DNA of 64,000 nucleotides from an uncultured Acidobacteriota bacterium. GTDB taxonomy: Bacteria; Acidobacteriota; Thermoanaerobaculia; Multivoradales; UBA5704. The stretch spans positions 1,280,001 through 1,344,000 of the forward strand of contig CAVYRF010000002.1 of NCBI GenBank assembly GCA_963770895.1. The letters run 5' to 3'. The position numbers were made by a program, and so were the translations under genes. Numbering within the stretch: position 1 is the stretch's first letter; every line of letters begins with the position of its first letter. The notes below the pieces were generated by a model. It had not been told where the DNA came from and did not search any database. It saw nothing but the letters and a program-made list of their open reading frames with translations. Shown here piece after piece: positions 1-64,000 of this stretch.

Positions 1-1432
1 GTTCCGCAACGAAGGCCGGCAGGCGGTATGCGAAGGTTTTGACACCCAGGATCAGCACCGCGATCGCGGCGACCGCAATCAGCCCCATCCGGGCCCGCCG
101 TGTCGCGTATCCCAGCGGCACGCAGCCCAGGGCATAGGACCCCGGCAGCAGCAGAAGCAGAAACCGGCCCCAGGTAAAGAACGTCAGGGCGGTGGCGCAC
201 AGGAAGCTGCCCAACGCCAGAATCAACCACCGCGCAGCACCCGCCTGTCCCGCGAACCAGTGGCGGCGGCCGGGCCGCCATGACGACGGGGTGGTCGATG
301 GCCGCGTCCCGGTCGTTCCCATCTGCCACGCATCGAGTGCTGGCGGCTGCGCCGCATCCGCCGTTTGGGCGGCGTGAGCGCCATCGGCAGCGTCGTGGAC
401 GCCATCGGCGGCCTGGGCGGCGTGGGCAAGGCGGGCCGACGCCGCCGCCAGCGCCCCTGCGACGATCAGCAGAGCGTGGATCTGGGTGCCGTAGAGCTGT
501 GCGGCGCCGGCGGTGAGGAAGCGCCACAGCTCCGCAAACGCGCCGGCGGCCACGCGCAGGGGGTCGTTGGCGACAATTGCGGTTGCCGATCGAAAAGGCA
601 CCCGATCCAGGTACGACCAATCAGGATAGCCGTACAGCTTGAACGCCAGGTTCTTCCAGTTTTCGTCGTAGAAAGGGTTGCCAAACGCCACGTATCGCAG
701 CCACCAATGCGGCAGCAAGACCACGATCGCCGCGCCCGCCGCAAGGGCAAGGTCGCGCCAGCGCAACCGGCGGCGCGCCGGTACCTCCTCCGCCGCCGGC
801 GCCGGCAGCGCAGGGCTCGCCAACCACCACGCGGCGAGCAGCGCCGGAATCAGAAAGACGGCATTCGAACGGGTGAACTCGGCCAGCCCCAGCAGAATGC
901 CGGCGGCCAGCGCCGCGCCGCCAGACCCGCCAGCAACGCCCCCTCCGTCGATTGCCGGCGCCTGCAGATTGCACAGGCCCGCCAGCAGGCAGCCGGCGGC
1001 CAGGGCGCCAAACAGCATGTCGGTGGTCACATGCTGGCCCAGGATCCACAGGTTGGGGTCGACCGCGACCAGCGCCATGGCCCATCCCCCCGCGGCGGCG
1101 CCCCCGAGCCGCCGGCCGTAGGCATACGCCAGCCAGGCGAGCACCGCGGCGGACAGATTCGAAAGCAGCCGCGCGGCGGTAAACGCGCCGCCGGTGAGCG
1201 GGCTCGCCGCGGCGACCAGCAACGGATACAGCAGCGGTCGATAGGGATCGTGCGGCAGGCTGCCGTGCAGCAGCTGCTCCGCCTGGGCCACGAAGCCGTC
1301 GCGCTCGGCGGTCCCCGCCTGCTCCACCCAGTGATAGCGCGCGCCAAACACCGCCAGACCGACAAAAAGCAGCACGGCCGCAGCCGCCGCGATCCGGTCG
1401 GCCCGACCGTCGCGCGCCAGCCGCGGCGGCAT
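1..1432 (-). CDS. Multi-TM glycosyltransferase (GT39/ArnT-like), 3' end runs off the window
   Basis: My translation from ATG at 1432: MPPRLARDGRADRIAAAAAVLLFVGLAVFGARYHW...DPYRPLLYPLL...AARLLSNLSAA...TTDMLF. This is the typical GT-C N-terminal pattern. Absent from the ORF track because it has no stop in the window. Confidence 0.65.
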   Translation of the reverse strand, partial: MPPRLARDGRADRIAAAAAVLLFVGLAVFGARYHWVEQAGTAERDGFVAQAEQLLHGSLPHDPYRPLLYPLLVAAASPLTGGAFTAARLLSNLSAAVLAWLAYAYGRRLGGAAAGGWAMALVAVDPNLWILGQHVTTDMLFGALAAGCLLAGLCNLQAPAIDGGGVAGGSGGAALAAGILLGLAEFTRSNAVFLIPALLAAWWLASPALPAPAAEEVPARRRLRWRDLALAAGAAIVVLLPHWWLRYVAFGNPFYDENWKNLAFKLYGYPDWSYLDRVPFRSATAIVANDPLRVAAGAFAELWRFLTAGAAQLYGTQIHALLIVAGALAAASARLAHAAQAADGVHDAADGAHAAQTADAAQPPALDAWQMGTTGTRPSTTPSSWRPGRRHWFAGQAGAARWLILALGSFLCATALTFFTWGRFLLLLLPGSYALGCVPLGYATRRARMGLIAVAAIAVLILGVKTFAYRLPAFVAE

Positions 1433-1440
1433 GTCGACCG

Positions 1441-3377
<1,937 letters not shown>

Positions 3378-3429
3378 CTACGCCCCAAAGGTTAGCGGTA
3401 AAAGCGCGCTTGCTCAAGGGTTTTGCCGA

Positions 3430-4860
3430 TCATTCCAGGTATCCGACCGATCGCAGCCGGCGCGCGGCCTCGTCGGCGCGCCGCGCGGCCTCCCCCGCCT
3501 GGGGGACTTCGGTCTTAGCGAGCCAGCTGTCCAGGGCCGCGCGCAGGCGCTGGAAATCGCGCCGCCGTTCATCCAGCACGTTGCGTGTTTCGCCCGGATC
3601 GGCGGCCAGATCGTACAGCGCGAAGCGGCGCGTCGCCAGGTCGAGCACCAGCTTGTAACGGCCATCCGCGACGCTGCGCAAGGTTCCCTGCGCGGCGTGC
3701 TGCAACCCCGGCGGCAGCTCGCGGCCCTCGAGCGCCGGCCGCAGGCTGCGGCCTTCGAAACGCGCCGCCGGCCCGCCGCCGCTGCCGCCGCTGCCACCGC
3801 CGCCGCCGAGCAGGTCGAGCACGGTGGGCACGATGTCCACGTTTTCGACCGCGGCATCGACGACGCGCCCCTGCGCGCCGGGCACGCGCAAGAGCAGCGG
3901 CGTGCGGATCGTGGTGTCGAACAGGTTGCGGCAATGCTTGATGTCGCCGTGCTCCAGGAACTCCTCGCCATGATCGGCGGCGAACACCAGGATCGCGTCG
4001 TCCAGCAGGCCGCTCGACCGCAGGCGCGCCAGCAGCCGCGCCAGCTGCGCGTCGAAAAAAGCGATCTTGTCGTCGTACAGGTCCTTGAGGTAGGCGAGGT
4101 CGGCGGCGGTCACGCCCGGATTGGGCGCCCCCTTGTACAGCCAGGCGCCGATCGGATTGGGGTCGCCGTTGCGCACGAAGTCCTTGTCCGTGTGCCCGCC
4201 GGCGAAGCGGCGGCGCCACGCCGCCGGCGGCACGTACGGACCGTGCGGATCCAGGTAGTGCAGGTACAGAAACAGCGGGCGGGGATCGGCGTCGACGTGG
4301 GGCAGCGCCTGGTCGGTCACACAGTCGGCGCCCTTCCAGATGCAGTCTTCCTGAAAGCTGTCGAAGCCGCGATCGTAGCCGCCGCCCGGATTGAAGCGGC
4401 TCGGATTGCGCCGCACCACCGGGCTGGCGGACACCGCCGCGGTGTGGAAGCCGCGCCGGCGCAGGATCTCCGCCAGCCCGGCAACACCCGGCGGCAATCC
4501 CATCGCGCCGCCCGGCTGGCCGAGAAACGCCGACGCCGAACGCGACGTCAGCAGCGAGTTGACCGACGGGAACGTGCAGGAAGCCTGGCTGCGCGCGTCC
4601 TTGAACAGCGCCGACTCGCCCGCCAGCGCGGTCAGCGTGGGGGTGGTGTCGCGGCCATAGCCGTACAGCGGCAGGTGATCGGCACGCAGCGTATCGACCA
4701 GGATGAAGACGACGTTGTGCGCCGCGGGCGACGGCAGGCGCTCGCCGCCGCGCTGGCAGCCCGCCGCGGCGAGCGCGCCCAGCAGCGCGAGCGGCCCAAA
4801 CAGCGCCAACCGCCACGGCGCCGCCGCGCCCACGACGCCGCGGTGGCCGCCGGCGGACAT
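3430..4860 (-). CDS. Sulfatase-like hydrolase, probable lipoprotein
   Basis: NVVFILVDTLRADHL, SCTFPS (FGly-type Cys motif), HYLDPHGPY and ADHGEEF motifs. AAAGC lipobox-like signal. Confidence 0.85.
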   Translation of the reverse strand: MSAGGHRGVVGAAAPWRLALFGPLALLGALAAAGCQRGGERLPSPAAHNVVFILVDTLRADHLPLYGYGRDTTPTLTALAGESALFKDARSQASCTFPSVNSLLTSRSASAFLGQPGGAMGLPPGVAGLAEILRRRGFHTAAVSASPVVRRNPSRFNPGGGYDRGFDSFQEDCIWKGADCVTDQALPHVDADPRPLFLYLHYLDPHGPYVPPAAWRRRFAGGHTDKDFVRNGDPNPIGAWLYKGAPNPGVTAADLAYLKDLYDDKIAFFDAQLARLLARLRSSGLLDDAILVFAADHGEEFLEHGDIKHCRNLFDTTIRTPLLLRVPGAQGRVVDAAVENVDIVPTVLDLLGGGGGSGGSGGGPAARFEGRSLRPALEGRELPPGLQHAAQGTLRSVADGRYKLVLDLATRRFALYDLAADPGETRNVLDERRRDFQRLRAALDSWLAKTEVPQAGEAARRADEAARRLRSVGYLE

Positions 4861-4864
4861 GGCC

Positions 4865-5503
4865 TCAGTCGGCGAGGTGCAGCAGGAACTCGTCCCGGAT
4901 CAGCGCCTGGAAGCTGGCCAGCCGTTCGGGATCGAGGTCGCCCTTGCACGCTTCGACGATGATGACGTGCGGCAGGTCGGGGTTGTCGTCGTAGGTTTCG
5001 TGCCGTTCGATGCCGCGAAAGTAGGGCAGCTCGCTTTCACCGTAGCGGCAGCTGCGCACCTGGGTGAAGCCGCAGGCGGCAAGGGTTTCGCCCAGCATCT
5101 CGCGGTTCCACAAAAACTGGTGGCGCCAGCCGTGGAAGGCGCGGTTCAGGCGCAGCGCGTTGTTGCGCCTGGCTTCGCCCTGCGCCTCCAGGTTGTAATG
5201 CGTCAGCCATACCCAATCCAGGTTGGGCGTCGACAGCCGGATCCAGCCGCCGGGCGCCAGCACCCGCCACGATTCGCGCAGGAAGGCGACGGCGGAAGCG
5301 AGCGGCAGGTGCTCCAGGAAGTGCTCGGCAAAGACCGCTTCGGCGTTCGCGAACTGCAGGCCGCGGGTGACGTCGGCCACCACGTCGACGCCGGGAATCG
5401 CTTGCGAATCGATATTGACCCAGCCTTCGAGCCGCTTGTTGCCGCAGCCGATGTGCAGGCGCGGCGCGGGTCTTTGGGGCGAGGGTGATGGCGGCGGCGG
5501 CAT
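4865..5503 (-). CDS. Class I SAM-dependent methyltransferase domain protein
   Basis: LHIGCG motif I, AEHFLEHL and RVLAPGG. Start may lie upstream (5605). Confidence 0.8.
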   Translation of the reverse strand: MPPPPSPSPQRPAPRLHIGCGNKRLEGWVNIDSQAIPGVDVVADVTRGLQFANAEAVFAEHFLEHLPLASAVAFLRESWRVLAPGGWIRLSTPNLDWVWLTHYNLEAQGEARRNNALRLNRAFHGWRHQFLWNREMLGETLAACGFTQVRSCRYGESELPYFRGIERHETYDDNPDLPHVIIVEACKGDLDPERLASFQALIRDEFLLHLAD

Positions 5504-5681
5504 GGGAGCTTGGCGAACGGCCGCGGCGGTGATGCCGTGCGGCGGTGCGGCGCGCAGCGCGCCGGAAGAGCGACAGGCCGTTCCGGCGGCGGCTGAGTTT
5601 AGCACGCGGCAGCAGGCGCCAGCGCCCCGGGCGCCCCGCGTGTCGTAGCGCGCGGGGCGCCCGGCGCCTGACCGCCGGCGG

Positions 5682-6818
5682 TCAGGACGCGGCGGGGGCG
5701 GCCGCCGCGGCGTTCGCGGACGTTGCCACCGCGACGCCGGTCAGCGCCGGGTAGTCGGTATAGCCCTTGTCGCCGCCGCCGTACAGCGTGGCGGGGTCCG
5801 GGGCGTTGAGCGGCGCGCCGGCGGCGAAACGCGCCGGCAGATCCGGGTTGGCCAGGAACTTGATGGCAAACGCCACCGCGTCGCCCTCGCCCTGGCGCAG
5901 CGCCGCCGCGGCGGCTTGCAGATCGAAGCCGCCGTTGACGATCAGCGGACCGCGGAAGGCCCGCCGGATCGCCGGCGTCAGCAGCACGACGCCATCGGGG
6001 GCCGGCCGCGTCTCGGTGACGTGCAGGTAGGCAAGGCCGAAATCGTTGAGCGCCCTGGCGGCGTGGGTGAAGGTTTCCTCGGGATCGGCGTCGCTCATGC
6101 TGTTGAACGTGCCGGTGGGCGACAGGCGCACGCCGACGCGGCCGGCGCCCCAGACGTCGCTCACCGCCGCGGTGACCTCCAGCAGGAAGCGCGTGCGGTT
6201 GCCGACCGAACCGCCGTATCCGTCGGTGCGCCGGTTGGTGCCGGTGCGCAGGAACTGATCGATCAGGTAGCCGTTGGCGCCGTGGATTTCGACGCCGTCG
6301 AAACCGGCCTGGCGGGCATGCCTGGCGCCGTCGGCGAATTGGCGCACGATGCCGGGGATCTCGCCGATGTCCAGCGCCCGCGGCGCCACGAACGGCTTGA
6401 ACCCCGCCGCGGTCATCGCGTTGCCCTCGGCGGCGATCGCCGACGGCGCCACCGGCAGCGCCCCGCCGGGCTGCAGATCGGGGTGCGAGATGCGTCCCAC
6501 GTGCCACAGCTGCAGAAAGATGCGGCCGCCGAGGTCGTGCACGGCGCGGGTCACCGTGCGCCAGCCCTCGACCTGGGCTTCGTCATGGATGCCGGGCGTG
6601 CCCGGATAGCCCACTCCTTGCGGTGACACCTGCGTCGCCTCGCTGATGATCAGGCCCGCCGAGGCGCGCTGCGCATAGTAGGTGGCGTTGAGGGCCGTCG
6701 GCACGTTGCCGGCGCCGGCGCGGCTGCGGGTCATCGGCGCCATCAGCAGGCGGTTCGGCAATTCCAATTCGCCGATGCGGACCGGCGAGAACAGTGAAAG
6801 GTTCGGATCCTCTTGCAT
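5682..6818 (-). CDS. nemA: Old yellow enzyme / NemA-like alkene reductase
   Basis: MAPMTRSRA, YYAQRASAGLIISEAT, FLQLWHVGR, EIHGANGYL and GYTDYP motifs. Confidence 0.9.
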   Translation of the reverse strand: MQEDPNLSLFSPVRIGELELPNRLLMAPMTRSRAGAGNVPTALNATYYAQRASAGLIISEATQVSPQGVGYPGTPGIHDEAQVEGWRTVTRAVHDLGGRIFLQLWHVGRISHPDLQPGGALPVAPSAIAAEGNAMTAAGFKPFVAPRALDIGEIPGIVRQFADGARHARQAGFDGVEIHGANGYLIDQFLRTGTNRRTDGYGGSVGNRTRFLLEVTAAVSDVWGAGRVGVRLSPTGTFNSMSDADPEETFTHAARALNDFGLAYLHVTETRPAPDGVVLLTPAIRRAFRGPLIVNGGFDLQAAAAALRQGEGDAVAFAIKFLANPDLPARFAAGAPLNAPDPATLYGGGDKGYTDYPALTGVAVATSANAAAAAPAAS

Positions 6819-6919
6819 GGCTTCGTTCCTTGTCTCCCAGGATTTGCCTGGGCTTGTGGCCAGATCGTGGCCAAACAAATGTACCCCGGTGAACTATTTG
6901 CGCCCAAAAAAAGCGCCCT

Positions 6920-7357
6920 TCAGGCGCTGCGCGCCACCACCTCGCCCAGGATTCTGCGCAGCGCTTCGACGTCGCTGCCGCTCAAACCGCTGGTCAGCGC
7001 CGCCTCCACCTCGCCGATCAGGCGCTCCCCCGCTTCCTGCAACCGGCGCCCTTCGGGGGTGATTTCAGCCAGCACCCCCCGCCGGTCCACCGGGTCGTCC
7101 TTGCGGGTCACCAAGCCCTCCGCTTCCAGCCGATCGACCAGCTTGGTGATGTTGGACTTGACGCAAGACCGGCGTTGCGCCAGGTCCCCCAGCGACATGC
7201 TGCCGCCCGCCCACGTCAGCCCCCCCAGCACCGCCAGCTTGGCCGGCGACAGCCCGATCTCCTCAAGCGACCGTTCCAGCGTCCGCTCCACCCGTTCGGC
7301 GGTGCGCAGCACCAGCATCACCACCTCGGGCCGCTCGGGACAGTGCACTTCGTTCAC
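6920..7357 (-). CDS. MarR family transcriptional regulator
   Basis: wHTH with SNITKLVDRLEAEGLV and DRR motif, upstream of the OYE gene. Confidence 0.85.
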   Translation of the reverse strand: MNEVHCPERPEVVMLVLRTAERVERTLERSLEEIGLSPAKLAVLGGLTWAGGSMSLGDLAQRRSCVKSNITKLVDRLEAEGLVTRKDDPVDRRGVLAEITPEGRRLQEAGERLIGEVEAALTSGLSGSDVEALRRILGEVVARSA

Positions 7358-7611
7358 AAGTGAACTATACCCCAGGTCAACCGACCTCGCAAGGCATCAG
7401 GACCGATACCAGAACCCGCGGCGCCCGCCCCGGTTATCCCCGGCTGTGTCGGGGCGCCGGCCCTGCCGGGGTGGTATCGTTACGATCGTGCCGGCGGCAG
7501 GGCAGGCTGCGACCGGCGCTCCAATGGCCTGGTTGCGTCGCGGTCTTCTCATGGCGAACCCGGGGGGACCGCGCGAACGTCGGGCAGACATCACTTGAGG
7601 AGGAACACATC

Positions 7612-8436
7612 ATGAGACACATCTCCAGGTTCGTGGCCTGCACGGCGGCAGCGTCGCTCTTCGGTCTTGCTTTCGGCGCGCGGCACCTCGCGGCGCAGGG
7701 CACCTGTTACACCACCTCGATCGCCTGCGGCCAGACGATCACCGCCACCACCGGCGCCTCCAGCTGTCACGACGAGACCAGCGGCCTGGTGTACGACGGC
7801 TACAACTTCAGCGGCACCGACAACCAGAAGGTCCTGGTCACCGTCTCCTCGACCCAGAACGTCGCCGCCGCGGCCGGCCTGGCCGCGGGCCAATCGGCGG
7901 TGTTCCTCGGCAAGAACTACGTGCCCGCGGGCGTGGCCATCGGCCAGGAGGCCCCGGGCCAGTTCAGCACCACGCTCACCAACACCGGCCCGTGGTCGAT
8001 CGCCGCGGCGGCGCTCGCCATCAACCTCGCTCCGACCTCGGTGCCGGCAACCTACACGCTGTCGCTGTCCTGCTCGGGGCTCAACGGCTGCACCACCGGG
8101 GCCAACGAAGCCTGCCTGGAAAATGGGCGGTTCAAGGTGACCGCCACCTACGCGGACACCGAAGGGCAGGCGGGCAACGCCCAGACCGTGCCGCTGACGG
8201 ACGACACCGCCTACCTGTGGTTTTTTGAATCCTCGAACGTGGAATCGGTGGTCAAGGTGCTCAACGGCTGCGGCGTGAACAACCACTATTGGGTGTTCGC
8301 CGGCGGCCTCACCAACGTCAACGTCAAGCTCACCGTGACCGACACGAAGACCAACAAGTCGGTCACCTACACCAACCCGCAAAATACGGAATTCCAGCCG
8401 ATCCAGGACACTTCCGCCTTCGCCACCTGTCCCTAG
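7612..8436 (+). CDS. Secreted protein with conserved Cys-Pro-terminated C-terminal domain
   Basis: GAGGAGG RBS and signal peptide MRHISRF...LAAQ. C-terminal WFF..N.E..VKVLNGC..NNHYWVFAGGLTNV..TVTDT...DTSAFATCP domain. Confidence 0.75.
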   Translation: MRHISRFVACTAAASLFGLAFGARHLAAQGTCYTTSIACGQTITATTGASSCHDETSGLVYDGYNFSGTDNQKVLVTVSSTQNVAAAAGLAAGQSAVFLGKNYVPAGVAIGQEAPGQFSTTLTNTGPWSIAAAALAINLAPTSVPATYTLSLSCSGLNGCTTGANEACLENGRFKVTATYADTEGQAGNAQTVPLTDDTAYLWFFESSNVESVVKVLNGCGVNNHYWVFAGGLTNVNVKLTVTDTKTNKSVTYTNPQNTEFQPIQDTSAFATCP

Positions 8437-8533
8437 CTGGTAGCCCGTCCTGCCTGAGCGCCAGGCGGCACCCGGCCGCCTGGCGCCTCGTGGCGCGGCA
8501 CCAGGTCCGGGTGTGCACTGAGTGGTCCGCACG

Positions 8534-11500
8534 ATGAAGGCACGCGACACCCAGGCGAATCTCCCCGGCCGCGCCGGTAGCGGACCGGTCGAGCATGCGC
8601 GCCGCGACATTGCCGTGGTCGGCATGGCTGGACGTTTCCCCGGCGCGGCCGACGTCCAGGAGCTGTGGCGCAACCTGATGGCGGGAGTGGAGGCGGTCCA
8701 GCCGCTCTCCCCGGCCGATCTGGAGCGCGCCGGCGTGGCGCCCGACCTGCTGTCGTCGGCCACCTACGTGCGCGCGGCGGCGCAGCTGGCAGGCTTGGAG
8801 CTGTTCGATGCCGCTTTCTTCGGCCTGACGCCGCGCGAAGCGGAAGCGACGGACCCGCAGCACCGCCTGCTGCTGGAGTGCACATGGGAAGCCCTGGAAA
8901 ACGCCGGCTACGCCCCCTCGTTGTGGCAGGGGCGCATCGGTCTCTTCGCCGGCACGTCGACCAACCGCTACTTTGAGCACGTCGAGGCGAGCGCCGCCGG
9001 CGCCGCGATGGGCGGCGTCGCGCTGTTCGGGCTCGACAAGGATTTTCTCACCACCCGCGTCTCCTATCGCCTGGGGCTGGAGGGGCCGAGCGTCACCGTG
9101 CAAACCGCCTGCTCGACCTCGCTGGTGGCGGTCCACCTGGCCTGCCAGTCGCTGCTCGCCGGCGACTGCGACCTGGCGCTGGCCGGCGGCGTCGCGCTGC
9201 GCAACCTGCGCGGCGAAGGCTACGTCTTCGAGCCCGGCGGCATCCTGTCGCCGGACGGGCACTGCCGCGCCTTCGACGCCGCTGCCGCCGGGACGGTGTC
9301 GGGCGACGGCATCGGCCTGGTGGCGCTCAGACGGCTCGACGACGCGCTGGCGGACGGCGACGCCATCGCCGCGGTGATCAAGGGTTCTGCGATCAACAAC
9401 GACGGCGCCGCCAAGGTCGGCTATACGGCGCCCGGGCTGCACGGCCAGGTGCGCGTCCTGCGCGATGCGCTGGCTGCCGCCGGCGTCGATCCCGCAACCG
9501 TTTCGTATGTCGAAGCGCACGGCACAGGCACACCGCTCGGCGATCCCATCGAGATGGCGGCGCTGGCCGAGGCCTACGGGCCGGCGGGCGACGGCGGCGA
9601 CGGTCGCGCGGGGGAGGAAGAAGAGGGCGGGGATGCCGGCGACGGTCGCCGCGGGGGTACGGGCAAGATCGCGGTGGGGTCGGTCAAGACCAACCTGGGG
9701 CACCTGGACGCCGCCGCGGGCATCGTCGGACTGATCAAGGTGGTGCTGGCGCTGCGCCACGCGGCGATCCCGCCCAGCCTCCACTTTACCCGCCTCAATC
9801 CGCGCATCCCCCAGGATGCCGCGGCCCGCTTCACCGTCGCCGCGACTGCCATCCAGCCCTGGGAAGGCGGCGGCGGCCGGCCGCGGCGCGCCGGCATCAG
9901 CTCGTTCGGCATCGGCGGCACCAATGCGCACGCGATCCTGGAGGAGGCGCCGCCGGCGGCCACGGGGGACGGCGGTCTCGCCGCCTGGCAGCTGCTGCAG
10001 GTCTCGGCGCGGACCGAATCGGCGCTGGTGCAGGCGGCCGCCAACCTGGCCGGCCACCTGGAAAACCACCCCGAGATCGGCCCCGACGAGCTGGCCGACA
10101 TCGCCTTCACGCTGCGCGTCGGCCGCCGCGCATTCGAGCATCGCCGCGCCGTGGTCTGCCGCGACGCCGCCGCGGCGCGGGCGGCGTTGCGCGGCGAGCC
10201 CGGCGGCGTGCCTGACCAGGCCGGCCGGCCTGGTGTGGCCGCCGGCTGGACGATGAGCGCCCGCGCCACCGGCCAGGCGGGCGTGGCGTTTTTGCTGCCC
10301 GGCCAGGGGGCGCAGCGGGCGGGGATGGCGGCGGGGCTCTACCGCACGCGGCCGGCATTTCGCGCCGAGCTGGACCGCGCGGCGGACCTGCTCGCCCCGC
10401 ACCTGGACGTCGACCTGCGCCAGCTGCTCTTGCCGCAACCGCAAGAGCCGGAGCAGGCGGCGCAGCTGCTGGCGCGCACGCGGTATACGCAGCCGGCGTT
10501 GTTCGCCGTCGAATACGCCCTGGCCCGGCTGTGGATCGGTTGGGGGGTGCAGCCGGCCGCCTTCCTGGGCCACAGCATCGGTGAGTGGGTGGCGGCCTGC
10601 CTGGCAGGCGTTTTCAGCCTGGAAGACGCCCTGGCCCTGGTGGCGCTGCGCGGGCGGCTGATCGACGAGCTGCCCCAGGGCGCGATGCTCGCCGTGCCGA
10701 TCGCGGCCGCCGAGCTCGAGCCGCTGCTCGGGGCCGACCTGGCGCTGGCGGCGGAGAACGCCGCCGACCGGTGCGTGGCGTCGGGACCGGCCGCGGCGAT
10801 CGCCGACCTGGAGCGGCGCCTGGCGGCGCACGGCATCGCCGGCCAGCGCCTGCGCACCTCGCATGCGTTCCATTCGCCCGCCCTGGAGCCGGCGGCAGCG
10901 CCGCTGGCGCGGGCGGTGAGCGCGGTGGCGCGCCGGCAACCCGCCATCCCGTTCGTGTCCAACCTGACCGGCACCTGGATCCTGGCCGACGAAGCCACCG
11001 ACCCGGCCTACTGGGGGCGCCAGATGCTCGCGCCGGTGCGCTTCGCCGCCGGGCTGCGCACCCTGGCCGCCAGCCTCCCCGACAACGTCCTGCTGGAGGT
11101 CGGGCCGGGCGAATCGCTCAGCCGCCTGGCGCGACGCGAGCTGCGGGAGCACGCCCAGCCGGTCGTCTCGACTCTTGCCGAGCAGCAGGGCGCGGACGAC
11201 GAGGAGCACCTGCTGCGCGCCGCCGCCCGGCTCTGGCTCGCCGGCGCGCCGCTCGATCCCCACGCCCTGACCGCCCCAGAGCGCCGGCGGCGGGTGGCGC
11301 TGCCGAGCTATCCGTTCGAGCGCCAACGCTACTGGCTGCCGCGTCCCAAACACGACCGGTGGGCGCCAGGGCCGGCGGCGGCCGCGCCCGCCCCTGCCGG
11401 CAGCCAACCGCCCCGGCAGGCGGACACGGCCTGGCAGGAGGGGGCCTGGCAGGGGAACGCCCCACCGGCGGCGGCGCGGCACGTGGACACTGCACCAGGA

Positions 11501-14500
11501 GCATCGCGGCAACCCGCAGCCTGGCCTGAAGCAGCACGGCATCCGGAAGTCGCGCCTGGAGCGACGCGGGATCCTGGCGCCGCGCCGATGGCGCGGCTTG
11601 ACCCCGCCGACTGGTTCTACCTGCCGTCGTGGCGGCGCTCCCTGCCGCCTCCTGCCGCCGGCAGCGCGGAGCTGCCGGCAGGCGCCTACCTGCTGTTCGG
11701 CGAGCGCGTCGCAGGACCCGGCGGCCCGTTCACCGCTGCCGTCGCGGCGCGCCTGCGCGCCGCCGGACGCCTGGTCACAGTGGCCTTCCCGGGCCCGGCG
11801 TTGGAACGCCTGGATGACGACACCTTTACGCTGCGGCCGGCCGGCGTCGAGGACCATGCAGCCCTGTGGGCGGCGCTCGCGGCGGCGGGGAGGAGCTGCG
11901 GCACGGTGCTCCACCTGTGGAACGCCACCGAGAGCGGCGAGCCGGCCGGAAGTCCCGGCGCGACGCTCGCCGCGAATCTGGATGAGGCGCTGGAGCGGGG
12001 GTTTTACAGCCTGATGGCGCTGGGCCAGGCGCTGGGCAGGGCGGCGAGCCGCGAACCGCTGGCGCTATGGGTGGTGTCGCGCCGCCTGCACGACGTGGCG
12101 GGAGGCGAACCGGTGGCGCCGGAGCGGGCGCCCCTGCTCGGCCCCTGCCGGGTGCTGCCGCTGGAGCTGCCGCACGTCGCCTGCCGCAGCCTCGACCTGC
12201 CACCGCGGACGACCGGGCTGTCTGGCGGCGACGGCCACGACCCCGGCGATCCCGGCGATGCCGGCGACGCCTGGAGCCAGGCGGACGCCGAGCTGCTGCT
12301 GGCCGAGGTGGCGGCGAGGCCGCACGACCAGGTGGTCGCCTACCGCGGCCCACAACGCTGGACGCAGGACTTCGAGCCGGTGCGGCTCGGCACCGCTGCC
12401 GGCGTCGCGCCGCCGCTGCGCCCGCGGGGCGTCTACCTGCTCACCGGCGGCCTGGGCGGCATCGGGCAGGCGCTGGCGCGCTGGCTGGCGCGGGCAGGGG
12501 CCGCCGGGCTGGTGCTTCTCGGCCGCTCCCAGCCGCCGCTGCACGGGCGCCACCTGCACCGCCTGCGCGAGCTGGAGGAAGAGCTGGAAGCGGCCGGCGC
12601 CCAGCTGCTGCTGGCGACCGCCGACGTCACCGACCGCGCCGCCCTGACCCGCGTGCGCGACCTGGTGCACGCCCGCTTCGGCGCTCTCCACGGCGTCGTC
12701 CACGCGGCCGGGGTGCCGGGCGGCGGCATCGTGCAGCTGCGGCGGCGGGACCAGGCGGCGGCGGTCCTGGCGCCCAAGGTCCAGGGAACGCTGGCCCTGG
12801 CCGAGGTCTTTCCGCCCGCAGAGCTGGACTTCTTCATTCTGTGCTCATCGCTCAACGCCGTGCTGGGCGCCGTCGGACAGGCCGACTACTGCGCCGCCAA
12901 CGCCTTTGTCGACGCCTTTGCCGCGGCGCGCTCGTTCCGTCGCCCGGCGCCGGGAGGCCCGGCCGGACGGGTGGTGTCGATCGCCTGGGACCGCTGGGAC
13001 CAGGCTGGGATGGCCGCCGAGGCGCTGTCGCCGTTCGAGCGCCGCTCGCCGGAGCTGCCGCCGCTGCCAGGCGAGGCGGTGACGCATCCGCTGCTCGACC
13101 GCCGGCTGCCGCAAGAGGCGGGCCGCCAGACCTTCGTCACCCGCCTGAGCGCCGCGCGCCATTGGATGCTGGACGAGCACCGCTTCTCCGGCACGCCGGT
13201 GCTGCCGGGGACCGCGTTGCTGGAGCTGGTACGCGCAGCCGCGATGTTCGCCGGCGCCCCTGCCGGCAACACCGGCAATAGCGGCAATAGCGGCAGCAGC
13301 GGCGGTATCGGCGGTATCGGCGACGGCGACAACGGCAGCACCAGCCCTCTGGCAGCCGGCGGCGCGGCCGGCATCGAGATCCGCAGCCTGAGCTTCGTGG
13401 CGCCGCTGGTTGTGGCCGACGCCGAGAGCCGCGACGTCTTCACCAGCCTCAGCCCCGCAGGCGACGGATGGCAGGTCCGTATCGCCAGCCGCGAGCCGGG
13501 AGCCGGCTGGCGAGAACACGCCGTGGGCGAGGTGGCGCCGCTCGCCGCGCCGCTGCCGGCCGCCGGCGAGACGGTGCCGGCGCTGGCCGATCTGCTCGCC
13601 GCGCTGCCCCTGGAGCCCTTTGCCGCCGGCACGCTGCCGGCGCCGCCACCGCCGGAGGCGCCGCCGGCGCACGCCGCGGACACGGCGAACGGCTCCGCGG
13701 AACATGCCGCCGGGGCCGGCCTCGGCCTGACCTTCGGCCCGCATTGGCAGGGGATCGCCGGCGCGGTGTCCATGGACGGCGATCAGCTGCTGGCGCGATT
13801 CGAGCTGCCGGCACAGTTTGCCGGCGAGCTGGACGCGCTGGCGCTGCACCCGGCGCTGCTCGACCTGGCCACAGGGTTCGTGGCCGCCGCCGCGGGCGGC
13901 GCGGCGGAACCCTACCTGCCCTTTTCGTACGCCGGCCTGCGCCAGGCGCGACCGCTGCCCGCCACCGTCTACAGCCACGCGCGCCGCCTGGCGGACGCGG
14001 CGCCGGCGTTCACCGGCGCCGCAAAGCCGGGCGCCCCCGCCACACGGAGCTACGCGGTGACCCTGTACGACGTCACAGGCCAGGTGCTGCTCACCATCGA
14101 CCAATACGTCTTCCGTCGCGTCGAACCCGGCGCCCCTCTCGCCGCACCGGTCGATCCGATCGATCGAGCCGGTGCAGCCCATCGAGCCGATCCAGCCGAT
14201 CGAGCCGATCGCCCCGGTACAACCGATAAGCCCGCTCAAGCCGATCAAGCTGATGCAGCCGATCGAACCGACCGAGCCGATCCGGCCGCCCGCACCGGCC
14301 TGAGCAACGCCGAAGGCGTGGACGTCTTCGCCCGCGTCTTGTCCCACATGCCCCTGCCGCAGGTGCTGGTGTCGACACGCGACCTGCGCGCCCGCGCCGC
14401 CGCCGCGGCGGCCGACACCGGCGAGCGCCTGCTGGCCCAGCTGGCCGAGCTCGGCCAGCTGGAGGCATCGGCAAACCCGGCGCCCACCGAGCGCCATCCT

Positions 14501-14917
14501 CGGCCGGCGCTGGGGGTGCCCTACGCCGCGCCGCGCGACGCGGCCGAACAGCGCCTGGCCGAGATCTGGCAGCAGCTCCTGGGGATCGACCAGATCGGCG
14601 TCGACGACGATTTCTTCGAGCTGGGAGGCGATTCCGTCCTGGGCCTGCGCGTCGCCGCGCTGGCGCGCGAGCGCGGCATCGTGCTGTCACCCGGCGAGCT
14701 GTTCGCCCACCCCACCATCGCCTCCCTGGCCCAGCGCCCGCCGGAGACGGCGCCGCCGCCCCCGCCAACCGAAGCGGCGTTGGCCCCAGCCGGCCAGCCC
14801 TCGATGCCCGCCCAGCCGGCGACCGTCAGCCCGGACGACTTCCCCGACGCCGACATCAGCGCACGCGACCTGGACACCTTGCTCGCCCAGCTGGGCGCCC
14901 CCCGCGACCCGCCGTAA
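8534..14917 (+). CDS. Single-module type I PKS: KS-AT-KR(with inserted DH)-ACP/PCP
   Basis: KS: TACSTSL, HGTGT, KTNLGHL. AT: GHSIG and HAFH (malonyl-type). KR: GGLGGIG, YCAAN. DH: HRFSGTPVLP, HPALLD. Carrier: LGGDSV. No thioesterase. Confidence 0.93.
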   Translation: MKARDTQANLPGRAGSGPVEHARRDIAVVGMAGRFPGAADVQELWRNLMAGVEAVQPLSPADLERAGVAPDLLSSATYVRAAAQLAGLELFDAAFFGLTPREAEATDPQHRLLLECTWEALENAGYAPSLWQGRIGLFAGTSTNRYFEHVEASAAGAAMGGVALFGLDKDFLTTRVSYRLGLEGPSVTVQTACSTSLVAVHLACQSLLAGDCDLALAGGVALRNLRGEGYVFEPGGILSPDGHCRAFDAAAAGTVSGDGIGLVALRRLDDALADGDAIAAVIKGSAINNDGAAKVGYTAPGLHGQVRVLRDALAAAGVDPATVSYVEAHGTGTPLGDPIEMAALAEAYGPAGDGGDGRAGEEEEGGDAGDGRRGGTGKIAVGSVKTNLGHLDAAAGIVGLIKVVLALRHAAIPPSLHFTRLNPRIPQDAAARFTVAATAIQPWEGGGGRPRRAGISSFGIGGTNAHAILEEAPPAATGDGGLAAWQLLQVSARTESALVQAAANLAGHLENHPEIGPDELADIAFTLRVGRRAFEHRRAVVCRDAAAARAALRGEPGGVPDQAGRPGVAAGWTMSARATGQAGVAFLLPGQGAQRAGMAAGLYRTRPAFRAELDRAADLLAPHLDVDLRQLLLPQPQEPEQAAQLLARTRYTQPALFAVEYALARLWIGWGVQPAAFLGHSIGEWVAACLAGVFSLEDALALVALRGRLIDELPQGAMLAVPIAAAELEPLLGADLALAAENAADRCVASGPAAAIADLERRLAAHGIAGQRLRTSHAFHSPALEPAAAPLARAVSAVARRQPAIPFVSNLTGTWILADEATDPAYWGRQMLAPVRFAAGLRTLAASLPDNVLLEVGPGESLSRLARRELREHAQPVVSTLAEQQGADDEEHLLRAAARLWLAGAPLDPHALTAPERRRRVALPSYPFERQRYWLPRPKHDRWAPGPAAAAPAPAGSQPPRQADTAWQEGAWQGNAPPAAARHVDTAPGASRQPAAWPEAARHPEVAPGATRDPGAAPMARLDPADWFYLPSWRRSLPPPAAGSAELPAGAYLLFGERVAGPGGPFTAAVAARLRAAGRLVTVAFPGPALERLDDDTFTLRPAGVEDHAALWAALAAAGRSCGTVLHLWNATESGEPAGSPGATLAANLDEALERGFYSLMALGQALGRAASREPLALWVVSRRLHDVAGGEPVAPERAPLLGPCRVLPLELPHVACRSLDLPPRTTGLSGGDGHDPGDPGDAGDAWSQADAELLLAEVAARPHDQVVAYRGPQRWTQDFEPVRLGTAAGVAPPLRPRGVYLLTGGLGGIGQALARWLARAGAAGLVLLGRSQPPLHGRHLHRLRELEEELEAAGAQLLLATADVTDRAALTRVRDLVHARFGALHGVVHAAGVPGGGIVQLRRRDQAAAVLAPKVQGTLALAEVFPPAELDFFILCSSLNAVLGAVGQADYCAANAFVDAFAAARSFRRPAPGGPAGRVVSIAWDRWDQAGMAAEALSPFERRSPELPPLPGEAVTHPLLDRRLPQEAGRQTFVTRLSAARHWMLDEHRFSGTPVLPGTALLELVRAAAMFAGAPAGNTGNSGNSGSSGGIGGIGDGDNGSTSPLAAGGAAGIEIRSLSFVAPLVVADAESRDVFTSLSPAGDGWQVRIASREPGAGWREHAVGEVAPLAAPLPAAGETVPALADLLAALPLEPFAAGTLPAPPPPEAPPAHAADTANGSAEHAAGAGLGLTFGPHWQGIAGAVSMDGDQLLARFELPAQFAGELDALALHPALLDLATGFVAAAAGGAAEPYLPFSYAGLRQARPLPATVYSHARRLADAAPAFTGAAKPGAPATRSYAVTLYDVTGQVLLTIDQYVFRRVEPGAPLAAPVDPIDRAGAAHRADPADRADRPGTTDKPAQADQADAADRTDRADPAARTGLSNAEGVDVFARVLSHMPLPQVLVSTRDLRARAAAAAADTGERLLAQLAELGQLEASANPAPTERHPRPALGVPYAAPRDAAEQRLAEIWQQLLGIDQIGVDDDFFELGGDSVLGLRVAALARERGIVLSPGELFAHPTIASLAQRPPETAPPPPPTEAALAPAGQPSMPAQPATVSPDDFPDADISARDLDTLLAQLGAPRDPP
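14150..14285 (+). repeat. Degenerate 9-bp tandem repeat (GCCGATCGA-like) encoding a PKS linker (ADRADP)
   Basis: Repeated ccgatcgag/ccgatccag/ccgatcaag units visible in the sequence. Confidence 0.6.
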
Positions 14918-15057
14918 CCATCCCGCCGCGACCCGCTGCGGACCATCTCAGGGGCGTCTGGACGATCTCAAGACGCCTGGTGCTTGCGAACCGCCTGCAG
15001 GTGCGAGGTTTCAGCCTTGCCTTGCTTTGTCACGCTCTGTTGCTGGAACATACCGAC

Positions 15058-16233
15058 GTGAGCCGTCCCCGCGCAGTCAAGGTGATGATCTCGAGCCGTG
15101 CCAACAGCAAGGCCTTCGGCGGCCCCCAGACGCTGTCCGGCTTGCGCCAGGACCTGGCGAGCAGACTTGAGGCCGCGACCCTCCTGGGAGAAGAGCTCTT
15201 CGAGGTATGGATCCACGAAACGGCACGCGCCGCGCCCGGCACGCGCGGCGCCTGGGAAGAGTCGATGCAGCAGGTGCGGGATGCCGACGTCGTGATCGTG
15301 CTGTACAACGGCGAGGCGGGTTGGGCCGTCGAGGCCGGAGAGGTGGGCATCTGCCACGAAGAGATGCGGGAAGCGCTCGACACGGCGCCAGGCAAGGTCC
15401 GCCTCGTCGCCTTCGAAACTCTGGCGCCGCTGCCGCGTGCGAACACTGCCGAGGGCACGCGGGACCGGCGTTTTCGCTCCTACGTGGAGGAGCGCAATCT
15501 CCTGCACGGTCAGGTGGTGCGGGATGCCACGGAGTTGAACGCAGTGGTGTTCGCCACCTTGCGGTCGGCCGTCGCCGAGCTGGTCGCCCTGGGAGTGCGC
15601 GAAGCCGGCCGGGGCCGCTTCTACGCCGGGGAGGCGTTCGTCTGGAGCCGCCTCGACTTCGCCCACCGCAAGCACGAAATGGAGAACGCGGCCCGCCAGG
15701 CGCTGCTCGAACGCAATGGAGCGCACGCTTGTGGCACCGCCCAGGTCGCCCTCAGGCTGGACGCTCGCTCCGTGCTGTTCGCCATCCATGCCATTCCCGC
15801 CGCCATGGGGATCGCCGCCGCCCGCGAGCTGGTCGGCCAGCCCTTTCTGCACGACCACCAGGCGGCACCCCTCCTGCGGAGCGAAGGGATCGACGGCCCC
15901 GTCCACCTCGTGCTGTGTAACCGGGGTATCACCGAGACGCAGGGAATGAAGATCCTGGGGTTTCCCGACGCCACCGTGGTCGCGCCGCCCTTCGGCCTCT
16001 ACGTGGTCGACGACGTGCAGAAGATCCAGCTGGTCTTCGTCGCGAACTGCCGTGACGAAACCGCCACCCGGCATGGCGTGCAGCGCTTTTTTGATTGGCT
16101 GCGCGGCTCCGGAGAACGAGATCGCCTCGTGGCGCGAGCCGGAGCCCGGCGCCGGATCGTCGAGGCCATCGCCCACGAACGACCCGCCGTTGCCCCCTCA
16201 CCGCCGTTGACCGTCGGGCCGCAAACTCCATAG
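15058..16233 (+). CDS. DUF4062-like (TIR/NDT-like fold) domain protein
   Basis: N-terminus KVMISSR...LRQDL...SMQQVRDADVVIVLYNGEAG...GICHEEMREA resembles DUF4062. GTG start inferred. Confidence 0.55.
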   Translation: MSRPRAVKVMISSRANSKAFGGPQTLSGLRQDLASRLEAATLLGEELFEVWIHETARAAPGTRGAWEESMQQVRDADVVIVLYNGEAGWAVEAGEVGICHEEMREALDTAPGKVRLVAFETLAPLPRANTAEGTRDRRFRSYVEERNLLHGQVVRDATELNAVVFATLRSAVAELVALGVREAGRGRFYAGEAFVWSRLDFAHRKHEMENAARQALLERNGAHACGTAQVALRLDARSVLFAIHAIPAAMGIAAARELVGQPFLHDHQAAPLLRSEGIDGPVHLVLCNRGITETQGMKILGFPDATVVAPPFGLYVVDDVQKIQLVFVANCRDETATRHGVQRFFDWLRGSGERDRLVARAGARRRIVEAIAHERPAVAPSPPLTVGPQTP

Positions 16234-16282
16234 AGTGGATTGCGAAATATCAAAACAGATTTTCGCCAGGGGGATTCCGCTC

Positions 16283-16675
16283 ATGTATTGCCCTTCGTGC
16301 GGCACCGAAAACGCCGATCACAACCTGCATTGCACACGATGCGGGGTGGCGCTGACCGCCGCCGCGCCGGCAGCGCCGCCCCAAGCCGCCGCAACCACCC
16401 CTTCCACCCCGGAAGGCGTTCTCGAAACGCTCATTCCCTACAAGAACGGAGCCGCCCTCACCGCCTACTACCTGGGGATCTTCTCCCTGGTGTGCGGTTT
16501 CCTGCTGGGCATCCCAGCGCTCATCCTGGGCATCCGCGGCCTGCACCACGCAGCTCTCCACCCCGAAGCCAAAGGCAAGGTCCACGCCTGGGTCGGCATC
16601 ATCCTCGGCAGCCTCACCACCCTGGTCACCCTGGGCATCGCGGCAGCCATCCTCCTCAGCGCCGCCCGCCACTAG
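16283..16675 (+). CDS. Zinc-ribbon + DUF4190 membrane protein
   Basis: CPSCG..CTRCG, then LIPYKN.ALTAYYLGIFSL...ALILGI.GL...GKVHAWVGIILG. Confidence 0.75.
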   Translation: MYCPSCGTENADHNLHCTRCGVALTAAAPAAPPQAAATTPSTPEGVLETLIPYKNGAALTAYYLGIFSLVCGFLLGIPALILGIRGLHHAALHPEAKGKVHAWVGIILGSLTTLVTLGIAAAILLSAARH

Positions 16676-17002
16676 CCAGAGGGGGCTTGGCGGGAGCTGC
16701 GCAGAGCCGCTCCGCGGGCTCGGGAGCGGCGCCGCGCGTCGGCCTTGCCGAGCCGGCTGCCGGGCGCCAGATCCCCCTCTCCTCACCGGAGCAGCGGGAA
16801 CCGCCCTGGCCCTGCTCGCCGGCATCTCGACGGTCGAACCAGCATGGGACCGCATCCTCATGGCTTCCTCTGCCACCCGCGTGCAAGCGGCGGCCTGAAG
16901 CGTCGCCGATCGCCAAGGCCGCTCCGCGCGCTTTTTCGCACACTTTTTAAGGTAGAGGTCGCCCCGCCGATCCACGGCCGGGCGTTTCCTGGAGAAGCCG
17001 CG

Positions 17003-17158
17003 ATGAGAAAGAACAACGCCAGAATCCACCTGAACCGCGAGACCCTGTGCGCCCTGACCGCCGACAAGAGGGAGCTGCGCGAGGCGGCGGCAGCCCTGGT
17101 GACAAAGCTCACCCCGTGCACCCTGAGCCACTGTTCCGGCGCCGCGAACTGCTGCTGA
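17003..17158 (+). CDS. Putative RiPP (lanthipeptide-like) precursor, 51 aa
   Basis: GGAGAAG RBS. MRKNNARIHLNRETLCAL leader and Cys/Ser/Thr-rich core VTKLTPCTLSHCSGAANCC. Confidence 0.65.
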   Translation: MRKNNARIHLNRETLCALTADKRELREAAAALVTKLTPCTLSHCSGAANCC

Positions 17159-17437
17159 CCCTTCCCAGGGGCGGCGCGTAACCGCGACCGCCCCATCATC
17201 ACCACGGGATCGGGCCGTTCTCGTCCGCTCCAACGACACCCACGAGTCGAAGACCGACCCGGTAGTGTCCTTACTCGTCGTTGATGGCGGGCCTGGTAGC
17301 CCAGCGCGCGTTAGACATCCATTGGAGGGGCAGCGTACACAAGACAAAGACGTTCTGCTGCGCCACGATGGACCTCGCCCAGGAGGCGAGCGCCGGCACC
17401 TGTCCCTGGTTTGCCGCCGTGGCGAAAGGAGAGGACG

Positions 17438-18049
17438 ATGTCGCCGAAAACTGCCCTTACGGCCCCCGTAGCAGTCAAGGATCGCGGCGTTCTCGAGGGC
17501 ACCATCTCGGCGCACCGGGCGCTCGCCGCCGCGCTGCTGTTCGTGGCCGCACACACCGGCCAGACGGTCGCCGCAAACGCCGCCCAGGCAGTGGCCGCAT
17601 CCGCCGGCCAGGCGGCGTCCACAACGGTGCCGGCCGTCGCGACGGCCCCTTCGCCGGCGGCAGCAGCCCGCCCACGAGACGAGGCGGGCGGCAGCGCCCT
17701 GTTCCTGCGCGGGCCGGTCACCGCCGTTTGGGGGCCCTCGGGGGCTCGGATCACGGTGGGCGAGGTCAGCAACCAGGAAACGCCCTCCACCGATGCGGGG
17801 AACCCCGGCCTCCAGCTGGTCGCCACTCCCACCGTGCCGACCGTGGTGCAGGACGGCCTCATCGAGACGGGAGAGAACACCGACGGCTTCCATGTCATGG
17901 CGGCCTCGGGCCTGCCGACGGTCGGGCCGGGCGCCGACATTTTCAACATCGACATCGGCAACATACCCTATGTGCCGCCGCCTCCGGGCTGCTACTACGT
18001 CAGCGTGGCGCTCACCCAGGACATCGATCTGCTGGGAACGGTCGTCGCG
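17438..18049 (+). pseudogene. 5' part of a secreted protein gene interrupted by a repeat + TA insert
   Basis: AGGAGAGG RBS. Plausible protein up to PPPPGCYYVSVALTQDIDLLGTVV, then the frame runs into the 107-bp repeat and antisense higA. Apparent C-terminal half resumes at ~18922. Confidence 0.55.
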
Positions 18050-18156
18050 ATGCACGGCCACGCGAAGGCGGTGCGAACAAGATCGCGGCCGCGGCGGCGC
18101 TGGCGAAACCGCAGTCTAAGTTCCTGTTGCCCCGACCGCGGCGCGCCTGACGGCGC
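18050..18156 (+). repeat. 107-bp direct repeat, copy 1
   Basis: Hand alignment to 19348-19454 gives 9 mismatches and no gaps. Confidence 0.9.
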
Positions 18157-18507
18157 TCAGGGATGCGCCTCGTCAACGACCCGTATGCGCCCCCTCTCGC
18201 GATTGCGCGGCTTTTCTTTGACCACGATGTCAACGTCCTGGCCGAGTGCGGTCAACAGACGCATGAGGCGCTCGCTGGAGATGTTCGCGAGGCGGCCGTT
18301 CAGCAGTGCCGAAACTTTCGGCTGATCAACGCCCATGAGCACTGCCGCGGCAGCCTGGGTCAGCCGGCGGCGTTTGATAATCTGCCGGATGTGGCTGGCG
18401 AGCTGCGCCTTGGTCAGCTCAGCTTCTGGCTCGGCAAAGCCAAGATCTGCGAACACATTGTCGCTGCCCGGCGTCACCGGGATTTCAGGTTCGTGCTTTT
18501 GGACCAT
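18157..18507 (-). CDS. HigA-like XRE/HTH antitoxin
   Basis: GSDNVFADLG..., LTQAAAAVLMGVDQPKVSALLNG. Overlaps the toxin gene end. Confidence 0.85.
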   Translation of the reverse strand: MVQKHEPEIPVTPGSDNVFADLGFAEPEAELTKAQLASHIRQIIKRRRLTQAAAAVLMGVDQPKVSALLNGRLANISSERLMRLLTALGQDVDIVVKEKPRNRERGRIRVVDEAHP

Positions 18508-18869
18508 TGGTCGTAATCCTCTCTCGCCCGTTTGAGTCGCTGTTCGACCAACGTGAGCTCCACTTTCGGGGTGGCAATGCCGCGCTTGGATTTTTTCTGG
18601 AAGGCGTGCAGCACATAGACAACTCCGGCAAAGCGGACAGTGTAGACCGCTCGGTAGGTGTCGCCATCGAAGTCGTCCACGATTTCGAGCACGCCAGCGC
18701 CCTGGAATCCCTTCAGGGGCTTAGCGACTGGCGCCTTAAGACCTATCTGCGCATCCCATAACGCACCACCCACTTGCCGCCGTACTTCCTCTGGGAAGCT
18801 TCTAAGATCTTCCTTGCTGCTTCCGACCCAGTGAACGGGCTTTGGGCGAATCTGGTCTCGTGTCGCCAT
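18474..18869 (-). CDS. RelE/HigB (Gp49-like) toxin
   Basis: KPVHWVGSSKEDLRSFP, GDTYRAVYTVRFAGVVYVLHAFQKKSKRG. Confidence 0.88.
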   Translation of the reverse strand: MATRDQIRPKPVHWVGSSKEDLRSFPEEVRRQVGGALWDAQIGLKAPVAKPLKGFQGAGVLEIVDDFDGDTYRAVYTVRFAGVVYVLHAFQKKSKRGIATPKVELTLVEQRLKRAREDYDQWSKSTNLKSR

Positions 18870-18887
18870 CTTCAGACTCGCTAAGCG

Positions 18888-18916
18888 AGAATATGCCTGT
18901 TCGGGCATGCCGTCAA
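18888..18916 (-). promoter_or_regulatory. Sigma70 promoter of the TA operon with palindromic operator in the spacer
   Basis: Minus strand TTGACG-17 bp-TATTCT. The spacer region holds the inverted repeat ATGCC-cgaaca-GGCAT. Confidence 0.75.
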
Positions 18917-18921
18917 GCAAG

Positions 18922-19305
18922 GTGGATGTCTTCTCCTTCGGCGGGGTGGCTTGCGCCGCCGCCACCAACGGCTCCTGCACCAACAGCATCTCGACGCTGT
19001 GCCTGCAGCGCTTTGCCGGCGACCGCCGCTTTCAGGTGCAGGTGAGCTTCAACACGCAGCAGGGCAACGGCGAGGCCGGCGCCGCCATCCCCATGCCGCT
19101 CACCGGGCTGGGCTTCGGCGACGGCGAGGTGCTCGACGCCTGCTCGTTGAACAACCGCTTCTGGGTGTTCCTGGCCGCCACCACGAACGTCGGTTTCACC
19201 GCCACCGTGACCGACACGGTCACCGGGCACCAGGCGATCTATACCAACCCCGACCGGACGCCGGCGCAGCCGGTCCAGGACACCAACGCGCTCGCCTGCC
19301 CCTGA
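18922..19305 (+). pseudogene. 3' part of the interrupted secreted protein gene (Cys-Pro domain, internally deleted)
   Basis: LCL...RFQVQV...EVLDACSLNNRFWVFLAATTNVGFTATVTDT...DTNALACP. Lacks the WFF..N.E segment present in 7612-8436. Confidence 0.65.
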
Positions 19306-19347
19306 GAGGACACCATCCGGGCGCTGCGGTGCAGAACTTCCGATGCC

Positions 19348-19454
19348 ATGCACCGCCATGCGCAGGCGGTGCGCACCAGATCGCAGCCGCGGCGGCGCTG
19401 GCGAAGCCGCACTCTAAGGTCCTGTTGCCCCGACCGCGGCGCGCCTGACGGCGC
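19348..19454 (+). repeat. 107-bp direct repeat, copy 2
   Basis: Matches 18050-18156. Confidence 0.9.
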
Positions 19455-19912
19455 GACCGCGCCCGGGCCGGGGGGGCCGGCGGAGCGTCCTGCCCGGACC
19501 GCAAGCCGGCGGTGCGGTAAGCCCACAAGGGACCGGCAACATGCCCGTGCCACCTGAACTGCCGGTCCCACAGGGCACAACGCTCCGCCCTCGCCCCAGG
19601 GTCCAATCGTGGTCGCGCCGCCAGGCGCGCCACGATTGGAGCAGCCATCTCCGCCGTCTCTGCCTGTCAAGAAATCAGCGAGGAAGCGCATGCTTTCGCG
19701 GCCATGACGATTTTCGGTGGTGCGTCCCCCAAGTTAGGCAGTCTCACCTGTCAGCGCTTTGGGGTGCATGGGTCCGCGGTTTCCGCAGCCCCCCGGCACC
19801 TTCCAGCTCATGCGTGCGTTGGGCGGCGATGGAACCGGGAGGGGCGACAACTTCACGGCTGCACACCCAACCCGTCCTCGCGATCGCTGGTGAAGACTTG
19901 AGACCCCCCGCC

Positions 19913-20164
19913 TCAGGGATGCGCCTCATCAACGACCCGTATGCGGCGTTTGATAATCTGCCGGATGTGGCTGGCGAGCTGCGCCTTGGTCAGCTCCGCT
20001 TCTGGCTCGGCAAAGCCAAGATCTGCGAACACATTGCCGCTGCCTGGCGTCACCGGGATTTCAGGTTCGTGCTTTTGGAACGCCCGTTTGAGTCGCTGTT
20101 CGACCAACGTGAGCTCCACTTTCGGGGTGGCAATGCCGCGCTTGGATTTTTCTGGAAGGCGTGC
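19913..20164 (-). pseudogene. Deleted duplicate of the relE-higA module
   Basis: Near-identical to segments of 18157-18610. The HTH-coding segment and the toxin/antitoxin junction are deleted and the toxin 5' part is missing. Confidence 0.85.
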
Positions 20165-20902
20165 GGGCTTCCAGGACGGCCCGGATGAGATCGGCCTTGC
20201 GGGCAGCTACCGTGTATTGCCTGTCGGTTTGAAGCAGGTCTAGGGCTTCGTTTTCGAGCAGCTTCAGGCGATCCGTGAGAAGGGTGAGGATCACTCCCAG
20301 CCCAGCCCGAGCCGACATTGCGCCGGGGCCAGTCCTGCTCCTGCTGAGATGCCGCCGGATGCCCCGCGCTATGGACTCTTTCTGGTCGGGAGCGACTTTT
20401 TCAGCGATGGCTTCTGACGCGGCGGTGACGCCCAAGCCGCGCGCGTCCATCAACTCCCGCGCCCGAGCGGCGAGCTGCCGGTAGTCGTGCTGCCTGCCCT
20501 TCCTGCGCTGCGTCAGAGCGCACCCCCACCAGGCGCCCCACAGGAGGAAGAACGGCGCGGCGGCCGGTGTGGGGGCCGGTGTTCGGGGATCAGCCTAGCC
20601 GCGCTTGACGCGGTATTTTAGCAGTAGAATGGTTCATGGCCAACGGAGAGGATAAGCATCATAACGTAGACGCACAGGAGCTTAAATGGCTTTGACAAGG
20701 AAGCACCTCTCGCCCTGCCAGGTAGCCGGCTGCAAAGAGGACTCGGATGGCGACGCCACGCCAATTCCCCTTCCCGGCGATCTACATCTGTTGGTTTACC
20801 TGTGTAATCGGCACCGCGACCAGTACAAGGCGGCCCTCACCACTTGAGCGGGCGCTAGGAGCGGGACACCGCTACGGTGCCGCCGCAGGAAGAGGCTGGG
20901 CG

Positions 20903-21127
20903 ATGGACGAAATACAGCGCGCGCAGTTCGAAGGCAAGCCGTGCCAAGGTCGGGTCCAGGACGGTGCCGGGCAGGATGTCTGCACGGGAACGATGCGGTA
21001 CCTCGGCGGCGGCGTAGTCGAGTGCACCGGGCAAGAGCACCACCGCTGGTCGATCATGGTCGTTGAGGAGACCCAGGAACTTAAGCTCGTTCCCGAGACG
21101 ATCCTTCCCCTGTACGTGGAAGACTGA
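20903..21127 (+). CDS. Small hypothetical protein with Cys/His residues (possible metal binding)
   Basis: AGGAAGAGG upstream. C...C...C...HH spacing. Confidence 0.45.
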   Translation: MDEIQRAQFEGKPCQGRVQDGAGQDVCTGTMRYLGGGVVECTGQEHHRWSIMVVEETQELKLVPETILPLYVED

Positions 21128-21207
21128 CGAAAGGCGGCGCGGCGGGCCGGGCTACGGGGCGCCCGGCGTTCGGCGGCCAAACCTAGCCAGCCGCGCCTGG
21201 GAGGATT

Positions 21208-21396
21208 CTACTTCGGCGGTGGGATCAGCGGCTCAACCCGCTGCGCCTGCTCCTCGGCCAGCTCTTCCAACCAGGCCGACACGGACCTGCACTTGAGGAA
21301 GCGGGCCACCCGAGCCCACCGCCGGGCCTGCTCGCGCGAGGCCCGGACGGTGTACGTCGTGATCTTGATTCGGGGAATGGGGCGGGGGTCGGTCAC
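21208..21396 (-). CDS. Small RHH-like DNA-binding protein
   Basis: Beta-strand TTYTVRAS plus two helices (SVSAWLEELA). Overlaps the upstream gene by GTGA. Confidence 0.5.
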   Translation of the reverse strand: MTDPRPIPRIKITTYTVRASREQARRWARVARFLKCRSVSAWLEELAEEQAQRVEPLIPPPK

Positions 21397-21710
21397 TGCT
21401 GCTGTAGGTGGCGGAACCAGTCTTCAAGCTCGCGACGCATGCGGCTCGGCTCCTTCGGCAGGCCGAACACCAGGGCGAAGAACTCCATCGGGTGGAGCTG
21501 GACGACCTCCAGAATGGCGAGCACCGGCCGCAGCTTCACGTCGCAGTCGCCGCGAAGGACGCGGGCAACGTCCACGTGATGGCCGTGCGCCTGGATGGAC
21601 CGCTGCACATGGCGGCGGCTCAGGTCCGCGAAGGCGAGCAGGCTGCGCAGGGCCTCGCGGGTCTTGTCCTCGGCCGAGAGGCCCGCTTCCGACGCGACCA
21701 GGCCGATCAC
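21393..21710 (-). CDS. HTH (XRE-like) protein
   Basis: LSRRHVQR...VARVLRGDCDVKLRPVLAILEVVQLHPMEFF. Paralog of 62978-63277. Confidence 0.6.
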   Translation of the reverse strand: MIGLVASEAGLSAEDKTREALRSLLAFADLSRRHVQRSIQAHGHHVDVARVLRGDCDVKLRPVLAILEVVQLHPMEFFALVFGLPKEPSRMRRELEDWFRHLQQQ

Positions 21711-22069
21711 AGCCGCGCCTCGATCGCCTCGACTAGGCCGCCGACCTGGCGCGCCATGCGGCCGGCGAAGATCGCCAAGTCCTCCTCCTCGGGCGGCAGG
21801 TCCGACTCGTCCGCGGAGCGGCGTACCGAGTCGAGGAAGCCTTCAACGTGCCGCAGGTCGCCAATCGCCGCCCGCAGCTCGGCGTGGGTCATGGACACCT
21901 CGAAGGGCAGGCTGGTGCACTCTATGGCTAGGTCGAAAATCACCCGGCCGAAACTGCGGAGGATTTCGCGGTGCTCGGGGTCATCGATGTAGAGCAGGAT
22001 GCTCTCTCGGATCGCGTCCCCTTCGTTCCAGGGGGATGGGGGCGGGGTAGACTCGGGGCGGTCGGGCAT
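21707..22069 (-). CDS. Hypothetical helical protein, first gene of a 3-gene operon
   Basis: AAGGAG RBS and coupled GTGA overlaps. Confidence 0.6.
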   Translation of the reverse strand: MPDRPESTPPPSPWNEGDAIRESILLYIDDPEHREILRSFGRVIFDLAIECTSLPFEVSMTHAELRAAIGDLRHVEGFLDSVRRSADESDLPPEEEDLAIFAGRMARQVGGLVEAIEARL

Positions 22070-22215
22070 GGGATGGCTCCTTGCTCGGCAAGTCCTCGGC
22101 GGGAGGGTCAGAACTTCCGCCGGGGGCGTCTGTCTGGTTCGGAGAGGTGCGTTCCTCCCCTTACAGGGAGGAACCTACAGCAGGTCTAGGCCGGCGGGAG
22201 CCGGCAACACACTAA

Positions 22216-23526
22216 GGAGTCGCGTCAAAATAACTTGACTATGTTATGAGATTGTGTTTTACTGCGGGACATGCAAGATCCCGCCTCGGCGGAGCAGATT
22301 GCAATGAAGTACCTTTCGCTTGCGCCGATGATGGATGAGCGGATGCGGCGCCAGTGGGCTGCTTCGGAAGCATGGGCCTATGGCTGGGGCGGAGTGCGAG
22401 CGGTGAGCGGGGCTATTGGCATGTCGCCGAATACGATCCGGCGGGGTTTGGCGGAGTTGCAGGACCGGCAGGCTCATCCTGAGGTGCCAGTGGCCTTGCG
22501 GGTTCGCCGGCCCGGTGGCGGGCGTAAGGCGCTGAGCGAGAATGACCCTGACCTGCTGGATGCGTTGGAGCACTTGGTCGACCCGGTGGCGCGCGGCGAC
22601 CCGGAATCCCCGTTGCGCTGGACCTGCAAGAGTACGACCCAATTGTCAGCAGCGTTGACGGGGCAGGGACACGCCTTGAGCCCGCGCAGCGTAGGGCGGC
22701 TGCTGAATGCGGCGGGCTACAGCCTACAGAGCAACCGCAAAACCTTGGAGGGTGCCGCGCATCCGGACCGCAACGCCCAGTTCGAGCACATCAGCCGCAC
22801 GGTCCAGGCGTTTCAGAAGCGGGGCCAACCGGTCATCTCGGTGGACACGAAGAAGAAGGAACTGGTCGGAGCGTTCAAGAATGTCGGACGTGAGTGGCGA
22901 CCGAAGGGAAATCCAGAGTCGGTCAAAATCTACGACTTCGTGGACCCCGAGTTGGGCAAAGCAATTCCCTATGGCGTGTATGACCTGAGCTCGAACCAGG
23001 GGTGGGTGAGCGTCGGCGTGGACCACGACACAGCCCGGTTCGCCGTCGAAGCGATCCGTCGTTGGTGGCGTAAGATGGGTTCCCCTCGCTACCCCAACGC
23101 CCGCGAGTTGCTGATCACCGCCGATGGCGGTGGCAGCAACGGCAGTCGCTGCCGGCTCTGGAAGGTTGCGCTGCAAGACTTGGCGAGCCAGCTGGGCCTG
23201 ACCATCAACGTCCGCCACTTCCCGCCGGGCACCAGCAAGTGGAACAAGATCGAGCATCGCATGTTCTGCCACATCACCGAAAACTGGCGGGGCAAACCGC
23301 TGATCAGTCACGACGTCATCATCAACCTAATCGCTGCCACGGTGACCAAGGCTGGACTGGAGATCCGTGCCGAACTCGACCGCGGTAGCTATCCAACCGG
23401 GGTTGCTGTAGCTGACGAAGAACTCGCGACCGTCAATCTGAAGCGCGCCAGCTTTCACGGCGAATGGAACTACGCCATTCGCCCCAAGCGTCGCAAAAGA
23501 TAGTCATGTTATTCTGGCGCGACTCC
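22216..23526 (+). mobile_element. ISAzo13-family insertion sequence, copy 1 (1311 bp)
   Basis: IRs GGAGTCGCGTCAAAATAAC / GTTATTCTGGCGCGACTCC, flanked by TAA (CTAAG context) on both sides. Confidence 0.92.
22271..23503 (+). CDS. ISAzo13-family DDE transposase
   Basis: GDPESPLRWTCKS, VISVDTKKKEL, ITADGGGSNG, PPGTSKWNKIEH and FHGEWNY motifs. Confidence 0.95.
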   Translation: MQDPASAEQIAMKYLSLAPMMDERMRRQWAASEAWAYGWGGVRAVSGAIGMSPNTIRRGLAELQDRQAHPEVPVALRVRRPGGGRKALSENDPDLLDALEHLVDPVARGDPESPLRWTCKSTTQLSAALTGQGHALSPRSVGRLLNAAGYSLQSNRKTLEGAAHPDRNAQFEHISRTVQAFQKRGQPVISVDTKKKELVGAFKNVGREWRPKGNPESVKIYDFVDPELGKAIPYGVYDLSSNQGWVSVGVDHDTARFAVEAIRRWWRKMGSPRYPNARELLITADGGGSNGSRCRLWKVALQDLASQLGLTINVRHFPPGTSKWNKIEHRMFCHITENWRGKPLISHDVIINLIAATVTKAGLEIRAELDRGSYPTGVAVADEELATVNLKRASFHGEWNYAIRPKRRKR

Positions 23527-23624
23527 TAAGGCCCCACTACCGGTGCCCCGCGTGGTTTGACAGCTCTGGGGGGATGTGGCAGGATGCAGCCTCGCCTTCG
23601 CGCTGCGGAGGCTGGTTGAACTGA

Positions 23625-23702
<78 letters not shown>

Positions 23703-23729
23703 CGCAAGGTCTGCCTACAAGGGCTTCTC

Positions 23730-23767
23730 AAGAGGTAGGGCGGCGTGAGCTTCCCTACCTCTTTTTT
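23730..23767 (+). terminator. Rho-independent terminator after tRNA-fMet
   Basis: AAGAGGTAGGG...CCCTACCTCTT followed by a T run. Confidence 0.8.
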
Positions 23768-23847
23768 GTTCTTTGGTGTCGCCAGTTCGGCCGCGGTCGC
23801 GCGCTGAACCGGCGAGAAGGCGGACCGGCCGGCACGCTTGGGGTGCG

Positions 23848-25863
23848 ATGAGCGCTGGAAGCGAAGGCAAGCAACAGGACGAGGCGGACGAAGACGCCAC
23901 GCTGGCTGGCAAGGTGCGACGACGGGTCCTGGGGGCTCCTCGTGACGTCACCGACACCTCGCAGCTGCACAAGATGTCGCTCATCGCGTTCCTGGCCTGG
24001 GTGGGGCTGGGGGCGGATGGATTGTCGTCTTCGGCGTACGGCCCTGAGGAGGCGTTCCTTACGCTGGGGACGCACACCTACCTGGCGATCGGCCTGGCGC
24101 TGGCCACCGCCCTGACGGTCCTCATCATTTCGGCGTCGTACAGCAGCATCATCGAGCAGTTTCCGACCGGCGGCGGCGGTTACGTCGTCGCGTCGCACCT
24201 GCTGGGGCCGCGCATCGGCGTGATCTCGGGGTGCGCGCTGGTGGTCGACTACATCCTGACCATCACGGTGTCGATCGCTTCGGGCGGCGACGCCATTTAC
24301 AGCTTCCTGCCGCAGCACATCCACTACCTCAAGCTGCCGTCGGAGTTCCTGGTCATCGCGGCGCTGATCGCGCTCAACCTGCGCGGCGTCAAGGAGTCGA
24401 TCAAGGCGCTGCTGCCGATCTTTTTGGTGTTCCTGGCGACGCACGCGCTGCTCATCGCCTGGTCGTTCTTCGGCCACCTGGGGGAGATCCCGGTGGTGGC
24501 CCACCAGGCGTCGCGCGGCTTCTCGGCCGGCCTGAGCACCCTGGGTCTGTGGGGGATGGGGGCGCTGCTGCTGCGCGCCTACGCGCTGGGCGGCGGCACG
24601 TATACCGGCATCGAGGCGGTGTCCAACGGCTTGCAGATCATGCGCGAGCCGCGGGTCGAAACCGGCAAGCGGACGATGGTCTACATGGCCGTCTCGCTGG
24701 CGCTGACCGCCGGCGGCATCCTGATCGGCTACCTGCTGGTCAACACGCACCACGTCGACGGCAAGACGATGAACGCCATCCTGGCCGAGCGGGTGTTCGG
24801 CGACTGGCGGCTGGGCGCCCTGCCGCTCGGGTTCTGGCTGGTGCTGGTGACCCTGATCTCGGAAGGGCTGCTGCTGGTGGTGGCGGCGCAGGCCGGCTTT
24901 ATCGACGGGCCGCGCGTCATGGCGAACATGGCGACGGACTCGTTCTTCCCGCACCGCTTCGCCGCCCTGTCCGAGCAGCTCACCATGCAGAACGGCGTGC
25001 TGCTGATGGGCGCTTCGGCGCTGGCCATGCTGATGTACACCCGCGGCAACATCCAGACGCTGGTGTACATGTATTCGATCAACGTCTTTCTGACGTTCAC
25101 CCTGTCGCAGCTGAGCATGTGCCGCTACTGGTGGGAGCGGCGCGGCGAGCGGCGCCGGCGGCGGCACCTGGCCATCCACGGCGTGGCGCTGGTCATGTGC
25201 GCCTCGATCCTCGTGATCACCCTGGTCGAGCGCTTCACCCACGGCGGCTGGGTGACAGTGCTGATCACTTCCGCCTTTGTCATCGTCTGCTACCTGATTC
25301 ACGGCCACTACGCGCGCACCCGCGCCGGCCTGCGCCAGCTCGACGAAGTGCTGGGGTCGCTGCCCACGACCGGCGAGCCGAACACCGCGCCGCTGGACCC
25401 CAAGGTGCCGACGGCGGTGCTGCTGGTCAGCTCGTTCAATGGCTTCGGCGTGCACACGATGCTGTCGATCCTGCGGTTCTTCCCCGGCCTCTACAAGCAG
25501 TTCGTGTTCGTGTCGATCGCGGTGGTCGATTCGGGCACGTTCAAGGGCAAGGAGGAGCTGGACGCGCTGCGCCAGCACAGCGAGGAAGACCTGGCCAAGT
25601 ACGTGGACCTGGCGCGCCGCCTGGGCTTCCCGGCCACCAGCATCAGCCAGATGGGGATCGAAGTGGTGAGCGAAGCCTTGGCGCTCTGCAAGCGCCTGGC
25701 CCAGGTGTACCCGCGCGCCACCATCTTCACCGGCAAGCTGGTGTTCCGCCAGGAGCGCTTCTTCTACCGCCTGCTGCACAACGAGACGTCCTGGATCATC
25801 CAGCGCCGCCTGCAGTGGATGGGCGTGCCGATGGTGGTGCTGCCGATCCGCTCGCAGGTCTGA
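23848..25863 (+). CDS. APC family permease (KimA/YdaO-like K+ or amino acid transporter)
   Basis: GADGLSSSAYGPEE, FPTGGGGY, DYILT and TGIEAVSNG motifs, plus a C-terminal soluble domain ending LLHNET. Confidence 0.85.
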   Translation: MSAGSEGKQQDEADEDATLAGKVRRRVLGAPRDVTDTSQLHKMSLIAFLAWVGLGADGLSSSAYGPEEAFLTLGTHTYLAIGLALATALTVLIISASYSSIIEQFPTGGGGYVVASHLLGPRIGVISGCALVVDYILTITVSIASGGDAIYSFLPQHIHYLKLPSEFLVIAALIALNLRGVKESIKALLPIFLVFLATHALLIAWSFFGHLGEIPVVAHQASRGFSAGLSTLGLWGMGALLLRAYALGGGTYTGIEAVSNGLQIMREPRVETGKRTMVYMAVSLALTAGGILIGYLLVNTHHVDGKTMNAILAERVFGDWRLGALPLGFWLVLVTLISEGLLLVVAAQAGFIDGPRVMANMATDSFFPHRFAALSEQLTMQNGVLLMGASALAMLMYTRGNIQTLVYMYSINVFLTFTLSQLSMCRYWWERRGERRRRRHLAIHGVALVMCASILVITLVERFTHGGWVTVLITSAFVIVCYLIHGHYARTRAGLRQLDEVLGSLPTTGEPNTAPLDPKVPTAVLLVSSFNGFGVHTMLSILRFFPGLYKQFVFVSIAVVDSGTFKGKEELDALRQHSEEDLAKYVDLARRLGFPATSISQMGIEVVSEALALCKRLAQVYPRATIFTGKLVFRQERFFYRLLHNETSWIIQRRLQWMGVPMVVLPIRSQV

Positions 25864-25965
25864 CGCGGCGCCACCACGCTCCCGGCGCCGGCGCGGTTCT
25901 GGCGCCGGCGAGCGCTGCGAGTTCGGCGGGCGTCGACCGGGGTCTGCCGGGGTCTGCCGAGCGGA

Positions 25966-27408
25966 TCAGCGGCGGGTGGCGGCGCCGACTGCCGGAACCG
26001 CCGGGACCGCAGGCGCGGGTTCCGCCTGGTTGCCCGCCGCGGCCACCTGCACGTCCACTGCCGCTGCCGCGGCAACCGAAGGCACGGTCGCAGCGGCCGG
26101 AATCACGTTGCCGTCGACGACAGCGCTCTGCCGCGGCTCGGGGCGCACGCGCCAGGTGAGAAAGCCGCCGCCCAGCATGAGCACCGCAGCCACCCAGAAG
26201 GGGAAGTTGACGTATTTGCCGAACAGCCAGGCGGCCCACAGCGGCCCGACCATGCGGGCGATGCCGCCGAACAGCTGCTGCACCCCCATGATCTGGCCCG
26301 TCTCTTCACGCGGGCAGCGGCGTGTCACCATGGCGGTGGTGGACGGGAAGAGCAGCGCCGTGCCCACCGGCACCAGGGTGATGATCAGCGCGAAGCAGGC
26401 GACGCGCATCGCGTAGGGCCCACCCAGCCACACCGGCAGCGGGATGGCGCCCATGCCCAGCGCCAGCGCCAGCGTTCCCAGGCGCATGGCGCCGACTTCG
26501 CCCAGGCGCCGGATCGCGGGGCCGAGCAGCACCGCGCGCATCACCACCGAGATCACCCCGACGAAGCCGTAAAACAGGTTGATGGTGTGCTCGGTGACGC
26601 CGTAAGCGCGCTGCAGATACAGCCCGAGCACCGAGTTCATGGCCATGAAAATCATCATGCCCAGGCCGTAGATCCAGATCAGCGACCCGACCGGCGACCC
26701 CGGCTCGCGCACCACCTGCCACATGCGCAGCCACACGGAGACGCGCGGCGCGGCGCCGACGGCGCTGGCAGTCCCGGACGGCACCACACCACCGCCCGAC
26801 CCCGCCGCGACGTCCCGGCGCTTCGATTCGGGCAGCCAGCGCCAGGCGGACAGCAGGTTGAGCAGGCATAGACCGGCCGCCAGGTAGCCAGGCGCCGAAC
26901 GCCCGAGGTAGGTGGCGGCGCCGCCGATCAGCGCGCCGATGCTGACGCCGGCGCTGGTGGCGGCGCTGACCCATCCCAAGGCCTTGGCCCGCTCCTCGGG
27001 CGCGATCGAATCGCTGACGTAGGCCTGCACGACGCCGACCGTGCCGCTGCCGGCACCTTGCACCAGGCGGGTGAGCAGCAGCATGGTCAGCGTGGTGGCC
27101 AGACCGAACAGGGTGTAGGCCACCACCGACAGGAACAGGCCGGCAAGGATCATCGGGCGCCGGCCGTAGCGGTCGGACATGCGCCCCCACAACGGCGACA
27201 CCACGATCTGGGCAAGGAAGAAGGTGGACACCAGCACGCCGACGAACGCCGGCGGCGCGTGCATGCGGAGGGCGTAGAACGGCAGCAGCGGCAGCACGAT
27301 CATGGCGCCGGCCATGTCGACGAAGACCGTCGCCATCAGGATCCACAGCTGGCGCACCGCGGCGCCTCGGCTGGGTGCAGCGGGGGCGGTCATCACGGCG
27401 GAAGTCAT
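25966..27408 (-). CDS. MFS transporter (TetA/DHA1-like)
   Basis: Motif A GRMSDRYGRRP, about 12 TM helices, LPES. Confidence 0.9.
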   Translation of the reverse strand: MTSAVMTAPAAPSRGAAVRQLWILMATVFVDMAGAMIVLPLLPFYALRMHAPPAFVGVLVSTFFLAQIVVSPLWGRMSDRYGRRPMILAGLFLSVVAYTLFGLATTLTMLLLTRLVQGAGSGTVGVVQAYVSDSIAPEERAKALGWVSAATSAGVSIGALIGGAATYLGRSAPGYLAAGLCLLNLLSAWRWLPESKRRDVAAGSGGGVVPSGTASAVGAAPRVSVWLRMWQVVREPGSPVGSLIWIYGLGMMIFMAMNSVLGLYLQRAYGVTEHTINLFYGFVGVISVVMRAVLLGPAIRRLGEVGAMRLGTLALALGMGAIPLPVWLGGPYAMRVACFALIITLVPVGTALLFPSTTAMVTRRCPREETGQIMGVQQLFGGIARMVGPLWAAWLFGKYVNFPFWVAAVLMLGGGFLTWRVRPEPRQSAVVDGNVIPAAATVPSVAAAAAVDVQVAAAGNQAEPAPAVPAVPAVGAATRR

Positions 27409-27426
27409 CGGGCTACCTCGACTGCT

Positions 27427-29076
27427 TCAGTGTCCGTCGGCGGGGCTCCACAGGAAGAACGCCGTTGCGCTGCCAGCCATCAGCAACACGCCATAGACCG
27501 CGCCCATTCCGAGATCCTGCAGCTGCACGTTGGCCAGGATCTCGATCGCGATGGGCCGGGTGTCATACGTATAGAGCACGATGGAAGTTACGAAGTCCCC
27601 CAGGGCGGTGATGAACGCCAGCCCGGCGCCGGCGGCGAGCGCCGGACGCAGCAGCGGCAGGATGACACGCCGCAGCGTGCGGCCGCGGCCGGCCCCCAGC
27701 GCCGCCGCCGCCTCGGGCAGCGCCGGGTCCAGGCCGCTCAGGCCGGCGAGCGCCGCCCGCCCGGTGAGCGGCAGGCTGCGCACCAGGTAGCACAGCGGCA
27801 GCAGCACCGGCGTGCCGATCAGCACGAAGCGGCCAACCCAGGGGGCGTTGACACCGAACATCGCCGCCAGCGCAATCGCGAACACCGTGCCGGGGATCGC
27901 CCACGGCAGGCCGACCAGCGCCTCCAGCAGGCCGCCCAAGCGACCCCGGCGCCGCCGCGCCGCGAGCGCCGCCCCAAGCCCCAGGGCGACCGCGCCGGCG
28001 GTCGCGACCGTCGCCATCCATAGCGAGTTGACCAGCGGCCGCAGATGCTCGCGGTCGCCCAGCTGCGCGTAGTTGCCGAAGTTGAGCACCGGCGGGAACG
28101 TCTGGTCGATCCAGGTGCCGGCCGGCACCAGCGAGATCAGCACCATCACCAGGTGGGGCAGCAGCAGCAGCAGCGCCAGGCCGTAGCCGGCGGCGGCCAC
28201 CGCGGCGCGCCCCAGCGGCGAGCGGACCCGCCGGCGCGCCGGCGCCACTCCCCGCACCCCGGTCGCCGGGACGCCGGCGCCGCCGGTGCGCTGGCTGGCC
28301 CACAGCCCCACGAGCGCCACCGCGGCCAGCATCACCGTCTCAACCTGCGACATCGCGCGATCGCCGTTGAGCTTCGACGCCAGGATCTGGGTCGGCATGA
28401 CGCGGAACGAGCCGCCGAAGAGGTACGGCGCCGAAAACGACGCCAGCGCGGTCATGAAGGTGAGCAGCGCCGCCGCCGCCAGCGCCGGGCGCAGCTGCGG
28501 CAGGGTGACGCGCCACAGGCGGCGCCAGCCGCCCGCTCCCAGCGACGCCGCGGCTTCCAGCAGCGCCGCGTCCAGGCGCGCCAAACCGGCGCGGGTGAAC
28601 AGGTAGAAGTACACGTAGAACGAATAGGTGTGCACCAGCAGGATGGCGCCCGGACCGGTCAGACGCCAGGGAGCGTTCTCCAGGTGCAGCAGCGTCTGCA
28701 CGGCACGCGACACGAAGCCGCTCTCCCCATACAGGAAGAGGAACGCGATCACCCCGACGAGCGGCGGCAGCGCCACCGGCAGCGCCGCCACGGCGCCCAG
28801 GAACCGCCGACCGGGGAACTCGGCGCGCTCGAAAATGAACGCCAGCGGCACCCCGACCGCCGCCGCCGTGACGACCGATGCCACCGAAATCCAGAGGCTT
28901 CGCCACAGCGCCAGCCATTCGTCGGGCCGCCGGCAGAATCGCGCCAGGTATTCGCCCGTCCACCCCCCCGGCCCGCGCAGCGCCTCCAGCAGCGTGATCA
29001 CCAGCGGATACGCCACCAGCCAGGCCAGCACCACCGCCAGCAACCACGTCCCCCAGGGCAGCCGCCGGCCTCTCAC
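27427..29076 (-). CDS. Fe3+-type ABC transporter permease
   Basis: Two EAA---LGA motifs and LPPLVG. Confidence 0.88.
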   Translation of the reverse strand: MRGRRLPWGTWLLAVVLAWLVAYPLVITLLEALRGPGGWTGEYLARFCRRPDEWLALWRSLWISVASVVTAAAVGVPLAFIFERAEFPGRRFLGAVAALPVALPPLVGVIAFLFLYGESGFVSRAVQTLLHLENAPWRLTGPGAILLVHTYSFYVYFYLFTRAGLARLDAALLEAAASLGAGGWRRLWRVTLPQLRPALAAAALLTFMTALASFSAPYLFGGSFRVMPTQILASKLNGDRAMSQVETVMLAAVALVGLWASQRTGGAGVPATGVRGVAPARRRVRSPLGRAAVAAAGYGLALLLLLPHLVMVLISLVPAGTWIDQTFPPVLNFGNYAQLGDREHLRPLVNSLWMATVATAGAVALGLGAALAARRRRGRLGGLLEALVGLPWAIPGTVFAIALAAMFGVNAPWVGRFVLIGTPVLLPLCYLVRSLPLTGRAALAGLSGLDPALPEAAAALGAGRGRTLRRVILPLLRPALAAGAGLAFITALGDFVTSIVLYTYDTRPIAIEILANVQLQDLGMGAVYGVLLMAGSATAFFLWSPADGH

Positions 29077-29130
29077 GCCGCCGGCCCCGTGCCTCTGGCC
29101 GCAGCGGCCGGCGCGCCAGGAGCGGCTGGT

Positions 29131-30378
29131 TCACGCATCGCCGGATACCGCGGGAGCCGGCGGCCGGCGGCGGAAAATCCTGCCGGCGGCACCGGAGACC
29201 GAGCCGTCCGCGCGCGTGCCGGCGGGGGCCACGGCAACCTGATCACCGGGGCCGGCGGCGGCCGGACCGGCCAGCACCTCGACCTCGCTGCCCGCGGCGA
29301 CGGCGGCGGCGCCATCCGCGCCAGCGCCAGCGACGGGGCTGGCGCGCCCACCCGCGACCTCGATCACGTAAAAGGTGCCGGCGCCGGCATAGCGCCGCTC
29401 GACGACCCGCCCGGCGAGCGCCCCGGCCGTGCCGGCGGCCACCAGCGTCAGCGCTTCGGGCCGCACCACCAGGTCGACCGCTTCGCCGGCGGCAAGCGGC
29501 TCGGCGGCGGTGCCCGGCCAGGCGACTTCCGCGCTGCCGGCGCCCCCGGCCGCCAGGCGCACAAGGCCGCTGGCGCCGTGGCCCTGGAACGTCCCGGGCA
29601 GGACGCTCGCCCGGCCGACGAAGGTGGCGACGAAGCGCGTCGCCGGGCGGTCGTAGAGGTCTTCGGGCGTCCCGACCTGGTGCAGCACGCCGCCCTGCAG
29701 CACCGCCACGCGGTCGGCCAGGTGGAACGCCTCCTCCTGCTCGTGGGTGACCAGGAGCGTGGTGATCCCCACCCGGCGCACGGCGCGCGCCAGCTCGCGG
29801 CGCGTGCGCTCGCGCAGCGCCGGGTCCAGGTTGGACAGCGGCTCGTCCAGCAGCAGCACGCGCGGCTCGGGCGCCAGGGCGCGGGCCAGCGCCACGCGCT
29901 GCTGCTGGCCGCCCGAGATCTCACCGATGCGCCGCGGCTCGAAGCCGGGCAGATCCACCAGCGCCAGCGCCGCCGCCACCCGCGAGCGGACCTCCTCACG
30001 CCCCAGCTGGTGCCCTTCCAGGCCGAAGGCGACGTTTTCACCCACCGTCAGGTGCGGGAACAGCGCGTAGTGCTGAAACACCATGCCGAAACGCCGCTTC
30101 GCCGGCGGCAACGCCGTCACGTCCTGCCCTTCGACCAGCACCCGGCCGCCGCCCGGATCGGGCGCTTCGAATCCCGCCACCAGGCGCAGCGCCGTCGTCT
30201 TGCCGCTGCCGCTGGGCCCCAGGAGCGCCACCACCTGGCCGCGTCCCACCGTAAGACTCAGCCCGTCGAGCACCCGCCGCGCCGTCCCCGCCGCCATCAC
30301 CGCCCCAGGCGCACCGCCGCCGCCGCCGAAGCTCTTGGCGAGGCGGTCGAGGACCAGGTAACCGTCGTCAGGGCACAT
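29131..30378 (-). CDS. ABC transporter ATP-binding protein (FbpC/PotA-like)
   Basis: GPSGSGKT, FQHYALFPH, ISGGQQQR and LLLDEP motifs. Confidence 0.92.
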   Translation of the reverse strand: MCPDDGYLVLDRLAKSFGGGGGAPGAVMAAGTARRVLDGLSLTVGRGQVVALLGPSGSGKTTALRLVAGFEAPDPGGGRVLVEGQDVTALPPAKRRFGMVFQHYALFPHLTVGENVAFGLEGHQLGREEVRSRVAAALALVDLPGFEPRRIGEISGGQQQRVALARALAPEPRVLLLDEPLSNLDPALRERTRRELARAVRRVGITTLLVTHEQEEAFHLADRVAVLQGGVLHQVGTPEDLYDRPATRFVATFVGRASVLPGTFQGHGASGLVRLAAGGAGSAEVAWPGTAAEPLAAGEAVDLVVRPEALTLVAAGTAGALAGRVVERRYAGAGTFYVIEVAGGRASPVAGAGADGAAAVAAGSEVEVLAGPAAAGPGDQVAVAPAGTRADGSVSGAAGRIFRRRPPAPAVSGDA

Positions 30379-30453
30379 GGCTGGGCGGGCGCGGCGGGCT
30401 GAAAGGATGCGGCGGATCGATGGGGGCCGGTGCGGCGGCGGCGCGGCGGCGGG

Positions 30454-31530
30454 TCACCGGTGAGCCGCGTCGGCGGCGTGGCCGCGGATGTCGTGGTCCC
30501 AGGCGATCATCCATTCTTTCTCGTGGGTTTCGACCAGGTGCCAATCGATGCGCGCCGGCACCAGCGAGGCGAGCACGGTCTGCGCCCATCGCGGCAGCTG
30601 AGCGACGGGCACGTCGGTGCGGGCGGGCAGGCGCAGAGCCTGGCTGGCCGCCAGCTCCTGCCCTTCGACGCTGCCGACGAACTCGATGAAGGCGCGCGCC
30701 GCGGCCGGGTGCGGCGCCCCCTTGACCAGCCCGATCGAATCGTCGATCACCGGCGTGCCGCTGGTCGGAAAGCGGTAGTCGAGCGGCGACCCGCGCCGCT
30801 GCTGCAACAGGATGTCGGTCAGCTCCCAGATGGTCAGCAGCCCCTCGCGGCGGTTGAGCTTCTGCATCAGCAGCGCGGGATTCTGCAGGTACTCCTTGGT
30901 CTGGCCGTCCAGGCGCCGCAGCCAGGCGAAACCGAGGTCGGCGCTGCCGGTCGCCGCCACCGACCGGGCCAGCACCATGCTGAACAGCGTCCGCATGGTG
31001 CCCGACGCCAGCGGATCGCGGATCAGGATCTTGCCCTGCCAGCGCGGCTCCAGCAGGTCGTCCCAATCGCGCGGCGCCTGCGCCGCCGGCACCGCCGCGG
31101 CGTTGAACACCAACACCGGCGCCGTGCGATACACGCCGAAGTACAGGTCGCCCGGGCCGCGGTCCGCCGCCGGCACCGCCGCCGCCCAGCTGGGGCGATA
31201 GGCGGCCAGCAGGCCGTCCCCCACGCCGCGCGCGAACATCGCCCGCGGTCCCCCGTACCACACGTCCGCCTGCGGATTGACCGCCTCGGAGCGGATGCGG
31301 TCGTACACGTCCTGCGACCCCATGTCCAGCCAGCGCACGTCGACGTCAGGATGGTGCGCCTCGAAGCTCCGCTCCATCAGCTTGAGCAGGTCCCGCCCAT
31401 GCGGCGAATAGATCGTCAGCGGCGTCCGGTGGTCCGAGCACCCCGCCGCCCCAACCACCAGCATCGCCAGAACGATCACGCCGGCGGTCGCCGCGCCCCC
31501 CACAACGCTTGTCCGACCCGCCGCCCTCAT
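30454..31530 (-). CDS. ABC substrate-binding lipoprotein (Fe3+-type)
   Basis: AAGC lipobox, IYSPHG, NPQADVWYGG, DPLASGT. Confidence 0.85.
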   Translation of the reverse strand: MRAAGRTSVVGGAATAGVIVLAMLVVGAAGCSDHRTPLTIYSPHGRDLLKLMERSFEAHHPDVDVRWLDMGSQDVYDRIRSEAVNPQADVWYGGPRAMFARGVGDGLLAAYRPSWAAAVPAADRGPGDLYFGVYRTAPVLVFNAAAVPAAQAPRDWDDLLEPRWQGKILIRDPLASGTMRTLFSMVLARSVAATGSADLGFAWLRRLDGQTKEYLQNPALLMQKLNRREGLLTIWELTDILLQQRRGSPLDYRFPTSGTPVIDDSIGLVKGAPHPAAARAFIEFVGSVEGQELAASQALRLPARTDVPVAQLPRWAQTVLASLVPARIDWHLVETHEKEWMIAWDHDIRGHAADAAHR

Positions 31531-31991
31531 GCAGTCCCCATGGCTGAGCGGTACTGTAGCGCAGCCGGCAACCGGCGGCCCAGGCCGTAGCCGCCGCCCG
31601 CGATCGTCGGTCCTGCCAAACCGGACACCGCCCCGCCGCCCAGGCGACAGCGACGACAGCGCGCACGGCAGCCGGTGCGTGGATCGAATTCAGAGACTAG
31701 CCTCTCCGTGCCTGGAGGGCATTTTAGCAGTAGAATGTAGACCGAGAGCTCGCCACACGGCACAATTAGCAGCGATTGACTGTCCGGATCACAAATCCGT
31801 GAGGAGATTCTTGCCGAGCTGATCGGCAGGCACGAGCCACCACAAAGCCGACCGCCCCTGCTCCACCTGCGACCCCCAGCCGGGGTGACCTTCGAGACCA
31901 CACTTGAAGAAAGGCATTTGGGCTCGCAAGAAGAGATCTGAACAAGGATCAAGCAAAGAGAAAGGCCAATGCGATTGGAGGGAGCGGATTT

Positions 31992-32741
31992 ATGGACATC
32001 GGCACTTTTTCGCGCGAAGCCACGGGTCTGGCGCGGAATCCATTGGGCATCATTGCCCTTTTCATTATTCTGATCTATGGTTTTGCGTCGCTCACACTTG
32101 GCTTCAATGCCTCACTTCAATCTGAGGAGCGACTTCCTCTGGTCTGGTTCCTCGTTGCGTTTCCAGTGGTAGTTCTCGCAACTTTCAGTTGGTTGGTGAG
32201 CCGACACCCCACAAAGCTTTACGCCCCCGGGGACTATCAAACAGACGCCGCTTTCGTCGAGGCGACGAAGGCGGCAGTGGAAACCCGAACTCGGCAGCTA
32301 CAAGAACAGACGAGCCAGATCAAGGAGATCGTGCGAGAAGTACTATCCACGTCGAATCTGCCAGGGAAAGAAAATCCCGAGGCCGGTGACCTGGCAGATC
32401 AGGTGTCGGAAGCGATCGACCGTGCGACCACCATTACAGTCGATGCACGCACCTTCCTCAACGACGAGTCCGCAACTTTCGTTTTTCCTGTTGCAGCATT
32501 TGAATCTCTCAACAACCTTACGGACAAGGTCTTCTTTGAGCTGTCCCCCAGGGTGAAGCCATATGAGTACGGCTATACCTGGGTACTGCGCAACGATGCT
32601 TCTAGCGAGGTCATTCGCAACGCCCGAATGATTACGCGGACCCCTCCCGGGAAGCCCCTGCCAGACTACCGATCTCTTTCTGAGGTGGGAATCAAACCCG
32701 GTGCGACTCTGCGCGTTGTGCGCCTTGACGCACCAACCTGA
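31992..32741 (+). CDS. Two-TM membrane protein with coiled coil and ubiquitin-like C-terminus (lower GC)
   Basis: NPLGIIALF...LVWFLVAFPVVVL...HPTKLYAP. C-terminus DYRSLSEVGIKPGATLRVVRL. Confidence 0.7.
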   Translation: MDIGTFSREATGLARNPLGIIALFIILIYGFASLTLGFNASLQSEERLPLVWFLVAFPVVVLATFSWLVSRHPTKLYAPGDYQTDAAFVEATKAAVETRTRQLQEQTSQIKEIVREVLSTSNLPGKENPEAGDLADQVSEAIDRATTITVDARTFLNDESATFVFPVAAFESLNNLTDKVFFELSPRVKPYEYGYTWVLRNDASSEVIRNARMITRTPPGKPLPDYRSLSEVGIKPGATLRVVRLDAPT

Positions 32742-32924
32742 CTGGCCGTGCGGCTGGGGTGCGCGGACACGGGACAGCACCGCCCAGGACGGCGGCCGCG
32801 CGAACAACGGCCATGCGATCTCGCTGGCGAGCGCCGGCGTTTCGCAGCGCCAACCCACGAACAGGACGGCGCCAAACCGGGGGTAGCGTCCCAAGATCGT
32901 GTTGGTGCTCATTACCAACACTAA

Positions 32925-34235
32925 GGAGTCGCGCCAGAATAACATGACTATCTTTTGCGACGCTTGGGGCGAATGGCGTAGTTCCATTCGCCGTGAAAGC
33001 TGGCGCGCTTCAGATTGACGGTCGCGAGTTCTTCGTCAGCTACAGCAACCCCGGTTGGATAGCTACCGCGGTCGAGTTCGGCACGGATCTCCAGTCCAGC
33101 CTTGGTCACCGTGGCAGCGATTAGGTTGATGATGACGTCGTGACTGATCAGCGGTTTGCCCCGCCAGTTTTCGGTGATGTGGCAGAACATGCGATGCTCG
33201 ATCTTGTTCCACTTGCTGGTGCCCGGCGGGAAGTGGCGGACGTTGATGGTCAGGCCCAGCTGGCTCGCCAAGTCTTGCAGCGCAACCTTCCAGAGCCGGC
33301 AGCGACTGCCGTTGCTGCCACCGCCATCGGCGGTGATCAGCAACTCGCGGGCGTTGGGGTAGCGAGGGGAACCCATCTTACGCCACCAACGACGGATCGC
33401 TTCGACGGCGAACCGGGCTGTGTCGTGGTCCACGCCGACGCTCACCCACCCCTGGTTCGAGCTCAGGTCATACACGCCATAGGGAATTGCTTTGCCCAAC
33501 TCGGGGTCCACGAAGTCGTAGATTTTGACCGACTCTGGATTTCCCTTCGGTCGCCACTCACGTCCGACATTCTTGAACGCTCCGACCAGTTCCTTCTTCT
33601 TCGTGTCCACCGAGATGACCGGTTGGCCCCGCTTCTGAAACGCCTGGACCGTGCGGCTGATGTGCTCGAACTGGGCGTTGCGGTCCGGATGCGCGGCACC
33701 CTCCAAGGTTTTGCGGTTGCTCTGTAGGCTGTAGCCCGCCGCATTCAGCAGCCGCCCTACGCTGCGCGGGCTCAAGGCGTGTCCCTGCCCCGTCAACGCT
33801 GCTGACAATTGGGTCGTACTCTTGCAGGTCCAGCGCAACGGGGATTCCGGGTCGCCGCGCGCCACCGGGTCGACCAAGTGCTCCAACGCATCCAGCAGGT
33901 CAGGGTCATTCTCGCTCAGCGCCTTACGCCCGCCACCGGGCCGGCGAACCCGCAAGGCCACTGGCACCTCAGGATGAGCCTGCCGGTCCTGCAACTCCGC
34001 CAAACCCCGCCGGATCGTATTCGGCGACATGCCAATAGCCCCGCTCACCGCTCGCACTCCGCCCCAGCCATAGGCCCATGCTTCCGAAGCAGCCCACTGG
34101 CGCCGCATCCGCTCATCCATCATCGGCGCAAGCGAAAGGTACTTCATTGCAATCTGCTCCGCCGAGGCGGGATCTTGCATGTCCCGCAGTAAAACACAAT
34201 CTCATAACCTAGTCAAGTTATTTTGACGCGACTCC
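32925..34235 (-). mobile_element. ISAzo13-family insertion sequence, copy 2 (1311 bp, inverted)
   Basis: Same IRs and identical transposase as copy 1, TAA flanks. One SNP noticed near IRL. Confidence 0.92.
32948..34180 (-). CDS. ISAzo13-family DDE transposase
   Basis: Protein identical to 22271-23503. Confidence 0.95.
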   Translation of the reverse strand: MQDPASAEQIAMKYLSLAPMMDERMRRQWAASEAWAYGWGGVRAVSGAIGMSPNTIRRGLAELQDRQAHPEVPVALRVRRPGGGRKALSENDPDLLDALEHLVDPVARGDPESPLRWTCKSTTQLSAALTGQGHALSPRSVGRLLNAAGYSLQSNRKTLEGAAHPDRNAQFEHISRTVQAFQKRGQPVISVDTKKKELVGAFKNVGREWRPKGNPESVKIYDFVDPELGKAIPYGVYDLSSNQGWVSVGVDHDTARFAVEAIRRWWRKMGSPRYPNARELLITADGGGSNGSRCRLWKVALQDLASQLGLTINVRHFPPGTSKWNKIEHRMFCHITENWRGKPLISHDVIINLIAATVTKAGLEIRAELDRGSYPTGVAVADEELATVNLKRASFHGEWNYAIRPKRRKR

Positions 34236-34293
34236 TAAGTAAGGACACCACCCGCGGCCGGGGTCGCTTGACGGCCTGGGGGCCCCCCGAGGC

Positions 34294-34452
34294 TCAGCAG
34301 CAGAAGCTGACGTTCGTGCCCGAGTGGCAGCGGTAGGTGGCGCCGCCGCCGATCTTGGGGAGCACCGCGGCTTCGAGCTCGCGCAGCGTCTCGCAGTGGA
34401 GGGTGAGCCTGGAGCCTTCCTGGGTCGTGGTGCGCTGCGCAGCTTTCTTCAT
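34294..34452 (-). CDS. Putative RiPP (lanthipeptide-like) precursor, 52 aa
   Basis: AGGAGAAG RBS. MKK...RLTLHCETLREL...IGGG leader and core ATYRCHSGTNVSFCC. Confidence 0.7.
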   Translation of the reverse strand: MKKAAQRTTTQEGSRLTLHCETLRELEAAVLPKIGGGATYRCHSGTNVSFCC

Positions 34453-34725
34453 GGTCTTCTCCTGTCTCCTGTAGTTTCGCCGCGGATCGTCGAGCGGTCG
34501 GCCCGCCGGGCCAACTCTGTCGGCCACCCTCAGTGAAAAGAGTGTGCACGGGATGGGCGGCGAGACAGTCTGGTGAAGGAGAGGAGCGGTCCTCCCTTTA
34601 TCGGAGAAACCTACCAGCAGATCAGGAGAGGCGCGAATAGGGCGGCAGCACAACACAGTCTTGGCACACTACCAACCCGGCGCGCTTTTCACCGCGGGGG
34701 CCTAACGCGCTATCCTTGAGGCGCC

Positions 34726-37308
34726 ATGGCTACGACTGAAGCTGCCGCTGTGTCCGTTCTGGAACCTCCTGCCCAACTCGATACCAAAACGCTGAACGCT
34801 TTCCGCCGCCTGGGCTTCCTGCAGGCGGACCTGGACCCGCTGCGGCGGCTGCGCAGCGAGCCGCAGCCGGCGCTGGAAGAAGAAGCGGATGCGGCCACCG
34901 CGGAATGGGCGCGGCGGCGCTACTGCGGCCCGATCGGCGCGGAATTCATGCACGTGCCGGACCCGACGCGCCGGCGCTGGATCGGCGAACGGATGGAAGC
35001 GGACGCCGACTCCAGCCTGGGCTTCCACCTGGGGACGTCCGAGCGCGACCACGTGCTGGCGCTGATCATGCGCGCCGAAATGTTCGAGCAGCTGGTGCAG
35101 ACCCGGTACCAGGGGAGCAAGCGGTTCTCGATCGAGGGCGTCGCGGCGGTGATTCCGGCGCTCGATGAGATGCTGCGGCAGGCGGCGGCGTTCGCGGCGC
35201 GTCAGGTGGTGCTGGCGATGAGCCACCGCGGCCGGCTGAGCGTGATGGTCAACACCGTGGGCAGGCCGGCGGCGGAGATCTTCGGCGGCTTCGAAGACGT
35301 CGACCCGCGCAGCGTCCTGGGAGGCGGCGACGTCAAGTACCACCAGGGCGCGACCGGCACCTTCCGCGCCCCCAACGGGCGCGAGATCGGCATCCACCTG
35401 GTATCCAACCCCAGCCACCTGGAAGCCGTCGATCCTGTGGCCGTCGGGCGCGTGCGGGCCAAGCAGGTGCGCCTGGGCGACGACGACTGGACGCAGGTCA
35501 TGCCGATCGTCCTGCACGGCGACGCCGCCTTCGCCGGCCAGGGGATTCTGGCCGAAACCCTCAACCTGGCCGAGCTGCCGGGCTACCGCGTCGGCGGCAC
35601 CGTGCACGTCATCGTCAACAACCTGATCGGCTTCACCACCGAGCCGAAGAGCTTCCAGTCGTCGCGCTTCGCGTCCGACATCGCGCGGCGGCTGCCGATC
35701 CCCATCTTTCACGTCAACGGCGAGGACCCCGATGCGGTGGTGCGCGTGGCGGCCCTTGCCGTCGCCTATCGCTACGCCTTCAAGTCGGACGTGGTGGTCG
35801 ACCTGATCGGCTACCGCCGCTGGGGGCACAGCGAAGTCGACGACCCGACGATCACCCAGCCGCTGCTGTACAAGCTGATCGAAGCGCATCCGCCGCTGTG
35901 GAAGATCTACGCCCAGCACATGGGCTTGAGCGACGACGAAGCCGAGCGGCGCATGGCGGTGGTGCGCGCCGAGCTGGACGCGGCGCAGGAAGCCGCCAAG
36001 GGGCTTGCAAAGAAGCCCACCCTGCGCACGCTGCCCGCCTACTGGGACAAGTACAAGGGCGGCCGCCACCTGGAAGCCTACGAGGTGACGACGGGGCTCG
36101 ACCGCGAGCGGCTGCGCCGGCTGACGGCGCCGCTCACCAGCTGGCCGGCTGGTTTTGCCGTGCACAAGAAGATCGAAGCGCTGCTCAAGCAGCGGGCGGA
36201 GATGGGCGAGGGCAAGCGGCCGGTCGACTACGGCATGGCCGAAGCGCTGGCGTTCGCCTCGCTGGTCGACGGCGGGACGCCGGTGCGGCTGGGCGGCCAG
36301 GACAGCCGCCGCGGCACCTTCGCCCAGCGCCACGCCGTGCTGATCGACGTCGAAACCGGCGCCGAGCACACGCCGCTGGCCCACGTCTCGCCCACCCAGG
36401 CGCGCTTCGAAGTCTACGATTCGATGCTGTCCGAGGCCGCCGTGCTGGGCTTCGAGTACGGCTACAGCCGCGACTACCCGGAAACGCTGGTGGCCTGGGA
36501 GGCGCAGTTCGGCGACTTCGCCAACGGCGCCCAGATCATCATCGACCAGTTCATCGCCGCCGGCGAAGACAAATGGGACCTGCTGTCGGGCCTGGTGATG
36601 CTGCTGCCCCACGGCTACGAAGGCCAGGGCCCCGAACATTCCAGCGCCCGCGTCGAGCGCTACCTGCAGCTGGCCGCCGAAGACAACATCCAGGTCTGCC
36701 AGCCGTCGACCGCCGCCCAGTACTTCCACCTGCTGCGCCGTCAGGCGCTGCGCATCTGGCGCAAGCCGCTGGTGGTGCTGACGCCCAAGAGCATGCTGCG
36801 CCATCGCGACTCGTCGTCGCCGATCGACGATCTGTGCCGCGACCGGTTCCAGAACGTCCTGCCCGACACGACGGTGCACGACGCGCAGCGCGTGCTGCTG
36901 TGCACCGGCAAGATCGCCCACGAGCTGCGGCAGGAGCGCACCCGCCGCCAGGACACGACCACCGCCATCGTCACCCTGGAGCAGCTCTACCCGCTGCCCA
37001 AGGCTGAGGTCGTCGCGGCGCTGGCCCAACACCCCAACTGCCACGACCTGGTATGGGTGCAGGAGGAGCCCGCCAACATGGGCGCCCTGTTCCACGTGCG
37101 CCCACGGCTGGAACGCCTGACCGGCCGCCGCCTGCGCTCGGTGCAGCGCCACGCCAGCGGCAGTCCCGCCACCGGCTCCGCCAAGGCCCACCACCTGGAG
37201 CAGCAGACCCTGCTGACCCTGGCCTTCACCATCGGCCTGGACCACGCCGCCGGCGGCGCGCCCGACGCGGCCAAGGCGCCCGACGCGGCCAACTCCGCAG
37301 GCACGTAG
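34726..37308 (+). CDS. sucA: 2-oxoglutarate dehydrogenase E1
   Basis: KRFSIEG, HRGRL, GDVKYH, NPSHLE, HGDAAFAGQG, WEAQFGDFANGAQ and HGYEGQGPEHSS motifs. Confidence 0.96.
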   Translation: MATTEAAAVSVLEPPAQLDTKTLNAFRRLGFLQADLDPLRRLRSEPQPALEEEADAATAEWARRRYCGPIGAEFMHVPDPTRRRWIGERMEADADSSLGFHLGTSERDHVLALIMRAEMFEQLVQTRYQGSKRFSIEGVAAVIPALDEMLRQAAAFAARQVVLAMSHRGRLSVMVNTVGRPAAEIFGGFEDVDPRSVLGGGDVKYHQGATGTFRAPNGREIGIHLVSNPSHLEAVDPVAVGRVRAKQVRLGDDDWTQVMPIVLHGDAAFAGQGILAETLNLAELPGYRVGGTVHVIVNNLIGFTTEPKSFQSSRFASDIARRLPIPIFHVNGEDPDAVVRVAALAVAYRYAFKSDVVVDLIGYRRWGHSEVDDPTITQPLLYKLIEAHPPLWKIYAQHMGLSDDEAERRMAVVRAELDAAQEAAKGLAKKPTLRTLPAYWDKYKGGRHLEAYEVTTGLDRERLRRLTAPLTSWPAGFAVHKKIEALLKQRAEMGEGKRPVDYGMAEALAFASLVDGGTPVRLGGQDSRRGTFAQRHAVLIDVETGAEHTPLAHVSPTQARFEVYDSMLSEAAVLGFEYGYSRDYPETLVAWEAQFGDFANGAQIIIDQFIAAGEDKWDLLSGLVMLLPHGYEGQGPEHSSARVERYLQLAAEDNIQVCQPSTAAQYFHLLRRQALRIWRKPLVVLTPKSMLRHRDSSSPIDDLCRDRFQNVLPDTTVHDAQRVLLCTGKIAHELRQERTRRQDTTTAIVTLEQLYPLPKAEVVAALAQHPNCHDLVWVQEEPANMGALFHVRPRLERLTGRRLRSVQRHASGSPATGSAKAHHLEQQTLLTLAFTIGLDHAAGGAPDAAKAPDAANSAGT

Positions 37309-37338
37309 GGGCGGCGGGCACCGCGCCCCCCACGCGGC

Positions 37339-40053
37339 CTATTCGCCGCGCAGGGTGTTGAGGGGATCGACGGCGGCGGCCCTTTGGGCGGGGCCGGCGC
37401 TGGCGCCCAGGCCGACACAGACCAGGACCAGGGTGGCGGCGGCGATGGTGGGGGCGTCCATGGAGTGGACGCCGAAGAGCTGACTTTCCACCAACCGGCC
37501 GAGCAGCCACGAAGCGGGGAGGGCGATGGCGATGCCGCCCACGGCCAGCGCGGCCGCCTCGCGCAGGATGAGGCCCAGGGCGGCGCGGCGCGGCGCGCCC
37601 AGGGCCAGCCGGATGCCGATTTCGCGGGTGCGGCTGGCGGCCGAAAACGAGAGGACGCCGTACAGGCCGATCATCGCCAGCAGGGTCGCCAGCACGGCGA
37701 AGCCGCCGGCCAGCGTGGCCAGCATGCGCTCGTTGGCCAGCATGCGATCCTGCTGGTCGTCCAAGGTGCGCAGCGACAGCACGGCGAGCGCCGGATCGAT
37801 GCGCCGCACGGCGGCGCGGATCAACGGAAAGACCACCGCCCTAGCGCTGCGGGTGCGGACGTAGTAGGTGGCCTCGGAGGCCCTGCCCGCCCACAGCGGG
37901 AAGAACACCTCGGGCTCCGTTTCGCGCAGGTGGTTGTCGTGGAAGTCCCTGACCACGCCGACGATCTCGGTATCCGGGACCGCGTCGGGGCCGTCGCCGA
38001 TTCCCAGCCGGGCGCCGAGCGGTTCTTCCCCCTGAAAATACTGGCGCACAAATTCCTGGTTGACGATCGCCACGTCGGGCGAGCGCAGCTTGCCATCGGC
38101 GCCGTATAGCGCATCCTGATCCTTGAAGTCGCGGCCGCGCACCAGAGGCGCACCCAGGGTGGCGAAGAAGCCTGGGCTGACCGAGTTCATCGGCAGGTCC
38201 TCGGTGACGAAGCGGCGCCGGCCGGCGACGGTCAGCGGGTTGTTCCAGCCGCCGCCGGTCAGCATCTCCCAGCGGGTGGCCCCCGCCAGCTCCACTTCGG
38301 GCAGCGCCTGGATGGCCGCCAGCACCTGCTTTTCGACGGGCTTGGCGCGCGTTTGCTGGTAGCCGCTGCTCTGCGGTTCCAGGCGGAACATCACCAGGTT
38401 GGCGGTCGCGTAGCCGGGTCCCTGCAGGCGCAGCGCACCCAGCGTGCGCACGAAGAGACCGGCGCCGACGAGCAGGATGAGGGCAAGGGCAAACTGGCCG
38501 ACGACCAGCGCCCGGCGCAGGCCGAAGCCGCCGGCGACCGTCGACCAGCGCTGCCTGAGCGCCGACGCCGGCGAGACCGAGGTGGCATACAGGGCCGGCG
38601 CCGCACCCGAAAACAGCGCCGTCAGCACGGTGACCACCAGCGCGAACCCCAGCACGCGCAGATCCAGGTCCGGGCGCAGCGCCATGCTGACGGCGGCCCC
38701 GGTGCCGGTGCCGCCGCCGGCGGCCGGCAGGAAGGTGAGGATGCCGCGGCTGACCAGCGGCGCCAGCAGCAGGCCGGCGCCGCTGCCGAGCACGGCCAGC
38801 ACGCAACTTTCGATCAGCTGCTCGGCAAGGATGCGGCGGCGCCAGGCTCCCAGCGCCACGCGCGTCGCGATCTCCTGGCGGCGGGCCAGCGTCTTGGCGA
38901 GCGACAGGTTGGCAACGTTCAGGCAGGCCAGCAGCAGGATGAGCGCGGTCGCCGCCAGCAGGATCAGGATCGGCTGGCGCATCTGGCGCCGCAGGTCCGA
39001 GCGGCCTTGCGCCGCCGGCAGCAGGTCCAGGGTGGACGCCATGTAGGCCTTCAGCTGCGCCGGCGTCACCGGCGGCCATCCTTCGCGCCGCGTGTCCGCC
39101 GCCAGGTACGACTTGAACCACACCTGCAGGCGCGCCCGCGCCTGGTCCGGCGCGATGCCGGGCCGCAGGCGGCCGAAGACGTGCAGCCAGCGGGTGCGCC
39201 GGTCGAAGAGCCCGTCCCAGCTGGGAGTGGCCTGACGCTTCATCATGATCGGCAGCCACAGCGCCGGCGCGGCACCCCAATCGACGCCGTGGAAGCCCGG
39301 CGCGGCGACGCCGACGACAACCATGGGATGGCTGTTGACCAGCACGCGCCGGCCGGCAACCCGGGGATCGGCGCCCAGGCGGCTGCGCCAGTAGTCGTAG
39401 GACAGGACGACCACGGGTTGGCCGTCCGGCACCAGGTCGTCGCCGTCGTCGAGCAGGCGGCCCAGCGCCGGCCGCACGCCCAGGGTCTTGAAGTACGAGC
39501 CCGAAACCAGCTCGGCGCCGACCGGCTCGGCCTGGCGCCCGGTCGCCAGCTGCACCGGCGCCGGACAGTGCGCGAACATGTCCGAAAAGACGTCGTTCTG
39601 CTGCCGCAGCTCGCGGTAGAACTGGTGCGGGAACAGGTTGTCGGTGCCGACGCCGCCGCCCACAAAAGCGCCGTGCCAATCGAGCAGCACCAGCTGGTCG
39701 GGCCTGGCGACCGGCAGCGCGCGCAGCAGGGCCTGGTCGGCAAGCGAAAAAATCGCCGTGTTGAAGCCGATGCCCAGCGCCAGCGAAACCACGACGATCG
39801 CCGCCGCGACGGGCGCGCCCAGGATCTGCTTGCCGGCATGCCGGACGTCCCGCCGCAGGTGATCGAGCCACATCCAGCGCCCCGCTTCGTAGAAGCGCTC
39901 GCGGCTGCGCGTCACGTTGCCAAAGGCGCGGCGGGCGGCGGCCAGCGCCTGCCGCCGGCTCATCCCATCGGCGACCAGGCGGTCGGCTTCGATCTCGATG
40001 TGGGCCTCGATCTCGCGCTGAAAATCCTCATCGCTGCGCCGCCTTCCCATCAT
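37339..40053 (-). CDS. ADOP-type duplicated MacB/FtsX ABC permease (orphan)
   Basis: EIEAHIEIE...ARRAFGN prefix, SLALGIG.NTAIFS, and two FtsX halves (LLACLNVANL; GLYGVLSF...REIGIRLALGA). Confidence 0.9.
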   Translation of the reverse strand: MMGRRRSDEDFQREIEAHIEIEADRLVADGMSRRQALAAARRAFGNVTRSRERFYEAGRWMWLDHLRRDVRHAGKQILGAPVAAAIVVVSLALGIGFNTAIFSLADQALLRALPVARPDQLVLLDWHGAFVGGGVGTDNLFPHQFYRELRQQNDVFSDMFAHCPAPVQLATGRQAEPVGAELVSGSYFKTLGVRPALGRLLDDGDDLVPDGQPVVVLSYDYWRSRLGADPRVAGRRVLVNSHPMVVVGVAAPGFHGVDWGAAPALWLPIMMKRQATPSWDGLFDRRTRWLHVFGRLRPGIAPDQARARLQVWFKSYLAADTRREGWPPVTPAQLKAYMASTLDLLPAAQGRSDLRRQMRQPILILLAATALILLLACLNVANLSLAKTLARRQEIATRVALGAWRRRILAEQLIESCVLAVLGSGAGLLLAPLVSRGILTFLPAAGGGTGTGAAVSMALRPDLDLRVLGFALVVTVLTALFSGAAPALYATSVSPASALRQRWSTVAGGFGLRRALVVGQFALALILLVGAGLFVRTLGALRLQGPGYATANLVMFRLEPQSSGYQQTRAKPVEKQVLAAIQALPEVELAGATRWEMLTGGGWNNPLTVAGRRRFVTEDLPMNSVSPGFFATLGAPLVRGRDFKDQDALYGADGKLRSPDVAIVNQEFVRQYFQGEEPLGARLGIGDGPDAVPDTEIVGVVRDFHDNHLRETEPEVFFPLWAGRASEATYYVRTRSARAVVFPLIRAAVRRIDPALAVLSLRTLDDQQDRMLANERMLATLAGGFAVLATLLAMIGLYGVLSFSAASRTREIGIRLALGAPRRAALGLILREAAALAVGGIAIALPASWLLGRLVESQLFGVHSMDAPTIAAATLVLVCVGLGASAGPAQRAAAVDPLNTLRGE

Positions 40054-40115
40054 CGCCTGGCTCCTCGCACCCAGCGCCCGCGCGCCGTGGCTCGCCGTGA
40101 ACAGGCCGCGGCAGC

Positions 40116-40138
40116 CTTGGGTAGAATGTCAACCCAAG
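40116..40138. promoter_or_regulatory. Palindromic operator upstream of the ADOP permease
   Basis: CTTGGGTAGA-ATG-TCAACCCAAG: 10-bp arms with 1 mismatch, overlapping a TTGACA on the minus strand. Confidence 0.6.
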
Positions 40139-40230
40139 TGTATACGGGTGCCGCCCGGCCCAGGTTTCAGCTGGGGGCGCCCCAGATCCAACCGGCACCT
40201 GGGGCGGGCTGCTCGCGCCCAGGCCTTGGC

Positions 40231-40599
40231 TCAGGTGAGGCCGGTAGTGTGGCGGGCGACCGCACCGCGCACGATGGCGAGGTTGGACGAGGAGCGGTCT
40301 GCCGCCAGATAGAGGAACGATGCCGTGCCGACCAGGCGGATCATGTGGATCTGATCGCTCAAGGTCATCAGGATCTCCTCGAGCGTCGATTTGAGGTTGA
40401 GCGAGTTGATGATCTTGTACTTCTGCTTGACGATCTCGCTGTTGAACGCGCTGGCCGCCGCCAGGTCGAAGTCGGACCGCACCGACTTGACGGCGAGCGT
40501 CATGCCCGACTCCAGATCGACCAGCGAGCAGCCGATGAAACCAGGGATATCAGCTTGGATCTTGTCGAAGATCGCGAGTACTTCTCGTTCGGATGCCAT
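40231..40599 (-). CDS. Roadblock/LC7 (MglB-like) protein 3
   Basis: IPGFIGCSLVDLESGM..., LEEILMTLSDQIHMIR, FLYLAADRSSSNLA. Confidence 0.75.
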   Translation of the reverse strand: MASEREVLAIFDKIQADIPGFIGCSLVDLESGMTLAVKSVRSDFDLAAASAFNSEIVKQKYKIINSLNLKSTLEEILMTLSDQIHMIRLVGTASFLYLAADRSSSNLAIVRGAVARHTTGLT

Positions 40600-40674
40600 C
40601 GAAGCGCCTCCCTTCCTCTTTGCCGCTGCCCCGCTCCGAGTGGCGCAGGGAAACCGCACCGCCCGGTGCGTGCG

Positions 40675-41040
40675 TCACATGACTAGCGAGCTTTCCGCCT
40701 CGGCGAGCCGCATGCGCGCCATGGCGAGGTTGCTCTTGCCCCGGTCGAGCACAAGATAGGCGAAAAGGCCGTCCTTGGCCGCGAGCGGGCGGATCAGATG
40801 GTACTGCTTGCCCAGGGTGATCAGGATATCTTCGATCGAATCCTTGAGGCCCATCGAAATCATGGTCTTGCGCTTGGCACGCACGACCTCGGTGTTGCCG
40901 GCCGCCGCCACCTCCAGATTCAGGCCGCCGCCACCGCCTTCGGCGGCGAGCATCATGCCGCTGGTGCTGTCAACGATACAGGCACCCATGAACCCGTCCA
41001 ACGTCGACAGGTGCGTCAGGGTTTCCCTCAGGTTCGCCAT
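40675..41040 (-). CDS. Roadblock/LC7 (MglB-like) protein 2
   Basis: DGFMGACIVDSTSGM, AAAGNTEVVRAK, IEDILITLGKQYHLIRP, YLVLDRGKSNLAMAR. Confidence 0.8.
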   Translation of the reverse strand: MANLRETLTHLSTLDGFMGACIVDSTSGMMLAAEGGGGGLNLEVAAAGNTEVVRAKRKTMISMGLKDSIEDILITLGKQYHLIRPLAAKDGLFAYLVLDRGKSNLAMARMRLAEAESSLVM

Positions 41041-41134
41041 CGCGCCATCCCGCCTTTCGTCTTGCGGCTTGCGCCGCACGGTTGGACATGCCCGTCCTTC
41101 ATGGTCAGCACCGGCTGCGACGTACCACCCTCGA

Positions 41135-41566
41135 TCACGGCACCAGCGGTTCGACGTGCGGAATGGCCGAGCGCAGCTGCGCCCAACCCAGGCCCAGGCA
41201 GGTGGTCTTGCGCGTCACCAGCATCATCGCCGCCTTGCCGTCGCAGATGGTCTTGGCGAAGTGGTAATGGTGCTCCGAAGTGACGTGGACCTCGTGCAGG
41301 CAGCGATTTGTGGACGTCGCGCCGGTGACGGCGAGGGCATCGTAGCCAGCGCAGGGAGCCTGCACCAGCTGCGCCAAGCGGCCGATGGCGCTACCTCGGA
41401 ACAGGCGGGTTGCGGCCGCCGCCACGGCCTGATCCATCGGTTGCGTGCAATCGGGCGCGTTGTGGATGCCAAGCAGCGCGCCGCTCGCAAGGTCCACCAC
41501 GCCGCAGGCCACCGCGCCATCGACGCCAGCGACCACCTCCCTGCACGAGTCGTCGATCTTGCTCAC
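41135..41566 (-). CDS. Roadblock/LC7-like protein 1 (divergent)
   Basis: VDGAVACGVVDLASGALLG...EVHVTSEHHYHF...LGLGWAQLR. Confidence 0.7.
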   Translation of the reverse strand: MSKIDDSCREVVAGVDGAVACGVVDLASGALLGIHNAPDCTQPMDQAVAAAATRLFRGSAIGRLAQLVQAPCAGYDALAVTGATSTNRCLHEVHVTSEHHYHFAKTICDGKAAMMLVTRKTTCLGLGWAQLRSAIPHVEPLVP

Positions 41567-41569
41567 CGC

Positions 41570-42910
41570 TCAACTCCCTTCTTCACCGGGTTTGAGCGCC
41601 CGCACCATGCGCGCCAGGGTGGCGAATTGCAGATGAAACCACGACGCGGCGGCCGGCTCGGGCAGCGCCGACGCGACGACCAGCGCGTCGTCGTCCTGCC
41701 ACAGCAGGCCGACGAACAGCCGCTCGCCAACGTATTCGCAGGCACCGGCCGCCACGTGGCCGGCGAAGTCCATGGCCTGGGTCAACAGGTCAAGGCACAC
41801 CGGCGACCAGGACGGATCGCCTTCGCCGCGCAAGACCTGGATCGCACCGTCGGAAATGCGCAACGCCATCGCGAAGGCGGGTAGAGCGACGCCGCCCAGG
41901 GGATCGGCCTGGCTCCACCACCGGCACGGCAGAGGCAGATCCCGCTCGGCCTGTGCGGATATGGCCAGCGGCAGCGGCGCCCTGTCTGGCATCGGCGCCT
42001 TGTCGGAAGGCAACGCCTTGGCCGGCAGCGCGGCCTTGGCGGGCGGCTGCGCCTTGTCTGGCGGCTGCGCCTTATCTGGCGCCTGCGCCCTATCTAGCGG
42101 CTGCGCCCTATCTGGCGGCTGCGCCCTATCTGGCGGCTGCGCCCTATCTGGCGGCTGCGCCCTATCTGATACCGGCGCCTTGGCCGGCGACGGGACGTGC
42201 CGCGCCGCGGGCTGCCGCTGATCGTCCCGCCGGCGCTCGTCCGCCAGGCGGGCGGCTTCCATCAACAGCTCTGTCAGCCGGGCGCGCACGGTGCGCTCCG
42301 AGGTATGGCAGACGTGTTCGATGTCGATTTCAGGCGCTTCCCATTCACCCAGCCGCAGCACCGCCTGATCGCCGGTCAGGCCGTCGGCTTCGGCGTGGAC
42401 CAGTTCCCCGGCACGGATGCCGAGCACCGCCCGGCGCTCGTCCAGCCGCAGCGTCAGGGTGCAGGTCTTGCGCTCGATTTCGAGCAGCTGCAGGAAACCG
42501 AACAGCGTGATCCCTTCGAGATGGCCGCGGGTGCGCGGGCGCAGCGCTTCGTCGATGCGCAGATGCAGCGCTCGCAGGTCGATCGGCTTTTCCAGGTACC
42601 ACACGTCGCCGAGCAACCGCAGGTTGGCTTCCAGCTCCGGCGAGCCGTGCGCCGTCAGCACCAGCGCGGGTTTGCCAGGCTGCACGCGCATGTATTCCTG
42701 GAGCAGCTCGAAACCGCCGAGCACCGGCATGTGCAGGTCCGTGATCAGCAGATCGACCTGCTGGCACCGCAACAGCGCCAGCGCCTGGGCGCCGTCCGGC
42801 GCGGTCATCACGCTGAGGGCGCCACCGCGGACCGACAACGCTTCCGCCACGCTGGTGCGGAACAGCGCCTCGTCATCGACCAGCAAAATTCGTTTCGCTG
42901 TTTCGGTCAT
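41570..42910 (-). CDS. Response regulator: REC + DUF4388 (PatA_N-like) + repeat linker + C-terminal domain
   Basis: LLVDDE, TDLHMP, LTAHG and EKP motifs. GHLEGITLFGFLQLLEIERKTCTL...GELVHA...LLMEAARLADE. Confidence 0.85.
   Translation of the reverse strand: MTETAKRILLVDDEALFRTSVAEALSVRGGALSVMTAPDGAQALALLRCQQVDLLITDLHMPVLGGFELLQEYMRVQPGKPALVLTAHGSPELEANLRLLGDVWYLEKPIDLRALHLRIDEALRPRTRGHLEGITLFGFLQLLEIERKTCTLTLRLDERRAVLGIRAGELVHAEADGLTGDQAVLRLGEWEAPEIDIEHVCHTSERTVRARLTELLMEAARLADERRRDDQRQPAARHVPSPAKAPVSDRAQPPDRAQPPDRAQPPDRAQPLDRAQAPDKAQPPDKAQPPAKAALPAKALPSDKAPMPDRAPLPLAISAQAERDLPLPCRWWSQADPLGGVALPAFAMALRISDGAIQVLRGEGDPSWSPVCLDLLTQAMDFAGHVAAGACEYVGERLFVGLLWQDDDALVVASALPEPAAASWFHLQFATLARMVRALKPGEEGS
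42042..42167 (-). repeat. 7 x 18-bp tandem repeat encoding DRAQPP units
   Basis: GGCGGCTGCGCCCTATCT units at 42042, 42060, 42078, 42096, 42114, 42132 and 42150. Degenerate units extend to ~41970. Confidence 0.9.
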
Positions 42911-42942
42911 CGTAAGCTTCCACGCAATTGAACCATATCTTA

Positions 42943-42958
42943 AGCACGGATCGTGCCT
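42943..42958 (-). promoter_or_regulatory. Sigma54 (-24/-12) promoter
   Basis: Minus strand AGGCACGATCCGTGCT = GG-N10-GC, close to consensus TGGCACG-N4-TTGC. Lies 32 bp before the ATG at 42910. Confidence 0.7.
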
Positions 42959-43039
42959 ATCTGCGGCGGCTCAGAGCGATGGCGCGCCGCCATCCCGATT
43001 CGCTGTCGTAGCGGGCCGAAAGCGCGACTTGCCAGGCCA

Positions 43040-44538
<1,499 letters not shown>

Positions 44539-44542
<4 letters not shown>

Positions 44543-46389
44543 CGCGTCTCCTCTTCCAAGGATGGCAGCGACAGGGTGAACATGGTGCCGCTGCCGCGCT
44601 CGCTCTCCACGTCGATGATGCTGCTCATCTGACTGAGCAGCTTGCGGACGATCGTCAGGCCCAGACCGGTGCCGCCGGCCTTGGTGGTGAAGAAGGGCTT
44701 GAACAGGTTGGCCAGATCCGCGGCGGCGACGCCACAGCCGTTGTCCTGGACCACCACCTCCAGCCGCCGGCCGCGCCGCCGCCCGGCGATGCGCACCCGC
44801 GGCTCCTGGCTGCCGGCCACGGCGTCGGCGGCATTGGTCACCAGGTTGAGCAGGGCCTGGCTGAAGGCGCGCGGATCGACGTGCACCTGCCCCAGATCGG
44901 CTTCGATCTGGGTTTCGAGCACGATGCCGCGCCGCTCCAGGTCGCCGCGCACCAGGTTGGCAAAATCGTTCAGATAGCGGGCGGCGGCGACCGGTTCCAG
45001 GCGAGGGCGCTCGAAGGCGCCGAAGCTCTTGAAGGCGCGCAGCAGATATTCCATGCGCGCGATCTCGGCCAGCGACCGCTCCAGGTACGACGACACCATT
45101 TCGGGCGGGTAGTGGGCAAGGTTCTGGTGCAGCACGGTGAGCGCCGTCTTGACCGAATTGATCGGGTTGCCGAGCTCGTGGCGCAAGGTGGCGAAGACGA
45201 AGCCGACCTGGTCGACCATGTTGACGGCATCCGCGATCGCCTCCAGCCGCCGCGGCTCGGTGACGTCGCGGGCGACGCAGACAAAATGCGTGGTGGCACC
45301 GCTTTCGGTGCGCACCGGCGCCACGTCGGCTTCGATCTGGTGCACCGACCCGTCGGGCCCGATCGCCGCGAAGGTGCCGCGCCAGACGCGTCCGGCGAGC
45401 ACCGCGGCGAGGATCGGCCGCAACTCCTGGCGCGGCGCGAGCGGCATGCTGAAGGCGCGCCGTGCGACCAGCCGTTCGGCGTCCAGGCCGGCGGCATTGC
45501 GGTAGGCCGGGTTGGCGTAGAGCAGCTCGCCATTGCGGCTGACGATGAGCAGCATTTCGCCGGTCTGCTCGATCGCCGCCGACAGGCGCCGGGCTTCTTC
45601 CTCGAAACGCCGCCGCTGCGTAACATTGGCGATTACGTGCGCCCAGGCGGCGCCGCGCCGCGCCAGGCCGCGCAGCTGGACATTCGAGATCTCGAACCAG
45701 TCGGCACAGCCGGGGAACTGCGCCGTCACCTGCTCCTTGCGGAAGTTGCCGGCGTCGGCGTCCGCCCCCGGTCCGAAAAAAGCGCTGTGGAGGTCACGGC
45801 CGATCAGCGAGCGGAAGGGCAGGCCGAGAAAGCGCGAGGCGGCCAGGTTGCAGCGGGCGATCCTGCCTTCGGAGTCCTCCAGCACGATCATGTCCTTGAC
45901 GGAATCGACGGTGGCGCACCATTCGTCGCGCAGGCGGCCAAGGTCGTCCTGGGTTGCCTTGAGCTCGCTGATGTCGAGGATCAGGCCGTTCCAGGTCTGG
46001 CCTCCGTCAGGCAGCGGCGGATCCGGCACCGCGTGCAGGCGCAGCCAGCGCACGGCGCCGTGCGAGCGGACGCGGAATTCTGCGGTACAGGTGTTGCCGG
46101 AAGTCGTAGCGTCGTCGAGAGCCGCGGTGAGAGCGGCGCGGTCCGCTTCGACCAGACCGTGGGCCAGCGCCTCAAGGTCGGTGGTGACCGGCGCCGGCAC
46201 GCTGTCGCAGGCGCGGTCGAAGATCTGGCCGGCGCCAGCGCTCATGAACAGCAGCCGGCCCTGGCGCAGTCCCAGGCGATGAAACTGAAAAATTGCTCCT
46301 GGAACGGCTTCGACGGCACGAGCCAAGCTTTGGTGGCCGCCGGCGGCCACGGACAACTCGCGATGAGATGAACCTTCAGCCCAAGCCAT
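44539..46389 (-). CDS. Cytoplasmic multi-PAS sensor histidine kinase
   Basis: Three PAS/PAC-like repeats, H-box RHELGNP, NLVTNAADA, DNGCG, PFFTTK and GTGLGL. Start uncertain (46389 or 46419). Confidence 0.9.
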
Positions 46390-46558
46390 TGCAGTCTTTG
46401 CTCGAAAAAAGCCCGCCAAAGAGCGCGTATTTCGCGGTGGCGCAGCCGCAGAGACTTTATGTCTTCATTCTACAGTAGTTGAACGCATGAAACCAGAGCT
46501 TTGTCGTCAACGCCACCGGGGTATGACAAACGATGGATCTGTGATGCACGCCGGAGGG

Positions 46559-47302
46559 TCATTCGACCTCGAAGTTCACGGTCAGGTTGAAGTACACCTT
46601 GACCGGCACGCCGTGCAGGGTTCCAGGGGTGAACTTCCACTGGCGAACGGCCTTCACGGCCTCCTCGTCGAGCCCCAGGCGGAGCGGCTTGATCAGCACC
46701 ACGTCGATGACGTTGCCCTGCTCGTCGATGGTGGCCTGCAGGACCACCGCTCCTTGCAGGCGTACCTTGCGCGCCCTCTCGGTATACAGCGGCTGCACGC
46801 GCCGGATCACCTGCGGCCGGCTGATCGGGCCACCCACCGCGAGCGGCGCGTCGCCTGACCGGTCGCCGTGGGCGCCTGAACCACTGTCGCTACCCATGCC
46901 GAAAGGATCGCTGCCGTCGCCGTCGGCGGGTCCGCTTGCCGACGGTTGCAGCGGCGACACCGCCGGCACGTCGGCCGGCGGCAGCTCGGAGTGCGGCGTG
47001 ATCGCGGCCAGCTGGGCCGCCGGCGGCTGAGGCGTGGTGGGCGCCGCGGGCACCGTGGAATGCGACGCCGGGCTCGGCCTGGCGGCGGCCGGCGGCCGGC
47101 TCGCCGCCGGCAGCAGCGGCGGCGGCAGCTGCACCTGGAACACGTCGTTTGTCGGCGGCTCCGCCACCGCCTCCACGTGCCACAGCTGGATCGCCGCCAG
47201 GGTGGCGACGGCCAGCGCGTGCGCGACGACGGAGGACGTCAGGATGACCCAGATCTGCTTGCGGTTGCGCCGGCGCGGAGCGCTATAGGAGCTGGTGAAC
47301 AT
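46559..47302 (-). CDS. TonB family protein
   Basis: TM anchor SVVAHA, Pro-rich linker and TonB_C (PLYTERARK..QGAVVL...AVKAVRQWKFTPG). Confidence 0.88.
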   Translation of the reverse strand: MFTSSYSAPRRRNRKQIWVILTSSVVAHALAVATLAAIQLWHVEAVAEPPTNDVFQVQLPPPLLPAASRPPAAARPSPASHSTVPAAPTTPQPPAAQLAAITPHSELPPADVPAVSPLQPSASGPADGDGSDPFGMGSDSGSGAHGDRSGDAPLAVGGPISRPQVIRRVQPLYTERARKVRLQGAVVLQATIDEQGNVIDVVLIKPLRLGLDEEAVKAVRQWKFTPGTLHGVPVKVYFNLTVNFEVE

Positions 47303-47560
47303 CGGAGCCTCCCCGGCGGCGGTTGGCGCGTCCCCTGGATGCGGCGGAGGCGCTGGTAACGGTGCCGCCTGCTTGAATTGGAGGGCCGAGTCGCAACGAA
47401 GGTTCCCGACGGCAGGCCGGTAAATGGCCTACATGGAACCGAGCACACTCGCCGCTATTGCGCCCGCACCGACACGCCGTAGATTGAATCGCAACAGAGA
47501 GCCCGCGGTACCGGCCAGTCCCGAGACCGACCGCATGCCTGCAACCAGAGGAGCGCGCCC

Positions 47561-48892
47561 ATGTCCACTCAAACCCCAAACCCGCGCCCGCCTGATTCCA
47601 CCGGCACCCAGTCGCAGGTTGCCGCTGGCGATCAAGCGGCAGGGCAGACGCTGAAGCTCGTGGTGCAACGCAACCGCGCCCTGGCCTACACCGTTGCCGG
47701 CGCGGTGACCCTGCTCGACAAGCTGATGGGGATCGGCCGGTTCGACTATGTCTTGAGCCTCGCGGCCCTCGGCCTCGGCTATCTGACCGTCCTGGCGTTC
47801 GTGGCCGAGGAGCGGCGGCAGCGGCGACGGGGCCGGCCACGCGACGTGGAGGTCTGGTGGATCAGCTGCGACGCGATTCTCATCACCGCCATGATCTGGC
47901 TGACCGGCGGCGTGGCAAGCCCGTGGTTTCTTTGGTATCTCGCCTGCGCCGGCGCGGCGGCCGCTCACTGCAGTCTGCGCGTGTCGATGGTTGGCGCCGG
48001 CTTGACCAGCGTGCTGTACCTGGCCACCCTCGCGGCTATGGGGCAGATCCGCGGTTTGGACGCCGGACTGTTCCACGCCGCCTCGAACCTGCTGTTCCTG
48101 CTCGGCTCGTCGCTGTTCCTGCTGTTCAACACGCGACAGCTGCGGGGGAGCGTGGTGCTCAACCGGCAGCTCAAGCGCCAGGCCGTCGAGCGCGTCGAGG
48201 AGCTGACGCGCATGACTCGCGAGCTGGAGGAAATGAGCAGCCTGCTCCAGGACTTCACCGAGAAGGACCCGCTCACGGACCTGCACAACCGGCGTTACTT
48301 CACCAAGCACATAGCCACCCAGGCCGCGCGTTTCGCGTCCGACCGCCGCTTTGCGGAACACCAGCGCACGACCGGCATCCTCATGCTCGATCTCGACCGT
48401 TTCAAGCCGATCAACGACACATATGGCCACTCCGCAGGTGATCAGCTGCTCAAGCATCTCGCCCAGGTGCTGCGCAGCTGCGTGCGTAGCGACGACCGCA
48501 TCGTGCGTTGGGGCGGCGACGAATTCGTGATCCTGGTGCCGCAGACGCCGGAGGAGGCGATCGGCGAAATGGCAGAGCGCATCGTCAATGCGGTCAGGTC
48601 GCAGCCGGTCGAGTTGGCCGACGGAGCCCGCCTGGCTCTCTCCTGCAGCGTCGGTTGGTCGGTGATCGATTGGCGGGCGGCGGCGGGCGAGGCGGAGTTG
48701 CCCTGGGAAAGCGCCATGGCGGCCGCCGACCAGGCGCTCTACCTGTGCAAGGCAGCGGGAGGTAGCTGCAACCATTTCCTGCCGGCAGCGCGCCAGCACA
48801 GCCCTGCGACGCAACCGGTTGCGGACGGCGGCGCCGCCGAAAAGGTCGCCAGCCCAGCGGCGAGCCACCCCGCGCACAGGTCCGCCGCGTGA
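47561..48892 (+). CDS. Membrane diguanylate cyclase
   Basis: TM region, DPLTDLHNRR, DLDRFKPINDTYGH, RxxD I-site (RSDD) and GGDEF. Confidence 0.9.
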   Translation: MSTQTPNPRPPDSTGTQSQVAAGDQAAGQTLKLVVQRNRALAYTVAGAVTLLDKLMGIGRFDYVLSLAALGLGYLTVLAFVAEERRQRRRGRPRDVEVWWISCDAILITAMIWLTGGVASPWFLWYLACAGAAAAHCSLRVSMVGAGLTSVLYLATLAAMGQIRGLDAGLFHAASNLLFLLGSSLFLLFNTRQLRGSVVLNRQLKRQAVERVEELTRMTRELEEMSSLLQDFTEKDPLTDLHNRRYFTKHIATQAARFASDRRFAEHQRTTGILMLDLDRFKPINDTYGHSAGDQLLKHLAQVLRSCVRSDDRIVRWGGDEFVILVPQTPEEAIGEMAERIVNAVRSQPVELADGARLALSCSVGWSVIDWRAAAGEAELPWESAMAAADQALYLCKAAGGSCNHFLPAARQHSPATQPVADGGAAEKVASPAASHPAHRSAA

Positions 48893-48951
48893 TTCCGGCA
48901 TTCGCCAGGCATTGAACAATGGACGCTTTTGCAAGCAAGGAGTGGTCGCCA

Positions 48952-49365
48952 ATGTCTACGCAATTCATGCCCCTGCTCTCCTCACTGCTCACCGGACTGA
49001 TCGCCATCGCGGTCCTCGTCCTGAGCCGGCGCAGAGAGGACCGGATCGCCGAAGCCTCTCGGCTCGGCGAGTCTCAGCTGAGCATTCGCGAAAAAAGAGC
49101 CCTCCAGTGCGCACGCCTGATCGGTGCGGCGGATCTGTTGGTGCAGGGTGACGGCCTGGAGAAAACCAGGGCAAACCTGGACGACGCCCACGACATGCTC
49201 CTGCTGCTCGGTCCGGAAGACCTGGCGAGCACTGCCGCGGAGCTGGTGGCGGTATCCCGGCAGGAGGGTTTCGTCTCCTCTGCCTACACCAAGGCGCGGG
49301 CCGATTTCTATCGCGCCGCCAACCGGACCCTCGGCTACTGCCAGCGTCGATCCCTGCAAGCGTGA
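48952..49365 (+). CDS. Hypothetical protein with N-terminal TM helix
   Basis: AAGGAG RBS and hydrophobic N-terminus. Confidence 0.55.
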   Translation: MSTQFMPLLSSLLTGLIAIAVLVLSRRREDRIAEASRLGESQLSIREKRALQCARLIGAADLLVQGDGLEKTRANLDDAHDMLLLLGPEDLASTAAELVAVSRQEGFVSSAYTKARADFYRAANRTLGYCQRRSLQA

Positions 49366-49438
49366 GCGCCCAAGCGGCCGCCGCAGGGCGAAACCCGCGG
49401 CGCAGGTTGCCGTAGTGGGGAGCAGGAGGATGCACACC

Positions 49439-49732
49439 ATGTTCATCATCCCGGTCCTGATGGTTGCCGGTTTCTTCCTGATGCTCAGCCTGCTGCTGGT
49501 TGCGGGGCTGGTGAAAGTCGTCCTGCGGGTGGCGCTGGTGCCCGTCGCCCTGTCGTTGGGCCTGATCAAGATCCTGCTGCTGCCCATCCTGGGCGTGGCG
49601 GCGCTGGCGGTGCTGGTGACGTTGGGGCCCATCGTGCTTGCCGTGCTCGCGGTCCTGGCGCTGCCGCTGCTGGTGCTCGGCATGATCGGCGGCGCCTTGT
49701 GGGGCGGCCTGCGCCTACTCGCGATGATCTAG
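49439..49732 (+). CDS. Small highly hydrophobic membrane protein
   Basis: AGGAGG RBS. Almost entirely hydrophobic. Confidence 0.6.
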   Translation: MFIIPVLMVAGFFLMLSLLLVAGLVKVVLRVALVPVALSLGLIKILLLPILGVAALAVLVTLGPIVLAVLAVLALPLLVLGMIGGALWGGLRLLAMI

Positions 49733-49797
49733 TGCGGGGCACTAGCCAGCGCACAGCCGCGACCAGGCCGCCGCCGGAGTCCGGTCGGGAGACAGGT

Positions 49798-50955
49798 CTA
49801 GCAGGCGGAGGGGGCCGGGATGCGCACCGGCGTGGTGGCAGTCACGCCCGGCAGCGAGGCGGCCAGACCCGGGCCGAGCGCCCGCGCCGGCGTCCAGCTG
49901 CCGGGCTTCACTTGGCCGGCGAGCACCCGCAGGGTGCATTCGACCGCTGCCACGGCGGTCAAGCCGTACGCTTCGGGCGTCTCCATGGTGGCGGTGACCC
50001 GGTCGCCGGCGGCATTGGTCACCTCTCCCCACAGGTAGACGCGCGCGGTGTCGCGCAGCGCCGCCGAGGGGCCGCTGACCCGCCAGCCGATGGCCTTTTG
50101 CAGCAGGCGCTTGCAGGGAGGCAGAGCGAGCAGCGGCAGCAACGGACCCAGGCGGCGGGCGCGCCGCACGGCAGAGGGCGGCGTCGCGGCGTAGACGCGG
50201 ATGTTGGGGATGCCGGTCGTGTGGTAGGCGGTCGCCACGTCTCCCCAGGGGATGGTCATCGCCAGACGCCGGCCGCAGGCAAAGTCGATCTGCCGCACGT
50301 CAAAGGCGAGCGGCACCGGCACGATGCGCCCGGCGCGCCGCACCGCGCCGGCATTGGGAAAGGCCTCGACCATCGTCTTGAGCGTGCCGCCGCTGAAGGT
50401 TCCGCGCTCGGCCGCAAACGCCAGCGTCAGGTCGGTGGCGTCGATCAGGCTGTCGCCCAGGGTCGCTCCCAGGCAGTCGCTGGGCACGACGTCAAACCCG
50501 GTGCCGGGCAGCAGCACCACTCCGGCTTCGCGCGCCGCCGTGCCGCGCGCCATCACCGCTTCGAAAAACGCGATCTCGCCGGTGATGTCCAGGTAGTGGG
50601 CGCGCGCCGCCAGGCACGCGTCGACCATCGGTGGGCCGGTGCGAGCGAAGGGGCCGGCGCAGTGCAGCACCGCGGCGATGCGCGGGGGGCCGGCGAGCGC
50701 GGCGGCGATGGCCGCCGGCTGGTCCAGGTCGAAGGCGCGCCAGGGCAGACCCAGCTGGTGCGCCAGCTGCTCCACGGCTGGCGCCCGCCGGCCGGCGAGC
50801 ACCGGCCGCGCGCCGCGCCGCACCGCCTCGCGCGCCACCAGCTCGCCGGTATAGCCGGTCGCGCCGTAGATCAGCCATTCGCCGGCGGCGCCGGCGTCGG
50901 CGGGGGCGTCCGCATTGCCGGCGGCGCCGGCGGCGGTGGCAGCGGCGTCGGTCAT
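49798..50955 (-). CDS. Saccharopine dehydrogenase-like oxidoreductase
   Basis: IYGATGYTG, HCAGPF, HYLDITGE and GFDVVPSD motifs. Confidence 0.88.
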   Translation of the reverse strand: MTDAAATAAGAAGNADAPADAGAAGEWLIYGATGYTGELVAREAVRRGARPVLAGRRAPAVEQLAHQLGLPWRAFDLDQPAAIAAALAGPPRIAAVLHCAGPFARTGPPMVDACLAARAHYLDITGEIAFFEAVMARGTAAREAGVVLLPGTGFDVVPSDCLGATLGDSLIDATDLTLAFAAERGTFSGGTLKTMVEAFPNAGAVRRAGRIVPVPLAFDVRQIDFACGRRLAMTIPWGDVATAYHTTGIPNIRVYAATPPSAVRRARRLGPLLPLLALPPCKRLLQKAIGWRVSGPSAALRDTARVYLWGEVTNAAGDRVTATMETPEAYGLTAVAAVECTLRVLAGQVKPGSWTPARALGPGLAASLPGVTATTPVRIPAPSAC

Positions 50956-52132
50956 CGGTCGCTCCCGGCAGCCAGGGTTGTCGCCGTGGCGCGGCGCGGC
51001 AGCGAGTCGCGCGCCGCCAGGACGCGCGCCAGCGCCGCTCCGGTATCGGCCTCCATCGCGGTCAGGTGCCCCATCTTGCGGCCGGGGCGCGGCGCGGCCT
51101 TGCCGTACAGGTGGAGCTTGACGGTCGGAAACCCGCAGACCGCGGCCCAGTCGGGTTCGCCGTCGTGCCACAGGTCGCCCAGCAGGTTCGCCATCGCGGC
51201 GGGCCGCAGCAGGTCGGTCGCGCCCAGCGGCAGACCGCAGATGGCGCGCAGCTGCTGCTCGAACTGGCTGGTGACGCAGGCGTCGAACGTGAGGTGACCC
51301 GAGTTGTGCGGCCGCGGCGCCAGCTCGTTGACCAGCAGCCGCCCGGAGCGGGTCACGAACAGCTCGACGCACAGCACCCCCACCACCGCCAGCGCCTCCA
51401 GGATGCCGCGCGCCATCTCGACCGCCTCGCGCTGCAGGGACGGCGAGCCGACCGCGACCGGCGCCGGCGCCAGCGAGACATCCAGGATGTGGCGGCGGTG
51501 CCGGTTTTCGATCAGGCCGAAGCAGGCAAACGCCCCGTCCAGGCCACGCGCCGCCACCACCGAGACCTCCGCCGCAAAATCGACGAACGCCTCCAGCACG
51601 GCTTCGCCGGTCGCCAGCTCGGCCCAGGCCGCCGCCGCCTCCTCGGCCGCGGCGATGCGCACCTGCCCCTTGCCGTCGTAGCCCCAACCCGCCGTCTTGA
51701 GCACTGCCGGCGTTCCCAGGGCATCCAGGGCGGCGGCCAGCTCGGCCGCCGAGCGCACCGCCACGAACGGCGTCACCGGGAACCCGGCCGCCGCCAGGAA
51801 GCCCTTCTCGCGCAGGCGATTTTGCGTCGTATGCAGCACCGCGCCGGCGGGCCGCACCGGCGCCTGCTCGGCGGCCGCATTGGCGGTCGCCGCCGGGACG
51901 TTCTCGAATTCAAAGGTCACCACGTCGACGCCGCGCGCGAACCCGCGCACCGCATCGAGGTCGTCGTAGGCGGCGCGCACCTCGCGGTCCGCAACCTGTC
52001 CGGCGGGGGTGTCGTCCTCGGGCGAAAAGGTGTGCACCCGATACCCCATGCGGCGCGCCGCGATGGCGAACATGCGGCCGAGCTGGCCGCCGCCCAGGAC
52101 GCCCAGCGTGGCGCCGGGAAGGATGGCGCCGT

Positions 52133-52136
<4 letters not shown>
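50952..52136 (-). CDS. purK: N5-CAIR synthetase
   Basis: [37 protein letters not shown] and GRKMGH motifs. Confidence 0.95.
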
Positions 52137-52627
<491 letters not shown>

Positions 52628-52722
52628 GTGGCGGTCGTCTCCCGCGCCCCGGCCCGGCCAGTTTGCGTCAGCCGGCGAGTTTGCCAGACACTAGCATAGC
52701 GGCAGCATGGCGATCACTGCGC

Positions 52723-54678
52723 TCACCGTGGCCGGATCGGATCTTTGCGACATTCCGTGCCGCGCAACGCATACAGCTGCGCGCCGCCATCCGCATAGAC
52801 CGCACGAAAGCGGTCGCGAAAGGCCGCGCCGTGGACCGGCGGCGGCTGAGGATCGGCGGCCGTCACCAAAAAGTGATCGACACCCAGAGCGCGCAGGCGC
52901 TGGTAGAGCACGCCCGCGTCGCCGTCGACGGGAACGACGCGGCCGTACGACGCGGGCCCGCTCCAGTCACCCAGGAACCGCCCGGCGGCAAAATACAGCA
53001 TGTTTTCGGCGTGCAGGGCATACAAGGTGTACGAGCTGCCGCAAACGCCGTTCAGGTAGCGAATCGCCGGATAGACCGCGAACGAGCGCGCCAGAAAGGT
53101 TTCTCGGCCTGCCCGCGTCAGCGGCAGCGGCCCGGCGACATGCAAGCGGTACCCTGCATACAACCAACCCGGCAGATAGCACGTCAGCGCCAGCAGCGCC
53201 GCCGCCGGCGCCAGCCACCCCCCCTGGCGCCGCCGCCAGCGTCCCCACGCGGCCAGCATCCGGATCACCCCCTCCCCCATCGCCAGGCTGACCAGCGGCA
53301 GCGCCAGCAGCAGGTAGCGCGCGTCCGGAAGAAACACGAACACCACCAACCCATACCCTGCCGCGGTCAACAGCAAGGCCCGCACCCGAGCGTCGGCGAC
53401 GAACGCCGCCGGCAGCACCGGCAGGGCGATCAAGAACACCGGCGAGTAGGGCGGGTAGCCGCCCAGGCGCTGGCGGGCCAGAACCGCGTCCCAGGGAGCG
53501 CGCAGCAGGCCGAGCGCCAGGCTGCCCAGCCGCGGCACCGCCCCCGCCAGGGAGTGGAACTCGCGCGCCACCCACGGCGACTCGCCAAAGACCTCCGGCA
53601 GAAACGGAAACACGGGATTGCCGGTGGCCACCACGATGCGGCCGTACCAGGGCGCGACCACCAGGCCGCCGACCAGGGCGACGCGCGCCAATCGCCGCCA
53701 GTGCCGCCAATCCCGCCAGATCCGCCAGCGCGACCCGCTTTCGCCTGGCGGCCGCAGCACCGCCGCCGCCAGGCCCACCAGGGCCAGCGAGAACAAACCC
53801 AGGTACTTGCTGTCCGCCGCCGCGCCGCCAAACACCGCCGCCAGCGTCAGCCAACCCTCGCCGTCCCCGTCGCGCCAGCGCGCCACCGCAAACAGCGCCG
53901 CCGTCGAGCACAGCACCAGCCCCGGCTCGATATACGAAGTGGTCGCCAGGTACACCACCAGCGGGCACCCCGCATACGCCGCCGCCGCGACCCACGACGC
54001 CTCGCGCGAGAACCGCCGCCCCCACGCCACCACCAGCGCCACCGTCAACGCCGTCGCCCCCAACGCCACCGCCTGCGTCGCCACGTCGTCGGCAAACGCC
54101 ATCAGCAGGGCAAACAACACCTCCTGCAGCTGCGGAAAGATCGGATAGCGCAACCCCGGCAGAAAAGGCAGCGAGCCGGTAGCCACAAACGCCCGCGCAT
54201 ACGGCAGATGGTAGGACGTGGCGTCAAACGCGGTCGGCGGATACAGCGTCAGCAGCAACAGCGGCGCGACCGCCACCCCCACCGCAAACGGCACCCACCG
54301 CCCCCACCGCTCCCGCCCCATGCGCGCCGCGGCCGCGCGCCAGTCCGCCGCCAGCCGCCGCCACCCCGCCAGGCTCGCCGCGTTGAGCGCCACCACCGCC
54401 CCCACGATCGGCCCCGGCCGCAGCCACCCCGCCAGCCCCAGCAGCAGCCCCGCGTACCCGACCGCCACCAGCCCCAGCGCCGCCGCCACCGAAACCGTTT
54501 CCAACCCCCCCGCCAGCCGCACCTCCCACTCCCCGCCAGCTCCCTCAGCAGCCGGCCGCCGCGCCACCGGCACCGCCAGCAGCGCCCGCCCCACCGCCAA
54601 AGCCGTCGCCCCCAGCACCCCGGCCGCCCCCAGGTTGCGCACCACAAACCAACACCCCGCCACGCCGGCGCTCAACAT
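52723..54678 (-). CDS. Multi-TM glycosyltransferase (GT39-like)
   Basis: PPTAFDATSYHLP, SYIE, KYLG, PWY.R....TGNPVFPF. Confidence 0.7.
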   Translation of the reverse strand: MLSAGVAGCWFVVRNLGAAGVLGATALAVGRALLAVPVARRPAAEGAGGEWEVRLAGGLETVSVAAALGLVAVGYAGLLLGLAGWLRPGPIVGAVVALNAASLAGWRRLAADWRAAAARMGRERWGRWVPFAVGVAVAPLLLLTLYPPTAFDATSYHLPYARAFVATGSLPFLPGLRYPIFPQLQEVLFALLMAFADDVATQAVALGATALTVALVVAWGRRFSREASWVAAAAYAGCPLVVYLATTSYIEPGLVLCSTAALFAVARWRDGDGEGWLTLAAVFGGAAADSKYLGLFSLALVGLAAAVLRPPGESGSRWRIWRDWRHWRRLARVALVGGLVVAPWYGRIVVATGNPVFPFLPEVFGESPWVAREFHSLAGAVPRLGSLALGLLRAPWDAVLARQRLGGYPPYSPVFLIALPVLPAAFVADARVRALLLTAAGYGLVVFVFLPDARYLLLALPLVSLAMGEGVIRMLAAWGRWRRRQGGWLAPAAALLALTCYLPGWLYAGYRLHVAGPLPLTRAGRETFLARSFAVYPAIRYLNGVCGSSYTLYALHAENMLYFAAGRFLGDWSGPASYGRVVPVDGDAGVLYQRLRALGVDHFLVTAADPQPPPVHGAAFRDRFRAVYADGGAQLYALRGTECRKDPIRPR

Positions 54679-54738
54679 CGTCCGCTAGGGATTCCTGCTA
54701 GTAGCACGGGGCGGATCGAGGACCTTGAGGAGGAGGCC

Positions 54739-55116
54739 CTACCAACCTACCCGGAGGAGACCTGGAACCGAGTCGAAGTGGTCGTCACGGCTGACCACAG
54801 GGTGCCGATGTTGCAGCGCCAGTGCAGCAATCCAGACATCGTTTTCCGGGATCGGCCGGCCGCTTGCGCGGAGGTCCTCTCGTACCTGGGAATAGATTTC
54901 AGCCGTGACCAGGTCGACAACCAGAACGCTGCTCTCCTGGATGAGCGTCGCCAGCAGAACGCCCAACCGCTCGCGGTGGCGCGACCGCAGCAGCCCGAAC
55001 CGGTACTCGCCGATCACGATCACCGGCAGGTGGTGCCGCGAACGCGCGGCAAGAACGTCTGCCAGCGCCGGGTCGCCGGCGAACAAAGACGAAACCGCAT
55101 TGGTGTCCAGGATCAC
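54739..55116 (-). CDS. vapC: VapC PIN-domain toxin
   Basis: ILDTNAVS, VIGEY, GRPIPENDVWIAA and SRDDHF motifs. Confidence 0.9.
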   Translation of the reverse strand: MILDTNAVSSLFAGDPALADVLAARSRHHLPVIVIGEYRFGLLRSRHRERLGVLLATLIQESSVLVVDLVTAEIYSQVREDLRASGRPIPENDVWIAALALQHRHPVVSRDDHFDSVPGLLRVGW

Positions 55117-55364
55117 CGCCACGCATCCGGGTCGACACGTTCCAGCTCCTCGGCAACGATCCGTTCGACCTCCTCCACCTCTTCTGGCCGAGCCATGCCA
55201 AAGACGCTGCGCCACCCAAGCTCCTTGGGCTTTTGGGCTTCCTGACTCTCCACATGCGCCCAAAGTGCCGCCGTCACAAAGTCTTTGAGGCTTTCAGCCC
55301 GCAGAGCCGCGGCAGCCTTGGCTTGGCGGAACAGGGCATCCGGGATTTCGATCGTCGTCTTCAC
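55113..55364 (-). CDS. VapB-like antitoxin (RHH)
   Basis: KTTIEIPDALFRQAKAAAA...SLKDFVTAAL. Operator palindrome CCCATA-TT-TATGGG at 55377-55390. Confidence 0.8.
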   Translation of the reverse strand: MKTTIEIPDALFRQAKAAAALRAESLKDFVTAALWAHVESQEAQKPKELGWRSVFGMARPEEVEEVERIVAEELERVDPDAWR

Positions 55365-55411
55365 CAGGCCAACTTTCCCATATTTATGGGCGACAATCCA
55401 GCTATCGGGAG

Positions 55412-55528
55412 GTAGCGTCAAGGATGTGCCGCAGGTACAGTTCGTCGCGGCTCACAGCGGCATAGCTTCAGCCAGGACACGCTCTCGTATGTACGGGGAG
55501 AGGGCTGGCTCGGTCACCACATCGACGC
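55412..55528 (-). pseudogene. Remnant junction of a second MNT-HEPN module
   Basis: Minus strand encodes VDVVTEPALSPYIRERVLAEAMPL* overlapping (GTGA) with VSRDELYLRHILDA. Confidence 0.75.
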
Positions 55529-55819
55529 GGGAAGATCATCTTGAGTGACCTGCCAGACGGCCTCGATGTCCACGCCCATGTAGTTGTGGATAAGGACGTC
55601 CCGCATTCCAGCGATACGACGCCAGGGAATGGAGGGGCAGCGCGCAGTTGCCTCGGGGGAAAGTCTCTTCACCGCTTCGCCGATGATCTCGAGCTGGCGG
55701 ATCACCGCATCTTGCCAGTGGGACACGATGATGAATTCGTCGTGACCCACCGCGATGTAGCGCTCGACCTTCATTATGGCGTCGAGCATGTGCTGCAGAT
55801 ATAGCTGGTCTCGGTTCAC
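55514..55819 (-). CDS. HEPN/DUF86 RNase toxin, C-terminal helix truncated
   Basis: AVIRQLEIIGEA, WRRIAGMRDVLIHNY (RxxxxH). Ends QDDLP+ASMW at the remnant junction. Confidence 0.8.
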   Translation of the reverse strand: MNRDQLYLQHMLDAIMKVERYIAVGHDEFIIVSHWQDAVIRQLEIIGEAVKRLSPEATARCPSIPWRRIAGMRDVLIHNYMGVDIEAVWQVTQDDLPASMW

Positions 55820-56109
55820 AGCGGAACAGCTTCGGAAAGGACCCGCTCCCGGAGATACGGAGACAGCGCTCGCTCCGACACGACGTCTACCGGGTGATGC
55901 ACAAGATCCTCCAAGTCCTGCTTTAGCCCTACGAGATCGAGGAGCGAGCGCCCTTCTCCGAGGGTGACCAGCAAATCGAGGTCGCTTTCCTCGGTGCCTT
56001 CACCTCGGGCCAAAGAACCAAAGATACGGACGTTCTTCGCGCCGTGGCGTTTCGCCAAGTTGAGAATATCGGCGCGGTGCTGCTGCAAGCCCTCGACGGT
56101 CATGGACAC
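55816..56109 (-). CDS. Minimal nucleotidyltransferase (MNT) antitoxin
   Basis: FGSLARGE...SDLDLLV and VDVV motifs. Confidence 0.88.
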   Translation of the reverse strand: MSMTVEGLQQHRADILNLAKRHGAKNVRIFGSLARGEGTEESDLDLLVTLGEGRSLLDLVGLKQDLEDLVHHPVDVVSERALSPYLRERVLSEAVPL

Positions 56110-56219
56110 CCAGTTTAGCAGCAGGCCCTAACGCTCCTCCTCCTCATTGGAAGCAGAAGTGTCACCCAAAGGTGTCACCCGCGGCCGGCTTCATCATGGA
56201 ACTGCTGAAAGAAAAGAAG

Positions 56220-57896
56220 TTAGAGGCGGGGAATCTGGATTGGCTGGGAGGCAGGGACTCGAACCCCGATTCTGCGGTCCAGAGCCGCATGTCCTACCAT
56301 TGAACGACCTCCCAGGACAGCGACGAAGCGTAGCCGAACGACGGGAAGGCGGTCAACCCTCGGGCGGGCTCGGGGCGATGGGGGGACAGCTGGGGCGTTG
56401 ACGTCTCCAGGGCTGGCGGTGGCGCCGGCCGGCTGGGCGGGCGCGGCGGCGGCGGCCGGCGCGGCGCGCAGGAGCTGGACCAGGTGGTCGAGGTGGCGGA
56501 CGGTGGCGTCGCGGCCCATGACTTCGATGAGATCGAAGAGGGGGGGGCCGGCGTTGGTGCCGGAGAGGGCGGTGCGGGTGGGGTGGATGAGGGCGCCGGC
56601 CTTGATCTTGCGCTCGGTGGCCACGGCCCGCAGCTCGGTTTCCAGGGCGTCCTTGGCGAAGGGGTCGAGGCGGCCGTAGCGGTCGCGCAGGGCGGCCAGG
56701 TGGTCGGCCAGGTGCGGGTCGGCGGCGAACTTGGCGACGGTTGAGGCGTCCTGGTCGATGCGGTCGCTGAAGTAGGGCGCGATCACGGCGACCAGCTCCT
56801 TGAGGGAGCGGACGCGGACGCGGTGCAGGTCGATCGCGGCGTGGAGGCGGGCGGGGTCGGCCGTGTCCAGGCCGGCCTGGGCCAGGAAGGGCGCCAGGTG
56901 CGGCATCAGGTCGGCCAGCGGCAGGCTCGACATGTACTGCGCATTGACCCAGGCCAGCTTCTCCTGGTCGAAGACCGCGGCCGAGGCGTTCAGGCGGTCG
57001 ACCGAGAAGAGCGCGACCATTTCGGCGCGGGACAGGATCTCGCGGTCGCCGCCGGGATTCCAGCCGAGCAGCGCCAGGTAGTTGTACAGCGCCTGCGGCA
57101 GGATGCCCTCGGCGCGGAACTCCTCCACCGAGCTGGCGCCGAAGCGTTTGGACAGCCGCTTCTTGTCGCTGCCCAGGATCAGGGGCAGATGGCCGAAGAC
57201 CGGCACCTGGCCACCCATCGCCAGGAACAGCGGGATGTGCTTGGGGGTGTTGGACAGGTGGTCCTCGCCGCGCACCACGTGGGTGATCCCCATGTCGATG
57301 TCATCGCAGACGACGGACATGTGATAGGTCGGCGAGCCGTCCGAGCGCAGCAGGATGAAGTCGTCCAGGGCGTCCGGCGGGAACTCCATGTCGCCGCGCA
57401 CCAGGTCGTGGAAGCGAATGTTGTCATCCGGCATGCGGAAGCGCACCACGAACGGCTCGCCCGCGGCGGCCCGCTCGGCGGCCTGCTCCGCCGGGATGCC
57501 CAGACAGGTGCGCGGGTAGCGAAACGCGACGCCGTGCCGCTGCGCTTCGGCGCGCCCGGCCTCCAGGACCTGGGCGCTGCAAAAGCAGCGGTAGGCGCTG
57601 CCCGCCGCCAGCAGCTGCTCGCCCCGCTCGCGATGGCGCGCCAGCCGCTCGCTCTGCAGGAACGGCCCTTCGTCCCAGACCGTGCCGATCCACGCCAGCG
57701 CCGACTGGATCTGGCGCGTCATGGCGTCGTCCGAGCGCTCGCGGTCGGTATCTTCGATGCGCAGCACGAACGCCCCGCCCAGGCTCTGCCGCAGCAGGTC
57801 GTTGTAGATCGCCGTACGCGCCCCACCGACGTGCAGGAATCCGGTGGGAGAGGGGGCAAAGCGGACCCGCACAGGGCCTTGGATCATTTCGCTCAT
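56220..57896 (-). CDS. gltX: Glutamyl-tRNA synthetase (3' end doubtful, reads through tRNA-Gln)
   Basis: RFAPSPTGFLHVGG, RIEDTD, RGEDHLSNT and RLSKR motifs. Confidence 0.93.
   Translation of the reverse strand: MSEMIQGPVRVRFAPSPTGFLHVGGARTAIYNDLLRQSLGGAFVLRIEDTDRERSDDAMTRQIQSALAWIGTVWDEGPFLQSERLARHRERGEQLLAAGSAYRCFCSAQVLEAGRAEAQRHGVAFRYPRTCLGIPAEQAAERAAAGEPFVVRFRMPDDNIRFHDLVRGDMEFPPDALDDFILLRSDGSPTYHMSVVCDDIDMGITHVVRGEDHLSNTPKHIPLFLAMGGQVPVFGHLPLILGSDKKRLSKRFGASSVEEFRAEGILPQALYNYLALLGWNPGGDREILSRAEMVALFSVDRLNASAAVFDQEKLAWVNAQYMSSLPLADLMPHLAPFLAQAGLDTADPARLHAAIDLHRVRVRSLKELVAVIAPYFSDRIDQDASTVAKFAADPHLADHLAALRDRYGRLDPFAKDALETELRAVATERKIKAGALIHPTRTALSGTNAGPPLFDLIEVMGRDATVRHLDHLVQLLRAAPAAAAAPAQPAGATASPGDVNAPAVPPSPRARPRVDRLPVVRLRFVAVLGGRSMVGHAALDRRIGVRVPASQPIQIPRL
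56241..56314 (-). tRNA. tRNA-Gln (CTG)
   Basis: TGGGAGG...TGCGG-CTCTGGA-CCGCA...GGTTCGAGTCC...CCTCCCAGCCA. Confidence 0.95.
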
Positions 57897-58094
57897 CGTT
57901 CTTTCGCCGGGACGCCGGCAGGGAGCGTTGCCAGGTTAAGCAATGCGGCTTTTGCGTCCGGCGCCACCTCTTGTGCCACCCGGACGGGCCAATGATAGGA
58001 GACTTGCTCCGCCCCGGATAGTGCCTTCGTTCTTGCAGAGACAGCTGGATGATTCTACAATTGTTGGTGGATTCTTCCTTGAAGGAGCCACCCC

Positions 58095-58349
58095 ATGGCC
58101 TTGAACATCAAGAACCCCGAAGTGGAGCTGCTGGCCCGCCAGGTGGCATCGCAGGCGGACGAAAGCCTGACCGAAGCCGTGCGGCACGCCCTGGAAGAGC
58201 GGCTGGAACGACTCAAGGGCAGGCGGTCGGCACCCGACCTGCTGGAAGAGCTGATGGGAATCAGCAGGCGCTGCAGCGACCTGCCCGACCGGGACTCCCG
58301 CGACCCCGACGACATCCTGGGCTACGACGCGGTGGGGGCCTTCCTCTGA
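58095..58349 (+). CDS. VapB antitoxin (Rv0623-like)
   Basis: MALNIKNPEVELLA...ESLTEAVRHAL...DDILGYD. Confidence 0.85.
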   Translation: MALNIKNPEVELLARQVASQADESLTEAVRHALEERLERLKGRRSAPDLLEELMGISRRCSDLPDRDSRDPDDILGYDAVGAFL

Positions 58350-58735
58350 TGGTGATCGACGCCTCCGCCCTGCTGGCGATTCTGCTCGGCGAGCCGGAAG
58401 CGAAGGCTCTGGCCGAAGCCATCGCCGGCGATCCCAAACGGCTGGTCGGAGCCGTATCCGCCCTGGAAGCAGCCATCGTCATTCACGCCCGCAAAGGCGC
58501 CGCGGGAGTCCGTGAGCTGGATCTCCTGATGCACACCGCGCGGGTCACGGTGGTCAGCCTGGACGCCGACCAGGTGCTGCTTGCCCGCTCAGCCTACGAA
58601 AAGTTCGGCAGGGGCCATCACCCGGCAGCCCTCAACTTGGGAGATTGCTGCAGCTACGCCCTGGCCCGCGCCTCTGGCGAGCGGCTGCTCTTCAAAGGCA
58701 ATGACTTCGCGCAAACCGACCTGTCCAGCCAGTGA
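58349..58735 (+). CDS. vapC: VapC PIN-domain toxin
   Basis: MVIDASALLAIL, HPAALNLGDCCSYALA and LLFKGNDF motifs. Confidence 0.9.
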   Translation: MVIDASALLAILLGEPEAKALAEAIAGDPKRLVGAVSALEAAIVIHARKGAAGVRELDLLMHTARVTVVSLDADQVLLARSAYEKFGRGHHPAALNLGDCCSYALARASGERLLFKGNDFAQTDLSSQ

Positions 58736-58801
58736 CAGCCGCCGGCAGGCGCGACCAGACAGCGGATCGCAAGTCTCGACTTAAAAGTTGAGGCGGGAAG
58801 A

Positions 58802-58822
58802 TGGCGGAGAGGGAGGGATTCG
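58802..58822 (-). other. tRNA 3'-end fragment (probably tRNA-Ser) = att site of an integrated element
   Basis: Minus strand CGAATCCCTCCCTCTCCGCCA with no rest of the tRNA. Followed inward by short direct repeats (TTGTGTC x2, GCCGGCTTTT x2). Confidence 0.75.
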
Positions 58823-59044
58823 CCGGAGGGGCCGGCCCAAAGGCTCTACGGGGAGAATGAATTAGGAGCTAACCAACGTTGACACAGTAACTTAGCTCTC
58901 TTCCTCCCTTGCCGTTCTCCTTCGTCTCTTAGCCGGCTTTTGCCGGCTTTTTCGTCCCTTGTGTCTTCGATTGTGTCGCTGGCGCTCCCAAGGGGATTCG
59001 CCGCCCGTCATTAGGGCGGGCTCTCTCCGCCCTCTGCCGCTGTC

Positions 59045-59236
59045 CTAATCCGCCAGGTTGAAGTACCGGCGGATGGCTTCACGGATTAAAGACGCCTCGC
59101 TCGCCCGCCTTTGGTAGGCCGCCTCCCGAAGGGCGGCTTCCTCATCGTCGTGGAGCCAGACGGTCTTTTTCACCTGGCCAGGCTTCCTGGTCGTCTCGCC
59201 GCCGCGCGGCCCGATGCGGTCTTTCTCTTCGGTCAT
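59045..59236 (-). CDS. CopG/RHH DNA-binding protein
   Basis: KKTVWLHDDEEAALREAA...SEASLIREAIRRY. Confidence 0.75.
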   Translation of the reverse strand: MTEEKDRIGPRGGETTRKPGQVKKTVWLHDDEEAALREAAYQRRASEASLIREAIRRYFNLAD

Positions 59237-59367
59237 GTCCGGAGGATAGGGCGCGCCGGATTCCTGAAAGCCAGATTGCGTATTGCGGATTCCGTAAGTA
59301 TGGTAATCTCGCTCCTCGCAGCCTTTCCGCTAATCCGTGCCTTACCCCTTGCGAGAGGAGGAGAACC

Positions 59368-60068
59368 ATGCGTTTCGGAGCCCTGTTCTTAGCCCTTACC
59401 CTCATCCTCGCCGTCTCGGCAAATGCCGAACATCTGCCCGCGCAGCCTTGCCGGCATGACGCACGTCCGCACGCCTCCCTACTACCCGCAGTCCAACGGC
59501 AAGATCGAGCGCTGGCACAAGACGCTCAAGACCGATGCTCTGCGGCCCGCGGCCCCCGCTGGCCTCGATCCCGCTCGTGCCACTGTTGCTGACTTCGTCC
59601 ACCACTACAACCACGTCCGGCTTCACAGCGCCATCGGCTACGTCACCCCGGACGCCTTCATGCTCGGGTTGGCGCCGTCCATCTGGGTCGAACGCGATCG
59701 CAAACTCGAGGCCGCGCGGCAAACACGCCGAGAACACCGCGAGGCTGCAAGGACGCACGCCGCTTGACCCCACCACCTCGAACGCTCATGCCTCTGTTAC
59801 GATCGAAACCAGTCGTCCCGTTCACGGTGAACCAGTACAAGTCAAGTTCACCTTCTTCGATCCCTCGAATATCGAGATGATCTTGAAAATCCTCAATGCC
59901 TGCTCGCCACCCTTCAACCACTGGTGGGTCTTCGCTGGGGGCCTTACAAACGTCGGGGTCTCCATTACCGTAACCGACACCGTTGGCCTTTCGGTGAAGA
60001 CCTACAAGAGCACCAAGGGCGCCCTCTTCCAGACTTTCGCCGATACGGCGGCCTTCGATTGTCCGTGA
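59368..60068 (+). pseudogene. Secreted Cys-Pro-domain gene disrupted by an IS fragment
   Basis: AGGAGGAG RBS and signal peptide MRFGALFLALTLILAVSANA at 59368. C-terminal FFDPSNIEMILKILNAC...WWVFAGGLTNV...DTAAFDCP at 59840-60068. Confidence 0.7.
59444..59839 (+). mobile_element. 3' fragment of an IS3/IS481-type element
   Basis: Integrase-core tail PYYPQSNGKIERWHKTLK...YNHVRLHSAIGYVTP. End GGTGAACCAGTACA (terminal CA). Confidence 0.75.
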
Positions 60069-60081
60069 TGTGCAGGAGGAC

Positions 60082-60110
60082 AGAGCCGGCCTTCGGGCCG
60101 GCTCTCTTCT
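60082..60110 (+). terminator. Hairpin terminator between convergent genes
   Basis: AGAGCCGGCC-TTCG-GGCCGGCTCT followed by CTTCTT. Confidence 0.7.
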
Positions 60111-60149
60111 TGGCTATTGGCAGATCACCACGGCTAACGACGAGCGTTG

Positions 60150-60434
60150 CTAAGAGCAGGTGAGTTGATTGAGCAGGTTGTCGGTCGGCGTATCGTCGGC
60201 GTATGTGCGCAGATACTTCCCATGAATCCCATTCACCACTCGGATGTACTGCCGGCCGTTCCCGTGCCTAGTGTAGTAGTGCTGTCCATGCTGTTCGATC
60301 GAGGCGATGACCTTCTCGCGAGTGTCTTTCCAGCGCATGCCTTGCCCATTGTCGGGGCCACCGAGATACTCGATACCATAGTGCGGGTCATGGTGATGCG
60401 GACGTTTGATGATGCAGTCTACAAGATAGTCCAT
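60150..60434 (-). CDS. DUF3892 family protein
   Basis: IEYLGG...WK.TREKVIASIE...GKYLRTYADDTPTDNLLNQ..C. Confidence 0.75.
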   Translation of the reverse strand: MDYLVDCIIKRPHHHDPHYGIEYLGGPDNGQGMRWKDTREKVIASIEQHGQHYYTRHGNGRQYIRVVNGIHGKYLRTYADDTPTDNLLNQLTCS

Positions 60435-60599
60435 AATTTCTCCGTAACAATTTAGAAAGTGTAAGTTGTTGGTGATCCATAGCCATGGCGGGTAATTTTA
60501 CCACGAGGGTATGAAGAGCTAGGCCGGAGAACGTATCCGGCCTCCCCGGCAGGAAAGAGCCTCTCACCGGAGCGCCCGCTCCAGCCCATCATGGCCGGC

Positions 60600-61802
60600 A
60601 TGCAGGATGTCGCAATCTTTGCTCGAACCACCTGGAGGGGACAGGGGCGCCCATTCGGCATCCGCCGCGCCGACCGCTTGTCGCACCTCTACATGATCGG
60701 CATGACCGGTGTCGGCAAATCGACCCTCTTCGAGACTCTGGTCGGCGAAGACCTGCGGCATGGGGAAGGCTTCGCCCTCCTTGATCCGCACGGCGACCTC
60801 TACGAGTTGATCAAGCACTCGATTCCCCAGGAACGCCAGAGCTCGACCGTCCTCTTCGACGTGCCGAGCCCCTCGCAGCCGATCCGCTTCAATCCTCTAT
60901 CGGGCGTCTCCGCCGCCAAGCGCTCCCTTGCCGTCGCGGGACTTCTCTCGGCCTTCGAGCGCCAGTGGGCCGACTCCTGGGGGGTGCGGATGGAGCATGT
61001 CCTCCGCCATACGCTCTTCGCCCTTCTTGAAGCGGGAGGCATGAGCTTCGCGGACATACCGCGCCTTCTCGAAGATGGCGGCTTCAGGCAGGCTGTCGTC
61101 TCCCGCCTCTCGAACAAGCAGGTCAAGGGCTTCTTCCAAGGGGAGTATGCGAGCTACTCACCTTCGGCACGCGCTCAGGTCATCGGGCCAATCCTCAACA
61201 AGGTGGGGGCCTTCCTGGCCGACCCCACCCTCTACCGCATCTTCTCGTCACCCGAGAGCTCGTTCGACCCGCGACGCTTGATGGACGAAGGCGGCATCCT
61301 CCTGGTCAACCTCTCCAAGGGGCAAATCGGCGAGGGAGTAGCCAACCTTCTTGGCTCACTCCTCGTCGCATCTCTCGGTCTTGCCGGCCTCTCCCGCGCC
61401 GAGCTGCCGGCAGAGAAGCGTCGGCCGTTCTTCGTCTACCTGGATGAGTTCCAGACTTTCGCCTCGCTCTCCCTGGCCGGCATGCTATCGGAGTTGCGCA
61501 AGTACGGCGTCGGCCTGGTGCTCGCCAACCAATATTTGGGCCAGCTTCCGCCGGAGATTCGCGAGGCTGTCCTCGGGAACGTCGGCAGCCTGATTGCCTT
61601 CCGCGTCGGGGCGGCCGATGCGCCTCTCTTGGCTCGGGAGTTCTCGCCGGTCTTCGGCGTGGAGGATTTGCTTCGCCTGCCCAATCACTCTATCTACGTG
61701 AAGCTCATGGTGGACGGAGCGCTGTCGCGGCCCTTCTCGGCGGAGACCCTCGCGCCGGCTACTCGCCGATCTCAAGGTACTGGCGCAAGGCCCGGCGGAT
61801 GA
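60600..61802 (+). CDS. VirD4/TraD/HerA-like (DUF87) ATPase without TM anchor
   Basis: HLYMIGMTGVGKS, LLDPHGDL, YLDEFQ, ELRKY and LANQYLGQL motifs. Confidence 0.85.
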   Translation: MQDVAIFARTTWRGQGRPFGIRRADRLSHLYMIGMTGVGKSTLFETLVGEDLRHGEGFALLDPHGDLYELIKHSIPQERQSSTVLFDVPSPSQPIRFNPLSGVSAAKRSLAVAGLLSAFERQWADSWGVRMEHVLRHTLFALLEAGGMSFADIPRLLEDGGFRQAVVSRLSNKQVKGFFQGEYASYSPSARAQVIGPILNKVGAFLADPTLYRIFSSPESSFDPRRLMDEGGILLVNLSKGQIGEGVANLLGSLLVASLGLAGLSRAELPAEKRRPFFVYLDEFQTFASLSLAGMLSELRKYGVGLVLANQYLGQLPPEIREAVLGNVGSLIAFRVGAADAPLLAREFSPVFGVEDLLRLPNHSIYVKLMVDGALSRPFSAETLAPATRRSQGTGARPGG

Positions 61803-61947
61803 CCTCGGCCTTGGAGCAGCGGTCGCGCGCGGCCCGCTTGGCAAGGGCCGCTTCTTCGTCCTCGTAGAGGTACGCCTGTTCCCGAAACATGCTGCCGGGC
61901 TTGCGCCGCCGGTCGGATGGCATGCCTTCCTGTCTCGCCGCCGCCAT
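61759..61947 (-). CDS. CopG/RHH DNA-binding protein
   Basis: AYLYEDEEAALAKRA...SKAEVIRRALRQY. Paralog of 59045-59236. Confidence 0.75.
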   Translation of the reverse strand: MAAARQEGMPSDRRRKPGSMFREQAYLYEDEEAALAKRAARDRCSKAEVIRRALRQYLEIGE

Positions 61948-61995
61948 GGTCGAAGCGTAGACGAGGGCAGTACCGGTGTGATACAGGTACTATAC

Positions 61996-62322
61996 ATGTA
62001 CTCTACCGGTAATGGCGAACAGAGCGCCTGGCCGATCGACCGGGTGCAGGCCGCCCTTGGAGAAGTGGCCTGGCTCCTTCGGACGATTCAGGACGTACTC
62101 TCCGCGGTCTACCGCAACATGCCGCGTCCCGCCGACCTCGCGGACCGCGAAGAGCACCGGTTGCCGTACGACATTGCAACCGACATCCTCGGAACCCTGG
62201 AGGGCACGCTCGACGAAGACCTGCCGGCACTGATCCGCCGGCTGGAGCGATCGGCCCAGATCACGAACGAAGAATTGGCGGAAGAGTTCCGCAAATGGAA
62301 GGAGCACAATCATGGTTTCTAA
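61996..62322 (+). CDS. Hypothetical helical protein
   Basis: ORF overlapping radC. Start uncertain. Confidence 0.5.
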   Translation: MYSTGNGEQSAWPIDRVQAALGEVAWLLRTIQDVLSAVYRNMPRPADLADREEHRLPYDIATDILGTLEGTLDEDLPALIRRLERSAQITNEELAEEFRKWKEHNHGF

Positions 62323-62974
62323 AGACAACGGAATCGCCTCTCGGCTCTATCGCGCGGGGGCCGTGGCCCTCTCCGATTCCGAACTCCTCTCGGTACTTCT
62401 TTCGGCAGGCAAACCGGACGAGGCCACGCTTCGCCGCTCAAAGGAGTGCCTCTCCAACCTCGGGGGCATCGGCATCGTGCCGGCCGCTTCCCGCGGCATG
62501 CTGCGAGCGGCCGGACTCGGAGAGCCGGAGTCATCGGTTGCCCTCTGCCTCTCGGAGGTTGCCTGCCGCATGGCAAAGGCCAAGCTTGCCAAGTACGTCC
62601 GCTTCAAAGAGCCGATCGATGTCGTCCACTATCTGAAGCTCCGCTACGGGCAGATCGGCCAGGAAGTGTTGGGCGGTCTCTTTCTCACCAGCCGCAATCG
62701 CCTCATCGCCGATCGGGAGCTCTACCGCGGCACCCTCTCGCGCATTGACGCCGAGCCGCGGGAGGTGCTTCGGCAGAGTCTCATCCTTGGCGCGGCGCGG
62801 GTCGTCCTTTTCCATAACCATCCATCGGGCGACCCCACCCCGAGCCCTGGCGACAGAGCCTTTACGGTGCGCCTGCGCAGGGCGGCAGAGATGATGGGCG
62901 TTGATCTCTTCGACCATTTCATCCTGGGTGCGGGCGGGCGATGGACGTCGCTTCGCCTCATTATGAAGTGGTGA
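62312..62974 (+). CDS. radC: RadC/JAB-domain protein
   Basis: ALSDSELLSVLL, QEV, HNHPSGDPTPS..D and DHFI motifs. Confidence 0.9.
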   Translation: MVSKDNGIASRLYRAGAVALSDSELLSVLLSAGKPDEATLRRSKECLSNLGGIGIVPAASRGMLRAAGLGEPESSVALCLSEVACRMAKAKLAKYVRFKEPIDVVHYLKLRYGQIGQEVLGGLFLTSRNRLIADRELYRGTLSRIDAEPREVLRQSLILGAARVVLFHNHPSGDPTPSPGDRAFTVRLRRAAEMMGVDLFDHFILGAGGRWTSLRLIMKW

Positions 62975-62977
62975 GCC

Positions 62978-63277
62978 ATGCCGCAATTCGATGACGATAC
63001 GGCGGAAGCGCGAAGCCTCCTCGAAACGCTTATCTCCCTTTCCGGATTGACCAAGGTTGAAATCCAGCGGCGCATCTCGGAAGGAGAGCGGCATTTCGAC
63101 TTGTCGAACGTCCTCAGGGGACGGCAGGATCTGAAGGTGATGCACATCGCGGCCATCTGCGGGGCCTTGGGCATCTACGTAGCGGAATTCCTGCGCATGG
63201 CATATCCCGACCCGACGGAGCCGAGCCGATTCCAAACGCGCATTGAGACACTGCTTGGCAGGGGGGCGAGGGGGTAG
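62978..63277 (+). CDS. HTH (XRE-like) protein
   Basis: SGLTKVEIQRR...LSNVLRGRQDLKVMHIAAI...EF. Paralog of 21393-21710. Confidence 0.65.
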   Translation: MPQFDDDTAEARSLLETLISLSGLTKVEIQRRISEGERHFDLSNVLRGRQDLKVMHIAAICGALGIYVAEFLRMAYPDPTEPSRFQTRIETLLGRGARG

Positions 63278-63407
63278 CGCCGATCCTGCCACTCCGGCAC
63301 TTTTGCCATCCTTTTTCTCTCTTCTCCTCGGGCGCATTGTGGGACGCAGAGAAGTTCTTCTGCAACAACTCACAACCGCCGGCCACGCCGGCAAAGGAGA
63401 AGAGACC

Positions 63408-64000
63408 ATGACCGCATCGACCATCACCCGCGCATCCAAAGAGTGGTTCCGCCGTCCGGCAGATGAGCGCTACCTGTCCCTCGCCGATTTGCGGAAGGCC
63501 ACCCACGAGCGCGCAAGGATCTCCCGAAGCAAGGTCATCATGAGTACGAGCCTCTACGCCGAGGGGGAGAGCGCGGCCGAAGGCTCCCTGTGGCTCCATC
63601 ATCGGGACATTGGCACTCTCTCCCTTACGGACTGGTCTCTCGGCCAGCTCGCCACCATTTCCCGCACACCAGCCCGCTGGCTTCGGGATGTCGCCCAGGT
63701 TCCGGCCGGCCCGATCCTCGCGGCCAATGCTCTGAACCTCGGACTCCGCTACCTCGCGGGGTGCGGTGAGAATCAGATGCTCACTCTTGACCACGGCGAG
63801 GAAGCGCCCAAGGAGCTTCGCGCCCTGGTCGGGAGAGACTACGGCCGCATCTACGACCATGAGGTTGTCGCCCTGGTCGAGGAAGTGGCCGCCGACCGCT
63901 GGCACATTCCGGCGGCAAGCTACCAGGCCCGCGATCCGCTCCGTGCGACAACCCTCTACGCCTCCGACCGCGATGTCTTCATCTTCCTGGTGGACGAGAA
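63408..64000 (+). CDS. DUF932-like protein, truncated by the window end
   Basis: My translation from ATG at 63408 (AAGGAG RBS): ASKEWFRRPADERYLSL...TDWSLGQL...YGRIYDHEVV...TTLYASDRDVFIFLVD. Confidence 0.75.
   Translation, partial: MTASTITRASKEWFRRPADERYLSLADLRKATHERARISRSKVIMSTSLYAEGESAAEGSLWLHHRDIGTLSLTDWSLGQLATISRTPARWLRDVAQVPAGPILAANALNLGLRYLAGCGENQMLTLDHGEEAPKELRALVGRDYGRIYDHEVVALVEEVAADRWHIPAASYQARDPLRATTLYASDRDVFIFLVDE

Follow-up and report, generated by a model that had tools for sequence, protein, structure and literature searches.

The Precursor 2 Gene and Its Genomic Surroundings

The window, i.e., the whole stretch of 64,000 nucleotides that was analyzed (G000:C2:1280001-1344000), belongs to the genome (8.16 Mb, three contigs designated C1 to C3, 70.7% G+C) of an uncultured Acidobacteriota bacterium, and its SucA protein shares no more than 64% identity with proteins from Terriglobia and other Acidobacteriota MAGs. 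The following features were located in it.

34294..34452 (-), including the stop codon: precursor 2, a 52-aa class I lanthipeptide-type precursor gene (ORF translation, family HMM, orthologues)
34345..34452 (-): leader of precursor 2, residues 1-36, MKKAAQRTTTQEGSRLTLHCETLRELEAAVLPKIGG (family alignment; LxLxXx5L motif and GG(G) cleavage-type site)
34297..34344 (-): core of precursor 2, residues 37-52, GATYRCHSGTNVSFCC, ending S-F-C-C
34459..34470 (-): Shine-Dalgarno region AGGAGACAGGAG (GGAG at 34459-34462 and a second AGGAG at 34466-34470)
34242..34288 (-): predicted G+C-rich hairpin just 3' of the precursor 2 stop codon, a possible terminator without U tract (RNAfold)
32921..34240 (-): ISAzo13-family insertion sequence, 1320 nt (transposase 32951-34180; Pfam DDE_Tnp_ISAZ013, 2.9e-143)
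22211-23530, inverted: twin of this insertion sequence (blastn, 99.8% identity)
37339..40053 (-): ADOP-family duplicated MacB/FtsX permease, 2.9 kb from precursor 2 (TIGR03434, 801.5 bits against a cut-off of 622; Pfam)
17003..17158 (+): precursor 1, a 51-aa paralogue ending ...SGAANCC (leave-out HMM, E=3.4e-7)

The minus-strand reading frame at 34294..34452, which had been proposed from the letters alone, is present, and its re-translation yielded exactly the peptide given then, MKKAAQRTTTQEGSRLTLHCETLRELEAAVLPKIGGGATYRCHSGTNVSFCC (52 aa). The leader carries L-T-L-H-C-E-T-L-R-E-L followed by I-G-G-G, i.e., an LxLxKx5L-type motif with a Gly-Gly site; position 5 of the motif, K/R in LxLxKx5L, is Cys in precursor 2 and Arg in all three of its orthologues. 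The 16-residue core contains four Ser/Thr and three Cys residues, thus offering both dehydratable residues and Cys partners. The GGAG element is situated 7-10 nt upstream of the ATG codon, and a sigma-70 scan around the ORF returned no site. The 60 nt 3' of the stop codon were predicted to fold with -25.8 kcal/mol (RNAfold), and the 70 nt 3' of the 97 family members described below were more stable than those 3' of random long ORFs (mean -33.0 versus -27.5), which is weak evidence for a terminator because the GC content is slightly higher 3' of the precursors. Searches of Pfam and NCBIfam with precursor 2 alone gave no match, even at E≤10, and none of the 600 matches from a pattern search with the peptide alone was confirmed as a related locus.

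Precursor 1 (MRKNNARIHLNRETLCALTADKRELREAAAALVTKLTPCTLSHCSGAANCC), the sister peptide of the sequence-only reading, was found 17 kb from precursor 2 on the opposite strand, with a similar length and a Cys-Cys end. No RiPP enzyme was detected among the 23 window ORFs scanned (7.4-46.4 kb) or in the three genes flanking precursor 2, and precursor 2 is separated by 250 kb from the closest LanC, LanB, or C39 gene and is therefore not adjacent to LanB and LanC. The earlier description of both neighborhoods as rich in mobile elements and free of enzymes was thus borne out for the scanned ORFs and for precursor 2, whose stop codon is 54 bp from the end of the downstream insertion sequence, but about 2 kb upstream of precursor 1 lies a type I PKS gene (2131 aa; window 8522-14914 (+)). 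The insertion sequence occurs in four copies in the genome (blastn), and precursor 2 is the only family member near one of them, so the association was regarded as incidental. The two inverted copies in the window bracket 9.4 kb encoding an amino-acid permease, an MFS transporter, and an ABC uptake system, in a composite-transposon-like layout. Elsewhere in the genome, four NRPS gene ends have precursors within 86-557 bp (C1:1824503-1830617, C1:2007277-2013433, C2:1965507-1971725, and C2:2137428-2143479); RiPP precursors are thus found at the borders of thiotemplate clusters (four NRPS genes and one type I PKS).

A Dispersed Family with a Conserved Leader and Variable Cores

The sequence-only reading had predicted that a genome-wide leader HMM would uncover many dispersed peptides with a conserved leader and a variable core, together with few synthetases. 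A loose regular expression for the leader gave 110 six-frame matches, 58 of which were used to build a leader HMM, and all 119,748 stop-to-stop ORF tails of the genome were searched with it at a threshold of E<0.01. One of the resulting 98 matches was dropped (C2_+_4029365, without Met and without core), leaving 97 members on all three replicons (C1, 32; C2, 64; C3, 1). Together with the single complete LanB described below, this is the predicted pattern. Reversed ORF tails, used as a control, gave no match at this threshold (best E, 0.2), and an independent profile search with the family alignment gave 95 matches in the genome. The family HMM recognized precursor 2 with E=4e-9. The proposed likeness of precursors 1 and 2 also exceeded chance, as a leave-out HMM built from 56 seeds, with both window peptides excluded, found them with E=3.4e-7 and 8.4e-6, respectively, against none in the reversed control. 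The outcome named beforehand as contrary to a library, that only these two peptides exist, did not occur: besides the 97 members, relatives also carry the family, and LanB, LanC, and C39 genes are present.

The members are 42-75 aa long (median 54), with the consensus MKK...KLxLxRETLxxL...AGG followed by a variable Cys/Thr/Ser-rich core. The conserved leader comprises about 29 residues, with LxLx[R/K]ETLRxL and a GG or AG end; GG or AG lies 4-30 residues past the E-T motif in 85 members. The pairwise identity of the leaders was 0.46 (0.24 after shuffling), and that of the cores was 0.33 (0.30 after shuffling), barely above composition. The cores consist of 18.6% Cys, 14.5% Thr, and 8.4% Ser. 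At least two Cys residues were present in 93 of the 97 cores (Cys count, 2-10), and Ser plus Thr equaled or exceeded Cys in 95. Terminal Cys-Cys, previously taken as a family hallmark, turned out to be a subfamily trait found in only four members, although 40 end in Cys; an [S/T]-x-C-C end occurs in three. Likewise, the C-(x)-S-G segment, pointed out earlier as common to precursors 1 and 2, was seen in only six of the 97 cores.

Several features indicate that the family members are real genes. GGAG, GAGG, or AGGA was found at -18 to -4 in 88 of the 97, compared with 9.8% of random 20-mers, and the mean GC3 was 0.83. A paralogue pair ending in T-G-C-C (C2:3876774 and C2:4747628), in which the homologous unit is the ORF with short flanks, showed a low dN/dS of 0.058/0.271 = 0.21 (core, 0.033/0.323). 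No shared promoter was detected upstream of the 97 genes; a sigma-54-like pattern preceded two of them, as compared with 1-1.5% of random segments, and there was no enriched 7-mer of note. When the 728 ORFs situated up to 6 kb from the 97 loci were clustered, the largest groups were histidine kinases and response regulators, Vgb-lyase-like propellers, ADOP permeases, NRPS, and ABC proteins, and no recurrent modifying enzyme was found among them. A homologous-protein search with the family alignment gave nine matches at E≤1e-8, none of them annotated beyond “hypothetical protein” or “natural product precursor”.

ADOP permeases, of which the genome has 56 of at least 640 aa, showed a modest enrichment beside family precursors. 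One lay within 300 bp of six of the 97 precursors (random mean, 2.3; six were reached in 2.5% of 2000 permutations) and within 3 kb of 14 (random mean, 5.8; 0.15% of permutations). ADOP-type permeases may act as exporter or immunity partners of the precursors.

Orthologues and Turnover of Precursor 2

Two near-orthologues of precursor 2, with 88% and 87% identity, were found on short metagenome or NCBI contigs; both keep every Cys, and their Ser/Thr positions are either kept or swapped between Ser and Thr. G005 is the one congener of nine in which an orthologue was found (63% identity, with TY-CHSG in common), so that three orthologues are available, and the Cys positions are kept in all three. 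The nucleotide homology to G005 covers only window positions 34291-34512, i.e., the ORF and 60 nt upstream, and the dN/dS was 0.284/0.183 = 1.55 over 52 codons, a small sample with biased GC3, giving no sign of purifying selection. The G005 orthologue is located 124 bp from a divergent ADOP-like permease (locus L133, 1-1377 (-)). The same locus also holds an 81-aa ORF next to the orthologue (L133, 1798-2043 (+)); its product has a signal peptide and a tail rich in Cys, and it is not related to the family. Judged from these comparisons, precursor repertoires turn over fast between close relatives.

Precursor 2, and perhaps many of the orphans, might accordingly be decaying or neutral by-products of cassette duplication that no longer serve as functional substrates, an explanation that we consider rather unlikely. 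It would be in keeping with the dN/dS of 1.55, with homology limited to the ORF and 60 nt upstream, with an orthologue in just one of nine congeners, and with the replacement of the motif K/R by Cys and the insertion sequence 54 bp downstream. However, precursor 2 retains an intact frame and a strong Shine-Dalgarno sequence, the near-orthologues (87-88%) keep all Cys residues and the Ser/Thr positions, and, across the family, the Shine-Dalgarno sequence is kept in 88 of 97 members, with a dN/dS of 0.21 in the paralogue pair. Moreover, fast turnover and a variable core are equally expected of a diversifying library.

Leader Type and Modification Enzymes in the Genome

The family motif LxLx(R/K)ETLRxL fits the class I pattern LxLxKx5L/GG. 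In Walker et al. 2020 (PMC7268733), Bacteroidetes class I LanAs with an LxLxKx5L leader are described, many of them Gly-Gly-ended and with a C39 protease in the cluster. The mining in that study covered seven genes on each side of LanC; LanC-centered mining of this kind, with few genes around, is therefore blind to dispersed precursors, and distant ones were missed, as its authors note. The corresponding NCBIfam model NF038153 (lant_leader_L1a, “class I lanthipeptide”) matched 33 of 60 members at E≤1 (best E, 1.2e-6), and its whole-genome scan gave three loci over the curated cut-off (22 bits) and five at E≤0.01. Precursor 2 falls below this curated cut-off and is counted as a member because the genome's own leader profile, with precursor 2 left out, finds it. 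No match to a Nif11/NHLP leader was obtained for precursor 2 with Pfam or NCBIfam or for the 60 members with NCBIfam.

A genome search yielded 14 matches to LanC-like domains in 13 genes, two to the LanB N-terminal domain, and two to the LanB elimination domain. Only one LanB is complete:

C2:5180053-5183583, convergent with a 536-aa LanC gene: complete LanB (Lant_dehydr_N + C; Pfam), 1177 aa

The LanB-LanC pair is flanked by chorismate synthase, RNase II, and M14 peptidase genes, and no family precursor lies within 16 kb of it. Counting the LanB-adjacent copy, there are eight stand-alone LanC genes; Pfam further assigned two LanM (DUF4135+LanC), one RamC_N-kinase-LanC, and one kinase-LanC protein. 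A LanC, LanB, or C39 gene was found within 5 kb of only seven of the 97 precursors and within 20 kb of 14. Taken as sequence evidence, the 97 dispersed precursors and the one complete LanB support a prochlorosin-like architecture of this genome. The notion of a single promiscuous enzyme holds for the dehydratase at most, given the single complete LanB but eight stand-alone LanC genes; because the genome also encodes two LanM, a class III-like, and a class IV-like enzyme, “one enzyme” is not established.

Nine C39 matches were obtained, three of which are C39-ABC exporters, one beside LanC and HlyD genes; the best exporter was typed by NCBIfam as an NHLP-family exporter. The remaining six were rejected as exporters, being RHS-repeat proteins.

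Five family precursors abut stand-alone LanC genes, and two of these five have Cys-free cores, so LanC adjacency in this genome is not simply canonical. The two Cys-free cores (at C1:1579906-1581279 and C2:2707932-2709301, ...PVSHMTNTVFVHPP and ...TMVHLNNSRVIHD) follow an ETLLPL leader variant; external thiol addition is one idea for the role of LanC beside them. Two further enzyme loci were observed. At C2:3320488-3323265, an operon comprises a precursor (72 aa, about 10 Cys) and two consecutive LanC genes without LanB, with an ADOP permease facing it and a phage-type integrase and a group II intron reverse transcriptase adjoining; it looks like a mobile island because its G+C content is below that of the rest of the genome and these integrase and reverse transcriptase genes lie beside it. 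At C2:4500084-4512000, a 925-aa protein with only the LanB N-terminal domain has no adjoining LanC, and its four large flanking ORFs (1291, 485, 658, and 422 aa) have no Pfam family at 1e-6.

A LanD/AviCys decarboxylase was not established, since among three flavoprotein matches one is CoaBC, one is UbiX, and the third is below the cut-offs. This third protein, a 192-aa stand-alone HFCD-type flavoprotein (C1:1764400-1764975), scored 30.6 bits against CypD (cut-off 215) and lies below all curated cut-offs; judged from its sequence, it is a candidate peptide-Cys decarboxylase for the 40 Cys-ended precursors.

We also considered whether another class of maturase (radical SAM/SPASM, MNIO, or YcaO) acts on the family, as for the TIGR04149 GG-leader rSAM RiPPs of Bacteroidota, which resemble it in the leader KLxLxKET...GG and in Cys-rich cores. 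TIGR04149 weakly matched three of 60 members (best E, 0.02), and the genome has five SPASM, two MNIO, and one YcaO match. By coordinates, however, each of these eight genes is separated by more than 4 kb from every family precursor (the nearest being at about 5.0 and 6.6 kb), no rSAM/SPASM gene adjoins any member, and the relatives' LanBC clusters examined contain no SPASM, MNIO, or YcaO gene, the linkage being to LanBC instead. This alternative is accordingly regarded as highly improbable.

Linkage and Co-Occurrence of Precursors and LanB in Relatives

Forty relatives of the same order were searched by profile, and the family counts obtained are lower bounds. The family was found in at least 24 of the 40, with at least 69 copies at most; it was present in all nine congeners (from at least 1 to at least 69 copies each), in at least 20 of the 24 genomes of the same taxonomic family, and in at least 4 of the 16 genomes outside that family. 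Among 150 further genomes sampled evenly across the phylum, at least 5, including G182, carried it, with at least 1-6 matches each. Of the 24 precursor-positive relatives, 21 have a LanB N-terminal domain at E≤1e-100, as compared with 1 of the 16 negatives, kinship being ignored in this comparison; among the three positive exceptions, one genome is only 84% complete, another has a LanB that is read in two frames, and in the third LanB is fragmented. The lower-bound precursor counts correlated with the number of LanC matches (Spearman 0.83) and of LanB N-terminal matches (0.50), values that overstate the signal because related genomes are not independent.

Direct linkage was observed in two relatives. 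In G027, contig C11 shows the gene order ABC, precursor, LanC, LanB, and six tandem family precursors adjoin LanC and LanB on contig C7. In the congener G002, the order on contig C91 is chorismate synthase, precursor, RNase II, LanC, LanB, with the precursor ending in SSCC, and this locus is syntenic with the precursor-less LanB locus of the present genome, whose LanB is 64% identical to that of G002 and 49% identical, over the full length, to that of G027 C11. Seven of the eight LanBC-cluster precursors of relatives have an [S/T]-x-C-C end, as does precursor 2, and the best non-self match of the precursor 2 core was a G027 cluster precursor (...LRSFCC).

These data bear on two alternatives to modification by LanB and LanC. 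The first, already raised in the sequence-only reading, is that the peptides remain unmodified, i.e., that they are secreted, Cys-rich peptides with a GG leader (resembling bacteriocins, signals, or metal-binding peptides) that are cut by C39, exported, and disulfide-folded. The 90 of 97 members without LanC, LanB, or C39 within 5 kb, the three C39-ABC exporters, the 40 members ending in Cys, and the 2-10 Cys residues per core speak for it. It is weakened by the occurrence of the same leader directly beside LanC and LanB in G027 and G002, by the NF038153 matches of 33 of 60 members, and by the tracking of the strong LanB type by the family (21 of 24 versus 1 of 16 relatives); in addition, Ser/Thr is co-enriched with Cys, and orthologues swap Ser and Thr while keeping Cys. 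We therefore judge it unlikely.

The second is a true ProcM-type arrangement, with the orphans being substrates of the two LanM or the class III/IV-like enzymes. The genome does encode two DUF4135+LanC and two kinase-LanC proteins, and one family precursor is located 3.5 kb from LanM1, separated from it by an ABC transporter, but LanM2 has its own 82-aa precursor with a leader unrelated to the family. In addition, the 100%-complete genome G018 has at least 38 precursors, one LanB N-terminal match, and three LanC matches, and it is without a LanM-sized match because all three sit in 467-502 aa frames; similarly, in G010, G019, and G022 (at least 27-44 precursors), the best LanC match is in 436-530 aa frames. 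The leader type, moreover, is that described for class I in Walker et al. 2020 (PMC7268733). A role of LanM-type enzymes for the orphans thus seems very unlikely.

Proposed Modification in Trans and Relation to Known Systems

Modification by LanB and LanC remains the reading that we prefer, and precursor 2 probably encodes a genuine class I lanthipeptide-type precursor (LanA) that is modified in trans by distant enzymes. In the proposed pathway, the orphan genes would be expressed, and the conserved leader would be recognized in trans by the genome's single complete LanB (C2:5180053-5183583), which would convert Ser/Thr of the variable core into dehydro-residues. One or more LanC cyclases (the LanB-adjacent one and the seven other stand-alone copies) would then add Cys thiols to form thioether rings, and a C39-peptidase ABC exporter would cut after the double glycine and export the peptide. 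For precursor 2, a ring T/S2-C5 and an intertwined C-terminal pair T9/S12-C14/C15 are plausible. Its core ends in [S/T]-x-x-S-x-C-C, like the C-terminus of epidermin/gallidermin, and in epidermin-type peptides the last two rings, which are intertwined, have this spacing; a difference is that no LanD-type decarboxylase is established in the present genome.

The pairing of precursor and enzyme was also modeled. Complex prediction with LanB residues 1-800 and precursor 2 gave a score of 0.40 (best control, 0.00), with an agreement between runs of at least 38% of contacts and a partner pLDDT of at least 40. Of 80 solved complexes, 58 attained the mark so passed, as did 2 of 110 mismatches; at scores of 0.60 or below, these numbers were 7 of 80 and both mismatches. 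The prediction lends weak support to a precursor-enzyme pairing, and the pass may reflect memory, because a like complex, that of NisB with the NisA leader, has been solved.

The leader type and enzyme class are known already. Family I 17 of Walker et al. 2020 (PMC7268733; including pinensin; NF038153) is similar in leader motif, Gly-Gly end, Ser/Thr/Cys-rich cores, and the combination of LanB, LanC, and C39, and the same leader occurs beside LanC and LanB in relatives of the present genome. The cases described there are from Bacteroidetes and are cluster-encoded within seven genes of LanC. Here, in contrast, an acidobacterium has about 97 copies, 90 of them more than 5 kb from LanC, LanB, or C39, and a LanB without an adjoining precursor. 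In the accessible portion of a 2026 coral-microbiome paper, class II and class III acidobacterial lanthipeptide clusters are characterized, and the present family is not among them.

The prochlorosins/ProcM and SyncA/SyncM of marine picocyanobacteria share with the present family a conserved leader, a hypervariable core, many distant precursors, few enzymes, and a rapid turnover of repertoires among close relatives. Those systems, however, belong to class II, with one bifunctional LanM and Nif11/NHLP leaders, and are found in Cyanobacteria, whereas the present one, in Acidobacteriota, has a class I leader, a separate tRNA-dependent dehydratase, and several cyclases. The family thus has the features of a prochlorosin-type library (many dispersed precursors with a conserved leader and hypervariable core) and lacks the Nif11/NHLP leader and single LanM. 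The earlier proposal of a prochlorosin-like library was, accordingly, right about the many dispersed precursors with a conserved leader and needs amending as to the class, which is class I (LanB/LanC, LxLxKx5L-GG leader) and not ProcM-like. Judged from sequence, the best reading, which we favor with moderate confidence, is a class I counterpart of the prochlorosin library, with the precursors modified in trans. No description of a class I equivalent of the one-enzyme, many-substrate lanthipeptide library was found in the literature searched, subscription journals and supplements being outside its scope; within the same scope, the scale of about 97 copies, their dispersal, the conserved LanB locus without precursor, and the acidobacterial lineage were likewise not found in print.

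At the level of the lineage, a more far-reaching and tentative reading, to which we assign a likelihood just short of even, is that a combinatorial library of class I lanthipeptides is maintained by a family-level lineage of Acidobacteriota; one conserved, housekeeping-embedded LanB and a few LanCs would serve all cassettes in trans. Tens to about 100 LanA mini-cassettes per genome, each consisting of the ORF and about 60 nt upstream, would duplicate, disperse to sites beside ordinary genes, PKS/NRPS, and ADOP permeases, and undergo turnover from one species to the next.

Class II one-enzyme, many-substrate systems (ProcM and SyncM) are now engineering platforms. If the lineage-level reading is true, this LanB would be the first naturally highly substrate-tolerant class I dehydratase. 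Should the single LanB handle about 100 different cores, it would provide a promiscuous tRNA-dependent dehydratase ready for use and would reveal that a soil phylum that is difficult to culture has a large peptide repertoire so far hidden, and the independent origin of library-style RiPP evolution in two enzyme classes would become testable.
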